The notes under the pieces were generated by a model, which was not told the DNA's origin, made no database searches, and worked only from the letters and a program-made list of their open reading frames with translations. From a virus (lineage: Duplodnaviria > Caudoviricetes), in the IMG/VR virus record IMGVR_UViG_3300030419_008000, positions 1 to 60,947 of that record: a stretch of 60,947 bases of DNA; one strand, written 5' to 3'. Made by a program: the position numbers and the translations under genes. This document shows positions 1-60,947 of this stretch, one piece after another (the stretch's first letter is position 1; each line of letters starts with the position of its first letter).

Positions 1-590
1 ATTCGCCCTTCAGGATCTAAGGTTTGGTTGGTCTTGTGAATATCCCCAAGAAAACCAAAATCATGATCATTAAAAATAGTGATATCATGTTCGCCACTCT
101 CCATTACCCAGCCAGTATCAGTCTTTACTCCGGAAATTGAGCCGTGGTAAAGTGCAATATTAATTGCATTAGGATCGCTAGGTGTAATCCAATTGTCTTC
201 ATCAAAAACCGACAAGACATTCAAACAGTAATTATCATCCAGCTTGACTTCTCCAGAATCTTTTAGCAAATAAAGGTTCTGCAAGTCTAGCGCGTCCACA
301 ATAGGCGTGAGTGCATCCTGGCGACTGCTGTTTTTTAGATTGCCGTCATGATTTCCCAATATGACATATGTAGGCGCAATTGTTGCTAAATTTCGAAAGA
401 AATCAGAACACATCTCTACAAACTCTGGTGAGATTTGTGTCTTTGTGTGGGCGATGTCGCCGCAGTGAATGATATAATCGACCTTTTCTTCTCTCAATTT
501 TTGATATAATTGATCGAAAACAATCCGATATTCGTAATGATACTTTAAATTTTTGATATGAGTATCTGCAATATGAGCAAACTTAGGCAC
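1..590 (-). CDS. SbcD/Mre11/gp47-like metallophosphoesterase (recombination nuclease subunit), runs off the left edge
   Basis: Absent from the ORF track and translated by hand from GTG at 590: MPKFAHIADTHIK...HCGDIAH...ILGNHD...LYHG...FLGDIH, the five calcineurin-like phosphoesterase motifs. AGGGGG Shine-Dalgarno (SD) at 595-600. Confidence 0.88.
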   Translation of the reverse strand, partial: MPKFAHIADTHIKNLKYHYEYRIVFDQLYQKLREEKVDYIIHCGDIAHTKTQISPEFVEMCSDFFRNLATIAPTYVILGNHDGNLKNSSRQDALTPIVDALDLQNLYLLKDSGEVKLDDNYCLNVLSVFDEDNWITPSDPNAINIALYHGSISGVKTDTGWVMESGEHDITIFNDHDFGFLGDIHKTNQTLDPEGR

Positions 591-621
591 ACGTCCCCCT
601 TAAAACACAAGTGTATGTTTT

Positions 622-650
622 AATATATCCTATTATTCAACTTTTGTCAA
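622..650 (-). promoter_or_regulatory. sigma70-type promoter TTGACA-N17-TATATT upstream of the SbcD-like gene
   Basis: Minus strand has -35 TTGACA at 645-650, a 17-nt spacer and -10 TATATT at 622-627. The hexamers are identical to the promoter at 58142-58170. Confidence 0.8.
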
Positions 651-1207
651 GCGGTTTCTTCATATGATGCATATACAGCATCTGTGAATAGTTCTGCCAA
701 ATCTTCTTTTGACATTCCCGACATTTTTGCCCTGTGGACTGCGTTTTGCATGACTTCATTAACCGCAGCTTCGTCCTCTACGTCCAAACGACGCTTGGGA
801 TAATCAATCATAGGCTCGTTTTCAGGACCAAACCCAAACTCAGGATCGTCCATTTCTCTTAAAATTTGTGCAATTTGTCTTTTTAAATCTTCTCTAAAAC
901 CCATTCTACCTTGAGTCGTGGCACACATAGCATCAAGCATGCCAGCCTCGTCAAATATGCCAGTAAGCGTTCCTAGGGCCTCCTGAGCCTCCTCTGGCGC
1001 TTGCTCGCCTAATGTCATGAGCGTGTTCACAAGGTTAACTGCTAGCTCTCCAACGTCCGGTAAGGCGGTTTCATCGGGAACTATTGGGGGATCCATGGAC
1101 CAATTGCCGCCAGGAGACAACTCTACGTTGTCTTCAGACAAAGATTTTCTAACATTGCTTACTTCTTCTCGTAAAAGAGCAAGCAATGCAGATTCTTTCA
1201 TTTTCAT
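647..1207 (-). CDS. acidic hypothetical protein (186 aa), possible head-internal protein
   Basis: ORF track; overlaps the upstream gene by 4 nt. Carries amphipathic motifs KESALLALLREE and DLKRQIAQILRE resembling those of the neighbouring ORF. Confidence 0.7.
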   Translation of the reverse strand: MKMKESALLALLREEVSNVRKSLSEDNVELSPGGNWSMDPPIVPDETALPDVGELAVNLVNTLMTLGEQAPEEAQEALGTLTGIFDEAGMLDAMCATTQGRMGFREDLKRQIAQILREMDDPEFGFGPENEPMIDYPKRRLDVEDEAAVNEVMQNAVHRAKMSGMSKEDLAELFTDAVYASYEETA

Positions 1208-1503
1208 AGATTAAGCAATTCCCTGCGAATTAAGTCTTTAAGAGACTCGTTTTTAGGCTTGTCGGTGTCGTCGTCGCCCTTCTTGCCCTTTTCAGCCTCT
1301 TTTTCGGCTTCTTTTTCGGCTTCTGCTTTTCTAGCTGCTGCAGCTCTGGCGCCTACGCCACGCTCCCTAGTTCTCTCTCGATGGGAAGGGCCGGGCTTTG
1401 CACCAGCATATGCCTCTTCAAGATCGGACTCCTCTGCAGTGTCCGTAGCTTTTTCTAGCTCTTCCATAATAATTTCGCGTAGTCTAGCTTTAGTAATTTT
1501 CAT
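1204..1503 (-). CDS. small charged hypothetical protein (99 aa), possible head-internal protein
   Basis: MKITKARLREIIMEE at the N-terminus and SLKDLIRRE at the C-terminus. GAGG SD; candidate late promoter at 1550-1556. Confidence 0.7.
   Translation of the reverse strand: MKITKARLREIIMEELEKATDTAEESDLEEAYAGAKPGPSHRERTRERGVGARAAAARKAEAEKEAEKEAEKGKKGDDDTDKPKNESLKDLIRRELLNL
1289..1324. repeat. 3 x 12-bp in-frame tandem repeat encoding (EAEK)3
   Basis: ttttcagcctct / ttttcggcttct / ttttcggcttct. Confidence 0.85.
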
Positions 1504-1522
1504 AACATGTCCTCATATAGCG

Positions 1523-2455
1523 TTATATAGCGTTAAGCGCTTCGTATAATAAATAGTTGTCGATTTTTATAAATGCAGCATTTTCTTTACGAATCTTAAA
1601 TTGCTCTTTTGTCATTTCACCAACATCATCAAACTCTGATATGTCCACTTTATAAAGTTCGACATCATACTGCATAAACATTTTCGCTATCTTATTTTCT
1701 TTTTGCTTGGCATCTGGGTCTAAGGCAAGATAAACCGCAGTGTCTCGACGCACAATTTCTTTAAAAAGTTTTGAATCTTCACGCAAAGATGACCCCAAAA
1801 GCGGCACAGCATTTTCTGCTACAATTGCGTCGAAAACACCTTCAACAATACACAAATCACTATTCCAATCAACGTAAAGCTCATTAAACAAAATATTATT
1901 ACTTACCGGTGGATTCAAGTAGCGCTTCCAATGATTAGCATATGTTCTGCTAACGAAATAATTTACGTCTCCACTTTCATTAAATGATGGAATAATTATT
2001 CGATTTTCATAAACGCCAGAAGAACAATACCCAATTTTCCATTTTAAAATATCGTTTTTTGTAATTTTGCGCTCTTTGAGATATTTTAATGCTGGGCGTG
2101 CAGTAATTGGCAAATTGTTATTTGCTAACGATATAAACTCTTTTGGCAATTCCACCACCTGCTCAATAATCGGCTCAGACTCAGAATCAAAAATAGAATC
2201 AAATGAACTTAGATCAACCTCGTCTGTTAATTGATCCCAGGCTTGGCGCTGTTTAAATGTTCCAAAACGTCGAACAATGCGTCTTAAATTGCGACCTCTT
2301 GTATCACATATCCAGCATTTGAATACATTCTTATTAATGTTTACAGAAAATTTATACTTAGAATGATTACAGTACGGACAACGAAAAAGATGTTCATCAT
2401 TTGACTTTTTGGATCGGCCAAGAACATCAGTTATAATTTGAAGTTTTTCTTGCAT
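1523..2455 (-). CDS. DNA primase (zinc finger + TOPRIM)
   Basis: CPYC...CWIC zinc finger, RIIIP, TOPRIM motifs IVEGVFDA and LALDPDA, and DVGEM. Confidence 0.92.
   Translation of the reverse strand: MQEKLQIITDVLGRSKKSNDEHLFRCPYCNHSKYKFSVNINKNVFKCWICDTRGRNLRRIVRRFGTFKQRQAWDQLTDEVDLSSFDSIFDSESEPIIEQVVELPKEFISLANNNLPITARPALKYLKERKITKNDILKWKIGYCSSGVYENRIIIPSFNESGDVNYFVSRTYANHWKRYLNPPVSNNILFNELYVDWNSDLCIVEGVFDAIVAENAVPLLGSSLREDSKLFKEIVRRDTAVYLALDPDAKQKENKIAKMFMQYDVELYKVDISEFDDVGEMTKEQFKIRKENAAFIKIDNYLLYEALNAI
1550..1556 (-). promoter_or_regulatory. candidate late promoter CTATTTA
   Basis: One copy of the recurrent CTA(A/T)TTA motif, ~47 nt upstream of the 99-aa ORF. Confidence 0.5.
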
Positions 2456-2469
2456 TAATACAGTCTAAC

Positions 2470-3021
2470 TTATTTGCTAGATGATGTCAATAAAAATCCC
2501 GCCTTTGCAATTATTAATGAATCCGCACGATCATATGTGTCGGGTTTTGGATTTCCATGCTTTGTTTGTTCAAAAACAAAAGAAGGCTCTGTATCAATTA
2601 TATGTTGTAGGACTACATCTTTAGCTCTGTTCCCTCTGGGAACTTTAATACCACACATTTTTCTTGCCGTAGTGGCTGCGACATATTCTGGCTTAATTCT
2701 GAAGTAGTTGAAACATACCCAGGAAACGACCCCATTGAACCGCGATAATGTAGAAAGTGTTTTTGCCGAAGAAAAGCCGCTTCTAAAAGATTGGAGCGAC
2801 TGCTCGATAAATATATGCCTAATGCCGACACTGTTAACGTTGTTAAGGTGATCGCCATAATTTCCATAAACATGTTTTATTCTCTCCTTTATAAATTCTG
2901 CTTTGTCAAAAAAATCTTTAAACTTTCTCGTATCCCACGCTTCGTTGAAAATAACTTTTCCACTATTGTCCAACAACGTTGCGCCAGTGATGCTGGTTGA
3001 AACATCTAATCCTAAAATCAT
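2470..3021 (-). CDS. RuvC-like Holliday junction resolvase
   Basis: RNase H-fold catalytic pattern ILGLDVS...FIEQ...DRADS. Confidence 0.82.
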   Translation of the reverse strand: MILGLDVSTSITGATLLDNSGKVIFNEAWDTRKFKDFFDKAEFIKERIKHVYGNYGDHLNNVNSVGIRHIFIEQSLQSFRSGFSSAKTLSTLSRFNGVVSWVCFNYFRIKPEYVAATTARKMCGIKVPRGNRAKDVVLQHIIDTEPSFVFEQTKHGNPKPDTYDRADSLIIAKAGFLLTSSSK

Positions 3022-4491
3022 TTATATGTCCAGTTTTATTTTAAAAGTATAGTCTCTATTCTCCAATTTTTTAACAGGTTTTGCGACTGAGGCAATTGCT
3101 ATTAATCTTTCATCCTCGTCATAAATTCCGATTTTAGTAATAAATGTTTGTTTTCCAAAACTTGCTGTCGCATCAAGCACTGAAGAAGACACAGTATTTT
3201 TAATTTTAATATCAGTTTGTTCTCTATATCTAATGTTTGATTTTCTGGGTTTTCGAAAATTTGCAGCTGAGCTGTGGGTTAAATAAGTCACATTGTTTGA
3301 ATAATTCAATTTACCTTTTGGCGCATGCGCAAACATGGTTAATGTCGGAACGTATGTTGTGCCCTGAAAGGAGAAGTTGTAACTTGCTGATACACGATTG
3401 TAGGCGCCCGGGCTGGTTGAGCCATTGTTTTGTGAACCAGTGCCGTCGTTAGCGCCAACACCAAAGAACAACCAAGATGATGTCACAGCGTTGCTGGAAA
3501 AACTTGCGTTTGTGTTTTTGTAATCCAGTTTGTGCCTCGGTGAACCGCTGCCATCATCGTTAGCATTTCCCAAATCCCAGCTGCCTGTCAATAGTACAAT
3601 TCCTTCGTTGTACATGATAACGCCAGCTGTAGATCCAGATCCAACACTTCCGGTTGGACCTACTTGAACTAAGGTACCGTTTTGTCTTTCATCTCTCAAT
3701 TCTCCAATTAAAGTGCCTGTGATATAATATCTTAAATTTACAGAGCCTCTTTTTATTGTTGATCCATAAAAGATAGACGGTATACTAATCATATTAACCG
3801 GGTGGGTCAAAAAGTCTCTCGTTTCTCCGTTATATGTTACCCGATCCTCAAGCGAAGGACGAGCATTATCGTCAGATCGCTGAAAAGAAAAATATGGCGA
3901 TAAAGGCGCGTAACTGTTTATGACATTTCTTAAAGCCCTAATGTGCTTTCTACACTTGTTATCGTCACAATCATCTTCAGGATAAAATTTTCTATGAATG
4001 CTTGAAGTCATGACTGCGTTACCAGTCACTGCCAATGTCCATCGATCAGCTTCCGCCGTAGAAGCTTCCGGAGTTTCTGTATAATCAGTAATGCGGCTGC
4101 GAAAATCTTCAGGAGATATATTTTTAAATTTTACGCCTAGGCCGTCTGAATTAGCCATAACATAAGGTGTGATTAAATTATTTTTTAATACACGATCACC
4201 GGAGGGGCCAACCCACGCTATATGGCGCTGGTCAACAAGCTCAGCCAGAACAAACTTCTCATCATGAACTCGATCGATATTATATTCATGTAACGATATG
4301 AACCCTGAGCCGCTAATGCTTCCGCTGAATGGGCCCTGTGTGCATGAATAAATATTTTCTGTGTTTTCGCCCTGCTCTAAAGTGCGGTTATTATAAAAAA
4401 TTTTAGAATCCCAAATAAAAAACTCACAACGAGGATGAGCTTTTATTTGATTTTTAATAATATCGCCGGCCTGGAATTTTAATTTCGGCAT
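3022..4491 (-). CDS. virion structural protein (489 aa) with tail-collar-like C-terminus
   Basis: C-terminal FITKIGIYDEDERLIAIASVAKPVKK...FKIKLDI is shared with the adjacent 375-aa paralog. Ser/Gly/Thr-rich; tail module context. Confidence 0.65.
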   Translation of the reverse strand: MPKLKFQAGDIIKNQIKAHPRCEFFIWDSKIFYNNRTLEQGENTENIYSCTQGPFSGSISGSGFISLHEYNIDRVHDEKFVLAELVDQRHIAWVGPSGDRVLKNNLITPYVMANSDGLGVKFKNISPEDFRSRITDYTETPEASTAEADRWTLAVTGNAVMTSSIHRKFYPEDDCDDNKCRKHIRALRNVINSYAPLSPYFSFQRSDDNARPSLEDRVTYNGETRDFLTHPVNMISIPSIFYGSTIKRGSVNLRYYITGTLIGELRDERQNGTLVQVGPTGSVGSGSTAGVIMYNEGIVLLTGSWDLGNANDDGSGSPRHKLDYKNTNASFSSNAVTSSWLFFGVGANDGTGSQNNGSTSPGAYNRVSASYNFSFQGTTYVPTLTMFAHAPKGKLNYSNNVTYLTHSSAANFRKPRKSNIRYREQTDIKIKNTVSSSVLDATASFGKQTFITKIGIYDEDERLIAIASVAKPVKKLENRDYTFKIKLDI

Positions 4492-4502
4492 GCGAAGCCT
4501 CC

Positions 4503-5630
4503 TTAGTAGTCGAGCCTGACTCTAAGGGTAAGCTCGTTGACCGGCGTCTTTTTAAGGGGTTCTGATAATTTCGCTACGGCTAATAGCTCGTTCTGCTGAC
4601 TGTAGAGTCCGATGCCTGTGACGTATGACACTGGCTTATCTGTCGATTTCTGCTTTACGCGCAACTTACTAGCTGTCAAATACGTTGGGTTTGCACTGTA
4701 ATTGTACTCGTTATGATTAATTCTGCAGAAGTAAATTGTCGAGTGAAGTTCTGTAGTGTTGTTAAACTGGATGTTCTTAATTCTATTTCTCAGTCCGTTA
4801 CAAGATCCAGAAATTGAACCACTGACAAGCGATTTGCGTACAGATGCGTATGCGTCATTTCCATCGCCTGCAAGAGCGGAGCCAAAATATGCATCGGCTG
4901 CGACATCGGCAAGACCTTGATGGTCGCTAGTATCGCCATGCGAGTCGGCGCCGACTGAACCAGATGAGAAAAGAGAGGCAGTCAAAACACAAATACCAGC
5001 TTGATAATAAATCAAACCTACTGGAACTTCGTCGCGACCAACATTTAGTGTGTCTTCAACATACAAGAATCCGTACTCGCCGGCTGGGGAATTTGATTTG
5101 TATGAGGTTATTGACCCTGAATCGCTTAGGGTTATCTCAGAAGCGCCATCAAACCCATGAGCGTAAGTTGATCCGGTGGCTACGACCATAGAGTATGATC
5201 CTTTTTTAATCTCATCTTTAACAAGCAAGCGAGAAAAACTAAGAAAGAAAACCTCTTTCATTTTGGTTCCACCGGCAATTATATTTCCGTCTTCATCAAA
5301 TTCTCTAATTGCACCCGTCTCATCATGCCCAACCAAAACTTGAGCCATTTGATTGTACATATTAATCTTTTTTGCGTTTTGGGTTGCGGTGCTAGCACTT
5401 AGATTAGAATTATTTGAATACCCAACTGATAAATCAAGAATATGATTCGCTGAAGAGCTTAAGTATGGGTAATCGTAAACTGATTGAAACATCCCATGCG
5501 AATAGTTTTTAATGTTGTTTTCGCTATATGTTCCAGAAACAATTGTTCCAGTTAATGGAATTGCCTCATGTAGTTGTGTTCGTGTTGAAATAATGTCGCT
5601 TGGTGTAAAGCTTTTATAAACTGATGCCAT
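4503..5630 (-). CDS. virion structural protein (375 aa) with tail-collar-like C-terminus
   Basis: YVTGIGLYSQQNELLAVAKLSEPLKK...LRVRLDY, IKKGS and GLIYYQAGICVL parallel the 489-aa ORF. Confidence 0.65.
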   Translation of the reverse strand: MASVYKSFTPSDIISTRTQLHEAIPLTGTIVSGTYSENNIKNYSHGMFQSVYDYPYLSSSANHILDLSVGYSNNSNLSASTATQNAKKINMYNQMAQVLVGHDETGAIREFDEDGNIIAGGTKMKEVFFLSFSRLLVKDEIKKGSYSMVVATGSTYAHGFDGASEITLSDSGSITSYKSNSPAGEYGFLYVEDTLNVGRDEVPVGLIYYQAGICVLTASLFSSGSVGADSHGDTSDHQGLADVAADAYFGSALAGDGNDAYASVRKSLVSGSISGSCNGLRNRIKNIQFNNTTELHSTIYFCRINHNEYNYSANPTYLTASKLRVKQKSTDKPVSYVTGIGLYSQQNELLAVAKLSEPLKKTPVNELTLRVRLDY

Positions 5631-5646
5631 ATTTTTATCCTGTTAA

Positions 5647-6549
5647 TTAACTTTTCTTTACAAATCGCAAAGGAATATCAATGCTGCTTCCAATAGTCAT
5701 TCCTTCTATTCTTAAGGTAGCGTCGAGACCTTTTGTAGAAACACCGGTGGCATATGTGCCTGCCGCTTCTGTGAATCCGATATTTGTAAACAATGTATCA
5801 CTTGATGCTAGATCTAATGAGGCTGCAATTCCTAAATCTAATCTAGTCCCTCTAGGGCCTCGAATCACTTGTGTTGTTTCGGATCGGGCTGTGTCATTTA
5901 TTGGCGCCCCGGGTACAATGTATGTGGCGATTTGATCATCGTCAATAAACGCGGGAGTCATTCTTACATTAGTTCGTGGATTTACCGGCGTGCCAAACCT
6001 TCTATCAAGCTTAACCATATAACGTGACTCAACCAAATCAGAAGGAATTGATCTTGATGGCGATAATTCAAAATCAGTATCAAGTCCAGAGTCAATTCTT
6101 ATATAGTTTGGGCCGGCCAGAGTGGAGCCGTATAATATTCCAGCAACTGTTGTTGAACTAGATGTTCCGCCAATTGCATCTTCAGTGTCTTTGTCAACAC
6201 AGACAACGAACGAACTGTTTGAATGCCTTTGGATCATTAAACCGAGTTCATTTAATTTAAGAACCGGCATATATAATATGTTAGTCCTTGGAATTGAAAC
6301 CAGTTTTGAATGTGCAAACGATGCATTATTAGTGAATGCTTCAAGTATCGGAGTTTGCAGAATTTGTATATCATAATAAGCGCTGCCGCTTGCGTGATTT
6401 ATGTCATAAAGCGTGTAGTCAATCTCGTCATCAAATGGAGCGAATTTTGCAATTCTAAAACTATTGTCGCCTTTTGCTAATCTAAATCTTCCAGTGTCGG
6501 TTAAGACTGCATCCAGTATGATGTCACCGGAATTATCTAAAAATGCCAT
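5647..6549 (-). CDS. virion structural protein (300 aa)
   Basis: N-terminus DAVLTDTGRFRLAKG..F.I.KFA..DDEIDY resembles the 355-aa ORF. GAGG SD and late-promoter motif upstream. Confidence 0.6.
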   Translation of the reverse strand: MAFLDNSGDIILDAVLTDTGRFRLAKGDNSFRIAKFAPFDDEIDYTLYDINHASGSAYYDIQILQTPILEAFTNNASFAHSKLVSIPRTNILYMPVLKLNELGLMIQRHSNSSFVVCVDKDTEDAIGGTSSSTTVAGILYGSTLAGPNYIRIDSGLDTDFELSPSRSIPSDLVESRYMVKLDRRFGTPVNPRTNVRMTPAFIDDDQIATYIVPGAPINDTARSETTQVIRGPRGTRLDLGIAASLDLASSDTLFTNIGFTEAAGTYATGVSTKGLDATLRIEGMTIGSSIDIPLRFVKKS

Positions 6550-6569
6550 TTTATTACCTCTTCATCCTA

Positions 6570-6576
6570 TAATTAG
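6570..6576 (-). promoter_or_regulatory. candidate late promoter CTAATTA
   Basis: Intergenic, ~21 nt upstream of the ATG at 6549. Confidence 0.6.
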
Positions 6577-6595
6577 TATCAAATATTAATAAACG

Positions 6596-9340
6596 CTATG
6601 TGTTTTCAAATTGAGTTACAACATGTTGCTTCTTAAATTCAAAGTTAATGTCAATCTTTCTGCCAGTGTCTTTTGAAGTCAGGCGAAGTTTGAATTTCTG
6701 ATCCCATATGGGGTCTTCTGCTACGCCCAGCTTTAAATCAATGTCCGGCGGATCATTGTTTATAATTAGTTCTTTTGCTGATTCTATTTCGTAAAATCTA
6801 CTAGAATATTCATCCATAACTACCTGACTAAATGTAGGTTTAATTTTAATCAATCTTTTGGCAGATTTTTTATATGTTCTGCCATCTGGAATTTCTAGTT
6901 CGATCACGTCAATCAGCGGAAATATGGAAACACCATCATCCACCAACTCAACTTCATACACTGGAGATGGGTACCCTGGGTTATCATGAATATCAATCGA
7001 TCTAACAACATAATAATATTTTCTATTTGCAACTATTTTATCGTCATAATCGATGGCCGAAGAATATTGAACTTCTCCGGTATTTTGCCAATTTGTTGAA
7101 ATAGTTTTATGCAATTTTCCTACAAAATCAGAATAATCTGGCCGTGTTGGCCTAACTGTAGTTCTATAAATTTCAAAAGCTTTTGGGTGATCGTCTGATT
7201 TATATAAGATTTCATTTGTATTACGCGAAACTGAACGCGCGGTTTTAAATCGTAAAATTACATCTGAGTCTGACTGCTCTAAAACTATTGGCTCTAAGCT
7301 TATTTCTCCAATTGCCCCTTTCATGAACAACTTAATTACATTAGATTTACCCCTGTATGGATAGATTGTAACATCGGGGGCAAGTGGTAGAGAATCAACA
7401 ATTGCTCCCTTTGATACCATGTAAGGAACTTCAAAAATTTGAATAGAAGGCGAAAGCACAACATTAAACTCTGCTATAAACTCATTTTGTTCATCAGTGT
7501 AGAAATACGTTGTTGTTCTTGTTCTTGTGTCGGTTTCGCTAAAATTGTATGGCAAACGCTGCTCAACAATCTCTTCAGTATCTACGTCGACCAATTCAAC
7601 ACACAACCTGGGCGGAAGGCCGGCTTCAGTGCGTTCTGGATCAGTTCTGCTAACAACGCGGCTGGTCGCTATTGATTCGTATCCATATTTTGAGCCAATA
7701 ACAATTTTATAAGCATAGACAATATAAGTATAGTTTTTGTCAAACTTTACCTGCGTATCTATAATGTCAACCAATTCAGTTTCATTTGTGTCCGGAACCC
7801 AGAAATTTTGAATCGGAGTTCTCGTCGCCGCTTGTGATTCAGTTAGTCGACCCTCAAATTTTGCAATTCTATACATAACTGTCTCAGCATATGCAGGGGC
7901 TCCATTTAGAATGTCATGATATTTTCTGTGTCTTTGTGATATAATGTCGCGAAGTTTCGCAGCAAAAATTATCATTAACATATTTTTATAAACTTCATAA
8001 TCTGCACTCATAGCGAGGCGTGTTTCCATAGACATGTTTCCAAACATTACAGATTCAGCATTAAATTCACCGGTACCCCTATTATAAAAGTCTTGCCACC
8101 ACGAAGTTAAATCAATAGTGCGTAAAGCTGCGTCCCTATCTGATATCGCAAATTGTTCTAAAGTGTCATCCGAAGCCAGGACCGGACGTGTAAAAACTTC
8201 TGTAAACGGAGTTTCGCGCACTGGCAGTTCGTCTGGCGATTCTTGAAAAAACGTTTCAAGCATATCTTTCATAAAGGAGGAAAAAAGATTTGTCTCCACA
8301 AAAAGATCTTTCAATTGCGAACTTTCACCAGTCGTTACATCAGCAGACCACATTTCTGAATCTTTTACAACCGTTTCTTCAGTACCAAACGATATTCTGG
8401 CATAGAACGGAAACAATACTGCATGATCATTATAATTGACTAAGCTCTTATATGCACCAACAGGATATAGTAAATTATAAAATCTAGAATCAAGCCTGTT
8501 AGTTAGCAATCTAGTTGCCTCTGTGGCACTAGCAATTGCAAACTTTCTCATATATTCCTTCATCGAAAAGAATTCGCCCTTAGTAAGATAGTAATCACCA
8601 GAGGTGCCATCAGGCATTATTTCTTGATCTATACGAAGAGCATATATAAAGCTCGTAGATATGACGCCATTTAAGGTTAAGTGATCAATAAAAATTGAAT
8701 CATTGAAATACCCTAAGCCCGTGCCTCTCCTTATCTCTCCAGAGCCGGCTTCAATTGTATCGTCAGACGCCATTAAAGCTGAGACAAAAGCATACATATT
8801 GGGCAGAACACGTTCAGAAACATAACCTTGAGTATACTCTTCGTATCCTGCTTGATAGTAATTGTATACATATTCCACATCGCCGGCCAATTGTCCTGCG
8901 CTGGCTTTAACGGCTTGCGATTCTCTGTTGTTTAGTGGCAGATCAATACCAAAAACATGATCCGAATATTCTGTACCAGCCTCAATATTTGATAACACAA
9001 TATCTCGCCACGCATCATCATCCTCAATTAATCCATCAGAATTGTCGCCAATGATTTTTACAGACAATCTGTAATTCATCCACAAAGGCTCGGTGCGTTC
9101 GGCGCTTTCTCCTACAATTACTCTTTTTATCACATGGCCAGATATATCATATTGAGGTGCATATGGAGATCCAATTATTGAATAATCGCCACCTAGAATT
9201 GGCGCACCGGTGGCATCAGAGCCATTAAATGCCAGCTCACCACCAGATATGTGCCAATACTTCTTTATCGCCTTGCGAAATAAGTCGGTTGGATCTTCGT
9301 AAAGTGTCGAGTCTATATATGTTCTTGCTTTAATACTCAT
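6596..9340 (-). CDS. large acidic hypothetical protein (914 aa), probably structural; possible FN3-like beta domains near the C-terminus
   Basis: ORF track. FEIYRT...YDDKIVANRKYYYVVRSID and DTQVKFDKNYTYIVYA are FN3/Ig-like strand patterns. Confidence 0.6.
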   Translation of the reverse strand: MSIKARTYIDSTLYEDPTDLFRKAIKKYWHISGGELAFNGSDATGAPILGGDYSIIGSPYAPQYDISGHVIKRVIVGESAERTEPLWMNYRLSVKIIGDNSDGLIEDDDAWRDIVLSNIEAGTEYSDHVFGIDLPLNNRESQAVKASAGQLAGDVEYVYNYYQAGYEEYTQGYVSERVLPNMYAFVSALMASDDTIEAGSGEIRRGTGLGYFNDSIFIDHLTLNGVISTSFIYALRIDQEIMPDGTSGDYYLTKGEFFSMKEYMRKFAIASATEATRLLTNRLDSRFYNLLYPVGAYKSLVNYNDHAVLFPFYARISFGTEETVVKDSEMWSADVTTGESSQLKDLFVETNLFSSFMKDMLETFFQESPDELPVRETPFTEVFTRPVLASDDTLEQFAISDRDAALRTIDLTSWWQDFYNRGTGEFNAESVMFGNMSMETRLAMSADYEVYKNMLMIIFAAKLRDIISQRHRKYHDILNGAPAYAETVMYRIAKFEGRLTESQAATRTPIQNFWVPDTNETELVDIIDTQVKFDKNYTYIVYAYKIVIGSKYGYESIATSRVVSRTDPERTEAGLPPRLCVELVDVDTEEIVEQRLPYNFSETDTRTRTTTYFYTDEQNEFIAEFNVVLSPSIQIFEVPYMVSKGAIVDSLPLAPDVTIYPYRGKSNVIKLFMKGAIGEISLEPIVLEQSDSDVILRFKTARSVSRNTNEILYKSDDHPKAFEIYRTTVRPTRPDYSDFVGKLHKTISTNWQNTGEVQYSSAIDYDDKIVANRKYYYVVRSIDIHDNPGYPSPVYEVELVDDGVSIFPLIDVIELEIPDGRTYKKSAKRLIKIKPTFSQVVMDEYSSRFYEIESAKELIINNDPPDIDLKLGVAEDPIWDQKFKLRLTSKDTGRKIDINFEFKKQHVVTQFENT

Positions 9341-9355
9341 TTAATTATTCTTTGA

Positions 9356-11110
9356 TTAAGGAACGCTAGGTGGCCATGCAGAGCCGCCAGTTGTTCTCAT
9401 GTGGGTGGACAATGTTCCCAAGTCTAATACTTCACCAGCCGTAGCTTCGAGCACTGACACTGTAAACTCTGAAGCAAATTGAGCAGCTGTATAGAGCCTA
9501 TGTCCTTGATAAACGTTTTCTTCTACTTGCTCAGGATCTTCGCCTGGGTTAATTGCATAATCAACTGTCGTGGAAACTAAATAAGGTGCCGGCACGTTTT
9601 CTGTCACACCTCCAAGCGTTGGGACGCCGGCTGATCCGATGGTCACTTCTGGGTTAAAACTGTATACTTCAAATAGTGCCCGTCCGCGGTCGGTGGTGGC
9701 GGTCGCGCCTCCGGCAGTACCGCCTGCCGTGAAATATAAAATATTAGCGATATCGATGCGTGCATGAAAAGTGTCTGTCCAAATATTGTCACTACCGGTA
9801 GCGGAGTCAGTACCTACGAGGGTGATCCCTGCATAATCAGTATAATTGGATGCCCTTCCAGTGGGCCAATAAACGACATCATGAACGCCATTAATTATAC
9901 ACCACAAATCGTCACCACTGTCCCAAGAATTGGGGTACGATGCATCTCCATATTTTTCATATACAATATCCTGTCCGCCGGCATACGCAGAGCCCAGATT
10001 TCTAGTCCAATATTTTAAACGATGCGGTATATAATATATGTGATCCGGATCAAAAGTATCGCGGCCATCGTGACAGACTGAATAATCCTCTCCAGTAGCC
10101 GGATCCATTCCTCTCATTGGAATTACTGGGCCGGTGGCCACCATAGTGCCGGTCGAGCCGCCGCAAGCATACCCGGGTGAAGATGCATTTGCAGGGTATA
10201 TGACGGGATCTGTGCCGTATGTACCAGTTCCGGAGGCAATAGAATTAAAATATTCGGCGTTTTCTATTGCAGATTCAGCCATAGCGTCCATCAATGAATA
10301 CAAAGTGCTAAAACCTTCGTCTGTCTCAGAGGTAGCTGTTCCAGTTTCAGCCGAGGGGTCAGGTACCTGACCTGCTCTATAAGTCCCCGTTCCTGTTGTG
10401 TAGTAGTACCCTGTATACAGAGCCATAGATGTTGTATATTCATATGAAAAGGTCATTGTTAATTCAATCGGCGTTCTGGTCGGATTCATACCATCAACAA
10501 GATGATATGTTATGTCAACGTCCTCTGTTTGAATTATAGGATAATACAATATTGTATCGACAGGCACGCCAGAAGATGTTGTAACGCCTCCATCGGTATA
10601 TTGGTTCGCTTGCACAACCATTGCCTCAAGAGTGTCTTCAATTTCATCCGGGCCTAAAAGAAAATATCTATCAACTGTTACCAGTTCAAATTCTCCCAAC
10701 TCATCATTAGACCAACCGTAAGCTTCAATAAAAGCTTGAAAATCTACTGTATATTCAATATTGGTACTTGACCACACAACTTCGCCACCTAAACCATCGA
10801 CACCTTCACGCTCCTCAAGCTCTGGAGATATTAGCATGTTCAACGATGACAATCGACACAACACTGTACGGCCAGAAGCAACAATGTCTTCGTAGGTGCT
10901 AGCTATTAATGGTTGCCACTTGTCAGAATTAAAATCATAACCAAATTCCTCAGTATAAGAAGGGGCTACCTCTGCTGTGGAACCGTCTGGCATGTCAACC
11001 AGCTCAAGCTCGTCTAAATCGAATCCCATCAAGACATCAATTCTCTGCAGGCTGTAAAGCAGATATCCATCGGTTTCTAAACTCCAAAGTTCAACATCAG
11101 CCATCATCAC
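9356..11110 (-). CDS. very acidic, Thr/Gly/Tyr-rich hypothetical protein (584 aa)
   Basis: ORF track; very few Lys; overlaps the upstream gene. Confidence 0.65.
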   Translation of the reverse strand: MMMADVELWSLETDGYLLYSLQRIDVLMGFDLDELELVDMPDGSTAEVAPSYTEEFGYDFNSDKWQPLIASTYEDIVASGRTVLCRLSSLNMLISPELEEREGVDGLGGEVVWSSTNIEYTVDFQAFIEAYGWSNDELGEFELVTVDRYFLLGPDEIEDTLEAMVVQANQYTDGGVTTSSGVPVDTILYYPIIQTEDVDITYHLVDGMNPTRTPIELTMTFSYEYTTSMALYTGYYYTTGTGTYRAGQVPDPSAETGTATSETDEGFSTLYSLMDAMAESAIENAEYFNSIASGTGTYGTDPVIYPANASSPGYACGGSTGTMVATGPVIPMRGMDPATGEDYSVCHDGRDTFDPDHIYYIPHRLKYWTRNLGSAYAGGQDIVYEKYGDASYPNSWDSGDDLWCIINGVHDVVYWPTGRASNYTDYAGITLVGTDSATGSDNIWTDTFHARIDIANILYFTAGGTAGGATATTDRGRALFEVYSFNPEVTIGSAGVPTLGGVTENVPAPYLVSTTVDYAINPGEDPEQVEENVYQGHRLYTAAQFASEFTVSVLEATAGEVLDLGTLSTHMRTTGGSAWPPSVP

Positions 11111-12197
11111 CCTCCAGTGTTACAATTGCGTTCTTCTTGCCAGTAACTTCATCAACTACCAAATTGTTTGTTGAAATTCCAGGTGGTACTTTTGAGGCAC
11201 TAGACTTTCGAAACATTATTGCTTTTAGCTGATTCGGTAAAGATCTCAGTATCTCAGGGTTTATTTTTCCACTTTTTCTTCGAACCCGGGTCTCTAAAAA
11301 ATTATTCGGATTTGTAATATCAAAGTAGTTTGGGTCTCTATTCTTTCTTAATTTATCCGCTGAATCTTTGCTACGTGGCAAAGTGGCTGAATATTGTTCG
11401 TCTCTTGTAAATTTTGCGCGAGCAATTGCATCCATTAGTGGCATTGCAACACCTGATAAGTCAACTTCTTTTCTAAGATCAATAATGTTTTTATTGCCAG
11501 TTGAGCCATCTTTTTCGCTATCAATTTTGTTATCTAAGTTTTCATACGAAAAGCGCGTAGATTCACCTAAAGACTGTTTAGGATCGGCTAAACCAGGAGG
11601 ACAATTAATGCTTACCTCACGGCCTTTATAATTTTTTGTTTCTAGCGGCTCTGGTGTTTCGTCAAAAGTTACTCCTATTTTTGAAAGGACATCGACTATG
11701 CTTTGGTTTACAGACTGCTGTTCAATCGACAATTCGCTTTCAGGATCATTATTAATGTAGCTGTTCTTGCTTTTACCATCGTGTGTGCGATCTAATTTAT
11801 TTTTCGCCAATTCGGCTTTTAATTCTTGAAACATTCTAGAACTATTGCTCATATTAGCACTTCGAAGATCAAACTCTCTTCCATTAACTCTAATCTTTTT
11901 TGGAGTGATATATGCATATTTAAAAGTATTTGTATCTATCAGAGCAGACAATTCGTCATTGTCAATATCTGGCCTGTGATCTTTAATCTCTGACGAGTTA
12001 ACATTTTGCCCGGTAAAGTTTCTGTCATATTCATCATCCATAAGCGTCTGGAATTGTGAAAATGTAACTTTTCTCATTGAGTTTTTTAAACTTTTGCTTG
12101 AAGTTTTTTTTCCACTATTATCATTGCGAACTTTTTTAATGTTCCTTCTTTGAGTTTTTACTCGTTTTTTTAACGCTCTTTGTGATCTGCGTGACAT
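11097..12197 (-). CDS. hypothetical protein (366 aa) with Lys/Arg-rich N-terminus
   Basis: MSRRSQRALKKRVKTQRRNIKK; AAGGA SD; late-promoter motif at 12216-12222. Confidence 0.7.
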   Translation of the reverse strand: MSRRSQRALKKRVKTQRRNIKKVRNDNSGKKTSSKSLKNSMRKVTFSQFQTLMDDEYDRNFTGQNVNSSEIKDHRPDIDNDELSALIDTNTFKYAYITPKKIRVNGREFDLRSANMSNSSRMFQELKAELAKNKLDRTHDGKSKNSYINNDPESELSIEQQSVNQSIVDVLSKIGVTFDETPEPLETKNYKGREVSINCPPGLADPKQSLGESTRFSYENLDNKIDSEKDGSTGNKNIIDLRKEVDLSGVAMPLMDAIARAKFTRDEQYSATLPRSKDSADKLRKNRDPNYFDITNPNNFLETRVRRKSGKINPEILRSLPNQLKAIMFRKSSASKVPPGISTNNLVVDEVTGKKNAIVTLEGDDG

Positions 12198-12215
12198 TTT
12201 GCCAATCCTTTAACA

Positions 12216-12222
12216 TAAATAG
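12216..12222 (-). promoter_or_regulatory. candidate late promoter CTATTTA
   Basis: Intergenic, ~19 nt upstream of the ATG at 12197. Confidence 0.6.
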
Positions 12223-12239
12223 TTATATATATATTTTAA

Positions 12240-14429
12240 TCAAACAACTGGGTTACCTTCCAAGTCATAACCTTGGATTGTAGTGGTGAGGGTCTCTGAA
12301 CTCTCTGTTTCGGTAACAAGTATGGTACCATGAGACCCATACGTTGGATCAATTGTACCATCATCTTCGGTATATGTGTATGCATCATTATCAAATGTAC
12401 AACAAACTTCAACCTCATTTATAAACGCGGAGGAAATATCCGTCTCTGGATCTTCTAGATAAGCAGTAAAATCATCCAATAATCCAGTCGTATCTATAAT
12501 ATCTTTCAGTATTTTCAACAATGACTCTGCGTGTTTTATAAAATCTAAAATATATTCTGGACTTGCAGTAGAATAAGTTGGATTCATCTTTGCCAACCAA
12601 TTTGTTACAAAAGTTGAAACATCACCAGATAAAAACCCCCAATCTATAAAATATTTATGAAGAACATAAAAATCATAGATTATGCCAAGCAAAGTACCCT
12701 CGAAAGTGTCGATGAGCAAAAATGTAGGACCATAATTCAATTCAATAAATTCGATAAATATTTCATTAAACTCATCTGTGTATTCATGATAGTGGCATGG
12801 CAATATTGAATCATGATAATATCTTTCTAAGATCTTCATTTGCAATCCGAGGTCAGCATACAAATCTATCAAGAATTGCGACATTTCATCTTTAAATGTT
12901 ACACAGATCTTGTACTCAATTGATTGTTCTGTAGTTTGAAGAAAGTCGCTGCAGCCGTTGTTGTATTGCGCTTCTGTAAAAAGATCTATACCCCATGTTG
13001 TAACAGGAGTAGTATTTCTGACCGTATTGGCTGCTATATCCTTTCCAATATCCAAAAAAGATATAACCTGTAGTGGGGAATGATTTTCAGAAGTAAATCC
13101 AAGAAACTCTCCTATTTCTTCAACAAAACCACTCGCATCGCCCTGCGATGCGAAGTCTGAGCTTTCTGTATAAAGGTCCTCATGGGGATAATATGTGGAA
13201 CTTTCAAACACATTGTCACTATAATTCATAGTAGCATAAAGCGTTTCAGTTACTGTAGTGAGCGCCATCGCTCGGCCGAACGTTTTGGTGCCATCCGCCA
13301 TGCTCTCAGAAGTCCTTCTATAAATATCTATTTTTTGTAATTGAATTAATTCTTCATCAACAACAAGTTGACGAAATGTCTCATTAGCTAACATAAAGCC
13401 CATTGGAGATTCAAACCTTACCATTCTCATAAGATCAAAAAACACGATACCTCGCATATGAAGACCATTGTAGAAGTATTGGTCTCGCTCGCCCTGTCGG
13501 GCGGCTAGCACGTCTACTTCTTCAGTATATGATTCTGTCGCTGTCAAATACAGCTTAAAGTGTGAACAATTGTCCGCGTCATATGCATTTTCAGCCACAA
13601 ACATGCCTGTGCCTTCATACAGAGAGCTTTCATCAACTACGCCAGCTGACGCTATATAATTGTCTAAAACAACCATGTATGACCCGTCGCCATAAATTGC
13701 ATTAAAGACTGATGAGGCCATGGCTGCAGGGCCTAGACCAAAATCTCTTGCGATTTCTTGCATATCAATAAAACAAAGAGCAAAATAAGTTATGTGACCT
13801 TCCATGTATTCGCCATCAATTTCAAACTCTGCTCTATATGGCACTCTGTATGTTTTGTTTCTTCCAGGGCCTGGGGCGTCTATCCCGTCTGATAAGACCT
13901 GATCATAAAATTTATCAATACTATTGAACATATTTTGGTTTAATGAAATATCCTCAATATGAAGAAACTTTCCCTCGGCAATTTGTTCAGATTCTGCTAG
14001 CCACAAGGTGTGCACTCTTTGATATTCCGGAGAATCTTCGCCCATCTCATAGTCATCCGGAGAAGGTTCGGCATCCGAAATTAAGCTTACTAGTGTGCTC
14101 CAAAGTCCCATAGCGTCCCAGAACCCGTTAAGAGTTGACAAAGCAGAAGGATTAGCAATTAAATAATCGGTTGCGACAGGAGATAATGATTGCACAATTC
14201 GAAGTTTTACATAATCTGTTAGATCCGGAGCTTTTCTTCCTTCGCCAAAATCGGTAGCTTCGCCTTTAACAAATTGAAACAATTGCGTGTTGACTCCCAA
14301 AGAATCTACTGTATCTGTCAAAAACATATTAACTTCTGTCTTATATGTTACCCCAGAAGCAGAGTCTTCTTCCCCTTCTGAAAAAAGCTTAATTGTGCCT
14401 AGTTCTGGAGCAGGAATTAATCTGGACAT
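12240..14429 (-). CDS. acidic hypothetical protein (729 aa), probably structural
   Basis: ORF track; tail module context; GGGGA SD. Confidence 0.65.
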   Translation of the reverse strand: MSRLIPAPELGTIKLFSEGEEDSASGVTYKTEVNMFLTDTVDSLGVNTQLFQFVKGEATDFGEGRKAPDLTDYVKLRIVQSLSPVATDYLIANPSALSTLNGFWDAMGLWSTLVSLISDAEPSPDDYEMGEDSPEYQRVHTLWLAESEQIAEGKFLHIEDISLNQNMFNSIDKFYDQVLSDGIDAPGPGRNKTYRVPYRAEFEIDGEYMEGHITYFALCFIDMQEIARDFGLGPAAMASSVFNAIYGDGSYMVVLDNYIASAGVVDESSLYEGTGMFVAENAYDADNCSHFKLYLTATESYTEEVDVLAARQGERDQYFYNGLHMRGIVFFDLMRMVRFESPMGFMLANETFRQLVVDEELIQLQKIDIYRRTSESMADGTKTFGRAMALTTVTETLYATMNYSDNVFESSTYYPHEDLYTESSDFASQGDASGFVEEIGEFLGFTSENHSPLQVISFLDIGKDIAANTVRNTTPVTTWGIDLFTEAQYNNGCSDFLQTTEQSIEYKICVTFKDEMSQFLIDLYADLGLQMKILERYYHDSILPCHYHEYTDEFNEIFIEFIELNYGPTFLLIDTFEGTLLGIIYDFYVLHKYFIDWGFLSGDVSTFVTNWLAKMNPTYSTASPEYILDFIKHAESLLKILKDIIDTTGLLDDFTAYLEDPETDISSAFINEVEVCCTFDNDAYTYTEDDGTIDPTYGSHGTILVTETESSETLTTTIQGYDLEGNPVV

Positions 14430-15484
14430 TCTTTATCCCCTATTTCATCATAAGTGTAAATATCGTAGAATTTGCCTCGGGGATCCTCTTCGCAATGCAC
14501 GGGAGAGTCTACAAGATACCCTGCAGACTTAAGATTTCCAACTGCCTCGCAAATTTCGTCTCTTGTTATCTCATGATCAACCATAACGTCAAAATAGTAC
14601 TCAGACGCAGAAGGACTTTGATTATCATAATCATAGTTTATAATTGCATCATCTAATAACATGCCATTTTTAATAGAAACGGTCTTTTTCAAAAAAGTTA
14701 ATGGCATTAGTTCTGTTTCTTTTCCGCCGTTTGGGTCTTCAATTTCTTCAAACTTAAAAAGCTCTATATCAAAATTCTCCATTTTGAAATCAACATTTAA
14801 CTCAGCAACATCAATTATAAAATAATCTTCTTTTACTCTAATATATGAACCATCTGACCAAATTTTAGAAAACTCCAAAGGAACATTTCCTTCCGATATC
14901 ATACTCAACCCAAGCAAAGATGTGCCAGAGGGCAAATTATAGTCGGTATAGATATTAGGAGCAACATTATTTATGTCTAAAATATGCGTCTTGTACACAG
15001 CCTCAGCCTCAATTTGAGGAATTCTCAACAAAGCGTGCTCTAAAACAGTTTGACCCGGAGTAGATCCCGTTAAATATTCTATATAGCCTTGATTGCTTCC
15101 GGTTAGTTCGCCTCTGTAAACTTTAATATCCCAAGCTGGATTGTGTTCAGTGCCGAGTTGGCAATTTCCCATCTCGCTTAATAATCCATATTTAGACTCA
15201 ATTAGCGGATTATTGTTGGCATAAAAATGTTCGTTATCTCTGAAATCGGCGCCTCGAAAAGTACGTTGCGTTTTTAACACTGGTGTTGCTTCTTGTATGC
15301 GAGGCTCTGTATTGTTTTGATCTTCATGTATAGACTCACCTGCGGACAATTCGGTATTATATAGAATATTATCATCGAAAAAAGCATAAGAATCTGGAGT
15401 GAAATCTCCTATAGAAAGTTTATACCTTCCATATGGAGTTAACTCTATCTCGATTACTTCTTCTTTTTTATCAAAAAACGTCAT
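14417..15484 (-). CDS. virion structural protein (355 aa), N-terminus paralogous to the 300-aa ORF
   Basis: IELTPYGRYKLSIGDF....AFFDDNILY versus AVLTDTGRFRLAKGDNSF...FAPFDDEIDY. Confidence 0.6.
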   Translation of the reverse strand: MTFFDKKEEVIEIELTPYGRYKLSIGDFTPDSYAFFDDNILYNTELSAGESIHEDQNNTEPRIQEATPVLKTQRTFRGADFRDNEHFYANNNPLIESKYGLLSEMGNCQLGTEHNPAWDIKVYRGELTGSNQGYIEYLTGSTPGQTVLEHALLRIPQIEAEAVYKTHILDINNVAPNIYTDYNLPSGTSLLGLSMISEGNVPLEFSKIWSDGSYIRVKEDYFIIDVAELNVDFKMENFDIELFKFEEIEDPNGGKETELMPLTFLKKTVSIKNGMLLDDAIINYDYDNQSPSASEYYFDVMVDHEITRDEICEAVGNLKSAGYLVDSPVHCEEDPRGKFYDIYTYDEIGDKECPD

Positions 15485-15491
15485 TTTTTAA

Positions 15492-18400
15492 TTATCCTTG
15501 TGGTTCAATTTGCTGCGGTAGCGAGCCTGCGCTATTCTTTTGTTTTTTTCGCTTACGACTTCGTTCTCGTTTTGATCCGCGTGTTCTCGGTTTTTTGGCT
15601 GCGGTGTCTTCGATGCGGTTCTCTTCAGGTACTTCCTCTCCGTGTTCTGAAATCTCTACTTCTACCTCTAGCTTGGCCATTTCAATTATTGAAAAATAAT
15701 CATAGGGCCAATTATAAGTATATTCCATTTCTTTTGTTATAAGAGAGTTGCCCTGTTTGTTAATATTGTCATCAAGTTTCGATTTAGTCAACTTGTTGCC
15801 AGAAGCATTAAGAGCAACAATTTGATCAGAATACTTTTGAACTGCTTTTTGTTTTACTTTGAACACCATCCACTGTAAATTGTCGTTCAGAGGTGTGCCG
15901 TCCATAGCCTGTTTGTATCCCATTAACTCTGTTGCAAATAGTTTATGAGATACGGCAGCTTCAGCACTTTTAACAACTGTATGATTTCTAGGTGGCAAAT
16001 TTTGCCACATATAATTCAAATCATTTTTGTCGAACTCGTACTCAAATTCAAAAATATACATCGCGAAAGGCGTGATATCTTCATAAAGTAAGAAGTTCAT
16101 ATTTGGTGGAAAAACATATTTGTCCATTTTTTCAACCATATCCTTAATAGACTGGCCGGCGAGAGCACCGTCAACTACGGCAGCATCAATATATTCTCTA
16201 GGAATCTCAAAGAATTTACGTTTTCCACCAATTTGCAAGAAAGGAACAGCAACAATTGCTTCACTTACAACATTTTTTTCTAAGATTTCACCTAATCTTG
16301 TAGATTCTTTTTTAAATCCAACTAAATCCGCCAAGGATTTCATATCTTTATAAATTTTTGCTGCTTGGCCAGCTGTTTTATTTTTAGTATAAAATCCATT
16401 AGCAACTGCTGCGCGGGGACTATATTTCAAAAAGTTTTTTGGTATATCAGATACTTCTATCTTAATGCCCATATCTTGATTTTCTGGAATTGTTCCAAAC
16501 TGGTGCCACATTCCTCTCGTACAAGATGCAGATAGTTGATTTGACGGGCGCGTAAAAGTATTACTAGTTGTCTTAATTGATCTATTTCCAAACACACCAA
16601 AATTAAGAATTGGGGTTTCTGCCTTCATTTGTATTGTCCAGGCACTTGATAAAGTTTCACGCGTGACAAAATCTTTTCCAGAAGCATTTTGATTTGTATA
16701 TTCTATTTTGTCAACAACTGGTACTTTTTCTAGCGCGAACAAATTCATGCTTGCACTAATTTGCATAGAGTTTTTGTTGATGTTTGCGCCATTTAATGGA
16801 GCATTTGGGTTAGATCCGCTAATAATATATGCATAATCGTTTTCTGCATAAGTGCCCGACCAAGTTGCTCCTGCCTCTCCCTCATCGAATCTTAAATAAT
16901 CCACGGATGCACTGGCCAATATGTCTTTAATTGTGTATGTTTTGCTTTCTTTAACATAAAACACAACATCTGCCCATGCATGACCATCATAGTATGGAGG
17001 AGTATAGGGTGAGTATATGCCGTTTACAAAATCATATCCGCCAACCTTGTGTTCGGCTTCAAAGCTAGCCAGCGCTGATCCATCGGTTCCATGCATTGGC
17101 GGCCCAAAAGCACTTGGACGGCTATACATTGTTAATAACTCAACACCATTTGTATTGGCAACTGTTGCTATTCCATGTTGTGGAAGATCATATTTTATTC
17201 CACCTCTTTCTGACGCTGAGCCGGCGGTTACTCCAATAAACGGTTCAAGGTGCCATGTTCTAGATTTCTTTGTCTGGTTATACATAGCAATTCTCATTCC
17301 ATAGATTTGATTTTTCGTCAAGCTAAGATTCAAGTCGCTATCAGGCAAAGAAGTTATTTTAGTATATGTCTTGTCTCGCAAAAAGAAGTTTGGCACTTCA
17401 CCCCAAAACTGACTGGCCATCATTGAATATTGCGGTCTATGTCGAAGTCCGAATGCCGCTGTTACATGCAAAGAGGCAGATATGTGCGGCTCATTATCAT
17501 AAAGCGGCGTTCCTGCTAGATGAACATGAGGTTCTATAATTGCCTCAAATGGAATTCTTTTATCAAAGGTGGCTTTTTCGTTTGCTAAGCCAGTTTGTTT
17601 ATCAGAACTAAACCCATCACCGGAATTCCAAGAAAAGTTTGCCGCAACGGTCCATGCATGATAATCTGTTGCTGGAACCTGTTGTCTAATGAAGCGGTCA
17701 GGATCTGTCCAGACCGGATAATCACAAGCAACGCCGGCTTTAATTGTGTTATAAAATATTCCCGGTGCAAAGGACCATTGCCATAGTGGCCTAACAGCTG
17801 CCTTCTTTCTTGTAGAATGCTCACCGGTAACATCAGCGCCTATAAGATGAGAGGCTGAATATTGGTTAGCCATTTTTACAGAGTATTGAGCTGGGTAAAA
17901 GTCATCATATGGCATAAATTTGATCGCTGCCTTCATAGTCAAAGAAATTTCAGACGGATCAACCATCTCCTCATGATCATTAATAATAATACCCAAATAT
18001 TTCATTACATCTGAATTTGAAAAAATAGTATAAAAGTTCTCTTGACTACTGTTTTGCGGTACAGAGTTTGAGGTGTTGGGGGTTCCAGGAATTTCAAAAA
18101 GATAAGGATTATCAGCTCTAAAATTTCCGCCGGCAGAATCAAGGTAAAAATCTATATGTTCACTAATTCTAAATTCTGGAATTATTGAATAATCTTTATA
18201 TTGGGCGCGCAAGTCCAAAATATAATCGTCATAATCTTTATACCATGGATCGGTCGAATGAGATACAAAATAATAATCTCCCACAACGTTGGCGCGGCCA
18301 GTTTTAGACAAAGATTCCAAACTTTGTGTCAAAGCCCAATATCCAGCTAAGTCGTTCGCTTCCCATTTTGTAACTCCCAGGGGTACGTTGATTTTTCTAA

Positions 18401-21400
18401 TATCTGCATTAGCTGCTCCAAATGAATCTCCGTACAAATTGTGTGCAATTCCTGCTGCAACTTTATTATCAGAAAGACCCAATAACACCCGACCACTTGA
18501 AGCATTCTTAATTCCAGCAGTAGAAGTTAAAGCTCCGGAAATTGGATTAGTCATAAGCCTTGCATACTGAGGGCCTGCTACAATAAATTTATCAGGATCT
18601 GAATCATCATCAACGCCATGAATTTGACTATATAGGCCAACAAGCTCTCCACCGCCATAATACGAATTTGGCACTGAGAGACCATTCTCATGGTGAATTT
18701 TTACGTCAGTATCACGCACTGTTTTACTACCATCTCCACTGGCTGTAATAAACACTGTCTCATTAGTGTTGGTAGCGCTAAAAATTTTAGGCGCTTCTTC
18801 CAAAGGCCAACAGCTAGCTGATACAATTGGGCCCATAACAATTGGAGTTGAACCTCCTAAAGACTCTCGATCATTTTTGGTGTGGCGCCAAAAATTGTTT
18901 TGATAATCAGTTCGGCCACGATTTCGAGCCATAAACATGTTCAACCCAGACGGCCATACCGTTTCTTTATATCTAAACAGCGAAAAAGAAGTAATTGAAT
19001 TGTTTAACATGGACGGGTCGCGATTCAAATATAGCTCTTTAATTTCATCATATGCTTGTCTAGTAGGCGTAAGTGCGGCATATTTTTCAGCTAATTCTAG
19101 ATCATCAAACCCGGCTAAATTGTTTCCATGTGCTGTTTTAAGTGTAAAATATTCATTAGTATATTCGGCATTAGTTATATTTTTTGTTCCAATTTTTGGA
19201 GTGGCAGCATTTAAGCCAATTATAAATGGATGATACTTCATTGAAACAGCTTGTGTTCCTGATACAAAGTTTTTGATGCCATCGTTTCTAGACGTTTTAA
19301 CTTCGTGGCCATCCACATCTGTAATATGAATTATCTTTCCTGGCTTAAGGACAGAAATATTATTATTGTGCCTATGGTGTAAAGCAATTGGATGTTCGCC
19401 AGTTCTAATTTGTTTAAAAGTTGGATATCCATAAGGTCCATTACGCTGCAATAGTAAAGCATTTAATGTTGAAGCTTGGCCAGTAGCAGAATATCTTTTG
19501 ACCAAGCCTCCACTTGGCTTAAGTGTTCCAGCTGGAACTAGCGGGCCGGCTTCGTTTCCAATATTAATATACCTGCTTACATCTTTGGCCAATGGGTATC
19601 CCAATGTGTTACTGGATGCTGTAATTGGTTCTCTGACATTTGTATTCAATTGTGCGAAAGCAGTTCTTAAATCCCCATCAGCATGAGTTTCACCAAAATC
19701 GCTCACGAACCTTAAACCATTCGACACATAAAACGAACCAAAATCACTTGCACTAACAAAATTAATAGCAGTTACGCGACCTTCGGCAGAGCTTGATATC
19801 ATTCCATCTGCGGGTGCATGGCCAAAGAACGATGGGTTATCCGCAATTGACGCTGTAATCCAAGCGTATCCCAAATCAGATTGTGGAATTGGGTGTTGGA
19901 TCCACCAATTGTCATAAACAGAGGCAGTAACATAGGTTTGTTGCGGATCATTGTCGTCGCCAGAGGCGCCTTTTATAGTTGTTCCCTGACCAGATAATTC
20001 AATTCTTTTAAGTGTGTTTCGTTGAATTTTGTGAAACGCTGGTATCTGAACATAATCACCAGCGGTGACTGATCCGTATTCAGAGTCGCGACCAAACTTT
20101 CCACAATGCCTTGACAATAATGATCTCAATCCATCGCGTTGTGCCCGGGAAGAAGCCGCAGTTCCACTTAAGTGATTCGACATTTTAATCGTTGTGTTTT
20201 CGCCACTTGCACTAGCGCGGACAGATAAGTTTCTAAAATTAATCGAATTATAAACTGAATATTCTTCTGAGGCGATATCCAAATAACCTCTTGTCGAAAC
20301 TTCTGGACCGCCGGGTGCAGAGAACCTAGATGCAATTACTGTTCTATTGCGCGCATTTGCATCTGGACCTAATACACCTCTTTCAGATAGCGTATACATC
20401 GTCGCTATTGAGTTTCCTTGGGCATTGACTCGAAGGCTAACGTTTGACCCGGGGGGACCTCCGAAAGAGTTTCCAAGCTTGTTGTCGGGGTTATCATCAA
20501 TACCAACTGCGACAAGAGTGTGTACATTAGTTGTCTTGCCTAAGCTGTTGCTGTGTAGAAGGTCGGGAAGACGTATTCCGCTATTCTCTTTAAAATATAA
20601 GTTGTTTTCTAATCTACCTGCAGCTTGTACAACTTCATGGTTTTCAGTGTAGTTTCCAATAATTGTTGAACCAGTTTTTTGTTGTATATTTCTAATATTT
20701 ACTGGTCTTTTTGCCAACGGTTCTCTAAAATAAACAGCGCGCTTAGTCTCAATTAATGGATATTTATGTTCGTTGGCCCATGGATAATCAGGTCCAACGA
20801 AACCTAGAGCACCCTGATCATCATAACAATCGGTTGTTGTAACTCCAGATGCTATTGAGGATGACAGCTTATAGAGAAGCAATCTCCAAGCTTCAGGTCT
20901 AGTGTACGGATCATCCAAATTATTTAATGTGCCGGCACCACCAGACGTAACCAATGTTGTATCATATTTATTAATATCAACATGTCTAGATTGGTGGCCG
21001 CCAACATATTTTTCAGTGAAAGGTCCCTGCAACGACGACTCACCCGGGTGTATGTCTCCATAAACATCGTGGTGAATGTTTGTTATAATTGCTCCAGACA
21101 TGAAGCCTCTAACAACATTCTTTTGATATCCCGTTGTTACGTTCGAACTAGCACTGACAACAGTAAGGGGCATAATAAGATGACCTTTAACGTTGTCTAA
21201 GTATGGATCTTTTGTTGATTCCCAGTGGCGTCCGGACCTGACTTGAAAGCTGTATTTTCTCTTAAGAAGTTCTTTTGGTGTTTGCTCATCGTTGATGTCT
21301 TGGAAATTTTTCAATTTTTCAGTGAATGCTAATAAAACATTAACTGGAATTCCAAGACTTGTTACTGGGCCGTGAGGATAAACTTGACTAAACACATAAG

Positions 21401-24400
21401 ATCGTCTTTTATTCAAATGATCAGTGCACCCCTGGTAAATTGATCCCATGCCTGGGTCGTGTTGTGCTTTAAATTTGTACGGCCTGTTTAATCTTCGAGT
21501 CGCATATTTAGATTGTTCGTATTTTGTGCCATCTGATTTTCTTAGAGTAATTCCAGTGTCAGAATCTCTATGATCGTATGGACCCGAAGTGTCGCGAGCC
21601 AAAGGTTTCGGGCGATTTGATTCATGCATCCGCTCTCTGATTGTGTCTCTCGCTTCGTCAACAGCTGTAACATCGGACGAAGGTTTGTCGCCGGTGCGTT
21701 CAGCTCTTTCTCGCCACCAACGAGCATGGTCAGCCTCCTCGTTAGACAATGGGTGATGACCATATCTCCAATTGTAAGTCATCTCCTCCACGCCTCTAAT
21801 CGAGGCCTCTGTCGACTTTGCTGTGTTAAGATACGGAAACTTGTGCTTGTATTTGCTTCTCTCTAAGACATGACTTTCAACAAGATTTCTAATATTTTTA
21901 GAATACTCTGTCGAAGCTGGCACCAATTGCAAAATCATAGCAGACAACGATGTGTCTATCCATTTATAAAATTCGATAAAACGATCTAAATCGGGCTCGT
22001 TGTCAACTTTTTCAAAAAACAATTGCCTTAGCTTTTCAAGCTTCTTGTACCTGTCGCGATACTTTTCAACCGGTTCGCAGAAAAGATTGCTAAAATCTTT
22101 AATTGAGGCAAACATAGTCATCATTTCTTTTGAAATTGTTTGATACATGCTTTTCTCTGCTGCAAAATAAAACCTAACTGGCTTATGATCCCTAGCATAT
22201 ATCTCTTTATTTACATCAACAATTTGAACCATATCCGCACTTTGCATAACTTCTGGAATGCGAAGTTGGCTTTGTTGAACATATCTTTTTTCTACAACTT
22301 TTGAATTGCCTGTTGGAAATTTGTCACCAAGGCCTGGGTGTTTATTATGAATCATTTTGCCAAGCCACTCTTTACGATATCTATCTTTTCTAGATACCGA
22401 TCCAGAAGATACATCAAGAACAGTGAATTGGCCGCTGTCATCTGACCCTGTGACTTTGTTAAAGCTCCAATGTAGGGCCAACGTATCAACTCTCGGAATA
22501 AAAGTCCCGGTAATTGCCTGCTGCAACCCGTAAGCGTTTTCATAAGGGCTACGAACACCCACATTCATTGGGTCCATTGCGTGAGCTTTCATTTCTGCTT
22601 TTGTTAAGCCAGTTTGCCAAACTCGCAAGGATGATACTTTTGCATCTGAATACTGTTTAACGGCGCCGTTGAAATTAGTTCTATGGGCTCCGACATACGC
22701 TCGCTTTGCAGATCGAATAAAGTTTTTTGCAACAGAAGACGAAACTACAACTGATGCACTAAATTCATGCTGCATTACATCGCCAACCGCATTAAATGCA
22801 AAAAAGTCAACAACATAATCAAAATTAAAACCAAGCTCGCCTGCAATTCCGTCAGAGTAGGCGCCTCCAATACCACCAGAGACAACACCATAGACATTTG
22901 CACCGGGAGATGTGCCAAAATCTTCATCAGCATGGCCGGTCAATGAAGACGTTGGGGTGATCCTAAACGCAAGGTTCCACTTAGAATCATCATATACGTC
23001 AAAAAATGTGCTTGATGTAAGCAAAGGGATTGGACCTAATGATCCTGATTCTGGACTATTGTTGCTAGGCTCGGTGATTCCCGAATCCCAATTCGATGAA
23101 GTAAGCACAAATCGAGCATTTGTCGACTCTTGCTCATCTCTAACTGCGTACACTTGAAAATTAGCGTAATCGTTGCCCTGAGCATCTCCCCAAGTCAGAC
23201 TGGTGTCATCTGAGGAATTTGCCGTGTGCATGCCAAACAAAGATGCAGTTATAAACGGTGTGTAAAAAAAGCCAGGATCTTTTCTAGAAGGTTTTCTTGC
23301 AAAAACGCACTCGCACTCAACAGTAAAGCCAAGAAAATCCGCGTGGTCTTCATATGATCCAGTAAGGCTAGACCCAGACAAAAATCCACTAGCAGATTCA
23401 GCATCATCAAGAGTTGAATCAGGATATTGGTAAACAGTCCCACCAAAAGCATCAAAATCATCAGAACCTGTTTGACAAAAGTTTGCATAACTTTTTGCAA
23501 CTATACCGCTCTTGTAATTGTCATCTAAAGTGTATGTATAATCATCAGAATATAAGTTCAAAGTTATTAAATCTTCTGGTATACCAAAACAACGAATCAG
23601 GTTTCTAATTGATTTTTCGGAGCCTTTGGTTTTATAAATATACAAAAGATTATTATAAATGTTTTGATAAATAAGATTCTTAATGTCGTGTAGTTCTATT
23701 TCAAACTCACTATCATCAGATTTAGATAATATCTTCTCTCTTATATCCGCATCAACAAATATTTCTGGGGCTCCAAACCCGCGGGATTCTAACAAATGAT
23801 TTGCAAATGGGTAGGGTTTATAACTAGCGCTCAAATACGATGCGTTTTGTAGGCGCGGGAGAGCTTCAATTTGAAGATACAATTTGTCCATGTAAGACGC
23901 CATAATTTGAACAAGGTTTTTAATTGTCCCATCACCATGGTTCTCATCATCTTCTATAATCCACGAAGGAATTGTATTAATCAATGAATTGTAATTTTGC
24001 TCGTCGTACATAGACCCAGAAGTAATCAATTCCTGCTTTAAAGCATCAACATCAGAGTGGAATGAATAGATGATTGGTTCTCTATACTCTGCTGGAAGTG
24101 AAGATCCTGTATAGTCGTTTATTGCAGATGAGGTCAACCTGGAGCTTGACGTATATCCAACAAAATCGCCATTTGTTACACGGCCGGCGTAATCTAATAT
24201 GTTAGAATCAACGCTTGAAGTTCCAGTAATTCCTTCATTGAACTTGTAATACACGCCAAGTGTTGTGTTCGCCAAATCATTGTTGGCACCACCGCGTACA
24301 TTTGTCCACCAATTTTTTCTAATTTCTTGAGGCGTTCTCCTGACTTTCCAAAATCTAAAATCGTCAATTGACGCGGAAAGCTGACCCCAGCCTTTATCGG

Positions 24401-25454
24401 TTGAAGAATATGATTCATGTGGCGCAACCAGTGATCCAATCGTCGCTACTAAAGCGCCGGTGATCTCATTAATGGTGGTGAGACCAATAGTGCGAGTGTG
24501 GTTCTTCTCTCCATTCAAATAAAACTCAGTAACAATACCAGAATTGTCAACAGAGCTGCTGTTGTAAAGTACAAAAGCGTAATGATTCCATTCGCCAGTT
24601 GCAACCGTCGCCTTGCTAATACCATTTCCCATTTGAATTGGCGTAGTTATTCCAGAAGAGCCAGACCTAATTGAGACAAAAAATGGAGATTCTGTTGATC
24701 CCGTGACATTTCCGCTAAGCTCAATTCTAAACCTTCCATAGCTATCTGCAGAAGTGTCACCTTGATAATTCCACAAATCAAAAATTACTTCCTTTGTGGT
24801 CGTATTATTAGAATCTGATTCTGCTAAAAATTCGCTCTTTTTAAGCCAAAACTCAACTGTAACACCACCAGTTAAATTTGTTCTAAGGTTTGATGTTCTT
24901 GTGCCTTTTCGACCACCAGCGAGTTGGCCACCAAAATCATATATATCAGTATTGAATTTATTAGCAGATCCAGTAAATGCTGCATGGAGAGAGCCCGTTA
25001 CAATTTCTGTGGAACCAGTGCCCGGGCCACCCTTAATGTAGATGTATTGTGGTGAATCTGAAAGACCATATCCATTGTTTTCGTTTTGCTGAGTTCCCCA
25101 ACCGTCTGCGGAAAATATTACATGGCCGGTAGTTCTAGGATATTTATAATCAAAAATAAATCTATCATAATAATCTGATTGATTTCTAAATTGTGTTACT
25201 TCCGCTTCAGATCCATCATATGGATATTGCCTATAAATTCTTTCAATTGCGTATTTATAATATTTTTCCGCGGATCCGAAGCGTGCAAAATTAGATGCCG
25301 ACGAAAAATCAACAGGTGGTACAAAAGTATCTCGATCAATAGTTTTCTGCCTGATGGCTTCGGCAGACTCGACATCCTCAGAAATCGTTTGCGAATCTGC
25401 TGATGGCAAAACCTTGAATGAAGTTCCTTCATCAAAAAGCTTCTTAATACTCAT
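15492..25454 (-). CDS. giant baseplate/tail protein (3320 aa) with LamG/ConA-like domains and a gpI/gp7-like wedge motif
   Basis: LamG-like TVEFWLK...WNHYAFV...IDDFRFWK...VYYKFNEG, with a second copy SLRVWQ...LHWSFN. YKTKGSEKSIRNLIRCFG is the KGT-type wedge motif. Close to the gp6-like gene. Confidence 0.72.
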   Translation of the reverse strand: MSIKKLFDEGTSFKVLPSADSQTISEDVESAEAIRQKTIDRDTFVPPVDFSSASNFARFGSAEKYYKYAIERIYRQYPYDGSEAEVTQFRNQSDYYDRFIFDYKYPRTTGHVIFSADGWGTQQNENNGYGLSDSPQYIYIKGGPGTGSTEIVTGSLHAAFTGSANKFNTDIYDFGGQLAGGRKGTRTSNLRTNLTGGVTVEFWLKKSEFLAESDSNNTTTKEVIFDLWNYQGDTSADSYGRFRIELSGNVTGSTESPFFVSIRSGSSGITTPIQMGNGISKATVATGEWNHYAFVLYNSSSVDNSGIVTEFYLNGEKNHTRTIGLTTINEITGALVATIGSLVAPHESYSSTDKGWGQLSASIDDFRFWKVRRTPQEIRKNWWTNVRGGANNDLANTTLGVYYKFNEGITGTSSVDSNILDYAGRVTNGDFVGYTSSSRLTSSAINDYTGSSLPAEYREPIIYSFHSDVDALKQELITSGSMYDEQNYNSLINTIPSWIIEDDENHGDGTIKNLVQIMASYMDKLYLQIEALPRLQNASYLSASYKPYPFANHLLESRGFGAPEIFVDADIREKILSKSDDSEFEIELHDIKNLIYQNIYNNLLYIYKTKGSEKSIRNLIRCFGIPEDLITLNLYSDDYTYTLDDNYKSGIVAKSYANFCQTGSDDFDAFGGTVYQYPDSTLDDAESASGFLSGSSLTGSYEDHADFLGFTVECECVFARKPSRKDPGFFYTPFITASLFGMHTANSSDDTSLTWGDAQGNDYANFQVYAVRDEQESTNARFVLTSSNWDSGITEPSNNSPESGSLGPIPLLTSSTFFDVYDDSKWNLAFRITPTSSLTGHADEDFGTSPGANVYGVVSGGIGGAYSDGIAGELGFNFDYVVDFFAFNAVGDVMQHEFSASVVVSSSVAKNFIRSAKRAYVGAHRTNFNGAVKQYSDAKVSSLRVWQTGLTKAEMKAHAMDPMNVGVRSPYENAYGLQQAITGTFIPRVDTLALHWSFNKVTGSDDSGQFTVLDVSSGSVSRKDRYRKEWLGKMIHNKHPGLGDKFPTGNSKVVEKRYVQQSQLRIPEVMQSADMVQIVDVNKEIYARDHKPVRFYFAAEKSMYQTISKEMMTMFASIKDFSNLFCEPVEKYRDRYKKLEKLRQLFFEKVDNEPDLDRFIEFYKWIDTSLSAMILQLVPASTEYSKNIRNLVESHVLERSKYKHKFPYLNTAKSTEASIRGVEEMTYNWRYGHHPLSNEEADHARWWRERAERTGDKPSSDVTAVDEARDTIRERMHESNRPKPLARDTSGPYDHRDSDTGITLRKSDGTKYEQSKYATRRLNRPYKFKAQHDPGMGSIYQGCTDHLNKRRSYVFSQVYPHGPVTSLGIPVNVLLAFTEKLKNFQDINDEQTPKELLKRKYSFQVRSGRHWESTKDPYLDNVKGHLIMPLTVVSASSNVTTGYQKNVVRGFMSGAIITNIHHDVYGDIHPGESSLQGPFTEKYVGGHQSRHVDINKYDTTLVTSGGAGTLNNLDDPYTRPEAWRLLLYKLSSSIASGVTTTDCYDDQGALGFVGPDYPWANEHKYPLIETKRAVYFREPLAKRPVNIRNIQQKTGSTIIGNYTENHEVVQAAGRLENNLYFKENSGIRLPDLLHSNSLGKTTNVHTLVAVGIDDNPDNKLGNSFGGPPGSNVSLRVNAQGNSIATMYTLSERGVLGPDANARNRTVIASRFSAPGGPEVSTRGYLDIASEEYSVYNSINFRNLSVRASASGENTTIKMSNHLSGTAASSRAQRDGLRSLLSRHCGKFGRDSEYGSVTAGDYVQIPAFHKIQRNTLKRIELSGQGTTIKGASGDDNDPQQTYVTASVYDNWWIQHPIPQSDLGYAWITASIADNPSFFGHAPADGMISSSAEGRVTAINFVSASDFGSFYVSNGLRFVSDFGETHADGDLRTAFAQLNTNVREPITASSNTLGYPLAKDVSRYINIGNEAGPLVPAGTLKPSGGLVKRYSATGQASTLNALLLQRNGPYGYPTFKQIRTGEHPIALHHRHNNNISVLKPGKIIHITDVDGHEVKTSRNDGIKNFVSGTQAVSMKYHPFIIGLNAATPKIGTKNITNAEYTNEYFTLKTAHGNNLAGFDDLELAEKYAALTPTRQAYDEIKELYLNRDPSMLNNSITSFSLFRYKETVWPSGLNMFMARNRGRTDYQNNFWRHTKNDRESLGGSTPIVMGPIVSASCWPLEEAPKIFSATNTNETVFITASGDGSKTVRDTDVKIHHENGLSVPNSYYGGGELVGLYSQIHGVDDDSDPDKFIVAGPQYARLMTNPISGALTSTAGIKNASSGRVLLGLSDNKVAAGIAHNLYGDSFGAANADIRKINVPLGVTKWEANDLAGYWALTQSLESLSKTGRANVVGDYYFVSHSTDPWYKDYDDYILDLRAQYKDYSIIPEFRISEHIDFYLDSAGGNFRADNPYLFEIPGTPNTSNSVPQNSSQENFYTIFSNSDVMKYLGIIINDHEEMVDPSEISLTMKAAIKFMPYDDFYPAQYSVKMANQYSASHLIGADVTGEHSTRKKAAVRPLWQWSFAPGIFYNTIKAGVACDYPVWTDPDRFIRQQVPATDYHAWTVAANFSWNSGDGFSSDKQTGLANEKATFDKRIPFEAIIEPHVHLAGTPLYDNEPHISASLHVTAAFGLRHRPQYSMMASQFWGEVPNFFLRDKTYTKITSLPDSDLNLSLTKNQIYGMRIAMYNQTKKSRTWHLEPFIGVTAGSASERGGIKYDLPQHGIATVANTNGVELLTMYSRPSAFGPPMHGTDGSALASFEAEHKVGGYDFVNGIYSPYTPPYYDGHAWADVVFYVKESKTYTIKDILASASVDYLRFDEGEAGATWSGTYAENDYAYIISGSNPNAPLNGANINKNSMQISASMNLFALEKVPVVDKIEYTNQNASGKDFVTRETLSSAWTIQMKAETPILNFGVFGNRSIKTTSNTFTRPSNQLSASCTRGMWHQFGTIPENQDMGIKIEVSDIPKNFLKYSPRAAVANGFYTKNKTAGQAAKIYKDMKSLADLVGFKKESTRLGEILEKNVVSEAIVAVPFLQIGGKRKFFEIPREYIDAAVVDGALAGQSIKDMVEKMDKYVFPPNMNFLLYEDITPFAMYIFEFEYEFDKNDLNYMWQNLPPRNHTVVKSAEAAVSHKLFATELMGYKQAMDGTPLNDNLQWMVFKVKQKAVQKYSDQIVALNASGNKLTKSKLDDNINKQGNSLITKEMEYTYNWPYDYFSIIEMAKLEVEVEISEHGEEVPEENRIEDTAAKKPRTRGSKRERSRKRKKQKNSAGSLPQQIEPQG

Positions 25455-25455
25455 T

Positions 25456-27033
25456 CTATTCTACCCTAAACTTAAATCTCTCTTTTTGCTCAACCCAAGA
25501 AGACAACGTTGGATCGTAATACGCAAAAGACATTCCATATGCATAATCTGGCTGTAACATTGACATATCTAGATCAAAATAGTTTCCAGAAACATCATAT
25601 GATAATAAAGTTGCCAAGTCGCTTCCTGTGTTATGTGGTATCACCTTTAAATTGTCGGCTATTCTATAAATCTGATAAGATGCACTATCAATTATATAGT
25701 TTTCTATGTCAGCAGTTGCTTTAGAATAAATAGTTGGGCTCCAATCTTTTTCTCGTACAAACAGCCTAAAACGAACAGTCTGATCGTCTTTGTAAGTTGA
25801 TCTTAAATTCGAAATAGTAGTGACATATTGCTTATCTGGTTTGTAATTGCTAGCCTTGTGAACTTTTGGAAAGATTGTTCCTGTAAAATATGTTTTGCCA
25901 CCATCGCCGCCATGCCAAACATCTAACAATTTTTTATCAGGAGTGGCGCCTGCGGTTACGCTCAGAGTGCATTTATAAATTCCAGTGGAAACCTTACTTC
26001 CAGTAGCAGGAAATCCGCCGGCACATATATCACTATCTCTTACAGAAATAGTTAGGCGTCCACCTGCAGTACTAGTGTCCCCAGATGTGTCTGCCGGCAC
26101 ATTGCTTCCAGATCTTGGCAAATACAAATCAACGTATACAGAGCTAGGGTCGCCTGGAATATTTCTCAGTTGGCCACGATAATAATTGTACATATAAACC
26201 GTATTTGGGTTGTCGTCCTCTTCGGCTAAAGAGCTACTATAAAAAAAACGGCCACGATCATCAGCAACAGAAGAGTTCCAACGAGCTTCGATATACGGCC
26301 TTTTGTAGAAAAACTCTGACGTTCTACCAAAAAACTTTTTAGTATAATACGAGGTTGTGGCGCCTGTCACGTTGTGCAAAATTGGACCATTGTTGTAATT
26401 GGGAATCGACGCATCTGAAGTCCTATCATCGAAAAATCCCTCTTGCGTTCCAATTAATTTAATTAAAGCCCCATAATTTGATAGCTCGTCACCGCTCATC
26501 CACTCTTCAACAAGCTCTGTGACATCAACATCAATATCTTCATTACCTTTTGTAAAAGTGACCGTATTTCCCCAAGATGCGGTATAAAAATCGCCACCAG
26601 GAATTGTCCATTTTGCAGAAGTAGACGCTGACATCCAATTGCATCCGGCATTTCCATTAGTAAAATCAAAATATTCATCCATATCCAAGCCGACACCTTC
26701 TTCCCAATCTCTAGAAATTGGCAAGACTTCAAGAGAAAAGTTTCTTGGAGTTGTTTGAGAATGTCGAGCATTAAACATGCGCAAATAAAAATTTACGCTA
26801 CCGCTAGCAGGAATATCGCCAGCAGTTCGATCATCAGACATCTGAGCAGTAGGAAATTTAATTAAAATCCTAGACAATTCAACAGATCCGGTTGATGCTT
26901 GTCCGTAAACTGAGAAGACCTCAAGAATATCAGAGGCTCCCATGTTCGCGCCGGTGGCGCGAGTGTTTAGATCTCTCATAAAGGCATTTGTAATTGTAGT
27001 GTCAACACTCGCTGTAAATCTTTTAATGGCCAT
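25456..27033 (-). CDS. baseplate-associated structural protein (525 aa), N-terminal DNRLRE/CBM-like jelly-roll
   Basis: DTTI...SRILIKF...W.EG...W..PGGDF...DVTELVEEW...NYG.LIK pattern. Lies between gp6-like and the giant tail protein. Confidence 0.6.
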   Translation of the reverse strand: MAIKRFTASVDTTITNAFMRDLNTRATGANMGASDILEVFSVYGQASTGSVELSRILIKFPTAQMSDDRTAGDIPASGSVNFYLRMFNARHSQTTPRNFSLEVLPISRDWEEGVGLDMDEYFDFTNGNAGCNWMSASTSAKWTIPGGDFYTASWGNTVTFTKGNEDIDVDVTELVEEWMSGDELSNYGALIKLIGTQEGFFDDRTSDASIPNYNNGPILHNVTGATTSYYTKKFFGRTSEFFYKRPYIEARWNSSVADDRGRFFYSSSLAEEDDNPNTVYMYNYYRGQLRNIPGDPSSVYVDLYLPRSGSNVPADTSGDTSTAGGRLTISVRDSDICAGGFPATGSKVSTGIYKCTLSVTAGATPDKKLLDVWHGGDGGKTYFTGTIFPKVHKASNYKPDKQYVTTISNLRSTYKDDQTVRFRLFVREKDWSPTIYSKATADIENYIIDSASYQIYRIADNLKVIPHNTGSDLATLLSYDVSGNYFDLDMSMLQPDYAYGMSFAYYDPTLSSWVEQKERFKFRVE

Positions 27034-28844
27034 TATTTAATAGTCCCCTTGATGTCAAGTGCTGGAAACTTAATTTCAAAGATAACATTTTTAGGTGCAA
27101 TAACATATCGGCCGTTTGCTGATGTGTTGGTAGGAACATCAAAAGATATGTCTGAATATCCCACATCAGTTATGTTTACAATTTCAACATTTTCAACATC
27201 AATAATTCCGGGCATATTGTTTAACAAATTGTATATATTTGAAAGATAGAATGATTCTCCAATATACATCTTTGATGAATTAAAGTAATTAATCAACATT
27301 CGATTGGCGCGCGCCTGCAATGAAAAACGATCAACATCTGGAGTTGATAAGGCAGTATACTTTATCTGTAAATTTACTATTTTTGCATCTAATATATCAA
27401 CTGTGTCATTGATCATTTTATTTCTATTGATCCATCTTTTCAGGTTGTTTTTCAATGTTGCGTTTGCTGTTGTTAGTTTACGTTTGCTGTTCTCACTGAT
27501 GATGAACATATTTAAATTTCTTTTTATAGAATCGTTCTCCCTTACAACGCTACACCTCTTTATTACACCAAAACGATTAGGCATTGCATAAGTCATAGCC
27601 TCATAGTCTTCTTTTGTCACCGCGCGGTTTTGAGTGGCGAAATTATCAATAACTCTTCTTTTAATCTCTACTTGTGTTTCGGGAGTGCCCGTACCGGAGA
27701 TTGGCTCCTCATTATATATTTCTAAAGAACGCTTAACAGCTGCCATTGTGTTGGGCACAAGTGTTTCTGGATCTTTAAAAATTATGGTCGCGTTGGCAAC
27801 TTTGTTCACTGAGCCAACAGCAGCGTTTGAGTTTAAAGCTTCGGAAGCCCTGTAGTTAATTGTCAATGTCGTATTTGAGGGGCCAATTCCAAATTTGTCG
27901 GTTGACACCATCTTGGATGGATCAAAAGCAAGATCAGTTGTATAATCTTTTCCATACACGTCTAAAACAATGTTTTCGGGCTCTGGAATTGACGGGGAGG
28001 ACAATTCGGTTTCAGACGCATAACCAAACACCAAAGACGTTAGACCAGTGGTTCTTTCAACAACAAATCTTCTTGGTACCGCAAAAGGTTTGAGTATTGA
28101 TGGAATTTCATCATCTAGTGCATTTTTATTAACCACCTCTTTATAAACAACATTTTGCGATAGATACTCAACTTCATAATATTCATTTCCATCTGAATCA
28201 AATACTGAAATAATTTCTGATACTTTAGAACTAGCCAAGTCCACCCTTCTAAATCTTTGGAATCCTCCAACCGATATTGACTCTGAGCCCATTCTTCCGG
28301 ACATTATCCTTCCATTCGCTTTAATTGCCCAAGACGTTGGCGCGCCAGTATTTGGATCAGTGTCAGCAACAACGACTTGGTGTCGATTATCATTAAAGTC
28401 GACATTTTCCGTCAATATGAAAGACGCGCCACTACTAGATTTAAATCGGGAGCCGCGGCGGATAATTGGCAAATAATTTCTTGCAGGGCCCATTCCAGTT
28501 GATACTGCCGGGACGACAACATACAAGCTAGCCACACCATAAGAAGTTGAAATTCCTTTAAACTTATAACCTAAAGTACGGGCATGTCGTAAAATGTTAT
28601 TAAATTCTGTTGCTGAATCTAAAAAGCTCTCGTTTACATTATAATCCAGATAGTAGGATAAAATATCGCCAACATAGGCAACAGTGTCCACCATCAAAGA
28701 CCCAAAAGAGTTTTCACTAAAATCTTTGTAAGAATTAGAATAATAGCGCTGGGCGTGGTCCAGTAAATCCCTCTTAATTGAAGAAAATTCTCTGCTTGTA
28801 TATTTTATTGGTATGATGTTTTTTTTGTAATCTGAATCAGGCAT
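27033..28844 (-). CDS. baseplate wedge protein, T4 gp6 / P2 gpJ-like
   Basis: YTSREFSSIK...DFSENSFGSLMVDTVAYVGDILSYYLD...NESFLDSA...LGY and QNRAVTKEDY motifs. Confidence 0.88.
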   Translation of the reverse strand: MPDSDYKKNIIPIKYTSREFSSIKRDLLDHAQRYYSNSYKDFSENSFGSLMVDTVAYVGDILSYYLDYNVNESFLDSATEFNNILRHARTLGYKFKGISTSYGVASLYVVVPAVSTGMGPARNYLPIIRRGSRFKSSSGASFILTENVDFNDNRHQVVVADTDPNTGAPTSWAIKANGRIMSGRMGSESISVGGFQRFRRVDLASSKVSEIISVFDSDGNEYYEVEYLSQNVVYKEVVNKNALDDEIPSILKPFAVPRRFVVERTTGLTSLVFGYASETELSSPSIPEPENIVLDVYGKDYTTDLAFDPSKMVSTDKFGIGPSNTTLTINYRASEALNSNAAVGSVNKVANATIIFKDPETLVPNTMAAVKRSLEIYNEEPISGTGTPETQVEIKRRVIDNFATQNRAVTKEDYEAMTYAMPNRFGVIKRCSVVRENDSIKRNLNMFIISENSKRKLTTANATLKNNLKRWINRNKMINDTVDILDAKIVNLQIKYTALSTPDVDRFSLQARANRMLINYFNSSKMYIGESFYLSNIYNLLNNMPGIIDVENVEIVNITDVGYSDISFDVPTNTSANGRYVIAPKNVIFEIKFPALDIKGTIK

Positions 28845-28868
28845 AATTAGTTTTCCTAGAATAATTAG
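28844..28868 (-). promoter_or_regulatory. two tandem candidate late promoters CTAATTA
   Basis: taattag at 28844-28850 (abutting the ATG) and at 28862-28868. Confidence 0.55.
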
Positions 28869-28885
28869 AAATTATTATTAAAATA

Positions 28886-29293
28886 TTATATTTTTGGTGC
28901 TATTAGATCTAAGAAATCGTCTTGAACAAGTCCAGGGATCCTATAAATGATCCTCATGCCAACGAAATTTTCATCAATACTGAAGGATACATTATTTTCT
29001 GCACCAATTGGTGAAGAGAAAAGTATGTTTCTAATTTCTATATAAGGCAAGTGGTCTCTGACTTGTTGTATAATTCTCGTCTTGATCTGAACCAGGGTGC
29101 TACTTGTCATATTTTGAAACAAATAACGTTTAATTCCAACACCATAATTAGACAACATGGTCCTTTCACCAGGACTGGTTAGCAGCAACATTTTTAAATT
29201 TTGTTTTGCCGCAGCTAAAGCCGATTTGTTCATATTAAAGCCATCTACTTCGTCCATAGTCAACGGTAATGCAACAGAATATCCAGTGGCCAT
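28886..29293 (-). CDS. baseplate wedge protein, T4 gp25-like
   Basis: KQNLKMLLLTSPGERTMLSNYGVGIKRYLF...IIQQVRDHLPYI is the gp25/GPW signature. GGAGG SD. Confidence 0.88.
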   Translation of the reverse strand: MATGYSVALPLTMDEVDGFNMNKSALAAAKQNLKMLLLTSPGERTMLSNYGVGIKRYLFQNMTSSTLVQIKTRIIQQVRDHLPYIEIRNILFSSPIGAENNVSFSIDENFVGMRIIYRIPGLVQDDFLDLIAPKI

Positions 29294-29309
29294 TTTATTT
29301 CCTCCTTAG

Positions 29310-29316
29310 TAATTAG
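29310..29316 (-). promoter_or_regulatory. candidate late promoter CTAATTA
   Basis: Intergenic, ~17 nt upstream of the gp25-like ATG. Confidence 0.6.
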
Positions 29317-29319
29317 ATG

Positions 29320-32300
29320 CTAATCACATTCGTTTCCATCTTTGTCGTAAGGACTATCAATAAGTGAACGTCTTTGTCTCCAGGTAAGAATCTCATCAAA
29401 GTTTCCAAGCCAAAACCGGTTACGAAGCATTTGTGCAAAACTTGGAAATTGAAGACCGGGCAAATCGTAATTAAAGTCTCTATGATTGTATGTCGAAAGA
29501 AACAAATTTCTTATTTTTCTTTTTGTTTTGGCGAATGTTTTTTCAAGAGGGTGTTTTTGCGGACTAAATAATCCGGGAGCTATCGGAGTGTTGTCCCAAG
29601 CTGGACCCATTCGAGAACCTAAAATTTCTCTACGCTCCTTGCGGTTCTCTGAGCCGCCCATGCGTTGGTGCCCATAAAGCTGCCACTCGTAATCCAACTC
29701 TGATAGGTCGTACTCTTCTTCGTTATCAACATCCTCACGAATGTTTCCTACTGATTCTCCAATTGCTGGTAAAAATGCTCTAGAAGTGTAGATTCCATAT
29801 AGACCGACTAAACCATCAAGAGGGATACAATAATCGAAAAGCAATTGCACTTCCGGACTATTGGCCAATTTAGAGCCCAAACATGCTAGTACCTCCGGAC
29901 TTACATCATTGTCGTTAGATTCAAATTCATCAATTATCTCTTGAAAAGTTTCATCTAAGAAATCAATTTCTACTGATGCTATAGGAATTATATATTTAGT
30001 GTTTGACGTGTCTGGTGGCGGGCTTCCATCTAGCACGGCAGCTGCAGCCACCGTAGTGCTTTCTGATAATTTAAACGCTTTTTGCATTCTAGCATTTTGC
30101 ATAAAAGTTTCACTTTCTAATTCACTACCGGCGGCGCTTTCCAAGGCACTGGCGAATTCGTTCGATGCAATGTATGACAACCTTAAACCATATCTTACTC
30201 CAATTGATCCATTAATACCAATTGGTTCAGCTTCATCCCCCTCAACGACCATGGTGTCTAAATTGTGAACATGATTTTCTTTCGCGGCAGGAGAATAAGC
30301 AGATTGTACATTATAGTCTTCTATAACATGTACATGTGATAGCCATGGCTTGTTTGGGGGGTATGCGGCATATGCAATGCCATTGCCATTTTCATCAATT
30401 AAGTATTCATGAACATGCATTGCATTTTCACTAGTTTCGCCTTCGGTAGCATATATCGTTCCTTCTGGATAGGTGAATGATAAATCTCCAAAATAATCTG
30501 CCAGATTTGCGCTTTTCATATCGTCATCCAGGCGCCCCAACCATTCAACAAAATTTTCGACATTGACAACGCCACGCAATTCATAATCGTCATCTGTTAT
30601 TTTAGGACCACCTTCTTGCCAGCGATCGCCTTTGATGGTAGCAGTATTACCATCCATGTAAATGTATTTTTCTACAATAAATTGACCTTTAGTTAAATCG
30701 TATAAGCCAGAATTTATTTGTCCGGTAATTACACTTGAATGATTGTCTAATGGATTTTCATCTATTGTTTTTGCAACATTTGAAACGTTTCCAAGGTCTT
30801 GCAGCCCTGTAACAGAATCGTACTCACCTGCAATATATTTAGTACCTTCAGATGTGTCTTTGTATGTTTCAATGTCAATTTTGAATTCTGGGCCCATACA
30901 CATTCCACTGGTTCCAATAAAGTGTTTTTGCATGCTTGTAATTTTTGGATCTAAGCCTAGGTGCCTCATTGATCCTCGTAATTTATCTATTAAATACTCG
31001 ACCTGCTCAAGCACTAACCCTTTTAGTAAAATTTTGGCGGTATCTGCAGTTGCTGCGACGGCCTCTATATTTTTTAATAGCCTGTATTTCTTCAATGTTG
31101 TAATTGCTGTAATCTGCTCTCCAACGACTATCTCTAAATTGCTTCGTGCAAGTTGGAGATCTGTGTCTTGTGGATATATATAGCCAACTTGTACTTCCTC
31201 TAAAGCCGAAAACGCATCGGCTTCTTGCGAATTTGGTTCATATTCTCCAAGCTTCCATCGAGAGCTTTGTACCTGCACACATTGTTCTAAAAATGCATAC
31301 CAATATCTAGTTCTTCTTAATTTGCCAAATATTGAGCCCTCAGACAACATCTCTGTTTCCATTTCATTAATTATATACATTACAAAAGCGTCATCAACAA
31401 CTGCGTATTTAGAAAATACAGGCATCGCTTTAACTACATGCTCTGCAGCATAAACTCTTATTGCGGCTAATATGATACCCTCTAAATTAGCTGCTTGAGC
31501 TTTTTCTAAAATCCTACCATAAGGCACCTCATTGACACAATTTGGATTATAGTAAAGTCTTTCATCCTCTGTTAGCTTTGTAGTTAATTCATCAATTCTA
31601 TCTTTTATGTTTTCAAAATCAATCAAATCAGCGCGGCGAGGTTCGCACCCATCGTATCCAGGCACTAAGGCCTCTGATAGTCCAAGCCAACCATATCGGT
31701 TTGGAGGGGTAATATAAAGTGGTGGATTTGAATATCTGCCACCGTATTTAGCTGGATCAAGAAAATGTACCCGATTACCCGTTCCAGCAGTTACGCTGTG
31801 GGCACTCACGCCTAAAATTCCCAACTCTTCAGCTAAATCGTATGGAACTAGGTTTGATGAGTCAGATGTAGGATCCAAATATTGTGTGTCATCTGATGTT
31901 AATTCTTCGTCCTCGTACCCATATACAAACACATTAGATTCAGGATCGGCAATTACGTTTCTTAAGTCAATAACCATTTTATTATAAATGCTGTTATAGG
32001 TGTTGGTTATAATCTCACTTATCATGGAGAGGTCGCCGGCAGCTGAAGGAAGGCCTGCATTTGATAACACACTAACGAAGTGCTTCGCGAATATCAATGA
32101 CGTAGGGGAATATTCGCCAAAGGTTATGCCATCCGCGTATTCAGCTGCTAAAGTGGCCGCATCTCTATCGATATTGGCATATCCGACAAAGTTATGTTGC
32201 AAGCCGGGCATTATGCTTGATTCGGTCATCGCGTCATATTCTATGGGTGCGTACTTTTGAGCTAGGGTGTATATTGATTCATTTTCTAAACCAAGGGCCA

Positions 32301-35300
32301 TAGCATATGCGGGACTCAAATCATTAATTTTAATTCTATATGATCTATAATCAGTGAAGTCTGTTGGTATTTCACCACTTTGCAAAGTGAAGTTTGAATA
32401 CTCAAGCCTGAATCCATAAACCCATTCAGAATCATTTTTGTCTCCAAATATACTACTTTTGGCCGGGGCGTCTGGATCATCCGGATCTATGGCTCCGGCG
32501 GAAAACTTTGTTTGTCCCCTGTTGTTGTCATTAAAGTACATTACAAGATCTGGTTTTTTTCTTTTTGGTATTGTTATAGATGTAATTGGCTCATTGGTGA
32601 TCGGGTCTGTAGGGGCAAATTCAGAGTAATCCACACCATCAACATTGGTAAGAGTCATTGTCATGGCGTCAATAACTTCAATTGTATCTTTAAATGGCGC
32701 GTCGGAGGCCACCGTTCCATCCATTCTAGCTTCATTGCCAAACATATTGAGGCCTGATCTATCTGGAACCTCTCCATTCATATAGTCTCTAAGCCAACGA
32801 GCGACCGTGGCCGGCAACATTCCGGTGTCAGGCTTTCGACCACCAAACAATTCTTCAAGAAGCCCATCTGCTTTTTGACCAACGAAATCAGAATAATTTG
32901 GAAAAAATAAACCTGATCGTACTCTCATGTTATGTCGTGTATAACTTAAACCGTTTGTGTCGGACAAAATCAAATTTAATAAACCCCATCTTCCAATTAA
33001 GTCGTTTGTTATTGAATTCTGTAGCATCTTAAGCATCATATTAGAGACTTCGCCAGCCATTTCTAAAGCTTCGTCTGTATCTGCAGGCAGCAAAGCATTA
33101 ATATCGCAGGGCCCTTCAGATACCAAATTTGGCATGTCTTCCATTGGGCCATTTTGCAAAATATTTGTTAATTGTTCTAAATCGTCAAGCGCTTTGTCTT
33201 TCAGTTGATCATATTGCTGGTCGCATTGTTCTTCAGTAATTCCATCGCCCTTGCCTTGCAACAAAGCGCATCTCATGTCTTTGAACGTCTGTAGAGTTTC
33301 CTCGCATGCACACAAAGAAATCATAGCCGGTTTTGTTGCAGATTCTCTATCTTTGTCTGATTCATAATCAAGGGTATCTAAAACCTCTTTTGGCAAAAAA
33401 TCTCCAAAATTACTAAACAATCGACAAATTGCATCTTTATTTGGCAAAGCATCACGGAAAGAAGTATTTTCTGTGTTTAACAGTTCATCGATCATTGACA
33501 AAACGTAGTCAGCACAATCTCCATTCATTAAATCGTACAACTCTCCTCGGGTCAAGATTGATTCAACATTACCTATAAAAGATTGAACTGCATCAGTGCC
33601 TGACATTTCTTCCGCATCTTCCGCGGAAACTGCGCCAATATTTCCAAACATTTTCTCTAGCGTACTCAAAGCCTCTTCATCAGACGCGTCTGGGCCGCAA
33701 AACGAATCTCTAACCGCATCAAGTAAAAATCCAGAGGGACTGTCAAACGCTGCATTGGGAAAATCAGTAGTCGCAGCCTCACCAATAGCACCCAGAGTGT
33801 CACATAGCATGCTGGTCCACGATTGCATCAATTTTAATAACAGATCTGTCAACATCTTAAGAGCCATGGCTCTGGCTGCCTCTTTTGCCGCCTCCATCAA
33901 CAGAGCCATCACATCCTTTCTATTTACTCCCTGTCTTTTAGGAAACTTTGGAATATGCAACCCGTCTGTTTCGTTACAAAAGGAAAGATCAATATCTTTA
34001 TACCAATCTAAAAATCGGTCTTCTTTTTCCCCAGGAGGTTCAGGACAATCAAATGTAGCAATTACTCTTGCAATTATTTCTGCGCCGGGAAAACCGTTTA
34101 AATGTTCCACCAAAACCATTAAACGATCGGCGGCATCACCAGATATTAAATCATCAACGTCATCAGCATACGCACGAAATATTGCTTCAAAGTACGCATC
34201 TTTTAATTCTTTATAAGTTTCTGTTCTGCGCTCATCGCGGGCGGAAGGGGGAGAAAGGGTGGATTTTGTTACTTGATCAGTCTGTCTTTGAGACACTTCT
34301 TGGGTAGTGTTTGAGATTTCATCAACATTAAATTGCCATGGGTGCTCAGATTTGCCCCAGATCTCTTGCATCTTATTATCAACGCGAGCTTGCTCTTCCG
34401 GTGGCAGGCCAACATATAAATTCTGTAGGTTGTCCGAAGTCATTGCAGATAGTGCGGATTTAATCATTGTCTTGAGAGCAGATGTAAGATCAACACCAGC
34501 TAACAAACATTTAATTGCATCTAGCATCAACGAGGTTAGGCCGCATTTTCTCAATCGGTCAAAGATTTCTGACCATGCTTCTTTAATTCTGTCTTTGGCC
34601 ATCGACGCGTTAACGCCCGAACCCGCCAACATTGCAGCAGAAAAAGCCCCTTTTCCTAGATTTTTTATTTTTTCAGGCAAATCTTGAAACAAGGGGTCGC
34701 CTTTGCAGTATTCTTCAAGAGCTGCAATTTTAGCCATTTCTGCTAAAGTCTTATCATCGTCCTCTTCTTCCTTTCTTTTATCTCTTTCTTTTTGAGGGTA
34801 GCAAAGTTTTTTATTAAATTTATATGCTATAGCGTCTGGTAAGCTGTATGCTTGCTCTAAAAATGAAGTTGCAAAGCTTCCCAACTGTAAATTGTCAACG
34901 TAACATCCAAGCAAGGACTGCGAATCTGAACCCTCTTGATCGGGACTACCGAGCCCATAATTGACATACACTTGTGGATAGAAATATTTCTTACTAAATT
35001 CAAGCCATGGAGGCGGCTCTCTTGCGGTTATATCATTAATAATGGAATCTAAATTGACAACAAAATGAAGAGTGGTCGGACTATTAAACGGCACCGTTTC
35101 TTTAAGAGTTTCTAAAGAATTGCCACTAAAAACTTCCGGCTCACAACCGGGTTGTGACAATTCTACAGACTCCAATTGCATTTCATCGTTTAAATTTATT
35201 GTTATTGTTTGAATTACTTTTTTTCCAGACCAGCTGGGTGCAAATTCAACATAATGTTTTCTTTGTATAAAACTTCTTATGCCGCTCAAAAACAACTCAA

Positions 35301-35985
35301 TATTGCTAGACTCCAGTTGATAATTGATCGGACTGCCGTCTTCATGCACAACCATTCCACGTTCTGTTTGCCAATAAATTGCAGAAAATGTATGATACCT
35401 TTTAAAAATAAGTTTTGTTTTTCTAATTTGCTCTTTTAATTTATTGAATTGTAACGTTATAGATGTTGAAGGTTCTACTTCAGTCTCGTCTTCATCGGAT
35501 GCATCTTCTAAATTGTCAAAATTAACAGCAGGAGCAGCAATTAGCACCCTCATTTTCATATATGGTCGAGGCAAAGTTCGATCTGGGCCGCCGAGATGGT
35601 ACTCAACAGCGCCTACAACAGTTGAAAAAGCCTCTACAATTTCATCAGTTTCAAGCTTTCCATAATGACGCAACATTCTTCTGATACCAGGATTGATATA
35701 TTCATCCATCCTGTCTTGCAAATCATCACCACCGGTGCCTTCATACTCGGTAATCATCATTACTTGGTACTCGCACGTGCGTCGATTTAAAAATGGCTCA
35801 TTTTCATTAATCCAATCTGGTACCAACGCATCTGGATTTGGGATGCATGAAGGACAAGGCTCTAAAGTTGATTCTTCAAACGCCAATTCATCAGCGCAAT
35901 CTATGTGCTGGCCAGGACGAGCCGGATCTTCTTGAAAGTCTATAAACTTAAATTCGTCTTCTTCTGTTGTCTCTTCGTCTGCCAT
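29320..35985 (-). CDS. giant acidic hypothetical protein (2221 aa), probably virion/baseplate-hub associated; contains three HVH motifs
   Basis: ORF track; lies between spike-like and gp25-like genes; predicted helical, Cys-containing middle; AAGGA SD. Confidence 0.65.
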   Translation of the reverse strand: MADEETTEEDEFKFIDFQEDPARPGQHIDCADELAFEESTLEPCPSCIPNPDALVPDWINENEPFLNRRTCEYQVMMITEYEGTGGDDLQDRMDEYINPGIRRMLRHYGKLETDEIVEAFSTVVGAVEYHLGGPDRTLPRPYMKMRVLIAAPAVNFDNLEDASDEDETEVEPSTSITLQFNKLKEQIRKTKLIFKRYHTFSAIYWQTERGMVVHEDGSPINYQLESSNIELFLSGIRSFIQRKHYVEFAPSWSGKKVIQTITINLNDEMQLESVELSQPGCEPEVFSGNSLETLKETVPFNSPTTLHFVVNLDSIINDITAREPPPWLEFSKKYFYPQVYVNYGLGSPDQEGSDSQSLLGCYVDNLQLGSFATSFLEQAYSLPDAIAYKFNKKLCYPQKERDKRKEEEDDDKTLAEMAKIAALEEYCKGDPLFQDLPEKIKNLGKGAFSAAMLAGSGVNASMAKDRIKEAWSEIFDRLRKCGLTSLMLDAIKCLLAGVDLTSALKTMIKSALSAMTSDNLQNLYVGLPPEEQARVDNKMQEIWGKSEHPWQFNVDEISNTTQEVSQRQTDQVTKSTLSPPSARDERRTETYKELKDAYFEAIFRAYADDVDDLISGDAADRLMVLVEHLNGFPGAEIIARVIATFDCPEPPGEKEDRFLDWYKDIDLSFCNETDGLHIPKFPKRQGVNRKDVMALLMEAAKEAARAMALKMLTDLLLKLMQSWTSMLCDTLGAIGEAATTDFPNAAFDSPSGFLLDAVRDSFCGPDASDEEALSTLEKMFGNIGAVSAEDAEEMSGTDAVQSFIGNVESILTRGELYDLMNGDCADYVLSMIDELLNTENTSFRDALPNKDAICRLFSNFGDFLPKEVLDTLDYESDKDRESATKPAMISLCACEETLQTFKDMRCALLQGKGDGITEEQCDQQYDQLKDKALDDLEQLTNILQNGPMEDMPNLVSEGPCDINALLPADTDEALEMAGEVSNMMLKMLQNSITNDLIGRWGLLNLILSDTNGLSYTRHNMRVRSGLFFPNYSDFVGQKADGLLEELFGGRKPDTGMLPATVARWLRDYMNGEVPDRSGLNMFGNEARMDGTVASDAPFKDTIEVIDAMTMTLTNVDGVDYSEFAPTDPITNEPITSITIPKRKKPDLVMYFNDNNRGQTKFSAGAIDPDDPDAPAKSSIFGDKNDSEWVYGFRLEYSNFTLQSGEIPTDFTDYRSYRIKINDLSPAYAMALGLENESIYTLAQKYAPIEYDAMTESSIMPGLQHNFVGYANIDRDAATLAAEYADGITFGEYSPTSLIFAKHFVSVLSNAGLPSAAGDLSMISEIITNTYNSIYNKMVIDLRNVIADPESNVFVYGYEDEELTSDDTQYLDPTSDSSNLVPYDLAEELGILGVSAHSVTAGTGNRVHFLDPAKYGGRYSNPPLYITPPNRYGWLGLSEALVPGYDGCEPRRADLIDFENIKDRIDELTTKLTEDERLYYNPNCVNEVPYGRILEKAQAANLEGIILAAIRVYAAEHVVKAMPVFSKYAVVDDAFVMYIINEMETEMLSEGSIFGKLRRTRYWYAFLEQCVQVQSSRWKLGEYEPNSQEADAFSALEEVQVGYIYPQDTDLQLARSNLEIVVGEQITAITTLKKYRLLKNIEAVAATADTAKILLKGLVLEQVEYLIDKLRGSMRHLGLDPKITSMQKHFIGTSGMCMGPEFKIDIETYKDTSEGTKYIAGEYDSVTGLQDLGNVSNVAKTIDENPLDNHSSVITGQINSGLYDLTKGQFIVEKYIYMDGNTATIKGDRWQEGGPKITDDDYELRGVVNVENFVEWLGRLDDDMKSANLADYFGDLSFTYPEGTIYATEGETSENAMHVHEYLIDENGNGIAYAAYPPNKPWLSHVHVIEDYNVQSAYSPAAKENHVHNLDTMVVEGDEAEPIGINGSIGVRYGLRLSYIASNEFASALESAAGSELESETFMQNARMQKAFKLSESTTVAAAAVLDGSPPPDTSNTKYIIPIASVEIDFLDETFQEIIDEFESNDNDVSPEVLACLGSKLANSPEVQLLFDYCIPLDGLVGLYGIYTSRAFLPAIGESVGNIREDVDNEEEYDLSELDYEWQLYGHQRMGGSENRKERREILGSRMGPAWDNTPIAPGLFSPQKHPLEKTFAKTKRKIRNLFLSTYNHRDFNYDLPGLQFPSFAQMLRNRFWLGNFDEILTWRQRRSLIDSPYDKDGNECD

Positions 35986-35997
35986 TTTAAATTCCTT

Positions 35998-37155
35998 TTA
36001 AACTGAAACTTTTACGCCTCTGCTGCAAATCCATTTTGCGCCGAAAGGTTCAGTATAGTTCATCTCTACAGCCATCGAGTTATATCTTACGTCAACCAAG
36101 CCAATTACAACTTTGTCAAGGAGTCCTAACGATTCTTTAAAAGTAACTGCTCCAAGACCGGGTGATGGCGAACTGGGGCCACCAATTAAAGGAGGGCAAA
36201 TATGAACATGTGTTGCCAAAGCTCTATTGATTTTAATTTGACATTTTGCAAAATGTAACATTACAGACTGTAAATTGTTGATTAATTGTATAATATCATC
36301 TAAGGCATCTGCAAGATTGTGCCCAACAGGAATGGGCTGCAGTGTCTGCATCGTAGAAGGTCGACCATCAGGGCCCGCTGAGCCCGGCCCAGACTCGTGT
36401 CCGTCTATAGAGTGAGATTTAGTTTCGGAATTCCAAGTCGATGTTCCATTGGATGAGGCACTGCCTGGATTAGATTCCGCAATGATATTTGGCACCATCA
36501 TTTTTAACCTATTACTTGGTTCTGTGTTATTGCCGGCAATAAGCTCAATGGGAGGGGCAGGTTGGATTACTTTGCCACCAGATGAACTTTTTTCTCCTCC
36601 GGGGCCAACGCCTTTAACTCCTTGCATCTTTCCGGTTATTATTTTAATTCCTTCACGACCAATAAGACGAACATGATCAGCCTTTATTCCAATTCCTGAT
36701 CGGTTTTTTGCGCTACCAATACCACCAGGAGCAAGACCAAAGTTCGCATCGATATCAGTTTTTTGACTTATATAAATTCTCGCAGCATCAGAAGCAATGT
36801 TCGGCCTTTTCCATATGTTTGCCTTTGGGCCATCTTTGTCAGAAGCGCCTCGGCCGACAACCAAATCAATTGCGCCGGCACCGGTGCGTCCGCGGCCGGC
36901 TCCACTAAACATTCCGCCGCGGCCAAAATCAGTCGTGAGGACAATTTCATTATTATTAGAGCCCTTTGTAACAATATCGCTGTCTTTTAAGTCGCTTTTT
37001 GGTACTGGTTCGGCCATTTTTTTGCGGCCGACACCCCTTCCAAGCTGCTTAAGAAGTCGATATTTATTAGTCTGGTTAGCATTTTTCGTGGTGCTTTCTT
37101 GGTTTTCTAACTCTACTTGTTTTTTCTTTTTTTCTGACGGGGGGCAGAAACTCAT
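35998..37155 (-). CDS. baseplate central spike-like protein (gp5/gpV C-terminal type)
   Basis: DAARIYISQKTDID...GIKADHVRLIGREGIKIIT beta-repeat pattern and C-terminal THVH followed by a Pro/Gly/Ser-rich tip. Confidence 0.6.
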   Translation of the reverse strand: MSFCPPSEKKKKQVELENQESTTKNANQTNKYRLLKQLGRGVGRKKMAEPVPKSDLKDSDIVTKGSNNNEIVLTTDFGRGGMFSGAGRGRTGAGAIDLVVGRGASDKDGPKANIWKRPNIASDAARIYISQKTDIDANFGLAPGGIGSAKNRSGIGIKADHVRLIGREGIKIITGKMQGVKGVGPGGEKSSSGGKVIQPAPPIELIAGNNTEPSNRLKMMVPNIIAESNPGSASSNGTSTWNSETKSHSIDGHESGPGSAGPDGRPSTMQTLQPIPVGHNLADALDDIIQLINNLQSVMLHFAKCQIKINRALATHVHICPPLIGGPSSPSPGLGAVTFKESLGLLDKVVIGLVDVRYNSMAVEMNYTEPFGAKWICSRGVKVSV

Positions 37156-37190
37156 TACCTTTTACCTCATTGGTTCAGTTGATCCCTTTG

Positions 37191-38543
37191 TTAGCCGCTG
37201 ACCTTTCCAGCGGCTTGACCTAGTTTTGTATTTTCGCCTGCTGCCGCGGCCTGAACGCGGGCGCTGGCTTCGGTAGTGTCGGGTGGGGTTCTAATTGGGC
37301 TCAGATGGTGGGCCAATCCAGGTCGGGCAGTTTTTGGTTGTAATCTATCAATAAACAGCTCCGGATTAAGATTGCCCTTTGAATCGGTCGCCTGGGGGTG
37401 TCCCTTTGCCTGGAGCATAAAATGCAAATGCGCACCGGTGGATCCGCCGGTATTGTTTTCAATCGCTACAGGCTCTCCTTCTTTAACCGTTCGACCTACT
37501 GGCGACATTGCTGCAGATTGTGGGTGTAAGTGACAATAATATGATATCCATTTTCTCAAATTGCCAAACTGGTCTGGTTGCTCACCGTGATCAATGCCCA
37601 CTGTGTACCCGCCGCCGCCGCGGTTTTCGGAGAGGAAAACATTGCCATCGGCGACTGCATACATAATTGCATTTGGTGTCGCTCCCCAGGCATAATCAAC
37701 ACCATTGTGCATTACTTTAGCACGGGTCTTGCCCTTGGCTGATCCTGTCTGCTTTATACACGGGGGACCTTTAGGGGGCACCTTAATTGGGTGGCAACGC
37801 ATTCCAAAAGGCGAAGTTGTTCGAACTGCTTGCAAACCCCATGGATGCATAATAGTAAATCCCTGTAGGCCTTCGTAGGTTTTTCCTAAAGTGCCCTTAC
37901 TTTTATCGCCTGCTACAAATTGTTGCTGAGCCTGTTGTAACATTGGGCCGCCCATAGCTGCCATGCCAAAGCCCGCCATCATGGGAAACCCCATACCAGG
38001 AGAGGCAGCTCCAGCAACATACCCCATATAAGTACACTCGCGAACGTCAGGAAAATTGTCTAAATCAACTATAACAATATCTCCAACTTCAGGCTGAGGT
38101 AAGGGTATGCCAGCCGACATAACATCAGCTTTAGTGGTAGCCCTAGGCTGCAACCTTAACAATGCAGCTTGTACAGGATCATCGATTGTTGCTGTCTTTA
38201 ATGGCTTGACGATGCCGGCATCTTCAGGAGGACCTGCACCCTCCTCTAAAAGCCGCACTCTAAAATGAGTATATGTTGGCTCTACCGTGCTGGTGTAACC
38301 AGAAAAGTCAGCGCGCCACCAGCACTGTTGACCAGTAGCCTCTTCACAAGGTGACAAAACCACAGCTTTTCTAAGATTTGTTGGTGTTCTGCCTAGCTTA
38401 GCATTCAGTACTTCGCTTAAAACTTCAGAATATGCAGAAAAAAATTGATCCGGATCAAGCTTGTCGGATCTTTCTAAGATATCTGCAATTCTTGGGTTTA
38501 CAATTCCATGTGAATAGGTAGCAGATGGTAACGAGCCGCCCAT
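37191..38543 (-). CDS. M23 family peptidoglycan endopeptidase with a putative gp5-type OB-fold N-terminus
   Basis: TSPFGMR.HP, HNGVDYA (HxxxD), YYCHL and TGGSTGAHLHF (HxH). N-terminal PQPEVGDIVIV. Confidence 0.85.
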   Translation of the reverse strand: MGGSLPSATYSHGIVNPRIADILERSDKLDPDQFFSAYSEVLSEVLNAKLGRTPTNLRKAVVLSPCEEATGQQCWWRADFSGYTSTVEPTYTHFRVRLLEEGAGPPEDAGIVKPLKTATIDDPVQAALLRLQPRATTKADVMSAGIPLPQPEVGDIVIVDLDNFPDVRECTYMGYVAGAASPGMGFPMMAGFGMAAMGGPMLQQAQQQFVAGDKSKGTLGKTYEGLQGFTIMHPWGLQAVRTTSPFGMRCHPIKVPPKGPPCIKQTGSAKGKTRAKVMHNGVDYAWGATPNAIMYAVADGNVFLSENRGGGGYTVGIDHGEQPDQFGNLRKWISYYCHLHPQSAAMSPVGRTVKEGEPVAIENNTGGSTGAHLHFMLQAKGHPQATDSKGNLNPELFIDRLQPKTARPGLAHHLSPIRTPPDTTEASARVQAAAAGENTKLGQAAGKVSG

Positions 38544-38845
38544 TAGTTGCTGTCTCCTGTCGATGTTGAATTTATAATATCAAATATTTCAGATTTATCG
38601 TCCTCTGAAAGAGATACAGATTTTGTTGACTCTTTTTGACGAATGCTGATCAGCTTAACAAGCTGCTCGTTCGAACGTTGCAACGTTTCAATATGTTTTG
38701 CTGCTACGGGACCCAAATATCTACTATCATCTGGTTTATTGGCAATTAGATTTGCCGTATCGTTGAGCAACTCTTTCGCAATCTCTCTATCGTCTCTTAT
38801 ATTTTCTAAAGCTTCCTCAATTAAAGTCTCAAGATCTTTTTTCAT
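38543..38845 (-). CDS. hypothetical coiled-coil protein (100 aa)
   Basis: ORF track; translationally coupled to the sigma gene and the M23 gene. Confidence 0.7.
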   Translation of the reverse strand: MKKDLETLIEEALENIRDDREIAKELLNDTANLIANKPDDSRYLGPVAAKHIETLQRSNEQLVKLISIRQKESTKSVSLSEDDKSEIFDIINSTSTGDSN

Positions 38846-39564
38846 AAATTTCCCTCATTCCAATCCGACTTAAAAGCAAAATATTTGCGTCTTAATTTAT
38901 TAAGATTATTAACAACCTGCTTGGTATTCAGGCCAGTAATTTCTCTAATGTACAAATAAATAGCTTTTTTATTAAAAATTTCTATTTGATTTGGATCAGA
39001 AAGAAGGATCTTTACCGCTTCTAAAACTTTTCTCTCGTTCTCTTTCATATTGTCAGTGGACCATGTGTCTATTTCACTCCATAAATGTTTCCAAAATTCT
39101 ATATTTTCTCTTTTTTCATGATAATCGTTATAAACAACAAGAAATTTATTTTCCGCCTCTTTGGATATATCAGATATATCAATTTCACGTTTTAATTGCT
39201 TTTGTGTTTTTTTAACTTTATGAATAAACCAATTCTTTGTTATAACCGAAAAATATGAAAAGGCTTTTGAACCTTTAGCTGGATCATATTTTTCAAGTAC
39301 GGTTGTTAGCCAAATTTTACATTCATCTCTCAATTCGTCGCAATTGGGAAGATTTGTAAACTTATATGTGAATACAATTTTATCAACCATTTCATCAAAG
39401 GCTGGTTGTATCCAATTTACATATAATTCCGTTCTTTCAACATTGTCAGTTATTTGATTATATCGTATTATTGCATTTTCGTGCTCTTTTGTAAAATAAT
39501 GTCTAGTCGTTCTCTTACGGCGTCGGCGTCGACGCACTGGCTTCTTCTGTTCCATCAATTTCAT
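38842..39564 (-). CDS. phage RNA polymerase sigma factor (late-sigma/gp55-like); start may be the ATG at 39555
   Basis: Region-2-like ...LEKYDPAKGSKAFSYFSVITKNWFI and a C-terminal HTH-like IREITGLNTKQVVNNLNKLR. Confidence 0.75.
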   Translation of the reverse strand: MKLMEQKKPVRRRRRRKRTTRHYFTKEHENAIIRYNQITDNVERTELYVNWIQPAFDEMVDKIVFTYKFTNLPNCDELRDECKIWLTTVLEKYDPAKGSKAFSYFSVITKNWFIHKVKKTQKQLKREIDISDISKEAENKFLVVYNDYHEKRENIEFWKHLWSEIDTWSTDNMKENERKVLEAVKILLSDPNQIEIFNKKAIYLYIREITGLNTKQVVNNLNKLRRKYFAFKSDWNEGNL

Positions 39565-39865
39565 CCTCTATTAATTCTTCTTCAGCAGCAGTTAGAGAAA
39601 AAACATCACTAAACATTGTTAGTTGTTCTGAATAATCCACAGCATGTTCCAGCAGGTGTTGCAAAGTATCGTCACCATAATAGGTTTCAAGCTCGTATAC
39701 GCCAGATAAATGGTCAATAAAATTTAAAGTCATTTCATTTAAATCTCCTAGATTTTCAGAAATGAAAAACAATTGAGCCAACAGGCTGCGCAAATACAAA
39801 ACTAATACCACATTAATGGCTACCGACAATGCTAATAATACAGATAATATAATAATAGTGTTCAT
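39515..39865 (-). CDS. membrane-anchored hypothetical protein (116 aa)
   Basis: N-terminal hydrophobic helix IIILSVLLALSVAINVVLVLYL followed by an acidic helical domain. Confidence 0.7.
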   Translation of the reverse strand: MNTIIILSVLLALSVAINVVLVLYLRSLLAQLFFISENLGDLNEMTLNFIDHLSGVYELETYYGDDTLQHLLEHAVDYSEQLTMFSDVFSLTAAEEELIEDEIDGTEEASASTPTP

Positions 39866-40125
39866 GATTCATATGTAACAGATTTTAATCTCTGTTTCTC
39901 TTTTTCAACTTCTTGCTTTGTTTGTTCGATATGAGAGCGCACTACATCGCCTACCTTATGATCATCTTTTTTCTTAATTGTAGAAAAGCTGATGGTCAGT
40001 GCTGGTATTCGATTTAGTGAACCACTCGTATCGCATTGCGCGCAATCAACCAATTTATCTTTTATTGAATGATAAATTTCGAACTGATCGCCGCAATCGA
40101 TGCATTCATATGCATATTTTGGCAT
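39862..40125 (-). CDS. FmdB-family zinc-ribbon protein
   Basis: MPKYAYECIDCGDQFE...CAQC...L.RI. Confidence 0.85.
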   Translation of the reverse strand: MPKYAYECIDCGDQFEIYHSIKDKLVDCAQCDTSGSLNRIPALTISFSTIKKKDDHKVGDVVRSHIEQTKQEVEKEKQRLKSVTYES

Positions 40126-40343
40126 TAAACCACTTCAACGTCTGGCGTGATTTCACCTTTTTCTTTCTGTTGGTTGAAATCCGTGTTTTTTAGCTGGACG
40201 GTAGGTGGGTTTTGTACCGTTAGCCCGTCAGATGTGCTTACAAAGTCGAACCCTTGCAACACTGGAACAATGTCAGATTGCTCCATAAGTGATTTTTGTA
40301 GGGCCATCATGATGGCTCCCATTGCTTGATTTGATAATTTCAT
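40125..40343 (-). CDS. hypothetical protein (72 aa)
   Basis: AGGAG SD; stop overlaps the FmdB start. Confidence 0.7.
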   Translation of the reverse strand: MKLSNQAMGAIMMALQKSLMEQSDIVPVLQGFDFVSTSDGLTVQNPPTVQLKNTDFNQQKEKGEITPDVEVV

Positions 40344-40388
40344 TTTTTCTCCTTTATTTAAATGTTATTATAATTTAAAATTGCTTTC

Positions 40389-41345
40389 CTAGTCAACATC
40401 GCGATATGCATAAATCATACGGGATTCTTTATCTTTCTGTATTTTTGTTACCCAAACATTACGAAAAGAGTCAAGATATTTAAATATATCATGAAAATAT
40501 CTATCTTTTTCCGGTGAAACATGCAACTCCATTGTAATACAATTGATTCTTTCTAATAAATTTTCTTTTTTAGCTAATTCCAAAATAGCATATTCAGCTC
40601 CTTCACAATCCATTTTTAATATATCAATAGTTGATATATCATTTTTCTCAAAAATTTCTCCCAAAGTTAACGAAGGTAGGGTGTTGTTCTGTGTAGTTTC
40701 AGAATCAGACCATCTCACTTGTATCCCGCCCGTGTTTGTACCATGACTTTTTTGACAAAATAAAAAATCACTAGGCATTCGATCTCCTCTGATTATCGCA
40801 TTTGTTGCAGTTATGTTATCAAAACGACTAGTGTTTATGTCCAGCAGTTGATAATTTTCCGCAAATGCTTCAAAAGAATATATCTTGGCATCAGGAAATT
40901 TAATGGCGGCCAGCACGCTGTACGATCCAATATGCGCCCCAATATCAACTATAGTTAGCGGTGTTAACTTTCCAGAAGAATCGGAGCCATGTTCAAACTT
41001 ACATCTAGTGAGTGCTGACATATAGTCACAAATTTGACCACCTAGTCCATACGGATCTTCTCGAAATATTTCTCCTACAATAAGACAATCATGTGTATGT
41101 GGACGGAACCAACATAAACAATTATCTATTGCAACTCCAGAAGAGTCTGATGCGATTCCAGGAAAAAGACCTTTTTCTATCGCGGTGGCAATCGACGCAT
41201 CGCTAAATGGATTAGCAAGTTTAGAATTGTGAGCAATCGCATTTTTAATATGCTTGCCTCGAAACTCTTCATCATTTGTATAATCATCGAAAAACGTCTT
41301 TAATCCTTCAAATGTCTTGCCCCAAGTTCTTCCTCGCTTAACCAT
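40389..41345 (-). CDS. FkbM-family SAM-dependent methyltransferase
   Basis: IVDIGAHIG, YSFEA and IDILKMDCEGAEY. Confidence 0.88.
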   Translation of the reverse strand: MVKRGRTWGKTFEGLKTFFDDYTNDEEFRGKHIKNAIAHNSKLANPFSDASIATAIEKGLFPGIASDSSGVAIDNCLCWFRPHTHDCLIVGEIFREDPYGLGGQICDYMSALTRCKFEHGSDSSGKLTPLTIVDIGAHIGSYSVLAAIKFPDAKIYSFEAFAENYQLLDINTSRFDNITATNAIIRGDRMPSDFLFCQKSHGTNTGGIQVRWSDSETTQNNTLPSLTLGEIFEKNDISTIDILKMDCEGAEYAILELAKKENLLERINCITMELHVSPEKDRYFHDIFKYLDSFRNVWVTKIQKDKESRMIYAYRDVD

Positions 41346-41346
41346 A

Positions 41347-41649
41347 TTATGCGCTCCTAAAAAACGTTAATGCATTAACGTTTTTATCATCAATGAACAA
41401 ATCATAAATTGGTTTGCCAAACTTCAATTCGTGATGTTTGACGCCCCAAGATTTAAATTGGTCTTTTGTAGTTTCAGACCAGTCAATTCCTGTTCCTGAG
41501 CCTCTTGCTGTCCAATAAACGATTGTGTTGCCCTCATCATACAGTTTATTAATTTTTTCAATGTTTTCAACAATTGGCACAGCTAGAGAATAATTCCTAT
41601 CCTCTGGCAAAACGCAAATTGTTTCATCAATATCTACATAGATTATCAT
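41347..41649 (-). CDS. small cap-less HAD phosphatase (capsule-biosynthesis type)
   Basis: IYVDIDETI (DxD), WTARG, GKP and FIDDK. Confidence 0.85.
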   Translation of the reverse strand: MIIYVDIDETICVLPEDRNYSLAVPIVENIEKINKLYDEGNTIVYWTARGSGTGIDWSETTKDQFKSWGVKHHELKFGKPIYDLFIDDKNVNALTFFRSA

Positions 41650-41651
41650 TT

Positions 41652-42518
41652 TTATACCTTTATTAAAAAATCAGCCAGCGGTCTTTTCCAAGCTGGTAAG
41701 CTGTCAACCCTAGATTGTTCAACATAAAATCGATTTTTTGCTGTGCGGACATCGCCACCTTCAATCTCTGGGTGGATTAGAAAATTGATCGTGAACATTG
41801 TACGCTCTCCTTCCTCGATCTTTAATCCTTTGTGAAAACCATTCGTTGTTGCAATCAGTAGGTCACCGTAGTTAGCAGTTAAGTGCTTAATTCTATCTTT
41901 GCCATATACTTTTTCAATTTCGCTATCAGGCCATCGATGGTATTTAAACCAATGAGGATTGATTGGTAATTCTCTGTTACTGCCTTCAACATATGTAAAA
42001 GGCCCATTCTTGAGACCAACATCATTCAAATATACAAAAAACTTTAAGATTTTAACCGGACTGTTAAAATCTTTGTGAAACATATTTGTTCCCGATGGGG
42101 GGTTGTGCGTCACAAAACTCTTCCTTAAATTGCATGTTCCAAGGCCGGGCAAGCAATTGAAAAATGCAGATGCAATATTGACAATTCTGTCATCAGTTGC
42201 TATATCAAATGCCATTTTAGTGTTTAAGTAGGGCTCATTAATCTGAACATGGTTGTCATTCTGCACCAGTCTAGTGTTAATCTTTTCATCGAAGTAGGTA
42301 GCTACCTCTGATTTGAATTTGTCTAACATGTTTAAATCAAAGAAATTTTCAATCTTGCTATGTCCGTTGTTTTTAACTTCATCGGCAATTTTTTTATATT
42401 CATCTTTAATAACATATTCATACATGCCGCGTCGACGCAAACAATTATCATTATAAAAATCAACAGCTGTAACACCGCCACGATAAAATTGTGAATTGTT
42501 GGGTTTATAAAAATTCAT
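41652..42518 (-). CDS. PhyH-like 2OG-Fe(II) dioxygenase
   Basis: FHKDF (HxD), KFFVYLNDV...GPF.YVEGS, and distal GFHKG...R. Confidence 0.85.
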   Translation of the reverse strand: MNFYKPNNSQFYRGGVTAVDFYNDNCLRRRGMYEYVIKDEYKKIADEVKNNGHSKIENFFDLNMLDKFKSEVATYFDEKINTRLVQNDNHVQINEPYLNTKMAFDIATDDRIVNIASAFFNCLPGLGTCNLRKSFVTHNPPSGTNMFHKDFNSPVKILKFFVYLNDVGLKNGPFTYVEGSNRELPINPHWFKYHRWPDSEIEKVYGKDRIKHLTANYGDLLIATTNGFHKGLKIEEGERTMFTINFLIHPEIEGGDVRTAKNRFYVEQSRVDSLPAWKRPLADFLIKV

Positions 42519-43498
42519 TTATTTTCCAATGGAAATAGTTGTCTTGATATGTCCGTCGTCATATTAATTGGGTGACCTTCTCCTAAGTTTTGAAACTTTG
42601 TATTTTTACCAATGTCGTTTAAAAGGTAATCCCACAACACATTGTGGTGTCTCAAATATAAATTATAATTGCAAGTGCCCTTGCGTTTTTTATTCGTTTC
42701 AAAAGAGTGGCTAGTTTCGTCTCCGACCTTTTCTTGGCGCGACATACCGTCCATACCAACCACGTCAACTTGTTTTGCTCCAAATAAAGTTGCCATACAC
42801 AGCAGCCTAGGTACGCTTCCAATTTTTCCTCTATACCTTGTATGAGAAAACATGGCATTTTCTGCGTGTGTATTAAAAAAGGTATCAAAATTTTCTTTTT
42901 GGTTGTCTGTGAACCTGTCTTCAAAACAAATTAATGTGTTATTGTCTTTAATATATTTATAAAATTCGGTGTTTGCTTCGCTTAAATCCACCTCTGTGAC
43001 TACAGTGGCCAAAGACACCTTCGTGTCTTTTAGTTTCTCGTTTAAGTAAAAGTGATTACAAGACCATACAAAGTCGTAATCTTCGGGGCGCCAATTAACC
43101 GTCAGAGTTGAGGGGCCACCGCCGACTATTAAAATTTTTGAATCTTTGAAAGATTCCACCATTTTGTGATTAGAGTATATTATCTCCTTGTTCATAATAG
43201 GAGAGTCTTTTACAAAACCATCATAGTATTGTAGCAAATAATCTATGTTCCACCTATTGTTATTGATGAAATTGTCTCGATCAGAAATAAAGTAAGAATT
43301 TCGACTTGAAGAATTGAACCACGTTTGCTCTACCCCATAGCATACCCCATCCTCATTGTCGTACCATACATTTTTTTCCGGATGTTTCTGGATGTGATTT
43401 GTATATCTCATAAAAGCCGGCATCATTTTTTGGTCGAAATCTTCAGTGTAATCTTCTCTGTCTTGATCAAACACCAAGGTGCTATTATTCCAATTCAT
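42515..43498 (-). CDS. MAF/Cst-like putative nonulosonate (sialyl-type) transferase, paralog A
   Basis: KILIVGGGPS...VWSCNHF...GAKQVDVVGMDG...HSF Rossmann pattern of the MAF_flag10/GT42-like fold. Confidence 0.62.
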   Translation of the reverse strand: MNWNNSTLVFDQDREDYTEDFDQKMMPAFMRYTNHIQKHPEKNVWYDNEDGVCYGVEQTWFNSSSRNSYFISDRDNFINNNRWNIDYLLQYYDGFVKDSPIMNKEIIYSNHKMVESFKDSKILIVGGGPSTLTVNWRPEDYDFVWSCNHFYLNEKLKDTKVSLATVVTEVDLSEANTEFYKYIKDNNTLICFEDRFTDNQKENFDTFFNTHAENAMFSHTRYRGKIGSVPRLLCMATLFGAKQVDVVGMDGMSRQEKVGDETSHSFETNKKRKGTCNYNLYLRHHNVLWDYLLNDIGKNTKFQNLGEGHPINMTTDISRQLFPLENK

Positions 43499-43500
43499 AT

Positions 43501-44169
43501 TTATTCCTCAATTTCAGCCATCTTAATTAGCAATTTTTTTCCATCGCTTGTTCGAATATAAGCATTAGGGTATGGATCTTCTAACATTCTAATCTTATTA
43601 TATAGGAATTCTGCTGATTTATTTAGTATTTCTTCAACAGTTATCTCACTTTCTTTTGGAGTCCTTCTTTTATAATATGTTGCAGCATCGTGATCCTGCT
43701 CATATGGGGTCGCAAAAGGAGCATGCGGTGAATCAATCAACCTCATTGTTAAATTTGTGCCAACAAACGTAAGTCTATCAAAAATGTCTTGTATGTGGCC
43801 TCTTAGTGACAGATCGCCTTTAGCCAAAATCTGACCAGCATCATATCCTTCGTTTATAACGAATAATGTGACTTTTGAATCGAGCACTCCGTTGATGATT
43901 TGATTTTGAATTGGAGATCCGCCCCTGAATTTTGGCAAGTCAGACGGATGCAACATAACAGACATATAATTTGCATATATATCCTCCTCTATTTTCCAAC
44001 TCCATCCATAAAAAAGCACCAGCTCTGGATTAAAATCTATTATCTTTTGTTTATCGTAAGCTGCTTTTGAAGAAATTATCAAAAAATCATGATCGGTATA
44101 TTTTTCCAAAAAATGATATATTTTTAAAGCCCAATCTCTATATCCAACGCATGCAATTTTCATATACAT
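43501..44169 (-). CDS. sugar N-formyltransferase (Fmt-like)
   Basis: LHPSDLPKFRGGSP, YDAGQI and IR.L..PYPNA. Confidence 0.85.
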   Translation of the reverse strand: MYMKIACVGYRDWALKIYHFLEKYTDHDFLIISSKAAYDKQKIIDFNPELVLFYGWSWKIEEDIYANYMSVMLHPSDLPKFRGGSPIQNQIINGVLDSKVTLFVINEGYDAGQILAKGDLSLRGHIQDIFDRLTFVGTNLTMRLIDSPHAPFATPYEQDHDAATYYKRRTPKESEITVEEILNKSAEFLYNKIRMLEDPYPNAYIRTSDGKKLLIKMAEIEE

Positions 44170-44831
44170 ATCCTCATAATCTGAAAAGCTTCAGCATATT
44201 TATAACCAGCTTGCATGCCTCTCATTTTAGCCAACGTAGTAATTCCCTCATCGCTTCTAGGATAGGGCCACTCTTTACACTCTGTGTAGTATTCCTGTGT
44301 ATTTTGGCATTTGCTTTTTACGTCTGTTTCTGACAATTCATAAAAAGCATTTGGGCAAAAGGATTTGTTAAAATTCCACTCTGTGCTGCTCAACACCTCA
44401 TAGCATAATACAATTTCAACAAATGAAGAATACGGTCGGGTTGCAATAATTGTTGCGTCATGAACTTTTCTGTGGTCAATATTGGCGTCATTGGCCCAAT
44501 GTGTAAACACCGCATCAGGTCGAAAATCTTGAATCTCTTGTTCAATAATTTTGTTTATCATAATTTGTGGAACTTGATCCAATCTTCCACACGGCAAATC
44601 ATAGAACGATGTTGGAATTGTACCAAGTGCTCTTAGTGCGGAGTTTTTTCGAATTTGCATATTTTTTTCGATTTCCTGCTCATGGGCAGCAGGATTTGCA
44701 TATCGACACGAAGTGCCTTCAGATATAAAAACAACTTTAAACTCTGTAGAATCTGAAAACCTACTTATTACACCTCCACAACCAAGCGTTTCATCGTCAG
44801 GATGTGCTGCAATGATCAGTGCTCTTCTCAC
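44160..44831 (-). CDS. PIG-L/LmbE-family N-acetyl sugar deacetylase
   Basis: AAHPDDETLGCGG, THW..D.NIDH and RG...G..YAEAF. Confidence 0.88.
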   Translation of the reverse strand: MRRALIIAAHPDDETLGCGGVISRFSDSTEFKVVFISEGTSCRYANPAAHEQEIEKNMQIRKNSALRALGTIPTSFYDLPCGRLDQVPQIMINKIIEQEIQDFRPDAVFTHWANDANIDHRKVHDATIIATRPYSSFVEIVLCYEVLSSTEWNFNKSFCPNAFYELSETDVKSKCQNTQEYYTECKEWPYPRSDEGITTLAKMRGMQAGYKYAEAFQIMRICI

Positions 44832-45357
44832 AAGACCACTCCTCCTTCAACAAAGACAAAATATAAGAATTGTAATATTTTCCATTGTAATAATAGTGTT
44901 TTCTAAGGCAAGCGTCAATTTTAAAACCCGCATTTTCAAAAAAACGTTTCTTTTTTATATCAATTTCATATATTTCTGCCCAAATTTTATTCATATTTAA
45001 AAAATTGAAGCCGCGTTGTAACATAAGATTCAAAGCGTTTGGAGCATAATCATCATCAATCCAGGCGGATTCGTGGCCGATATAAAAATGTAGATCACAA
45101 TGACGATTTAACCAATCGATATATGTAAAACCAGCAGCTCCAACTGCTTGGGCAGCATTATTAACAATCATAAACATTTCAAACCTATTGTCTGAAATCA
45201 TCTTGTTGTACCAATCTTCCTTTTGCGTCATTGAAAAATCTCTATATTCTCTAAAATAGCAACGTAATTTTTCATTGTTTCGCCATTTTTGTAAGATTGG
45301 CAAATCAGATTTTTCAATTGCTCGAATAGCTATGTTTCTATACTTTACCATCGCCAC
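44797..45357 (-). CDS. GNAT N-acyltransferase, RimJ/PseH-like
   Basis: IRAIEKSDL..L.KWRN, F..LNMNKIWAE...F....GFK.DA.LR. Located next to neuB. Confidence 0.82.
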   Translation of the reverse strand: MAMVKYRNIAIRAIEKSDLPILQKWRNNEKLRCYFREYRDFSMTQKEDWYNKMISDNRFEMFMIVNNAAQAVGAAGFTYIDWLNRHCDLHFYIGHESAWIDDDYAPNALNLMLQRGFNFLNMNKIWAEIYEIDIKKKRFFENAGFKIDACLRKHYYYNGKYYNSYILSLLKEEWSCEKSTDHCSTS

Positions 45358-46418
45358 TCAATATGCTCTTTTCTTAAGTAATCGCCAGATGTGATAGACT
45401 TATTAACCACTAGTCCCACAATTTTGTCAACCTCATTAATTGATATGGCATCTTCTGGGCATGGCCTTTGGAATTGTACGGATGTCTTTTGTATCAAGTC
45501 TCCAGGTTCCAGATCTTCTGTCACTCTAATTGCTCTACGTTGAAGAACTACTGTTTCTTTTTCATTTTCTTGCACTTCTTTTGTGCCATGACCAAGAGAC
45601 GACTCAAGCAATCTGACATCATCCACCATGGCGCGCCAAGTTGTCGGGTCCATGGAAAACGGGTGGTCCGGTCCGGGCCGGGAAGTATCGTCTGTAAAGT
45701 GCTTTTCAACAACTCTCGCACCTAAAGCAACAGCACCCAAAACTGTCACATGGCCCAAAGTATGATCGCTAAGACCAAGGACAACATTTGGAAACATTGC
45801 AGCATATGTCTTTAACACGTTTAAATTAATGTATTTGAAGTTTTCTTTTTCAGCAGTGTAATTTGTGTTACATTGCATCAAAACAATTTTATCATTATGC
45901 GGTCTAACTACTTCCATCGCTCTTTGGACTTCGCCAATTGTTCCAGCGCCAGTGGCTATAAGAGTTGGTTTGTTTGTCTTCGCAACTTTTTCTAACATGG
46001 CCTCCCAGGCTAAATCTCCGCTGCCAATTTTAAATGCCGGCACAAACTTATTTAAATGGTCTACAATATCTAAATCATATGGAGTAGAAAAAAAAGTTAT
46101 ATTACGCGCTTGGCAAAATTGTCTCAATTCAGCGGTCCAGCTTAGTGGAACTTCCGCGTCTTTATAAACTTCATAGATTGTCTTGTCCCAAGAGGACTGG
46201 TGACTGAACTTGCCTCCTAAACTTTTAAAACCAAAATCACTAACATACTTTGTTACATCATGGTGTTGAAATTTGACCGCGTTTGCGCCAGCATCATGAG
46301 CAAGCTCGATCAATTTTTTGGCGCGGTCTATATCGCCATCGTGATTTGCGGCTATGTCAGCTATAAAGTAAGTTTTAGAATCCTTGCTTATAATGTCATC
46401 ATTAATTTTTATAATCAT
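45345..46418 (-). CDS. neuB: nonulosonic acid synthase (NeuB/PseI/SpsE family) with C-terminal SAF/antifreeze-like domain
   Basis: IADIAANHDGD, AVKFQ, FSTPYD, FKIGSGD, GLSDHT, VEKHFT, DHPFS; C-terminal RRAI...DL.PGD...RP. Confidence 0.92.
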   Translation of the reverse strand: MIIKINDDIISKDSKTYFIADIAANHDGDIDRAKKLIELAHDAGANAVKFQHHDVTKYVSDFGFKSLGGKFSHQSSWDKTIYEVYKDAEVPLSWTAELRQFCQARNITFFSTPYDLDIVDHLNKFVPAFKIGSGDLAWEAMLEKVAKTNKPTLIATGAGTIGEVQRAMEVVRPHNDKIVLMQCNTNYTAEKENFKYINLNVLKTYAAMFPNVVLGLSDHTLGHVTVLGAVALGARVVEKHFTDDTSRPGPDHPFSMDPTTWRAMVDDVRLLESSLGHGTKEVQENEKETVVLQRRAIRVTEDLEPGDLIQKTSVQFQRPCPEDAISINEVDKIVGLVVNKSITSGDYLRKEHIEWRW

Positions 46419-47148
46419 TTTTAATTAACTCCATTCCTTTATTAAGTGGAAAAACTTTGTCTGGATTTTCTAATACAAGATCCTGCTCCCATGGCAATGT
46501 AATTGGAAATATCAAAGAAGAGTCGAGATCTGTTACTTCAGCAACCTCTTTTAAAAATTGATATTTGCTTAATGTTCTATCGCCAGAGACAGTAAGTGTT
46601 TGTTTTTGCGTTTTATGTTTCAAATTTTCGTAAATCCAAGAAGACAATTGATCAACATGTATAGGATTAAAAAAAACATTTTCGTATCCATTAATTTGTT
46701 GCCCCTGTTTTAAGTTCTGATAAGCCCAATCAACTAAATTTGACGGACCATAAATATTTGTTCTTATAACAATGTTGTTTGCCTTTTTGAGTGCAACGTG
46801 TTCTCCTAATTTTTTTGTCTCAAAATATTCATTCGGAAAATATTCATTTTTTTCCCAAATTGGTACCGTAGATATATAAGCCAGTCGATCACAGTGCTTA
46901 GACAAAACATCAACAATTGATGCATGTAGTATTATAGCCTTATCAATATTATTTTTGCAATAATTTAAATCAGTAAAGGCCGCAGAATGTATAATTGTAG
47001 AGTAATATCTACCCTTTAACCAATTTTGAGTTTTATCAATATCAGAAAGATCAAGCTGTGAACGGCCGGAAATAACGTCAGCATCATCGTACAATTTGTT
47101 CAAAGATTTTCCAAGCATGCCAGAGGCGCCTGTTATTAATACGCTCAT
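46402..47148 (-). CDS. RmlD-like NDP-4-keto-sugar reductase (SDR)
   Basis: VLITGASGMLG, IHSAAFT, YIST, YFETK (YxxxK) and IRTNIYG. Confidence 0.8.
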   Translation of the reverse strand: MSVLITGASGMLGKSLNKLYDDADVISGRSQLDLSDIDKTQNWLKGRYYSTIIHSAAFTDLNYCKNNIDKAIILHASIVDVLSKHCDRLAYISTVPIWEKNEYFPNEYFETKKLGEHVALKKANNIVIRTNIYGPSNLVDWAYQNLKQGQQINGYENVFFNPIHVDQLSSWIYENLKHKTQKQTLTVSGDRTLSKYQFLKEVAEVTDLDSSLIFPITLPWEQDLVLENPDKVFPLNKGMELIKNDYKN

Positions 47149-47152
47149 TTGT

Positions 47153-47944
47153 CTATAATTGATGAAGGTGGAAGCTGTAAAAATTAGGATTTTCGAAACT
47201 TATTTTGATATTTCTAGATCGGAAATAATTTCTATAAAAACCTACCATTGATTTAAAAGTAGTCTTGTATTCTTCATAACCCTCTGTATTGTTCATAGGA
47301 TACGCTTTTCCAAATCGACCTATATCAAAATCGCCGAAACCAACACAGTGAATCTTGTCTATGCCCGGTGAACCAGGAGCTTGAAAATGATTCAAAACCA
47401 AAGGAAGCAGTACATGAGTAAATTTATCAGGATTAACAGTCTTTCCAGAGCTTCCTCGGCCTGTTTTGACAATGCCCGTAAATAAATAGCATTGCTCTTC
47501 TATTTTGTATCTTCCATCGTGCTCATTTGATCGATACAAGTGTATATCGATTTTGGTTGACGGATGTTTATAAACTCTATTATAGTATTTGTCAAAGTTA
47601 TCAATTAGATCAAACACTTTCTTACAAAGAGCTACTTTGTTAGTCAGCTTTCTACTGGTGAATCCCATTCTGTGATATATTTTAAAATCGCTAGCGTATA
47701 AATTGTGGATCAACAAATTTATATTTTTAAAGTACTCCGGATCATTTTTGTACAAGTAGTATTGTAATCCCAAAGTGAACGGATCAAAAAAACAATAGTA
47801 ATCAGGAGCAAAACCAATTTCATGCAAATACGGTAATGAACCAGAATAAGATACTATCTTATAATTCTCTTTCTTTTTCTGATTATAGTAGTCAATATCA
47901 TAATCTTCGATCTTTTTCGATGGGCCCACCAAAAGAAGATTCAT
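47153..47944 (-). CDS. divergent MAF-like putative glycosyltransferase (263 aa)
   Basis: LLLVGPS, G..PDYY...D and IHCVGFGD echo the motifs of the other MAF-like domains in the cluster. Confidence 0.45.
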   Translation of the reverse strand: MNLLLVGPSKKIEDYDIDYYNQKKKENYKIVSYSGSLPYLHEIGFAPDYYCFFDPFTLGLQYYLYKNDPEYFKNINLLIHNLYASDFKIYHRMGFTSRKLTNKVALCKKVFDLIDNFDKYYNRVYKHPSTKIDIHLYRSNEHDGRYKIEEQCYLFTGIVKTGRGSSGKTVNPDKFTHVLLPLVLNHFQAPGSPGIDKIHCVGFGDFDIGRFGKAYPMNNTEGYEEYKTTFKSMVGFYRNYFRSRNIKISFENPNFYSFHLHQL

Positions 47945-48903
47945 TGGTTCAGTCCTACGATTATAAGCTGAGATAGTTTACCGGCGTCCTCCTCTAAGTG
48001 CAACGAAGAATTAAAATGATCGCCATGATATTTTACATCGTATGTGTGGGTTTTCTTAGTATATTGTGGCTTAACTACCAGTAGTGTATTGTTAACTTCA
48101 TAAGTAAACGGCAATTCAGTTTGCGCCAACATGTCTTCGTGTATCTTTTCGCCCGGGCGCATACCAATCAACTCATGGTCAACATGATCTACGTCACACA
48201 CCAGTTTCATCGCTGCAATGACCGTATTCATGCTGTAAGCGCTTATCTTGGGTATAAAGACTTCTCCCCCTTGGGCGCTTGATAAAGCGCCTAGAACGGT
48301 ATATACGGCGTCTTTTAGGGTAAATAAAAATCTACTACACTCCATAGAGGTAACCTTAATTGGTTCTTGGTTTTCGATAAGCCCTTTCCAGGCTGGTATA
48401 AAAGATCCTCTGCTGGCAATGACGTTACCATACCTAACGGAAGCAAAAATTGTACTATCAGAGTTGTAATCGAAATTTGTAAAAATTCGCTCTGCAATAA
48501 ATTTAGAGGAACCGTATACATTTACAGGTTGGCATGCTTTATCTGTTGATATTAAAATACACTTTTTAACATTTGAGCAAAGTGCAGCAATTGCAACATT
48601 TTCTGATCCCTTGATGTTTGTCTTAACACACTCGTCTGGATGAAATTCCATGTCGTCAACTCTTTTGAGCGCTGCGGTATGAATAACATAATCTGGTTTG
48701 TGAAGCAACATCGAAGTCTTAAGCTTTTCTATATCTCTAATATCACCTATAATTCTTGTAATCTCTGGATCATTGCCAAAATAAAGGGCCTGTTTTCCTT
48801 CATCGCGACTGTAAACAATAATTCGCCAACCCATTTGTTTGATGTGGTTGATTAGTGCACGACCCAACGAGCCGGTGCCACCGGTTATAAAAACAGTAGT
48901 CAT
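47941..48903 (-). CDS. UDP-GlcNAc 4,6-dehydratase (PseB/FlaA1/FnlA family)
   Basis: ITGGTGSLG, SRDEGKQ, HTAALK.V, ISTDKA..PVNVYGSSK, VRYGNVIASRGS and G.RPGEKIHE. Confidence 0.9.
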   Translation of the reverse strand: MTTVFITGGTGSLGRALINHIKQMGWRIIVYSRDEGKQALYFGNDPEITRIIGDIRDIEKLKTSMLLHKPDYVIHTAALKRVDDMEFHPDECVKTNIKGSENVAIAALCSNVKKCILISTDKACQPVNVYGSSKFIAERIFTNFDYNSDSTIFASVRYGNVIASRGSFIPAWKGLIENQEPIKVTSMECSRFLFTLKDAVYTVLGALSSAQGGEVFIPKISAYSMNTVIAAMKLVCDVDHVDHELIGMRPGEKIHEDMLAQTELPFTYEVNNTLLVVKPQYTKKTHTYDVKYHGDHFNSSLHLEEDAGKLSQLIIVGLNQ

Positions 48904-49610
48904 ATTAATTCCTGCGCTTTGAGTTGTATATACATTGCTTCATATGCTTGAAATTCCCATTCATAATCAACATCGAAAGCATCAGCTTCTGGCATCTCAA
49001 CTAGTTCGATATCACCTGGAACATTGAAATCTCCCATCCAGATACCGTGGCCAATTGTATCTAATCGACTAGCGTAAAGACAGTGAGCCGCTTCAAGCGT
49101 CTCCTCTACAGCCTTGGTGTTCATGCAAGGTTCACCTTCGGGCCACTCATTAATCATCTCGCCAGTAGAGTTCCAAAAGTAATTCTTCTTTGGCAACACT
49201 GCAAACATCCCATCAGATTCAGAATTCATGTACGATACAAAAAAATTATCAATTGTTTGAGTTCTCAACATTGGCGCACAAGCATTAACGAAGACAGTAT
49301 ACTTGAATGGTATCTTATCCCACCATTCGTACATATCTTTAATATGCGAGCCTTCGCCGCCATCCCAAAAAGCGGATTTTTTACTACGTTTAAAAACCTT
49401 AACGCCATGGCGCTCTCCAATTGCAACTAACTCAGGTTCATAAACAGAAAGCACAATGTTTTCTTTAGGAATAACTTTTGAATTCAAAAGTTTCTCTATA
49501 CATAAATCAGTTAACGTTGTATCCGCAAACGGTCTTATCATTTTGTTTGGGCAGCGCTGTGAGGACAGGCGCGCCTGTACAATAACGCATATATCATTGA
49601 TCGATTTCAT
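48900..49610 (-). CDS. neuA: CMP-nonulosonate synthetase (acylneuraminate cytidylyltransferase)
   Basis: IVQARLSSQRCPNKMIRPF, F.RS, ..PML and DVDYEWEF. Confidence 0.85.
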   Translation of the reverse strand: MKSINDICVIVQARLSSQRCPNKMIRPFADTTLTDLCIEKLLNSKVIPKENIVLSVYEPELVAIGERHGVKVFKRSKKSAFWDGGEGSHIKDMYEWWDKIPFKYTVFVNACAPMLRTQTIDNFFVSYMNSESDGMFAVLPKKNYFWNSTGEMINEWPEGEPCMNTKAVEETLEAAHCLYASRLDTIGHGIWMGDFNVPGDIELVEMPEADAFDVDYEWEFQAYEAMYIQLKAQELI

Positions 49611-50581
49611 TATTCTCCCAAAAGAGGAAATTCTTGTCTTGAAATATCAGTATTTTGGTTAGCTGGGTGACCTTCACCCAAGTTTTGAAACTTGGTATCA
49701 AATTGCAACAAGTAATCCCAGAGCAAGACTGTTTGTCTTCTATATAAATCGTTTGTAGATGAGTTTCTCCAAGATTCATTATGAGCTTTATTAGCACCTT
49801 CAAAAGAGTGGCCTTTGTCAACTGGATTGCCATCAAATCCTACAAACTTTACTTCTTTTGCACCTAAAAAAGAGCCTAAACAAAGTAGTCGAGCGCCGGC
49901 GCCAAGTTTTGAAAAGTAACGAGGATGATAATAAAAAACTCTATTAGGATATCGATATTTAAATTCAACCATGTCTTCAGGTTTTTTAAATGGAGATACT
50001 CCACACTCAAAACCACATAAAGTGTCATGACTACTGAGATATTCATTGAACTCGTCATTATCTAAATCAACATTTCCACCAATAGTGACTAAATCAACAT
50101 TTAAGTTTTTCAATTTATCGTTCATAAAAAATTTAGTGCAAGACCAAATATAGTCATATTCTGTTTTTTCCCAATCAACATCCATGGTTGAGGGACCAGC
50201 AGCTACAACTAAAATTGTACTATCTTTATATTTTTTTAACGAATTCAAGTCTTGCAATATGTACTCGTCTTTTACAATTGTATTGTTCCCTAAGAAATCG
50301 CCGAACTTTTCAGAGACATGTTTAAGCCCCCAAAACGGATTGTCTTTGAAGTCCTCCTTTTGAGAAAAAAAGGAAAAGTCTTCTGGATTTTTATAAAAAT
50401 CTTGCTCTGGGCCAAAACAAGATCCTGTCTTAGTGTCATACCAAACATTTAGTGTCGGCTCTTGGCGAATAATATTAACATACCTCTGCCATGACATGAA
50501 CATTGATCGATCTATATCAACATCGTCGATAAAATCGCCATCTTTATAAATCTCTATACAATTGTTCCAATTCTTAGACAT
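49610..50581 (-). CDS. MAF/Cst-like putative nonulosonate transferase, paralog B
   Basis: ILVVAAGPS...IWSC...GAKEVKFVGFDG...HSFE; colinear with 42515-43498. Confidence 0.62.
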   Translation of the reverse strand: MSKNWNNCIEIYKDGDFIDDVDIDRSMFMSWQRYVNIIRQEPTLNVWYDTKTGSCFGPEQDFYKNPEDFSFFSQKEDFKDNPFWGLKHVSEKFGDFLGNNTIVKDEYILQDLNSLKKYKDSTILVVAAGPSTMDVDWEKTEYDYIWSCTKFFMNDKLKNLNVDLVTIGGNVDLDNDEFNEYLSSHDTLCGFECGVSPFKKPEDMVEFKYRYPNRVFYYHPRYFSKLGAGARLLCLGSFLGAKEVKFVGFDGNPVDKGHSFEGANKAHNESWRNSSTNDLYRRQTVLLWDYLLQFDTKFQNLGEGHPANQNTDISRQEFPLLGE

Positions 50582-51415
50582 TTAATATCCCCTCAGTTTT
50601 TTACGAACTTTTCTTTCTTCATCTGTAACTTTCTTAACACCGTCGCCATAAGCGATTTCTAATTCTCTAATTCCCTTAACAAGTTTGATGAGCCCTTGTG
50701 GCTCTACTGATGCCAAGTGGTCCGATCCCCACATCGTCCTGTCAAGCGTGATGTGTCTTTCAATAATTGTTGCTCCCAGATATACCGCTGCAACGCTAGT
50801 ACCCAGCCTAAATTCATGGCCACTATAGCCAACTTGACACTTATATCTTTGTCTTAGTGTCTGAATGCATCTCAAGTTTAAATCTTCGAGAGGTGCCGGA
50901 TAAGACGAATTGCAATGCAGAAGAGCAAAATCGCCACCCTCTTCAGACATCCACCTAACAGCCTTGTCTGTTTCTGATAAAGTACTCATGCCGGCGGAAA
51001 AAATAACCTTCTTTCCAGTTTGGGCAGACTCTCGCATCAACTTCTCGTTTGTAATCATAGCAGACGGAATTTTGATAAATGGAATATCATACTGCAATAA
51101 GAATTCTAGGCTATCCATATCCCACGGAGAGGCAGACCATTCAATTCCTTTCTCTCTGCAATATAAATCAATTTGATCATATTCTCTCTTTCCAAACTCC
51201 ATGCGGTATTTATAATCCAAATAGGTCATAGTGCCCCATGGTGTTTCTCGCATTACGTTCTTTTGATGTTCCGGAACGCATACATCTGGATTTCTTTTCT
51301 GGAATTTGACTGCATCGCATCCGGATAACGTTGCGACATCAATAAGCCTCTTGGCAATGTCTAAATCGCCGTTGTGGTTAATGCCAATTTCAGCAATAAT
51401 ATAAGTTTTACTCAT
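50582..51415 (-). CDS. neuB: second nonulosonic acid synthase (NeuB family, short, lacks the SAF domain)
   Basis: IIAEIGINHNGD, AVKFQKR, KIPSA, LLHCNSSYP, GYSGHE, IERHITLDR and GSDH..S.EP. Confidence 0.92.
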   Translation of the reverse strand: MSKTYIIAEIGINHNGDLDIAKRLIDVATLSGCDAVKFQKRNPDVCVPEHQKNVMRETPWGTMTYLDYKYRMEFGKREYDQIDLYCREKGIEWSASPWDMDSLEFLLQYDIPFIKIPSAMITNEKLMRESAQTGKKVIFSAGMSTLSETDKAVRWMSEEGGDFALLHCNSSYPAPLEDLNLRCIQTLRQRYKCQVGYSGHEFRLGTSVAAVYLGATIIERHITLDRTMWGSDHLASVEPQGLIKLVKGIRELEIAYGDGVKKVTDEERKVRKKLRGY

Positions 51416-51416
51416 T

Positions 51417-53483
51417 TTATAATTTTACCCTTGGAATTTTTTCATATAACGAACTTTTATCTGATGCCAGTTCTAGTTCAATATCCTTTTGTTGCAACCA
51501 TTCATAAAGAGGCTTTGAGGCTTCGCAAGTCAATGCTACTTCCCAAGACAAGATATCTCCTTTAATAAAGACATCTTCGTTTTTATAAAAGTGATCGTAT
51601 TCATCTGGATTCTTGGGATTTGTCTGACTAAGATCCCAGCCAATTGCCACTATTTTATCAACGCCTAAATGTTCTGCCATAAAAATAACCGTCTCATACA
51701 TAATTCCAGGTCCACACGGCCTATTAACATTGTTGCTTAGTGCAAATTCCTCAAATTTATTTGTTTTACAAACAAACTCATCATTAATTTTAGTGCGAAT
51801 GGGTATTTTAAAAAAGATATCATGTTTTTGATATTTGTTCCAGCGTTCACCCAAGCCATAGTTACTGCTAGCAACAACGATCGGCTCATGATCTGGATAT
51901 GTATAGTGTTCAAGCAAGGGAAAGCCGGTTGGAGCAGGAATGTTTGCACAATTCCAAAAATGAAAATCAACAATTTCTGGAGCTACTCTCTGAGCCTGCT
52001 TAACTGCAAAAACCAATTTGTCTCCTAGCTTTTCTTTAATAACTTCTGGATCATAATCTTTAAGTGACGGTCCGCAATTTAAAATATAACAAGTTTCTCC
52101 TTTGTAAGCATCTTTTAGTAAGTCTACTTTTTTCTGTAAAGAGTTGACACAATTAAGCTTCTTTTTTAAATGCCTGGTTTTGTCTTTAATAGGTGATAAA
52201 GAAGCAGCAGGTTTTTCATCAATTGTTTTTTTCAACTTTTCAAACAATAGCTCTCCCACATCATAGCTTGAATATTTACCATTTAAAATATAATTATACG
52301 ACGACACACCGTGAGTTGTCAAGCTGTTTGTATTATTTTTCCAAAGATTGTAAGCTTTTCGTAATTGTTCACGACCACTGTTAATGTGGCACTCAAACCA
52401 TTGCCCATCACAACCATAAGGTGTCATAGAATATGTGCACGTATCCCAATGACCGTTAACAAAAAATGCATTTTCTGGGTTTATATAATCAACATGGCCG
52501 CCTTCAGCGGATACCATCACAGGCTTTTTCGACATTATCGCTTCTGCAATCGGGAGGCCAAATCCTTCGCCGCGGGAGAAGAGGGCAAAGATGCTGGCTT
52601 GTTGATATAACCATCGAATTTTTTCAATTGCAATAAATCCAGGAATTAACAATATATTGTTTACAGAAGGTGGAGAATTAAGCGGCCCATCCATCAACAA
52701 AGAGTGACGAAGCATCTTTACATCTCTTGCAATGCTTTCTTTATCTCCCTCGGGCCCTCCATAAGTTTTGATTATTAAAACTGCATCTTCATTGTTTCCA
52801 AATTCAGCAGTAAATGATTTGATCAAGTTATCAAAACCTTTTCTTTTGGTCCATTGTGAAATAGTAAGCACAACAAACTTATCAGCTAGATTAACTGGTA
52901 AGTTGATTGGTTTAATACCAGAATTAATTGGTATTCCTTTACTATCTGTGGGAATTATTACTGGTTCTATTACATGCTGTACAACATCGCATGGAATGTT
53001 AGGAACACTATTTTCAAACACAGACTTATTCCATTGACACGGAACAATAATTCGATCAGGCTTAAGGTACTCATAGTCTCTTTGCCACTCTTGTGGAACA
53101 GCATCGGTTTCCCAAACAGTCAAATTAACATTTTGTGTTGAATTTTTATGCAACTTCATCAAAGATGCGCTACAACCGGGAGAGGGTCTAAATCTTTCAT
53201 CCGTAAATGTTGTTAGCGGAGGAGGCATGTGCCATAAAAACAAATAATCCTTCATTAACATATCAGAAATGTCGTCATCATTGTGAAATTCATATTTAGA
53301 CAACAATTGTAATTCATCTTCAGAAAGCCTGTTTGATTCGGCAATAACAGGTGTATAGACTTTGAGATTAAAAGCACCAGGATGCTTCTGCAGGTATGTA
53401 TCTAGAGCCTTGAGATAGCCTCTCGCAGCCACAGCATATCCAGTTGAATCTCTTAATTGAGCAGCATAAACAACATTCATCAA
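51417..53483 (-). CDS. fusion of a GT4 glycosyltransferase (N-terminal) and a MAF-like transferase domain (C-terminal)
   Basis: TGYAVAAR, VWET, RKG and SRGEGFGLPIAEA (GT4 EX7E); then CYILNCGPSL...GVDKIVAIGWDL...HFY. Confidence 0.8.
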   Translation of the reverse strand: MMNVVYAAQLRDSTGYAVAARGYLKALDTYLQKHPGAFNLKVYTPVIAESNRLSEDELQLLSKYEFHNDDDISDMLMKDYLFLWHMPPPLTTFTDERFRPSPGCSASLMKLHKNSTQNVNLTVWETDAVPQEWQRDYEYLKPDRIIVPCQWNKSVFENSVPNIPCDVVQHVIEPVIIPTDSKGIPINSGIKPINLPVNLADKFVVLTISQWTKRKGFDNLIKSFTAEFGNNEDAVLIIKTYGGPEGDKESIARDVKMLRHSLLMDGPLNSPPSVNNILLIPGFIAIEKIRWLYQQASIFALFSRGEGFGLPIAEAIMSKKPVMVSAEGGHVDYINPENAFFVNGHWDTCTYSMTPYGCDGQWFECHINSGREQLRKAYNLWKNNTNSLTTHGVSSYNYILNGKYSSYDVGELLFEKLKKTIDEKPAASLSPIKDKTRHLKKKLNCVNSLQKKVDLLKDAYKGETCYILNCGPSLKDYDPEVIKEKLGDKLVFAVKQAQRVAPEIVDFHFWNCANIPAPTGFPLLEHYTYPDHEPIVVASSNYGLGERWNKYQKHDIFFKIPIRTKINDEFVCKTNKFEEFALSNNVNRPCGPGIMYETVIFMAEHLGVDKIVAIGWDLSQTNPKNPDEYDHFYKNEDVFIKGDILSWEVALTCEASKPLYEWLQQKDIELELASDKSSLYEKIPRVKL

Positions 53484-54736
53484 ACTACCATAACTACTTG
53501 ATCATCGTCCATAACGCTACTATCTGATCCTAAGTCTATACATGCATTGACAAACTCGTCATACATTTTTTCAGCTGTAAAATTTTCCGTAATATACTTC
53601 TTTAGTTTTTTTGCCTCCCCTAAGTGAAAGCTATAGTTTTTGTACATATTTCTTAAACATGATTTATAACTTTTTTCCTTTGGATAACACCACATTGACT
53701 CTGCGGGCAATACACCTTTCCAAACAATATCTTTAGGAATTTTATCAAGTGCATACTCCACTTTACTAAAGCACGCTCTTACGCGAGTCTTTTTAGTTTT
53801 TTTATTAGTAATTGGCGCGAATAGATAATCGCACTGGCCGCTCCAGGCTGGTGCAATAATTGGCAATCCATAATACGCAGCTTCAAAGATAGGTAAGCCA
53901 TATCCTTCCCCGTGAGTCAAAATTGTAAAAGCCTTGATTTTTGGATGATTATAAAGACCAGTCATTTCTTCATCTGTCATATCTCCATGCAACAAGTAAA
54001 CTTTGCATTTTCTTTGTGTTGCGGTTCTAGATAACAATTCTTGTATTTTTCTATAACAAAGATCATAATCCATGTAACAATTTTTTGCAATGTTAGCCTT
54101 AACTACAAGACCGACTTCCTGGTCTTTAAATTCTTCAATAAACCATCTAATGGTGTTTTTAAGATTTTTTCTCGGGCCCCATTGTGCTACGCAAAGAAAA
54201 TTGAAATCATATTCTAAATCTAGATCTAAATCTTTCTTTTCATAATTGCGTACAGGGTAGTTAACAACATCGATTGGCGTTGTTAGGAAAAACGGCACAG
54301 GCTCATTAGAGCCCTCTTCTTGCGTGAAATACTTTGTATCTTCATAAACGTTCTTTGAGTGATTTGAAACCACAATAAGCTTATCCATCGCATTGCCGGC
54401 CTCAATCCACTCTGGTGCGACCATGGTGGTTTCTATACCGGCGGTATAGCCAATGTTTATAGGCGCCATATTTTGAAATTCATTTGGAATAGTGACCTGT
54501 AACGACATATCAAATCGACCGCCAGACTGAACATGTTCCGATGTTTTCATGATCATCTCATCAATCCACTGCCTCTCTTCCGTATCGTCTGGAATCCAAG
54601 AGGTCTGACCCCAATTGATTGTAGTAACATATATATCGAACATATTACTAGATCGAAGTGCTCTGAGTGCAAACCTTGCTTGCTCGCCATATCCGGATCG
54701 AGTTAGCACTGGACCCTTAACAATAATTTTTTTCAT
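53480..54736 (-). CDS. GT4 family glycosyltransferase
   Basis: SGYGEQAR, TAGIET, QW..RKN and THGEGYGLPIFEA. Confidence 0.88.
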   Translation of the reverse strand: MKKIIVKGPVLTRSGYGEQARFALRALRSSNMFDIYVTTINWGQTSWIPDDTEERQWIDEMIMKTSEHVQSGGRFDMSLQVTIPNEFQNMAPINIGYTAGIETTMVAPEWIEAGNAMDKLIVVSNHSKNVYEDTKYFTQEEGSNEPVPFFLTTPIDVVNYPVRNYEKKDLDLDLEYDFNFLCVAQWGPRKNLKNTIRWFIEEFKDQEVGLVVKANIAKNCYMDYDLCYRKIQELLSRTATQRKCKVYLLHGDMTDEEMTGLYNHPKIKAFTILTHGEGYGLPIFEAAYYGLPIIAPAWSGQCDYLFAPITNKKTKKTRVRACFSKVEYALDKIPKDIVWKGVLPAESMWCYPKEKSYKSCLRNMYKNYSFHLGEAKKLKKYITENFTAEKMYDEFVNACIDLGSDSSVMDDDQVVMVV

Positions 54737-56025
54737 GCTACTTTTTCAAACCCCTCTGGTAATGTAACTTCTTCAAAGCGCCAGCTAACGAATCCCTCTC
54801 TGTTTTCCCAGGATCCGTGTTTTTCAATTGTATTATCGATCAATTCAACCCATCGGCTTTCAAATTGTTCAAAATTGTAGTTATTCAAGACGTGTTGCCG
54901 GCATTTCTTGCCTAACTCTTTTCTTTCTTTTTTGGTCATGTTGTGCATCTTTAAAAGTGCATCGATAAAATCTTGCTTAGAGATTCTATCTTCATAAATA
55001 TATGGTACAACTTGAGAGCCAATTATTGCCTTAGATGATGGTTCAATGCCAACTCCAAACCACTGGGTTCCATCGGTAACCTGTTCTTGCAAGCCGCCAG
55101 TCATATTAACGATAATTGGAGTTTCGCAAGCAAGAGATTCAAGCGTAGCTAAACCAAAGCCCTCTGCATCTGAAATATTGAGCGTGCAATCGGCCATATT
55201 ATACATTTTTGCCAAAACTTTTGGATCCACCTTATTGTGCGATATAAGTATTTCACCATTAATCAATTCTAGCTCTTCGATAATTGCATACAAGTCTTGT
55301 CCATTAGGATCTTTTGGATCAGTGTGCATTACCAGCCTTGCTTTATCTTTACCAACAATATCTAAAAACTCTTTAAACCAAAACATCAAAGTTCCCGACT
55401 GTTTTCTGCGTGCGTTTCTATTGTTCCAAAAAAACGTTGTTACATCAGAACTAATCGGCATGCCAAAACCATCAGTTGCAAAATCTTTAACCTTCTTGTC
55501 TGGAAGTTTCTTAAATACCTCTGTATCGACGCTATGTGGCATATAATATGATTCAACATCGGGAGCCACAGATTTTACGATATTGTGTGTAACTTTAGAG
55601 ATACATGCAATTACATCGTTAGACATATAATACTTTCGATTAAATTTCGGTGGGGGATAGTTATCCCAAACATGATAATACACCATCGGACACAAAGCTC
55701 TAATCTCGCCTTCAATTTCCCAAAGCCAAGACCAAAATCTTGGATCAGTCATGAACCAAACCATGTCTGGTTTGTTCGTATGCATAATAGAACGTATGAC
55801 TTCATGGTTTCCATAGCCATCAATCGGTTGAATAATCCAATCTTGCCCATATGGTTGAACTGTAATTGGTTCATAATTTTCATGTTTGATTGCACCACCG
55901 AGGCAATAAAACTGATATCTTCCAGTCTTTAGCAGAGCTTCAATTACATACTTTGTTTGTGTCCCCACTCCAGATGGAGATAGTGGGTGGTCTGATAAGA
56001 CCAAAATCTTCTTTTTTTCCGTCAT
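54733..56025 (-). CDS. GT4 family glycosyltransferase (start re-assigned to MTEKKK)
   Basis: KILVLSDHP...SGVG, NRNARRK and SDAEGFGLATLES...GGL.EQV. GAGG SD at 56031-56034 supports the ATG at 56025. Confidence 0.88.
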   Translation of the reverse strand: MTEKKKILVLSDHPLSPSGVGTQTKYVIEALLKTGRYQFYCLGGAIKHENYEPITVQPYGQDWIIQPIDGYGNHEVIRSIMHTNKPDMVWFMTDPRFWSWLWEIEGEIRALCPMVYYHVWDNYPPPKFNRKYYMSNDVIACISKVTHNIVKSVAPDVESYYMPHSVDTEVFKKLPDKKVKDFATDGFGMPISSDVTTFFWNNRNARRKQSGTLMFWFKEFLDIVGKDKARLVMHTDPKDPNGQDLYAIIEELELINGEILISHNKVDPKVLAKMYNMADCTLNISDAEGFGLATLESLACETPIIVNMTGGLQEQVTDGTQWFGVGIEPSSKAIIGSQVVPYIYEDRISKQDFIDALLKMHNMTKKERKELGKKCRQHVLNNYNFEQFESRWVELIDNTIEKHGSWENREGFVSWRFEEVTLPEGFEKVA

Positions 56026-56032
56026 TTGTTCC

Positions 56033-56809
56033 TCATGGACAGTGTTCTGTTTTGCAAAACTCACATTTGCTGCACGATGTCTTGTTCTTTATGTGCCTCT
56101 TGCTTGTGATATTATAAACCGCTTTTGCAAGTAATTTAAGGGCATTTTCGGTTTTTTTTGGACCGCTAGTAACTCGAAAAATCTCCACACGGTTATTTTT
56201 AGCTGTTCGTTTCAAAAGAGCAAAGTGTGTCTCGATCATCGAGGGGTCAATATCATGTTTTTTGGCAAAATAGTACTTATATAGCGTTAATTGATATGTG
56301 ACCATCTTTTCGGATCTTTTTCGAGCATCCCAGCCCCAAGAACACGTTTTCCAGTCAATAATATGGTATTTTCCGTCATTTGTGCGCACAACTAGGTCAA
56401 TATACCCTTTAAAATTGTATTCCTTGGCAATTGCATTATCCATCGGCTCATACAGTCTTTCTTCTGTTGATACCACCTCATAGTCCTCAAAATAGTCCTC
56501 TAAGGCCGGAAATACCTCTGGTATTATCGATTTTCCTTGCTCGCGCATGGCTTTTACAAGATTATCGTTCAATTGAAGGTCATCTGGCAGTGAAATTAGC
56601 TCTTCAAGGAACTTTTTCATGAAAAAACCCGCCTGATCCTCTTCATTAAGCTGTTTTAAGGCAGTTTTTTCACAAACTTCGTGCATAGCAGTACCAAAAG
56701 CAGTATATTCATTGCCTTGGAAGCCTTTTAGCTTATCAATGTTTACTAATTTGTGATAAAACGGGCAAAAAACCCAATTTTTAAGCTCAGAAAATGAAAT
56801 ATGAGCCAA
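56033..56809 (-). CDS. PD-(D/E)XK exonuclease, Cas4/AddB-like with Fe-S cysteines (start re-assigned to TTG 56809)
   Basis: ISFSEL...CP, GTAMH, E...KGYIDL...IIDWKT, QL.LY and C-terminal CSKCEFC....CP. GAGGTG SD just upstream of the TTG. Confidence 0.87.
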   Translation of the reverse strand: MAHISFSELKNWVFCPFYHKLVNIDKLKGFQGNEYTAFGTAMHEVCEKTALKQLNEEDQAGFFMKKFLEELISLPDDLQLNDNLVKAMREQGKSIIPEVFPALEDYFEDYEVVSTEERLYEPMDNAIAKEYNFKGYIDLVVRTNDGKYHIIDWKTCSWGWDARKRSEKMVTYQLTLYKYYFAKKHDIDPSMIETHFALLKRTAKNNRVEIFRVTSGPKKTENALKLLAKAVYNITSKRHIKNKTSCSKCEFCKTEHCP

Positions 56810-56810
56810 A

Positions 56811-57164
56811 TTACACCTCAGATTCGGTTTTTTCGTCAGATTTTTTTGCTGATGTAGTTGTTTTTCTGGGTCGTCGGGGCGTTGTAGCCTTTTTTGGTGC
56901 GCGAGGGGTCTTTTTAGGCGCCTCGGGCATCTCAAAGCGCCATAATCCACTACATGCGTTTTCATAACTACTATTAATTGTTGATCGTTTAAGTAGGCGA
57001 CCAACTTTTACTCCCTTATCAGCAAGAATTGCTCGTACTTCGGGCACACCAATGTACACAGCCTCTTGTAAGCCAAGTTCGGTACCATCGTGGACTACTG
57101 GGTCGACCTCGATGTGCACATGAATTTGACACGTTTCTTTATCTTCTTTAATATTCACTTTCAT
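56811..57164 (-). CDS. hypothetical protein (117 aa) with a basic Lys/Pro/Thr-rich tail
   Basis: PKKTPRAPKKATTPRRPRKTTTSAKK; GAGG upstream; tiles between neighbours. Confidence 0.65.
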   Translation of the reverse strand: MKVNIKEDKETCQIHVHIEVDPVVHDGTELGLQEAVYIGVPEVRAILADKGVKVGRLLKRSTINSSYENACSGLWRFEMPEAPKKTPRAPKKATTPRRPRKTTTSAKKSDEKTESEV

Positions 57165-57834
57165 AATTTACTAATTCCTCTATTTTTTTATATAAAAATG
57201 GACTTACAGTTCTCAAATATTCACGATCGCCCATTAAGTACTCAACAAATCCAGTTGCAAAGTATTCTCTTATATCTGTTATTGAGTATGGACTTATAAA
57301 AAGGCCCATTGCTAAATTGGTTAGATGATCATACCCGATTTGTTTATATAAATAGTCATCAAATTTTTGAGTATGAGTAATGGTCATAAACCTTTCTGAA
57401 TTAACATCTATTCCTTGATTTTTCATAATAAAGTATAGTCGTTTTCTCTTTCCTAAAAATTCAAGTTCAATATCATCGTCACCATATATCAAAGATCCAA
57501 ATTCTGAATCTTCAATTGAATGTGCTACTTCATGTACAATGTCATCAATCATGTCGTCATCATCGTCTTGTTCGTTTGTAACAAAAATCGATGCATCTTT
57601 AAACATGGAATTGATGTCTCTGTCTTCGAAATCTTTAAATTGACCAATATATACCATATCAATTTCATTTGTAAGGTGACGAGGGATAAGAGTCTCTACA
57701 GATACAATTACATTTTTAATGTTAATATGATCAGGAACATGGTCTTTGATAAAAACCATTGTGTTTCCAAATATAGTAAACTCTCTTTGAAGTTTGTTGT
57801 ATTCAAAAAGCGATTTTTGAATATAATCAATCAT
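57148..57834 (-). CDS. zincin-like metalloprotein (HExxH); start re-assigned to MIDYIQ
   Basis: IVHEVAHSIE and downstream IREYFATGF. Confidence 0.68.
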   Translation of the reverse strand: MIDYIQKSLFEYNKLQREFTIFGNTMVFIKDHVPDHINIKNVIVSVETLIPRHLTNEIDMVYIGQFKDFEDRDINSMFKDASIFVTNEQDDDDDMIDDIVHEVAHSIEDSEFGSLIYGDDDIELEFLGKRKRLYFIMKNQGIDVNSERFMTITHTQKFDDYLYKQIGYDHLTNLAMGLFISPYSITDIREYFATGFVEYLMGDREYLRTVSPFLYKKIEELVNYESEY

Positions 57835-58123
57835 CTTCTCGTTCTTTAGGGGCAACGACATCTCTTGCCATGGCACGTTCATATTCAGCATGCCCGATCT
57901 CTACATCTTCTAGCGCCTGATGGTATCCCCTGATCCAGTTTTCCTCTGCAACAGCCATTAGAAACTCTGGAAATTCTTGTGACATTGTTTCGATGATCAT
58001 TTCTACTGTTACGTCTCCATCTTCTGGGTCGTTTTTGTCGCCGACATAATTAACGAGCCACTTTTTCATCTCAGTATCTACTTCTACAGTTTCGGTTAAT
58101 GTTGGGTTCTCACCTAAGTCCAT
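57827..58123 (-). CDS. acidic hypothetical protein (98 aa)
   Basis: AAGGAG SD; first gene after the sigma70-type promoter. Confidence 0.75.
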   Translation of the reverse strand: MDLGENPTLTETVEVDTEMKKWLVNYVGDKNDPEDGDVTVEMIIETMSQEFPEFLMAVAEENWIRGYHQALEDVEIGHAEYERAMARDVVAPKEREDD

Positions 58124-58141
58124 AATGTTCTCCTTTTAACT

Positions 58142-58170
58142 AATATAACACCAATATTAATAATTGTCAA
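58142..58170 (-). promoter_or_regulatory. sigma70-type promoter TTGACA-N17-TATATT with extended -10 TG
   Basis: -35 at 58165-58170, -10 at 58142-58147 preceded by TGT. Confidence 0.82.
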
Positions 58171-58175
58171 CTAAA

Positions 58176-59510
58176 TTATAAAAGTTTTGCTGCTAATGTT
58201 GCAACTTTTGATCTTTCACCCTTTTCAAGCGTTATATGACCAGCCAAAGACGAGTGTTTGAATTTTTCAACCGCATGAACTAAGCCATTTGAAGTTTCAT
58301 CAACATAAACGTTATCAATTTGCTCAATGTCTCCGGTCAATACAATTTTTGTATTTTCGCCGACGCGCGTAATAATTGTTTTGATTTCATGTGTTGTTAA
58401 GTTTTGTGCTTCGTCAATCACTACATAAGCGTTTGATATCGAACGACCTCTAATATATGTTAAAGCTTCAATTTCAATGGTTCCTTTTTGTACATACATA
58501 TCTAGTGTTGCATTATCATCTCCAAGCAAGTATCGTAAATTGTCTTGCACTGGTGCTAACCATGGAGTCATTTTCTCTTCTATGGTTCCTGGTAGGAACC
58601 CTATGTCTTTTCCAAGCGGCTGAACGGGCCTGGAGACGATTAGGCGCTTATACACAGGTTCACTACCGTCTCCTGCCGCCATAACCTGTGAGAGGCCTGC
58701 AGCGATCGCACAGAGCGTCTTGCCAGAACCAGCTTTTCCAATTAGCGATACCACCGGAATATCAGGATTGGTTAAAAGATCCATTGCAAATGTCTGCTCT
58801 TTATTGCGCGCTTTTACGCCCCAAAGACCCTTTTTATAATTGATCACTCGCGATAGGGGCTTAGAGTACTCTATAAATCTAGCTAATGCTGTTTTTTTAT
58901 CATTTGAGCTTGACACCAACATTAAAAGTTGATTAGCATAGCATTTTACCCTTTCTTCCTCTAGAAACACTAAGTCTCCTTCATAAAATTGATCTACGAA
59001 TTCGTCATCAACCAAAACTTTTAAAAATCCAGTGTATAAACTTGTTGTATCTTTTATTACTGTTGTTGCAATATAGTCTTCTGATTGTAGCCCAATTGAA
59101 TCACTAATTACACGCAAATTTATGTCGCGAGAAACCATAATTACTTTTCTATTTGGAATTCTTTGCTTAACAGCTAGCGCAGTTGCTATAATTATATGAT
59201 CTGGTAAATTAGGGTCTAAATCATAAGGAAGCTTTTCCACAACAGAAGAATCAATTCCTTCAATTGTCATAGTTCCCTTTCCTTTTGCAATTTTTACACC
59301 ACTTTTTAAAGATCCTTTTTCTCTAAGATTGTCCAATATTCTAATAACACGTCGGGCTTGAGATCCTACGCCATCTTGTCGTTTTTTGTGCTTGTCAATC
59401 TCTTCAAGCACTTTTAGAGGAATTACGATATCATGATATCCATAATCGAATATTACATTTGAATTTGTTAAACAAGCACTGGTATCAAGTACATATATTT
59501 TCTTTGCCAT
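58176..59510 (-). CDS. phoH: PIN-domain PhoH-family ATPase (PhoH2/YlaK type)
   Basis: PIN: YVLDTS...V.EEID...D..II...VSRD.NLR. PhoH: RNKEQ, GKAGSGKT, RP, IGFLPG...EKM.PW, YIRGRSI, IDEAQN and GD..QID. Confidence 0.92.
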   Translation of the reverse strand: MAKKIYVLDTSACLTNSNVIFDYGYHDIVIPLKVLEEIDKHKKRQDGVGSQARRVIRILDNLREKGSLKSGVKIAKGKGTMTIEGIDSSVVEKLPYDLDPNLPDHIIIATALAVKQRIPNRKVIMVSRDINLRVISDSIGLQSEDYIATTVIKDTTSLYTGFLKVLVDDEFVDQFYEGDLVFLEEERVKCYANQLLMLVSSSNDKKTALARFIEYSKPLSRVINYKKGLWGVKARNKEQTFAMDLLTNPDIPVVSLIGKAGSGKTLCAIAAGLSQVMAAGDGSEPVYKRLIVSRPVQPLGKDIGFLPGTIEEKMTPWLAPVQDNLRYLLGDDNATLDMYVQKGTIEIEALTYIRGRSISNAYVVIDEAQNLTTHEIKTIITRVGENTKIVLTGDIEQIDNVYVDETSNGLVHAVEKFKHSSLAGHITLEKGERSKVATLAAKLL

Positions 59511-59533
59511 TTTTATCTCTGCGTTAGCAATTA

Positions 59534-59540
59534 TAATTAG
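59534..59540 (-). promoter_or_regulatory. candidate late promoter CTAATTA
   Basis: Intergenic, ~24 nt upstream of the phoH ATG. Confidence 0.55.
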
Positions 59541-59556
59541 TCTAACATTTTAATTA

Positions 59557-59633
59557 TGGAGCCACCTTTCGGATTCGAACCGAAGACCTGATGCTTACAA
59601 AGCAACTGCTCTAGCCAACTGAGCTAAGGTGGC
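59557..59633 (-). tRNA. trnT: tRNA-Thr(UGU), CCA encoded
   Basis: GCCACCT TA GCTC AGTTGGCTA GAGC A GTTGC TT-TGT-AA GCATC AGGTC TTCGG TTCGAAT CCGAA AGGTGGC T CCA. 77-nt cloverleaf with one U-U mismatch in the anticodon stem. Confidence 0.95.
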
Positions 59634-59734
59634 AGTTCTGATTTTCTGTCGCGAACCGGGTAATCAGAGAACCCCCGCCTACGTTTGGATCGGCGGCCAC
59701 CTATCGTTATTAATCCGACGATACAGCGGATATC
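59634..59734 (-). ncRNA. candidate structured RNA (three hairpins) directly 5' of tRNA-Thr
   Basis: GC-rich 101-nt gap. Stems CCGCU-g-UAUCGU/ACGAUA-GGUGG, CCGCC/GGCGG and CUGAUU/AAUCAG. Confidence 0.45.
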
Positions 59735-59929
59735 TTATGTTGGCATCGAGTGATCTCCTTGCTCATCATCAACAATAATACCACCTTGTTTAAGTGCTGT
59801 CAATAAAGTTACAAACACTTCTTCATAATATTGCAACCTATTTTCTAATTCATTTGTTTTTTGTAGTAAAAAAGCAATTTGCCTTGTTAGGCCATCTATA
59901 TGATCTTGCCATAAATCATTTGAATTCAT
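59735..59929 (-). CDS. small coiled-coil hypothetical protein (64 aa)
   Basis: AAGGAG SD; heptad pattern. Confidence 0.7.
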   Translation of the reverse strand: MNSNDLWQDHIDGLTRQIAFLLQKTNELENRLQYYEEVFVTLLTALKQGGIIVDDEQGDHSMPT

Positions 59930-59938
59930 ATTTTCTCC

Positions 59939-60553
59939 TTAAGGCAAATTGTACATACCTGCCTGTGCCCACTCCTCAAAGACGGTGTGCATAGTAATTT
60001 TACCATCATTAATATAATAACTTTTAACACCACTGTTTTGATATTGAGTTGTAACTTCATATAATAATATGTTAGCTGCCTGTGAAGTGTTTAAGCAATA
60101 ACCAACACCGGGCATTGGAATATATATCTTATCGCTATTATTTAATATCTCAATTGGAATTCCTACTTCTTCATGCCCAACAACAATACAAATTGGTTGT
60201 GTAAAATCAAAATTATAACTTTCAATTGATTCAGATCCTTCACACAACTCAGCAGAAATTAATTTTATATTATTAGCTTTTGCATATTCTACAAACTTAG
60301 ATGGATCGCTATGCTGATCGATATTCACATAATCGACCAAAGTGCCAGAAAGTGGATTAAGAACTTTTCTATTTGGAATGGTTCCTATAACATGGACCCG
60401 ATCAGCGCCAAAACAAGCAGCAGAACGAATGAGGTAACCGATATTACCATCATGTTTAAAATTAACTGTGGCAATACTGATAGGAAACGTTTTAGCCGTT
60501 TTCTTTTTTGCATCATAACGTTGTCTTCTTGTTTTTTCTCTTTGCAATTGCAA
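59939..60553 (-). CDS. SpoU/TrmH-family RNA 2'-O-methyltransferase
   Basis: SPOUT motifs NIGYLIRSAACFG, VVGHEEVGI and IYIPMPG..CLNTSQAANILLYE. Confidence 0.88.
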   Translation of the reverse strand: MQLQREKTRRQRYDAKKKTAKTFPISIATVNFKHDGNIGYLIRSAACFGADRVHVIGTIPNRKVLNPLSGTLVDYVNIDQHSDPSKFVEYAKANNIKLISAELCEGSESIESYNFDFTQPICIVVGHEEVGIPIEILNNSDKIYIPMPGVGYCLNTSQAANILLYEVTTQYQNSGVKSYYINDGKITMHTVFEEWAQAGMYNLP

Positions 60554-60564
60554 CCGCCTTACTG

Positions 60565-60846
60565 TTAATTAGTTTTTATTTTTTTGATTATATCTTCTTC
60601 ATTAATAAAAGTCAAATCTTCATTAGCTTTGCGAAATGAAATTTGCCATTTTTTTCTCAACATATCAACTTCTTTTTGATAAATTGGCGTAGCTTCCCAG
60701 GTTGTATATCCTGGCCATGGCCAATTGGGATCTCTCCCTTTTGACGGTTTAATGACAATTTTTCTAAGCAGTTTAACATGAAATTTTGGTATTGCTTTTC
60801 CAGCAGCGCTTCTAACCAAAACAATGTCGCCTTCTTTGTATTTCAT
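60565..60846 (-). CDS. small basic hypothetical protein (93 aa), SH3/KOW-like start
   Basis: MKYKEGDIVLVRS; ORF track. Confidence 0.65.
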   Translation of the reverse strand: MKYKEGDIVLVRSAAGKAIPKFHVKLLRKIVIKPSKGRDPNWPWPGYTTWEATPIYQKEVDMLRKKWQISFRKANEDLTFINEEDIIKKIKTN

Positions 60847-60854
60847 ATTTTATA

Positions 60855-60944
60855 TGGTAGGAGATGGAGGAATTGAACCTCATTGGGCACCGCCCGGCCT
60901 CGTTTTGCCAAAGGCTTATAAGACCCCCGCCGGGGACATCTCCC
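60855..60944 (-). tRNA. atypical tRNA-like RNA: 8/4 fold, UAU (Ile) anticodon, no canonical D-arm
   Basis: GGGAGATG TCCCCGG CGGGGGT CT-TAT-AA GCCTTTG (27-nt extra region) GAGG TTCAATT CCTC CATCTCCT A CCA. Confidence 0.65.
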
Positions 60945-60947
60945 AAA

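Follow-up and report, generated by a model that had tools for sequence, protein, structure and literature searches.

A candidate tRNA(UAU) gene with a rewired body plan in a marine phage contig and its relatives in other phages

The window examined here is a whole IMG/VR virus record of 60,947 nt, with a GC content of 38.6% and an estimated completeness of 21%, in which all the 42 ORFs of at least 100 amino acids are carried by the minus strand. The tRNA-like element under study is found on the same strand, running from 60944 to 60855 at 3 nt from the end of this marine phage contig, and its 5' flank is missing because the contig stops 3 nt upstream. A 93-amino acid ORF starts 10 nt downstream of the element, and a SpoU methylase, a PhoH2 helicase and a canonical tRNA-Thr are located farther downstream on the same strand. 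Homologues of the 93-amino acid ORF at two loci were found to have ordinary tRNAs or nothing upstream. The top NCBIfam match of the SpoU methylase is TrmH (G18 2'-O-methylase), with 75 bits, which is under the cut-off. The window stretch is present in marine metagenomes from several studies; contigs of RNA run X20 reach only 60449-60714 and DNA-run contigs of relatives cover the element. No close relative of the window phage was found among the cultured phages. The features of the locus and the parts of the element, numbered from its 5' end, are as follows.

58176-59510, minus strand: PIN-PhoH2 RNA helicase, which together with the SpoU methylase sits between the element and tRNA-Thr
59939-60553, minus strand: SpoU methylase
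60855-60944, minus strand: candidate rewired tRNA gene, reading in reverse complement GGGAGAUG...CAUCUCCU-A-CCA
60937-60944, minus strand: acceptor 5' strand (nt 1-8, GGGAGAUG), pairing with 60859-60866
60929-60934, minus strand: helix A 5' strand (nt 11-16, CCCGGC), with its partner at 60893-60898
60911-60927, minus strand: anticodon arm (nt 18-34), stem GGGGU/GCCUU and loop CUUAUAA, with UAU at 60918-60920
60906-60909, minus strand: 5' strand of helix B (nt 36-39, GGCA), a stem resembling a variable arm
60899-60905, minus strand: loop L1 (nt 40-46, AAACGAG), an A-rich connector
60893-60898, minus strand: helix A 3' strand (nt 47-52, GCCGGG), as placed in alignment A5
60890-60892, minus strand: CGG (nt 53-55), of which GG is the proposed equivalent of G18-G19
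60886-60889, minus strand: helix B 3' strand (nt 56-59, UGCC), closing the pseudoknot with helix A
60867-60881, minus strand: T arm (nt 64-78), 4-bp stem GAGG/CCUC and loop UUCAAUU
60855-60866, minus strand: acceptor 3' strand CAUCUCCU, discriminator A (60858) and CCA (60855-60857)

The original prediction had set the limits of the element exactly at 60855-60944, and the 8-bp acceptor stem, the 4-bp T stem with UUCAAUU loop, the discriminator A followed by CCA and the CUUAUAA loop on a G.U-rich stem which it described are all present. Its spacings needed correction, since 9 nt and not 7 lie in the place of the D arm between the acceptor and the 5-bp anticodon stem, and the extra region between the anticodon stem and the T stem measures 29 nt instead of 27. 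The pairing scheme offered for that region was also wrong. The GGGC/GCCC pairing does exist in the window sequence but it is not a conserved pairing (82.5% paired in 18 relatives, with little covariation), and the conserved helices are A (CCCGGC/GCCGGG) and B (GGC(A)/(U)GCC). The description of a part of this region as D-loop-like has fared better, as the two G of CGG do not vary across the family. In the window copy every helix is intact, and its model score of 108.5 bits ranks third among 18. The acceptor stem has 8 bp and opens with a G.U pair, helix A has 6/6 Watson-Crick pairs and is followed by CGG, and the anticodon stem GGGGU/GCCUU contains three G.U pairs. Moreover, the hallmarks of a cloverleaf tRNA are present, namely a 12-bp acceptor/T branch, a 7-nt T loop of the form UUCRANY, a 7-nt anticodon loop with U33 and a purine at 37, the discriminator and CCA.

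ARAGORN and the Rfam tRNA model RF00005 found no tRNA at this site, and the rewired genes of two further phage records, G001 and G005, are likewise absent among the RF00005 matches. The only Rfam match of the element was tRNA-Sec (RF01852), with 21.1 bits against a cut-off of 47. The element resembles tRNA-Sec in its extended acceptor, 6-bp D-stem, short D loop and long variable arm; membership was rejected on this score, on the anticodon (UAU and not UCA) and on a D-stem that forms no hairpin. The single-sequence fold energy is also unremarkable (z = -1.66), which would be expected of a decayed pseudo-tRNA or a chance tRNA-like stretch. Such an origin is contradicted by the homolog covariation check proposed at the outset, in which dozens of relatives show compensatory changes in all of the helices, and we consider its probability to be negligible.

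The covariation was followed in 18 UAU members. The acceptor showed changes on both sides in 8/8 pairs with 99.3% of the cells paired, and the T stem was 97.2% paired with covariation in 2/4 pairs. The anticodon stem was 100% paired with 3/5 pairs covarying, where the search patterns fixed the anticodon loop and the inner stem pairs and left the outer pairs free. In helix A (nt 11-16 with 47-52), compensatory changes were seen in 6/6 pairs and 98.1% of the cells were paired. Alignments A5 and A7 were both fitted with a model containing helix A, and the members are related, so that the cell counts exceed the number of independent events. Alignment A5 was produced by model R2, which includes helix A; the MAFFT alignment A1 and the one produced by model R1, which lacks helix A, have gaps in the helix A 3' strand and were not used to count it. 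In A5 this strand is formed by the six bases immediately 5' of a conserved NGGU, gapless in 18/18 rows. The helix A sequences are fully divergent (CCCGGC/GCCGGG, CUCGUU/AACGAG, CAUCUC/GAGAUG, CCAACC/GGUUGG, UCCGGC/GUCGGA) and only two cells are non-standard, and because the helix holds G.U pairs the fold is assigned to the minus-strand RNA. When 27 GUA and UCU relatives were aligned by model R2, again 6/6 pairs of helix A covaried, with 95.1% paired. The long-range helix did not reach significance when each sequence was shuffled on its own (p about 0.2), and this test was replaced by positional covariation because G/C-rich strands pair easily. Taken over the 18 UAU members, the whole structure was 94.8% paired in comparison to 69.3% after shuffling (0/500 reach the observed value) and 42-52% when the strands were slid. 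The discriminator is A in 18/18 and CCA is encoded in 12/18. This strong family covariation indicates that the element is beyond chance. The proposal of a re-wired tRNA whose D arm is replaced by the extra region agrees with the covariation in the 18 UAU and the 27 GUA/UCU members. A local D hairpin, CCCC/GGGG, was rejected; it is 66.2% paired in the 18 relatives with one pair covarying and competes with the anticodon stem. As a separate observation, the first acceptor pair (A5 column 1 with 94) is G.U in 8/18 UAU members including the window copy, in 3/7 UCU members and in 0/20 GUA members.

The anticodon arm is nested within helix A, and the three bases after this arm pair with a triplet before the T stem to form helix B. 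A Watson-Crick complement of the helix B triplet lies within the 11 nt before the T stem in 39/44 members, in comparison to 12.0 +/- 2.5 members after permutation, where 0/1000 permutations reached 39. Because helices A and B interleave, the core is a predicted pseudoknot. Loop L1 is 6-10 nt long in alignment A5, with UAAAC or AAAAC recurring, and NGG follows helix A in 43/45 parsed members, the remaining two being register slips of the parsing script. The T loops are canonical in the rewired family.

In viral contigs, 9 loci matched a search pattern of anticodon stem-loop, gap and T loop, as did 23 in metagenome contigs and one in bacterial genomes, and a looser pattern returned more than 119 viral loci, with 85 distinct among the matches listed. 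The script parsed 86 distinct elements, all of them with discriminator A. An exact 22-nt scan of viral contigs gave no matches. With blastn against cultured phages the window element matched T arms only and a GUA member gave no match. The single bacterial MAG that matched the exact UAU pattern has a local D arm. Model R2 at E <= 1e-6 found none in 151 bacterial genomes of the order of the MAG behind locus L036, a weak negative with 29 candidates scored per genome. A pattern scan with a different gap returned other long-arm UAU tRNAs and missed the rewired family. A diverged P1 member at L034 (2428-2518) is called tRNA-Arg(gcg) by ARAGORN. The relatives were divided into the following groups.

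P1 (window-like): 8/4 branch, 83-91 nt, 18 distinct sequences among the matches listed
P2: 7/5 branch, about 77 nt
P3: 7/5 branch and an additional stem, assigned by eye only
Class S: ordinary local D arm and long variable arm, classed by eye

In P2 the wiring was found in a plain MAFFT alignment without structural guidance, in which 3/3 pairs of helix A covary in 18 members with 100% paired. Helix A is followed here by a U-A-R-Y-U-G-G-U-G stretch, and its R pairs, in register, with the Y that immediately precedes the T stem (GC in 15, AU in 3 and none unpaired, where the three AU cases may be one lineage), as in an R15:Y48-like pair. The proportions of P1 would mirror those of tRNA-Sec, with its 8/4 branch, 6-bp D-stem and very short D loop, and those of P2 would mirror an ordinary tRNA, with a 7/5 branch, 3 bp plus UA/UA and a D loop of 8-9 nt.

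The UAU tRNAs of class S, which have a normal D arm, carry a GAU triplet in the variable region of all, usually as AGAU. GAT was counted in 33/33 and AGAT in 30/33 of these, in comparison to shuffled means of 13.2 and 3.6, and the rewired forms gave 6/49 and 1/49. The class comprises loci L005, L007, L024, L036, L037, L044, L065, L068, L075, L082, L111 and L141 with their relatives, and G001:161920-162028. By eye, the triplet lies in the hairpin loop of the variable arm. It resembles a copy of the anticodon of the major tRNA-Ile and perhaps recruits IleRS.

The original prediction dealt with the UAU anticodon, and the plan is not specific to it, as GUA, UCU, GAU, CAU, UCG and ACG are also found. 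When the anticodon was left free in the search pattern, with CUNNNAA as its loop and UUCAAUU as the T loop, 76 distinct matches were returned, and in 38/76 the acceptor has at least 7 bp and the anticodon stem at least 4 bp (GUA 15, UAU 13, UCU 7 and CAU 3). The 8/4 plan is also seen on GUA (20 sequences) and UCU (7), and the 7/5 plan carries UAU and CAU and, in cultured Streptomyces phages, GAU, UCG, ACG and UCU. This list of anticodons is a lower bound because the patterns fixed CUNNNAA and most of them also GGUG and the T loop. The members located in cultured Streptomyces phages, which belong to the genus Samistivirus, are given below.

Jay2Jay (Samistivirus), 75237-75313: P2 member with GAU
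Mildred21 (NC_042008.1), 73703-73779: P2 member with GAU, unannotated
Mildred21 (NC_042008.1), 91367-91442: P2 member with UCG, labelled tRNA-Phe(gaa) in GenBank
Mildred21 (NC_042008.1), 94857-94933: P2 member with ACG, unannotated
Mildred21 (NC_042008.1), 86379-86453: P2 member with UCU, labelled tRNA-OTHER in GenBank, a weaker match of 35 bits
EGole (NC_055791.1), 75265-75341: rewired, labelled tRNA-Leu, GAU by homology with Jay2Jay

With blastn the Streptomyces phage element was found in 37-49 records of such phages, and its place is unannotated in nearly all of them. The GAU copy directly follows a tRNA nucleotidyltransferase gene in Jay2Jay and Mildred21. Streptomyces phages with the rewired GAU tRNA also hold a canonical tRNA-Ile(gat), hence the rewired copy is not always the sole decoder. 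UAU tRNAs, described as rare at the outset, are not so in phages, where a canonical tRNA-Ile(tat) occurs in G005 and is included in the annotation of Jay2Jay.

The genomic context and the identity elements point to a function in translation. Rewired genes lie within a few nucleotides of ordinary tRNAs in phage tRNA arrays, and each of the five phage records searched has one or two of them. Among the 28 Rfam tRNA matches of G001, a complete record of 176 kb, 23 were called by ARAGORN. Reading by eye settled four more, namely Gly-UCC, Asp-GUC, a UAU tRNA with a long arm and a tRNA with an 8-nt loop, which leaves one (12220-12340) without an assignment. Tyr and Arg(UCU) are missing among the 27 assigned tRNAs, and the two rewired genes of this record are exactly these, the GUA gene being its only tyrosine tRNA candidate. 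In the complete record G005, no Tyr is found among the 27 tRNAs called by ARAGORN, and a rewired GUA gene sits between tRNA-Ile(tat) and tRNA-Ser. Further, the base after GG is A in 6/7 UCU members and in 2/38 others (Fisher p = 2.3e-5), and also in 3/3 arginine members of Mildred21. The main determinant of ArgRS is A20, along with A/G73, according to the excerpted text of PMC9976931. By its position in the sequence, the A after GG in the UCU members matches this determinant; G73 is found in 2/7 of them. The GUA members have G1-C72 in 17/20 and A73 in 19/20, and the combination of G1-C72 and A73 is given as the bacterial tyrosine elements in the same excerpt (PMC9976931). The weight of these counts is reduced by the kinship among the sequences.

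A tRNA-shaped RNA outside translation, acting as a decoy or sponge for anticodon nucleases or tRNA-binding defence proteins or as a regulator, would explain why standard tRNA finders reject the element and why phages with rewired genes can carry canonical tRNAs of the same anticodon. The RNA ligase and polynucleotide kinase genes of Jay2Jay suggest a pressure from tRNA nucleases, and in the excerpted part of Mukai et al. (PMC5389517) six allo-tRNA(UAU) variants from soil showed no activity when used as amber suppressors in E. coli. However, a decoy needs neither a 12-bp acceptor/T branch, A73 and an encoded CCA nor an A20-like base which tracks the anticodon. The decoy alternative raised in the original prediction is disfavoured by the filling of the otherwise empty Tyr and Arg(UCU) slots of the complete record G001 and by anticodons that track the synthetase identity elements, and we regard it as unlikely.

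ATA forms 29% of the isoleucine codons of the window (19.6 per 1000), and the window tRNA has A35, U36, A37, A38 and A73, which are relevant to IleRS; GAU is also found on the 7/5 body in Streptomyces phages. The window element is probably an AUA-decoding tRNA charged with isoleucine. IleRS of the E. coli type is reported to use position 34, and the recognition of UAU by IleRS varies with lineage, due to which isoleucine charging is the weakest and least secure step of this proposal. The body could have another identity (Tyr, Leu or Ser), in which case a different amino acid would be inserted at AUA. GUA is found on the same 8/4 body, A73 fits Leu and Tyr too, allo-tRNAs insert Ser at non-Ser codons, and the V-arm UAU tRNAs of nematodes are described as alternative-code leucine decoders in an excerpt of PMC3333845. 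Nevertheless, U35, which the excerpt of PMC9976931 gives as critical for TyrRS, is A here, and the G73/U73 of Ser-type allo-tRNAs is found in 0/18. The A20-like base varies with the class of anticodon, an argument for bodies tuned to their anticodons, and the AUA codons of the window stand within ordinary-looking ORFs. Such mis-acylation seems very unlikely.

Among the (8/4) allo-tRNAs, UAU is the most abundant group and 'five-stem-junction' variants occur, as stated in the excerpted text of Mukai et al. 2017 (PMC5389517). The rewired family shares with them, as far as that excerpt describes them, the 8-bp acceptor with a 4-bp T stem, the long extra arm, the weak likeness to tRNA-Sec and the common UAU, and the window element could thereby be an ordinary published member, possibly an inactive relic tied to mobile elements. 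In the same excerpt, the allo-tRNAs have a local D hairpin with a long stem and tetraloop, mostly G73/U73, and they occur in Acidobacteria and relatives, often near toxin-antitoxin genes. In contrast, the D-stem of the rewired family is made with the extra region (nt 47-52), A73 is invariant in its UAU members (18/18), a local D hairpin is not conserved (66% paired), the helices are all intact and the genes belong to phage tRNA arrays and not to acidobacterial toxin-antitoxin loci. From the suggested link to allo-tRNAs and SelC*-type tRNAs only the 8/4 branch has therefore stood, as neither G73/U73 nor a conserved local D hairpin is found, and simple membership in this group is highly improbable. 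No description of this wiring was found in the literature as searched; the supplement of PMC5389517 (Figure S5, allo-tRNA(UAU) structures) may show related sequences.

Other known tRNAs share single traits with the family. In D-armless mitochondrial tRNAs, the 5' connector pairs with bases beyond the anticodon arm, on its 3' side, and thereby makes the anticodon helix longer; this is likewise seen in the rewired family. The metazoan mt-tRNA-Ser(AGY) also lacks the D hairpin, but in the excerpted account of PMC4013460 the D-armless mitochondrial tRNAs are shrunken and have lost the D/T-loop contact. The rewired tRNAs are full-sized or larger, have a D-loop-like A-R-Y-U-G-G and a canonical T loop, and belong to phages of bacteria. 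All known bacterial tRNAs are canonical cloverleaves according to Edelmann et al. 2024, whose artificial D-armless 'mini HisT' is usable by E. coli; in the excerpted text (PMC11551756) it is engineered, unlike the present genes, and required a pnp mutation. The nematode nev-tRNA with UAU combines a class II-like body with an isoleucine anticodon, whereas it is eukaryotic, has a normal D arm and is tied to alternative-code leucine decoding in the excerpt of PMC3333845.

The best explanation, to which we assign a probability of roughly 70%, is that the element encodes, as an intact gene, a phage elongator tRNA(UAU) with a rewired body plan, which is likely charged by the host IleRS and reads AUA. 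The 8-bp acceptor would stack on the 4-bp T stem to give the usual 12-bp branch. The D hairpin being absent, the D-stem would be built by the 5' connector and the extra region past the anticodon arm, and helix A would extend the anticodon stem by stacking, as the D-stem does. Its 5' strand, which continues into the anticodon stem, would serve as positions 22-25 and its 3' strand as positions 10-13, and the GG 3' of helix A may act as G18-G19 by docking on the T loop. An L shape would result with an altered chain connectivity, in which the segment 10-21 is relocated 3' of the anticodon arm. The RNA would be excised from a polycistronic transcript, as the neighbouring tRNAs, and the host IleRS would be the most likely enzyme to charge it, through A35, U36, A37, A38 and A73. 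The mature tRNA would then read AUA, to which 29% of the Ile codons belong in this fragment of 38.6% GC, and TilS would not be needed.

A wider reading of the family, which we offer tentatively and with some doubt, is that a second tRNA body plan, retained for escape from host factors, is common to a range of phages that includes marine giant phages and cultured Streptomyces siphophages. In this plan the D-stem 5' strand and the D loop would be located past the anticodon arm, the core of the 8/4 form would be a pseudoknot, and the Ile, Arg, Tyr and CAU anticodons would all belong to class I synthetases which read the anticodon. The plan might still suit the synthetases, EF-Tu and the ribosome, and the evaded factors might be those which recognise the canonical D arm or elbow, for example defence nucleases that cleave tRNAs, enzymes of decay or enzymes that modify position 34.

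To our knowledge, tRNAs outside mitochondria are held to be cloverleaves. If the rewired genes work, the bacterial translation apparatus naturally accepts an L shape of different chain topology. A recurrent class of phage tRNAs is missed or mislabelled by standard annotation, as with four genes of Mildred21 and one of EGole, and hence the tRNA sets of phages and the analyses of codon supply are incomplete. The family would offer natural scaffolds for orthogonal tRNAs, and it is testable now because cultured Streptomyces phages carry rewired tRNAs.

Several other unusual RNA genes were observed in the same phages. Long-variable-arm tRNAs of 85-93 nt for Lys, Thr, Cys and Pro are found in the same marine phages (L261 8744-8834, 8846-8930 and 2130-2222; L260 8192-8277, 15712-15798 and 18154-18243), and the one for Lys(UUU) has a 6-bp D stem with a tetraloop, like an allo-tRNA or tRNA-Sec. 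Default ARAGORN missed G001:165287-165357, 168929-168999, 7586-7657 and 12220-12340; these include Gly(UCC) and Asp(GUC) tRNAs with T loops GGCAGUA/GGCAGCA, one tRNA whose anticodon loop apparently has 8 nt and a tRNA-like gene of 121 nt (G001 12220-12340). A CUA (amber-reading) tRNA of G005 (18254-18326) was called tRNA-Pyl by ARAGORN. L019 holds a tmRNA gene (1633-1973, with the tag ANDNVENYNYALAA) at about 430 nt from the family member most closely related to the window tRNA, and Jay2Jay also encodes a tmRNA, along with a Ro60-like protein, RNA ligase and polynucleotide kinase. Another architecture is seen in the L017 3408-3471 region, where a UAU hairpin stands in a 7-bp helix GGCGUCC/GGACGCC inside a further helix. 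At L012 5309-5387, ARAGORN reports a tRNA with a 4-base anticodon (caaa).
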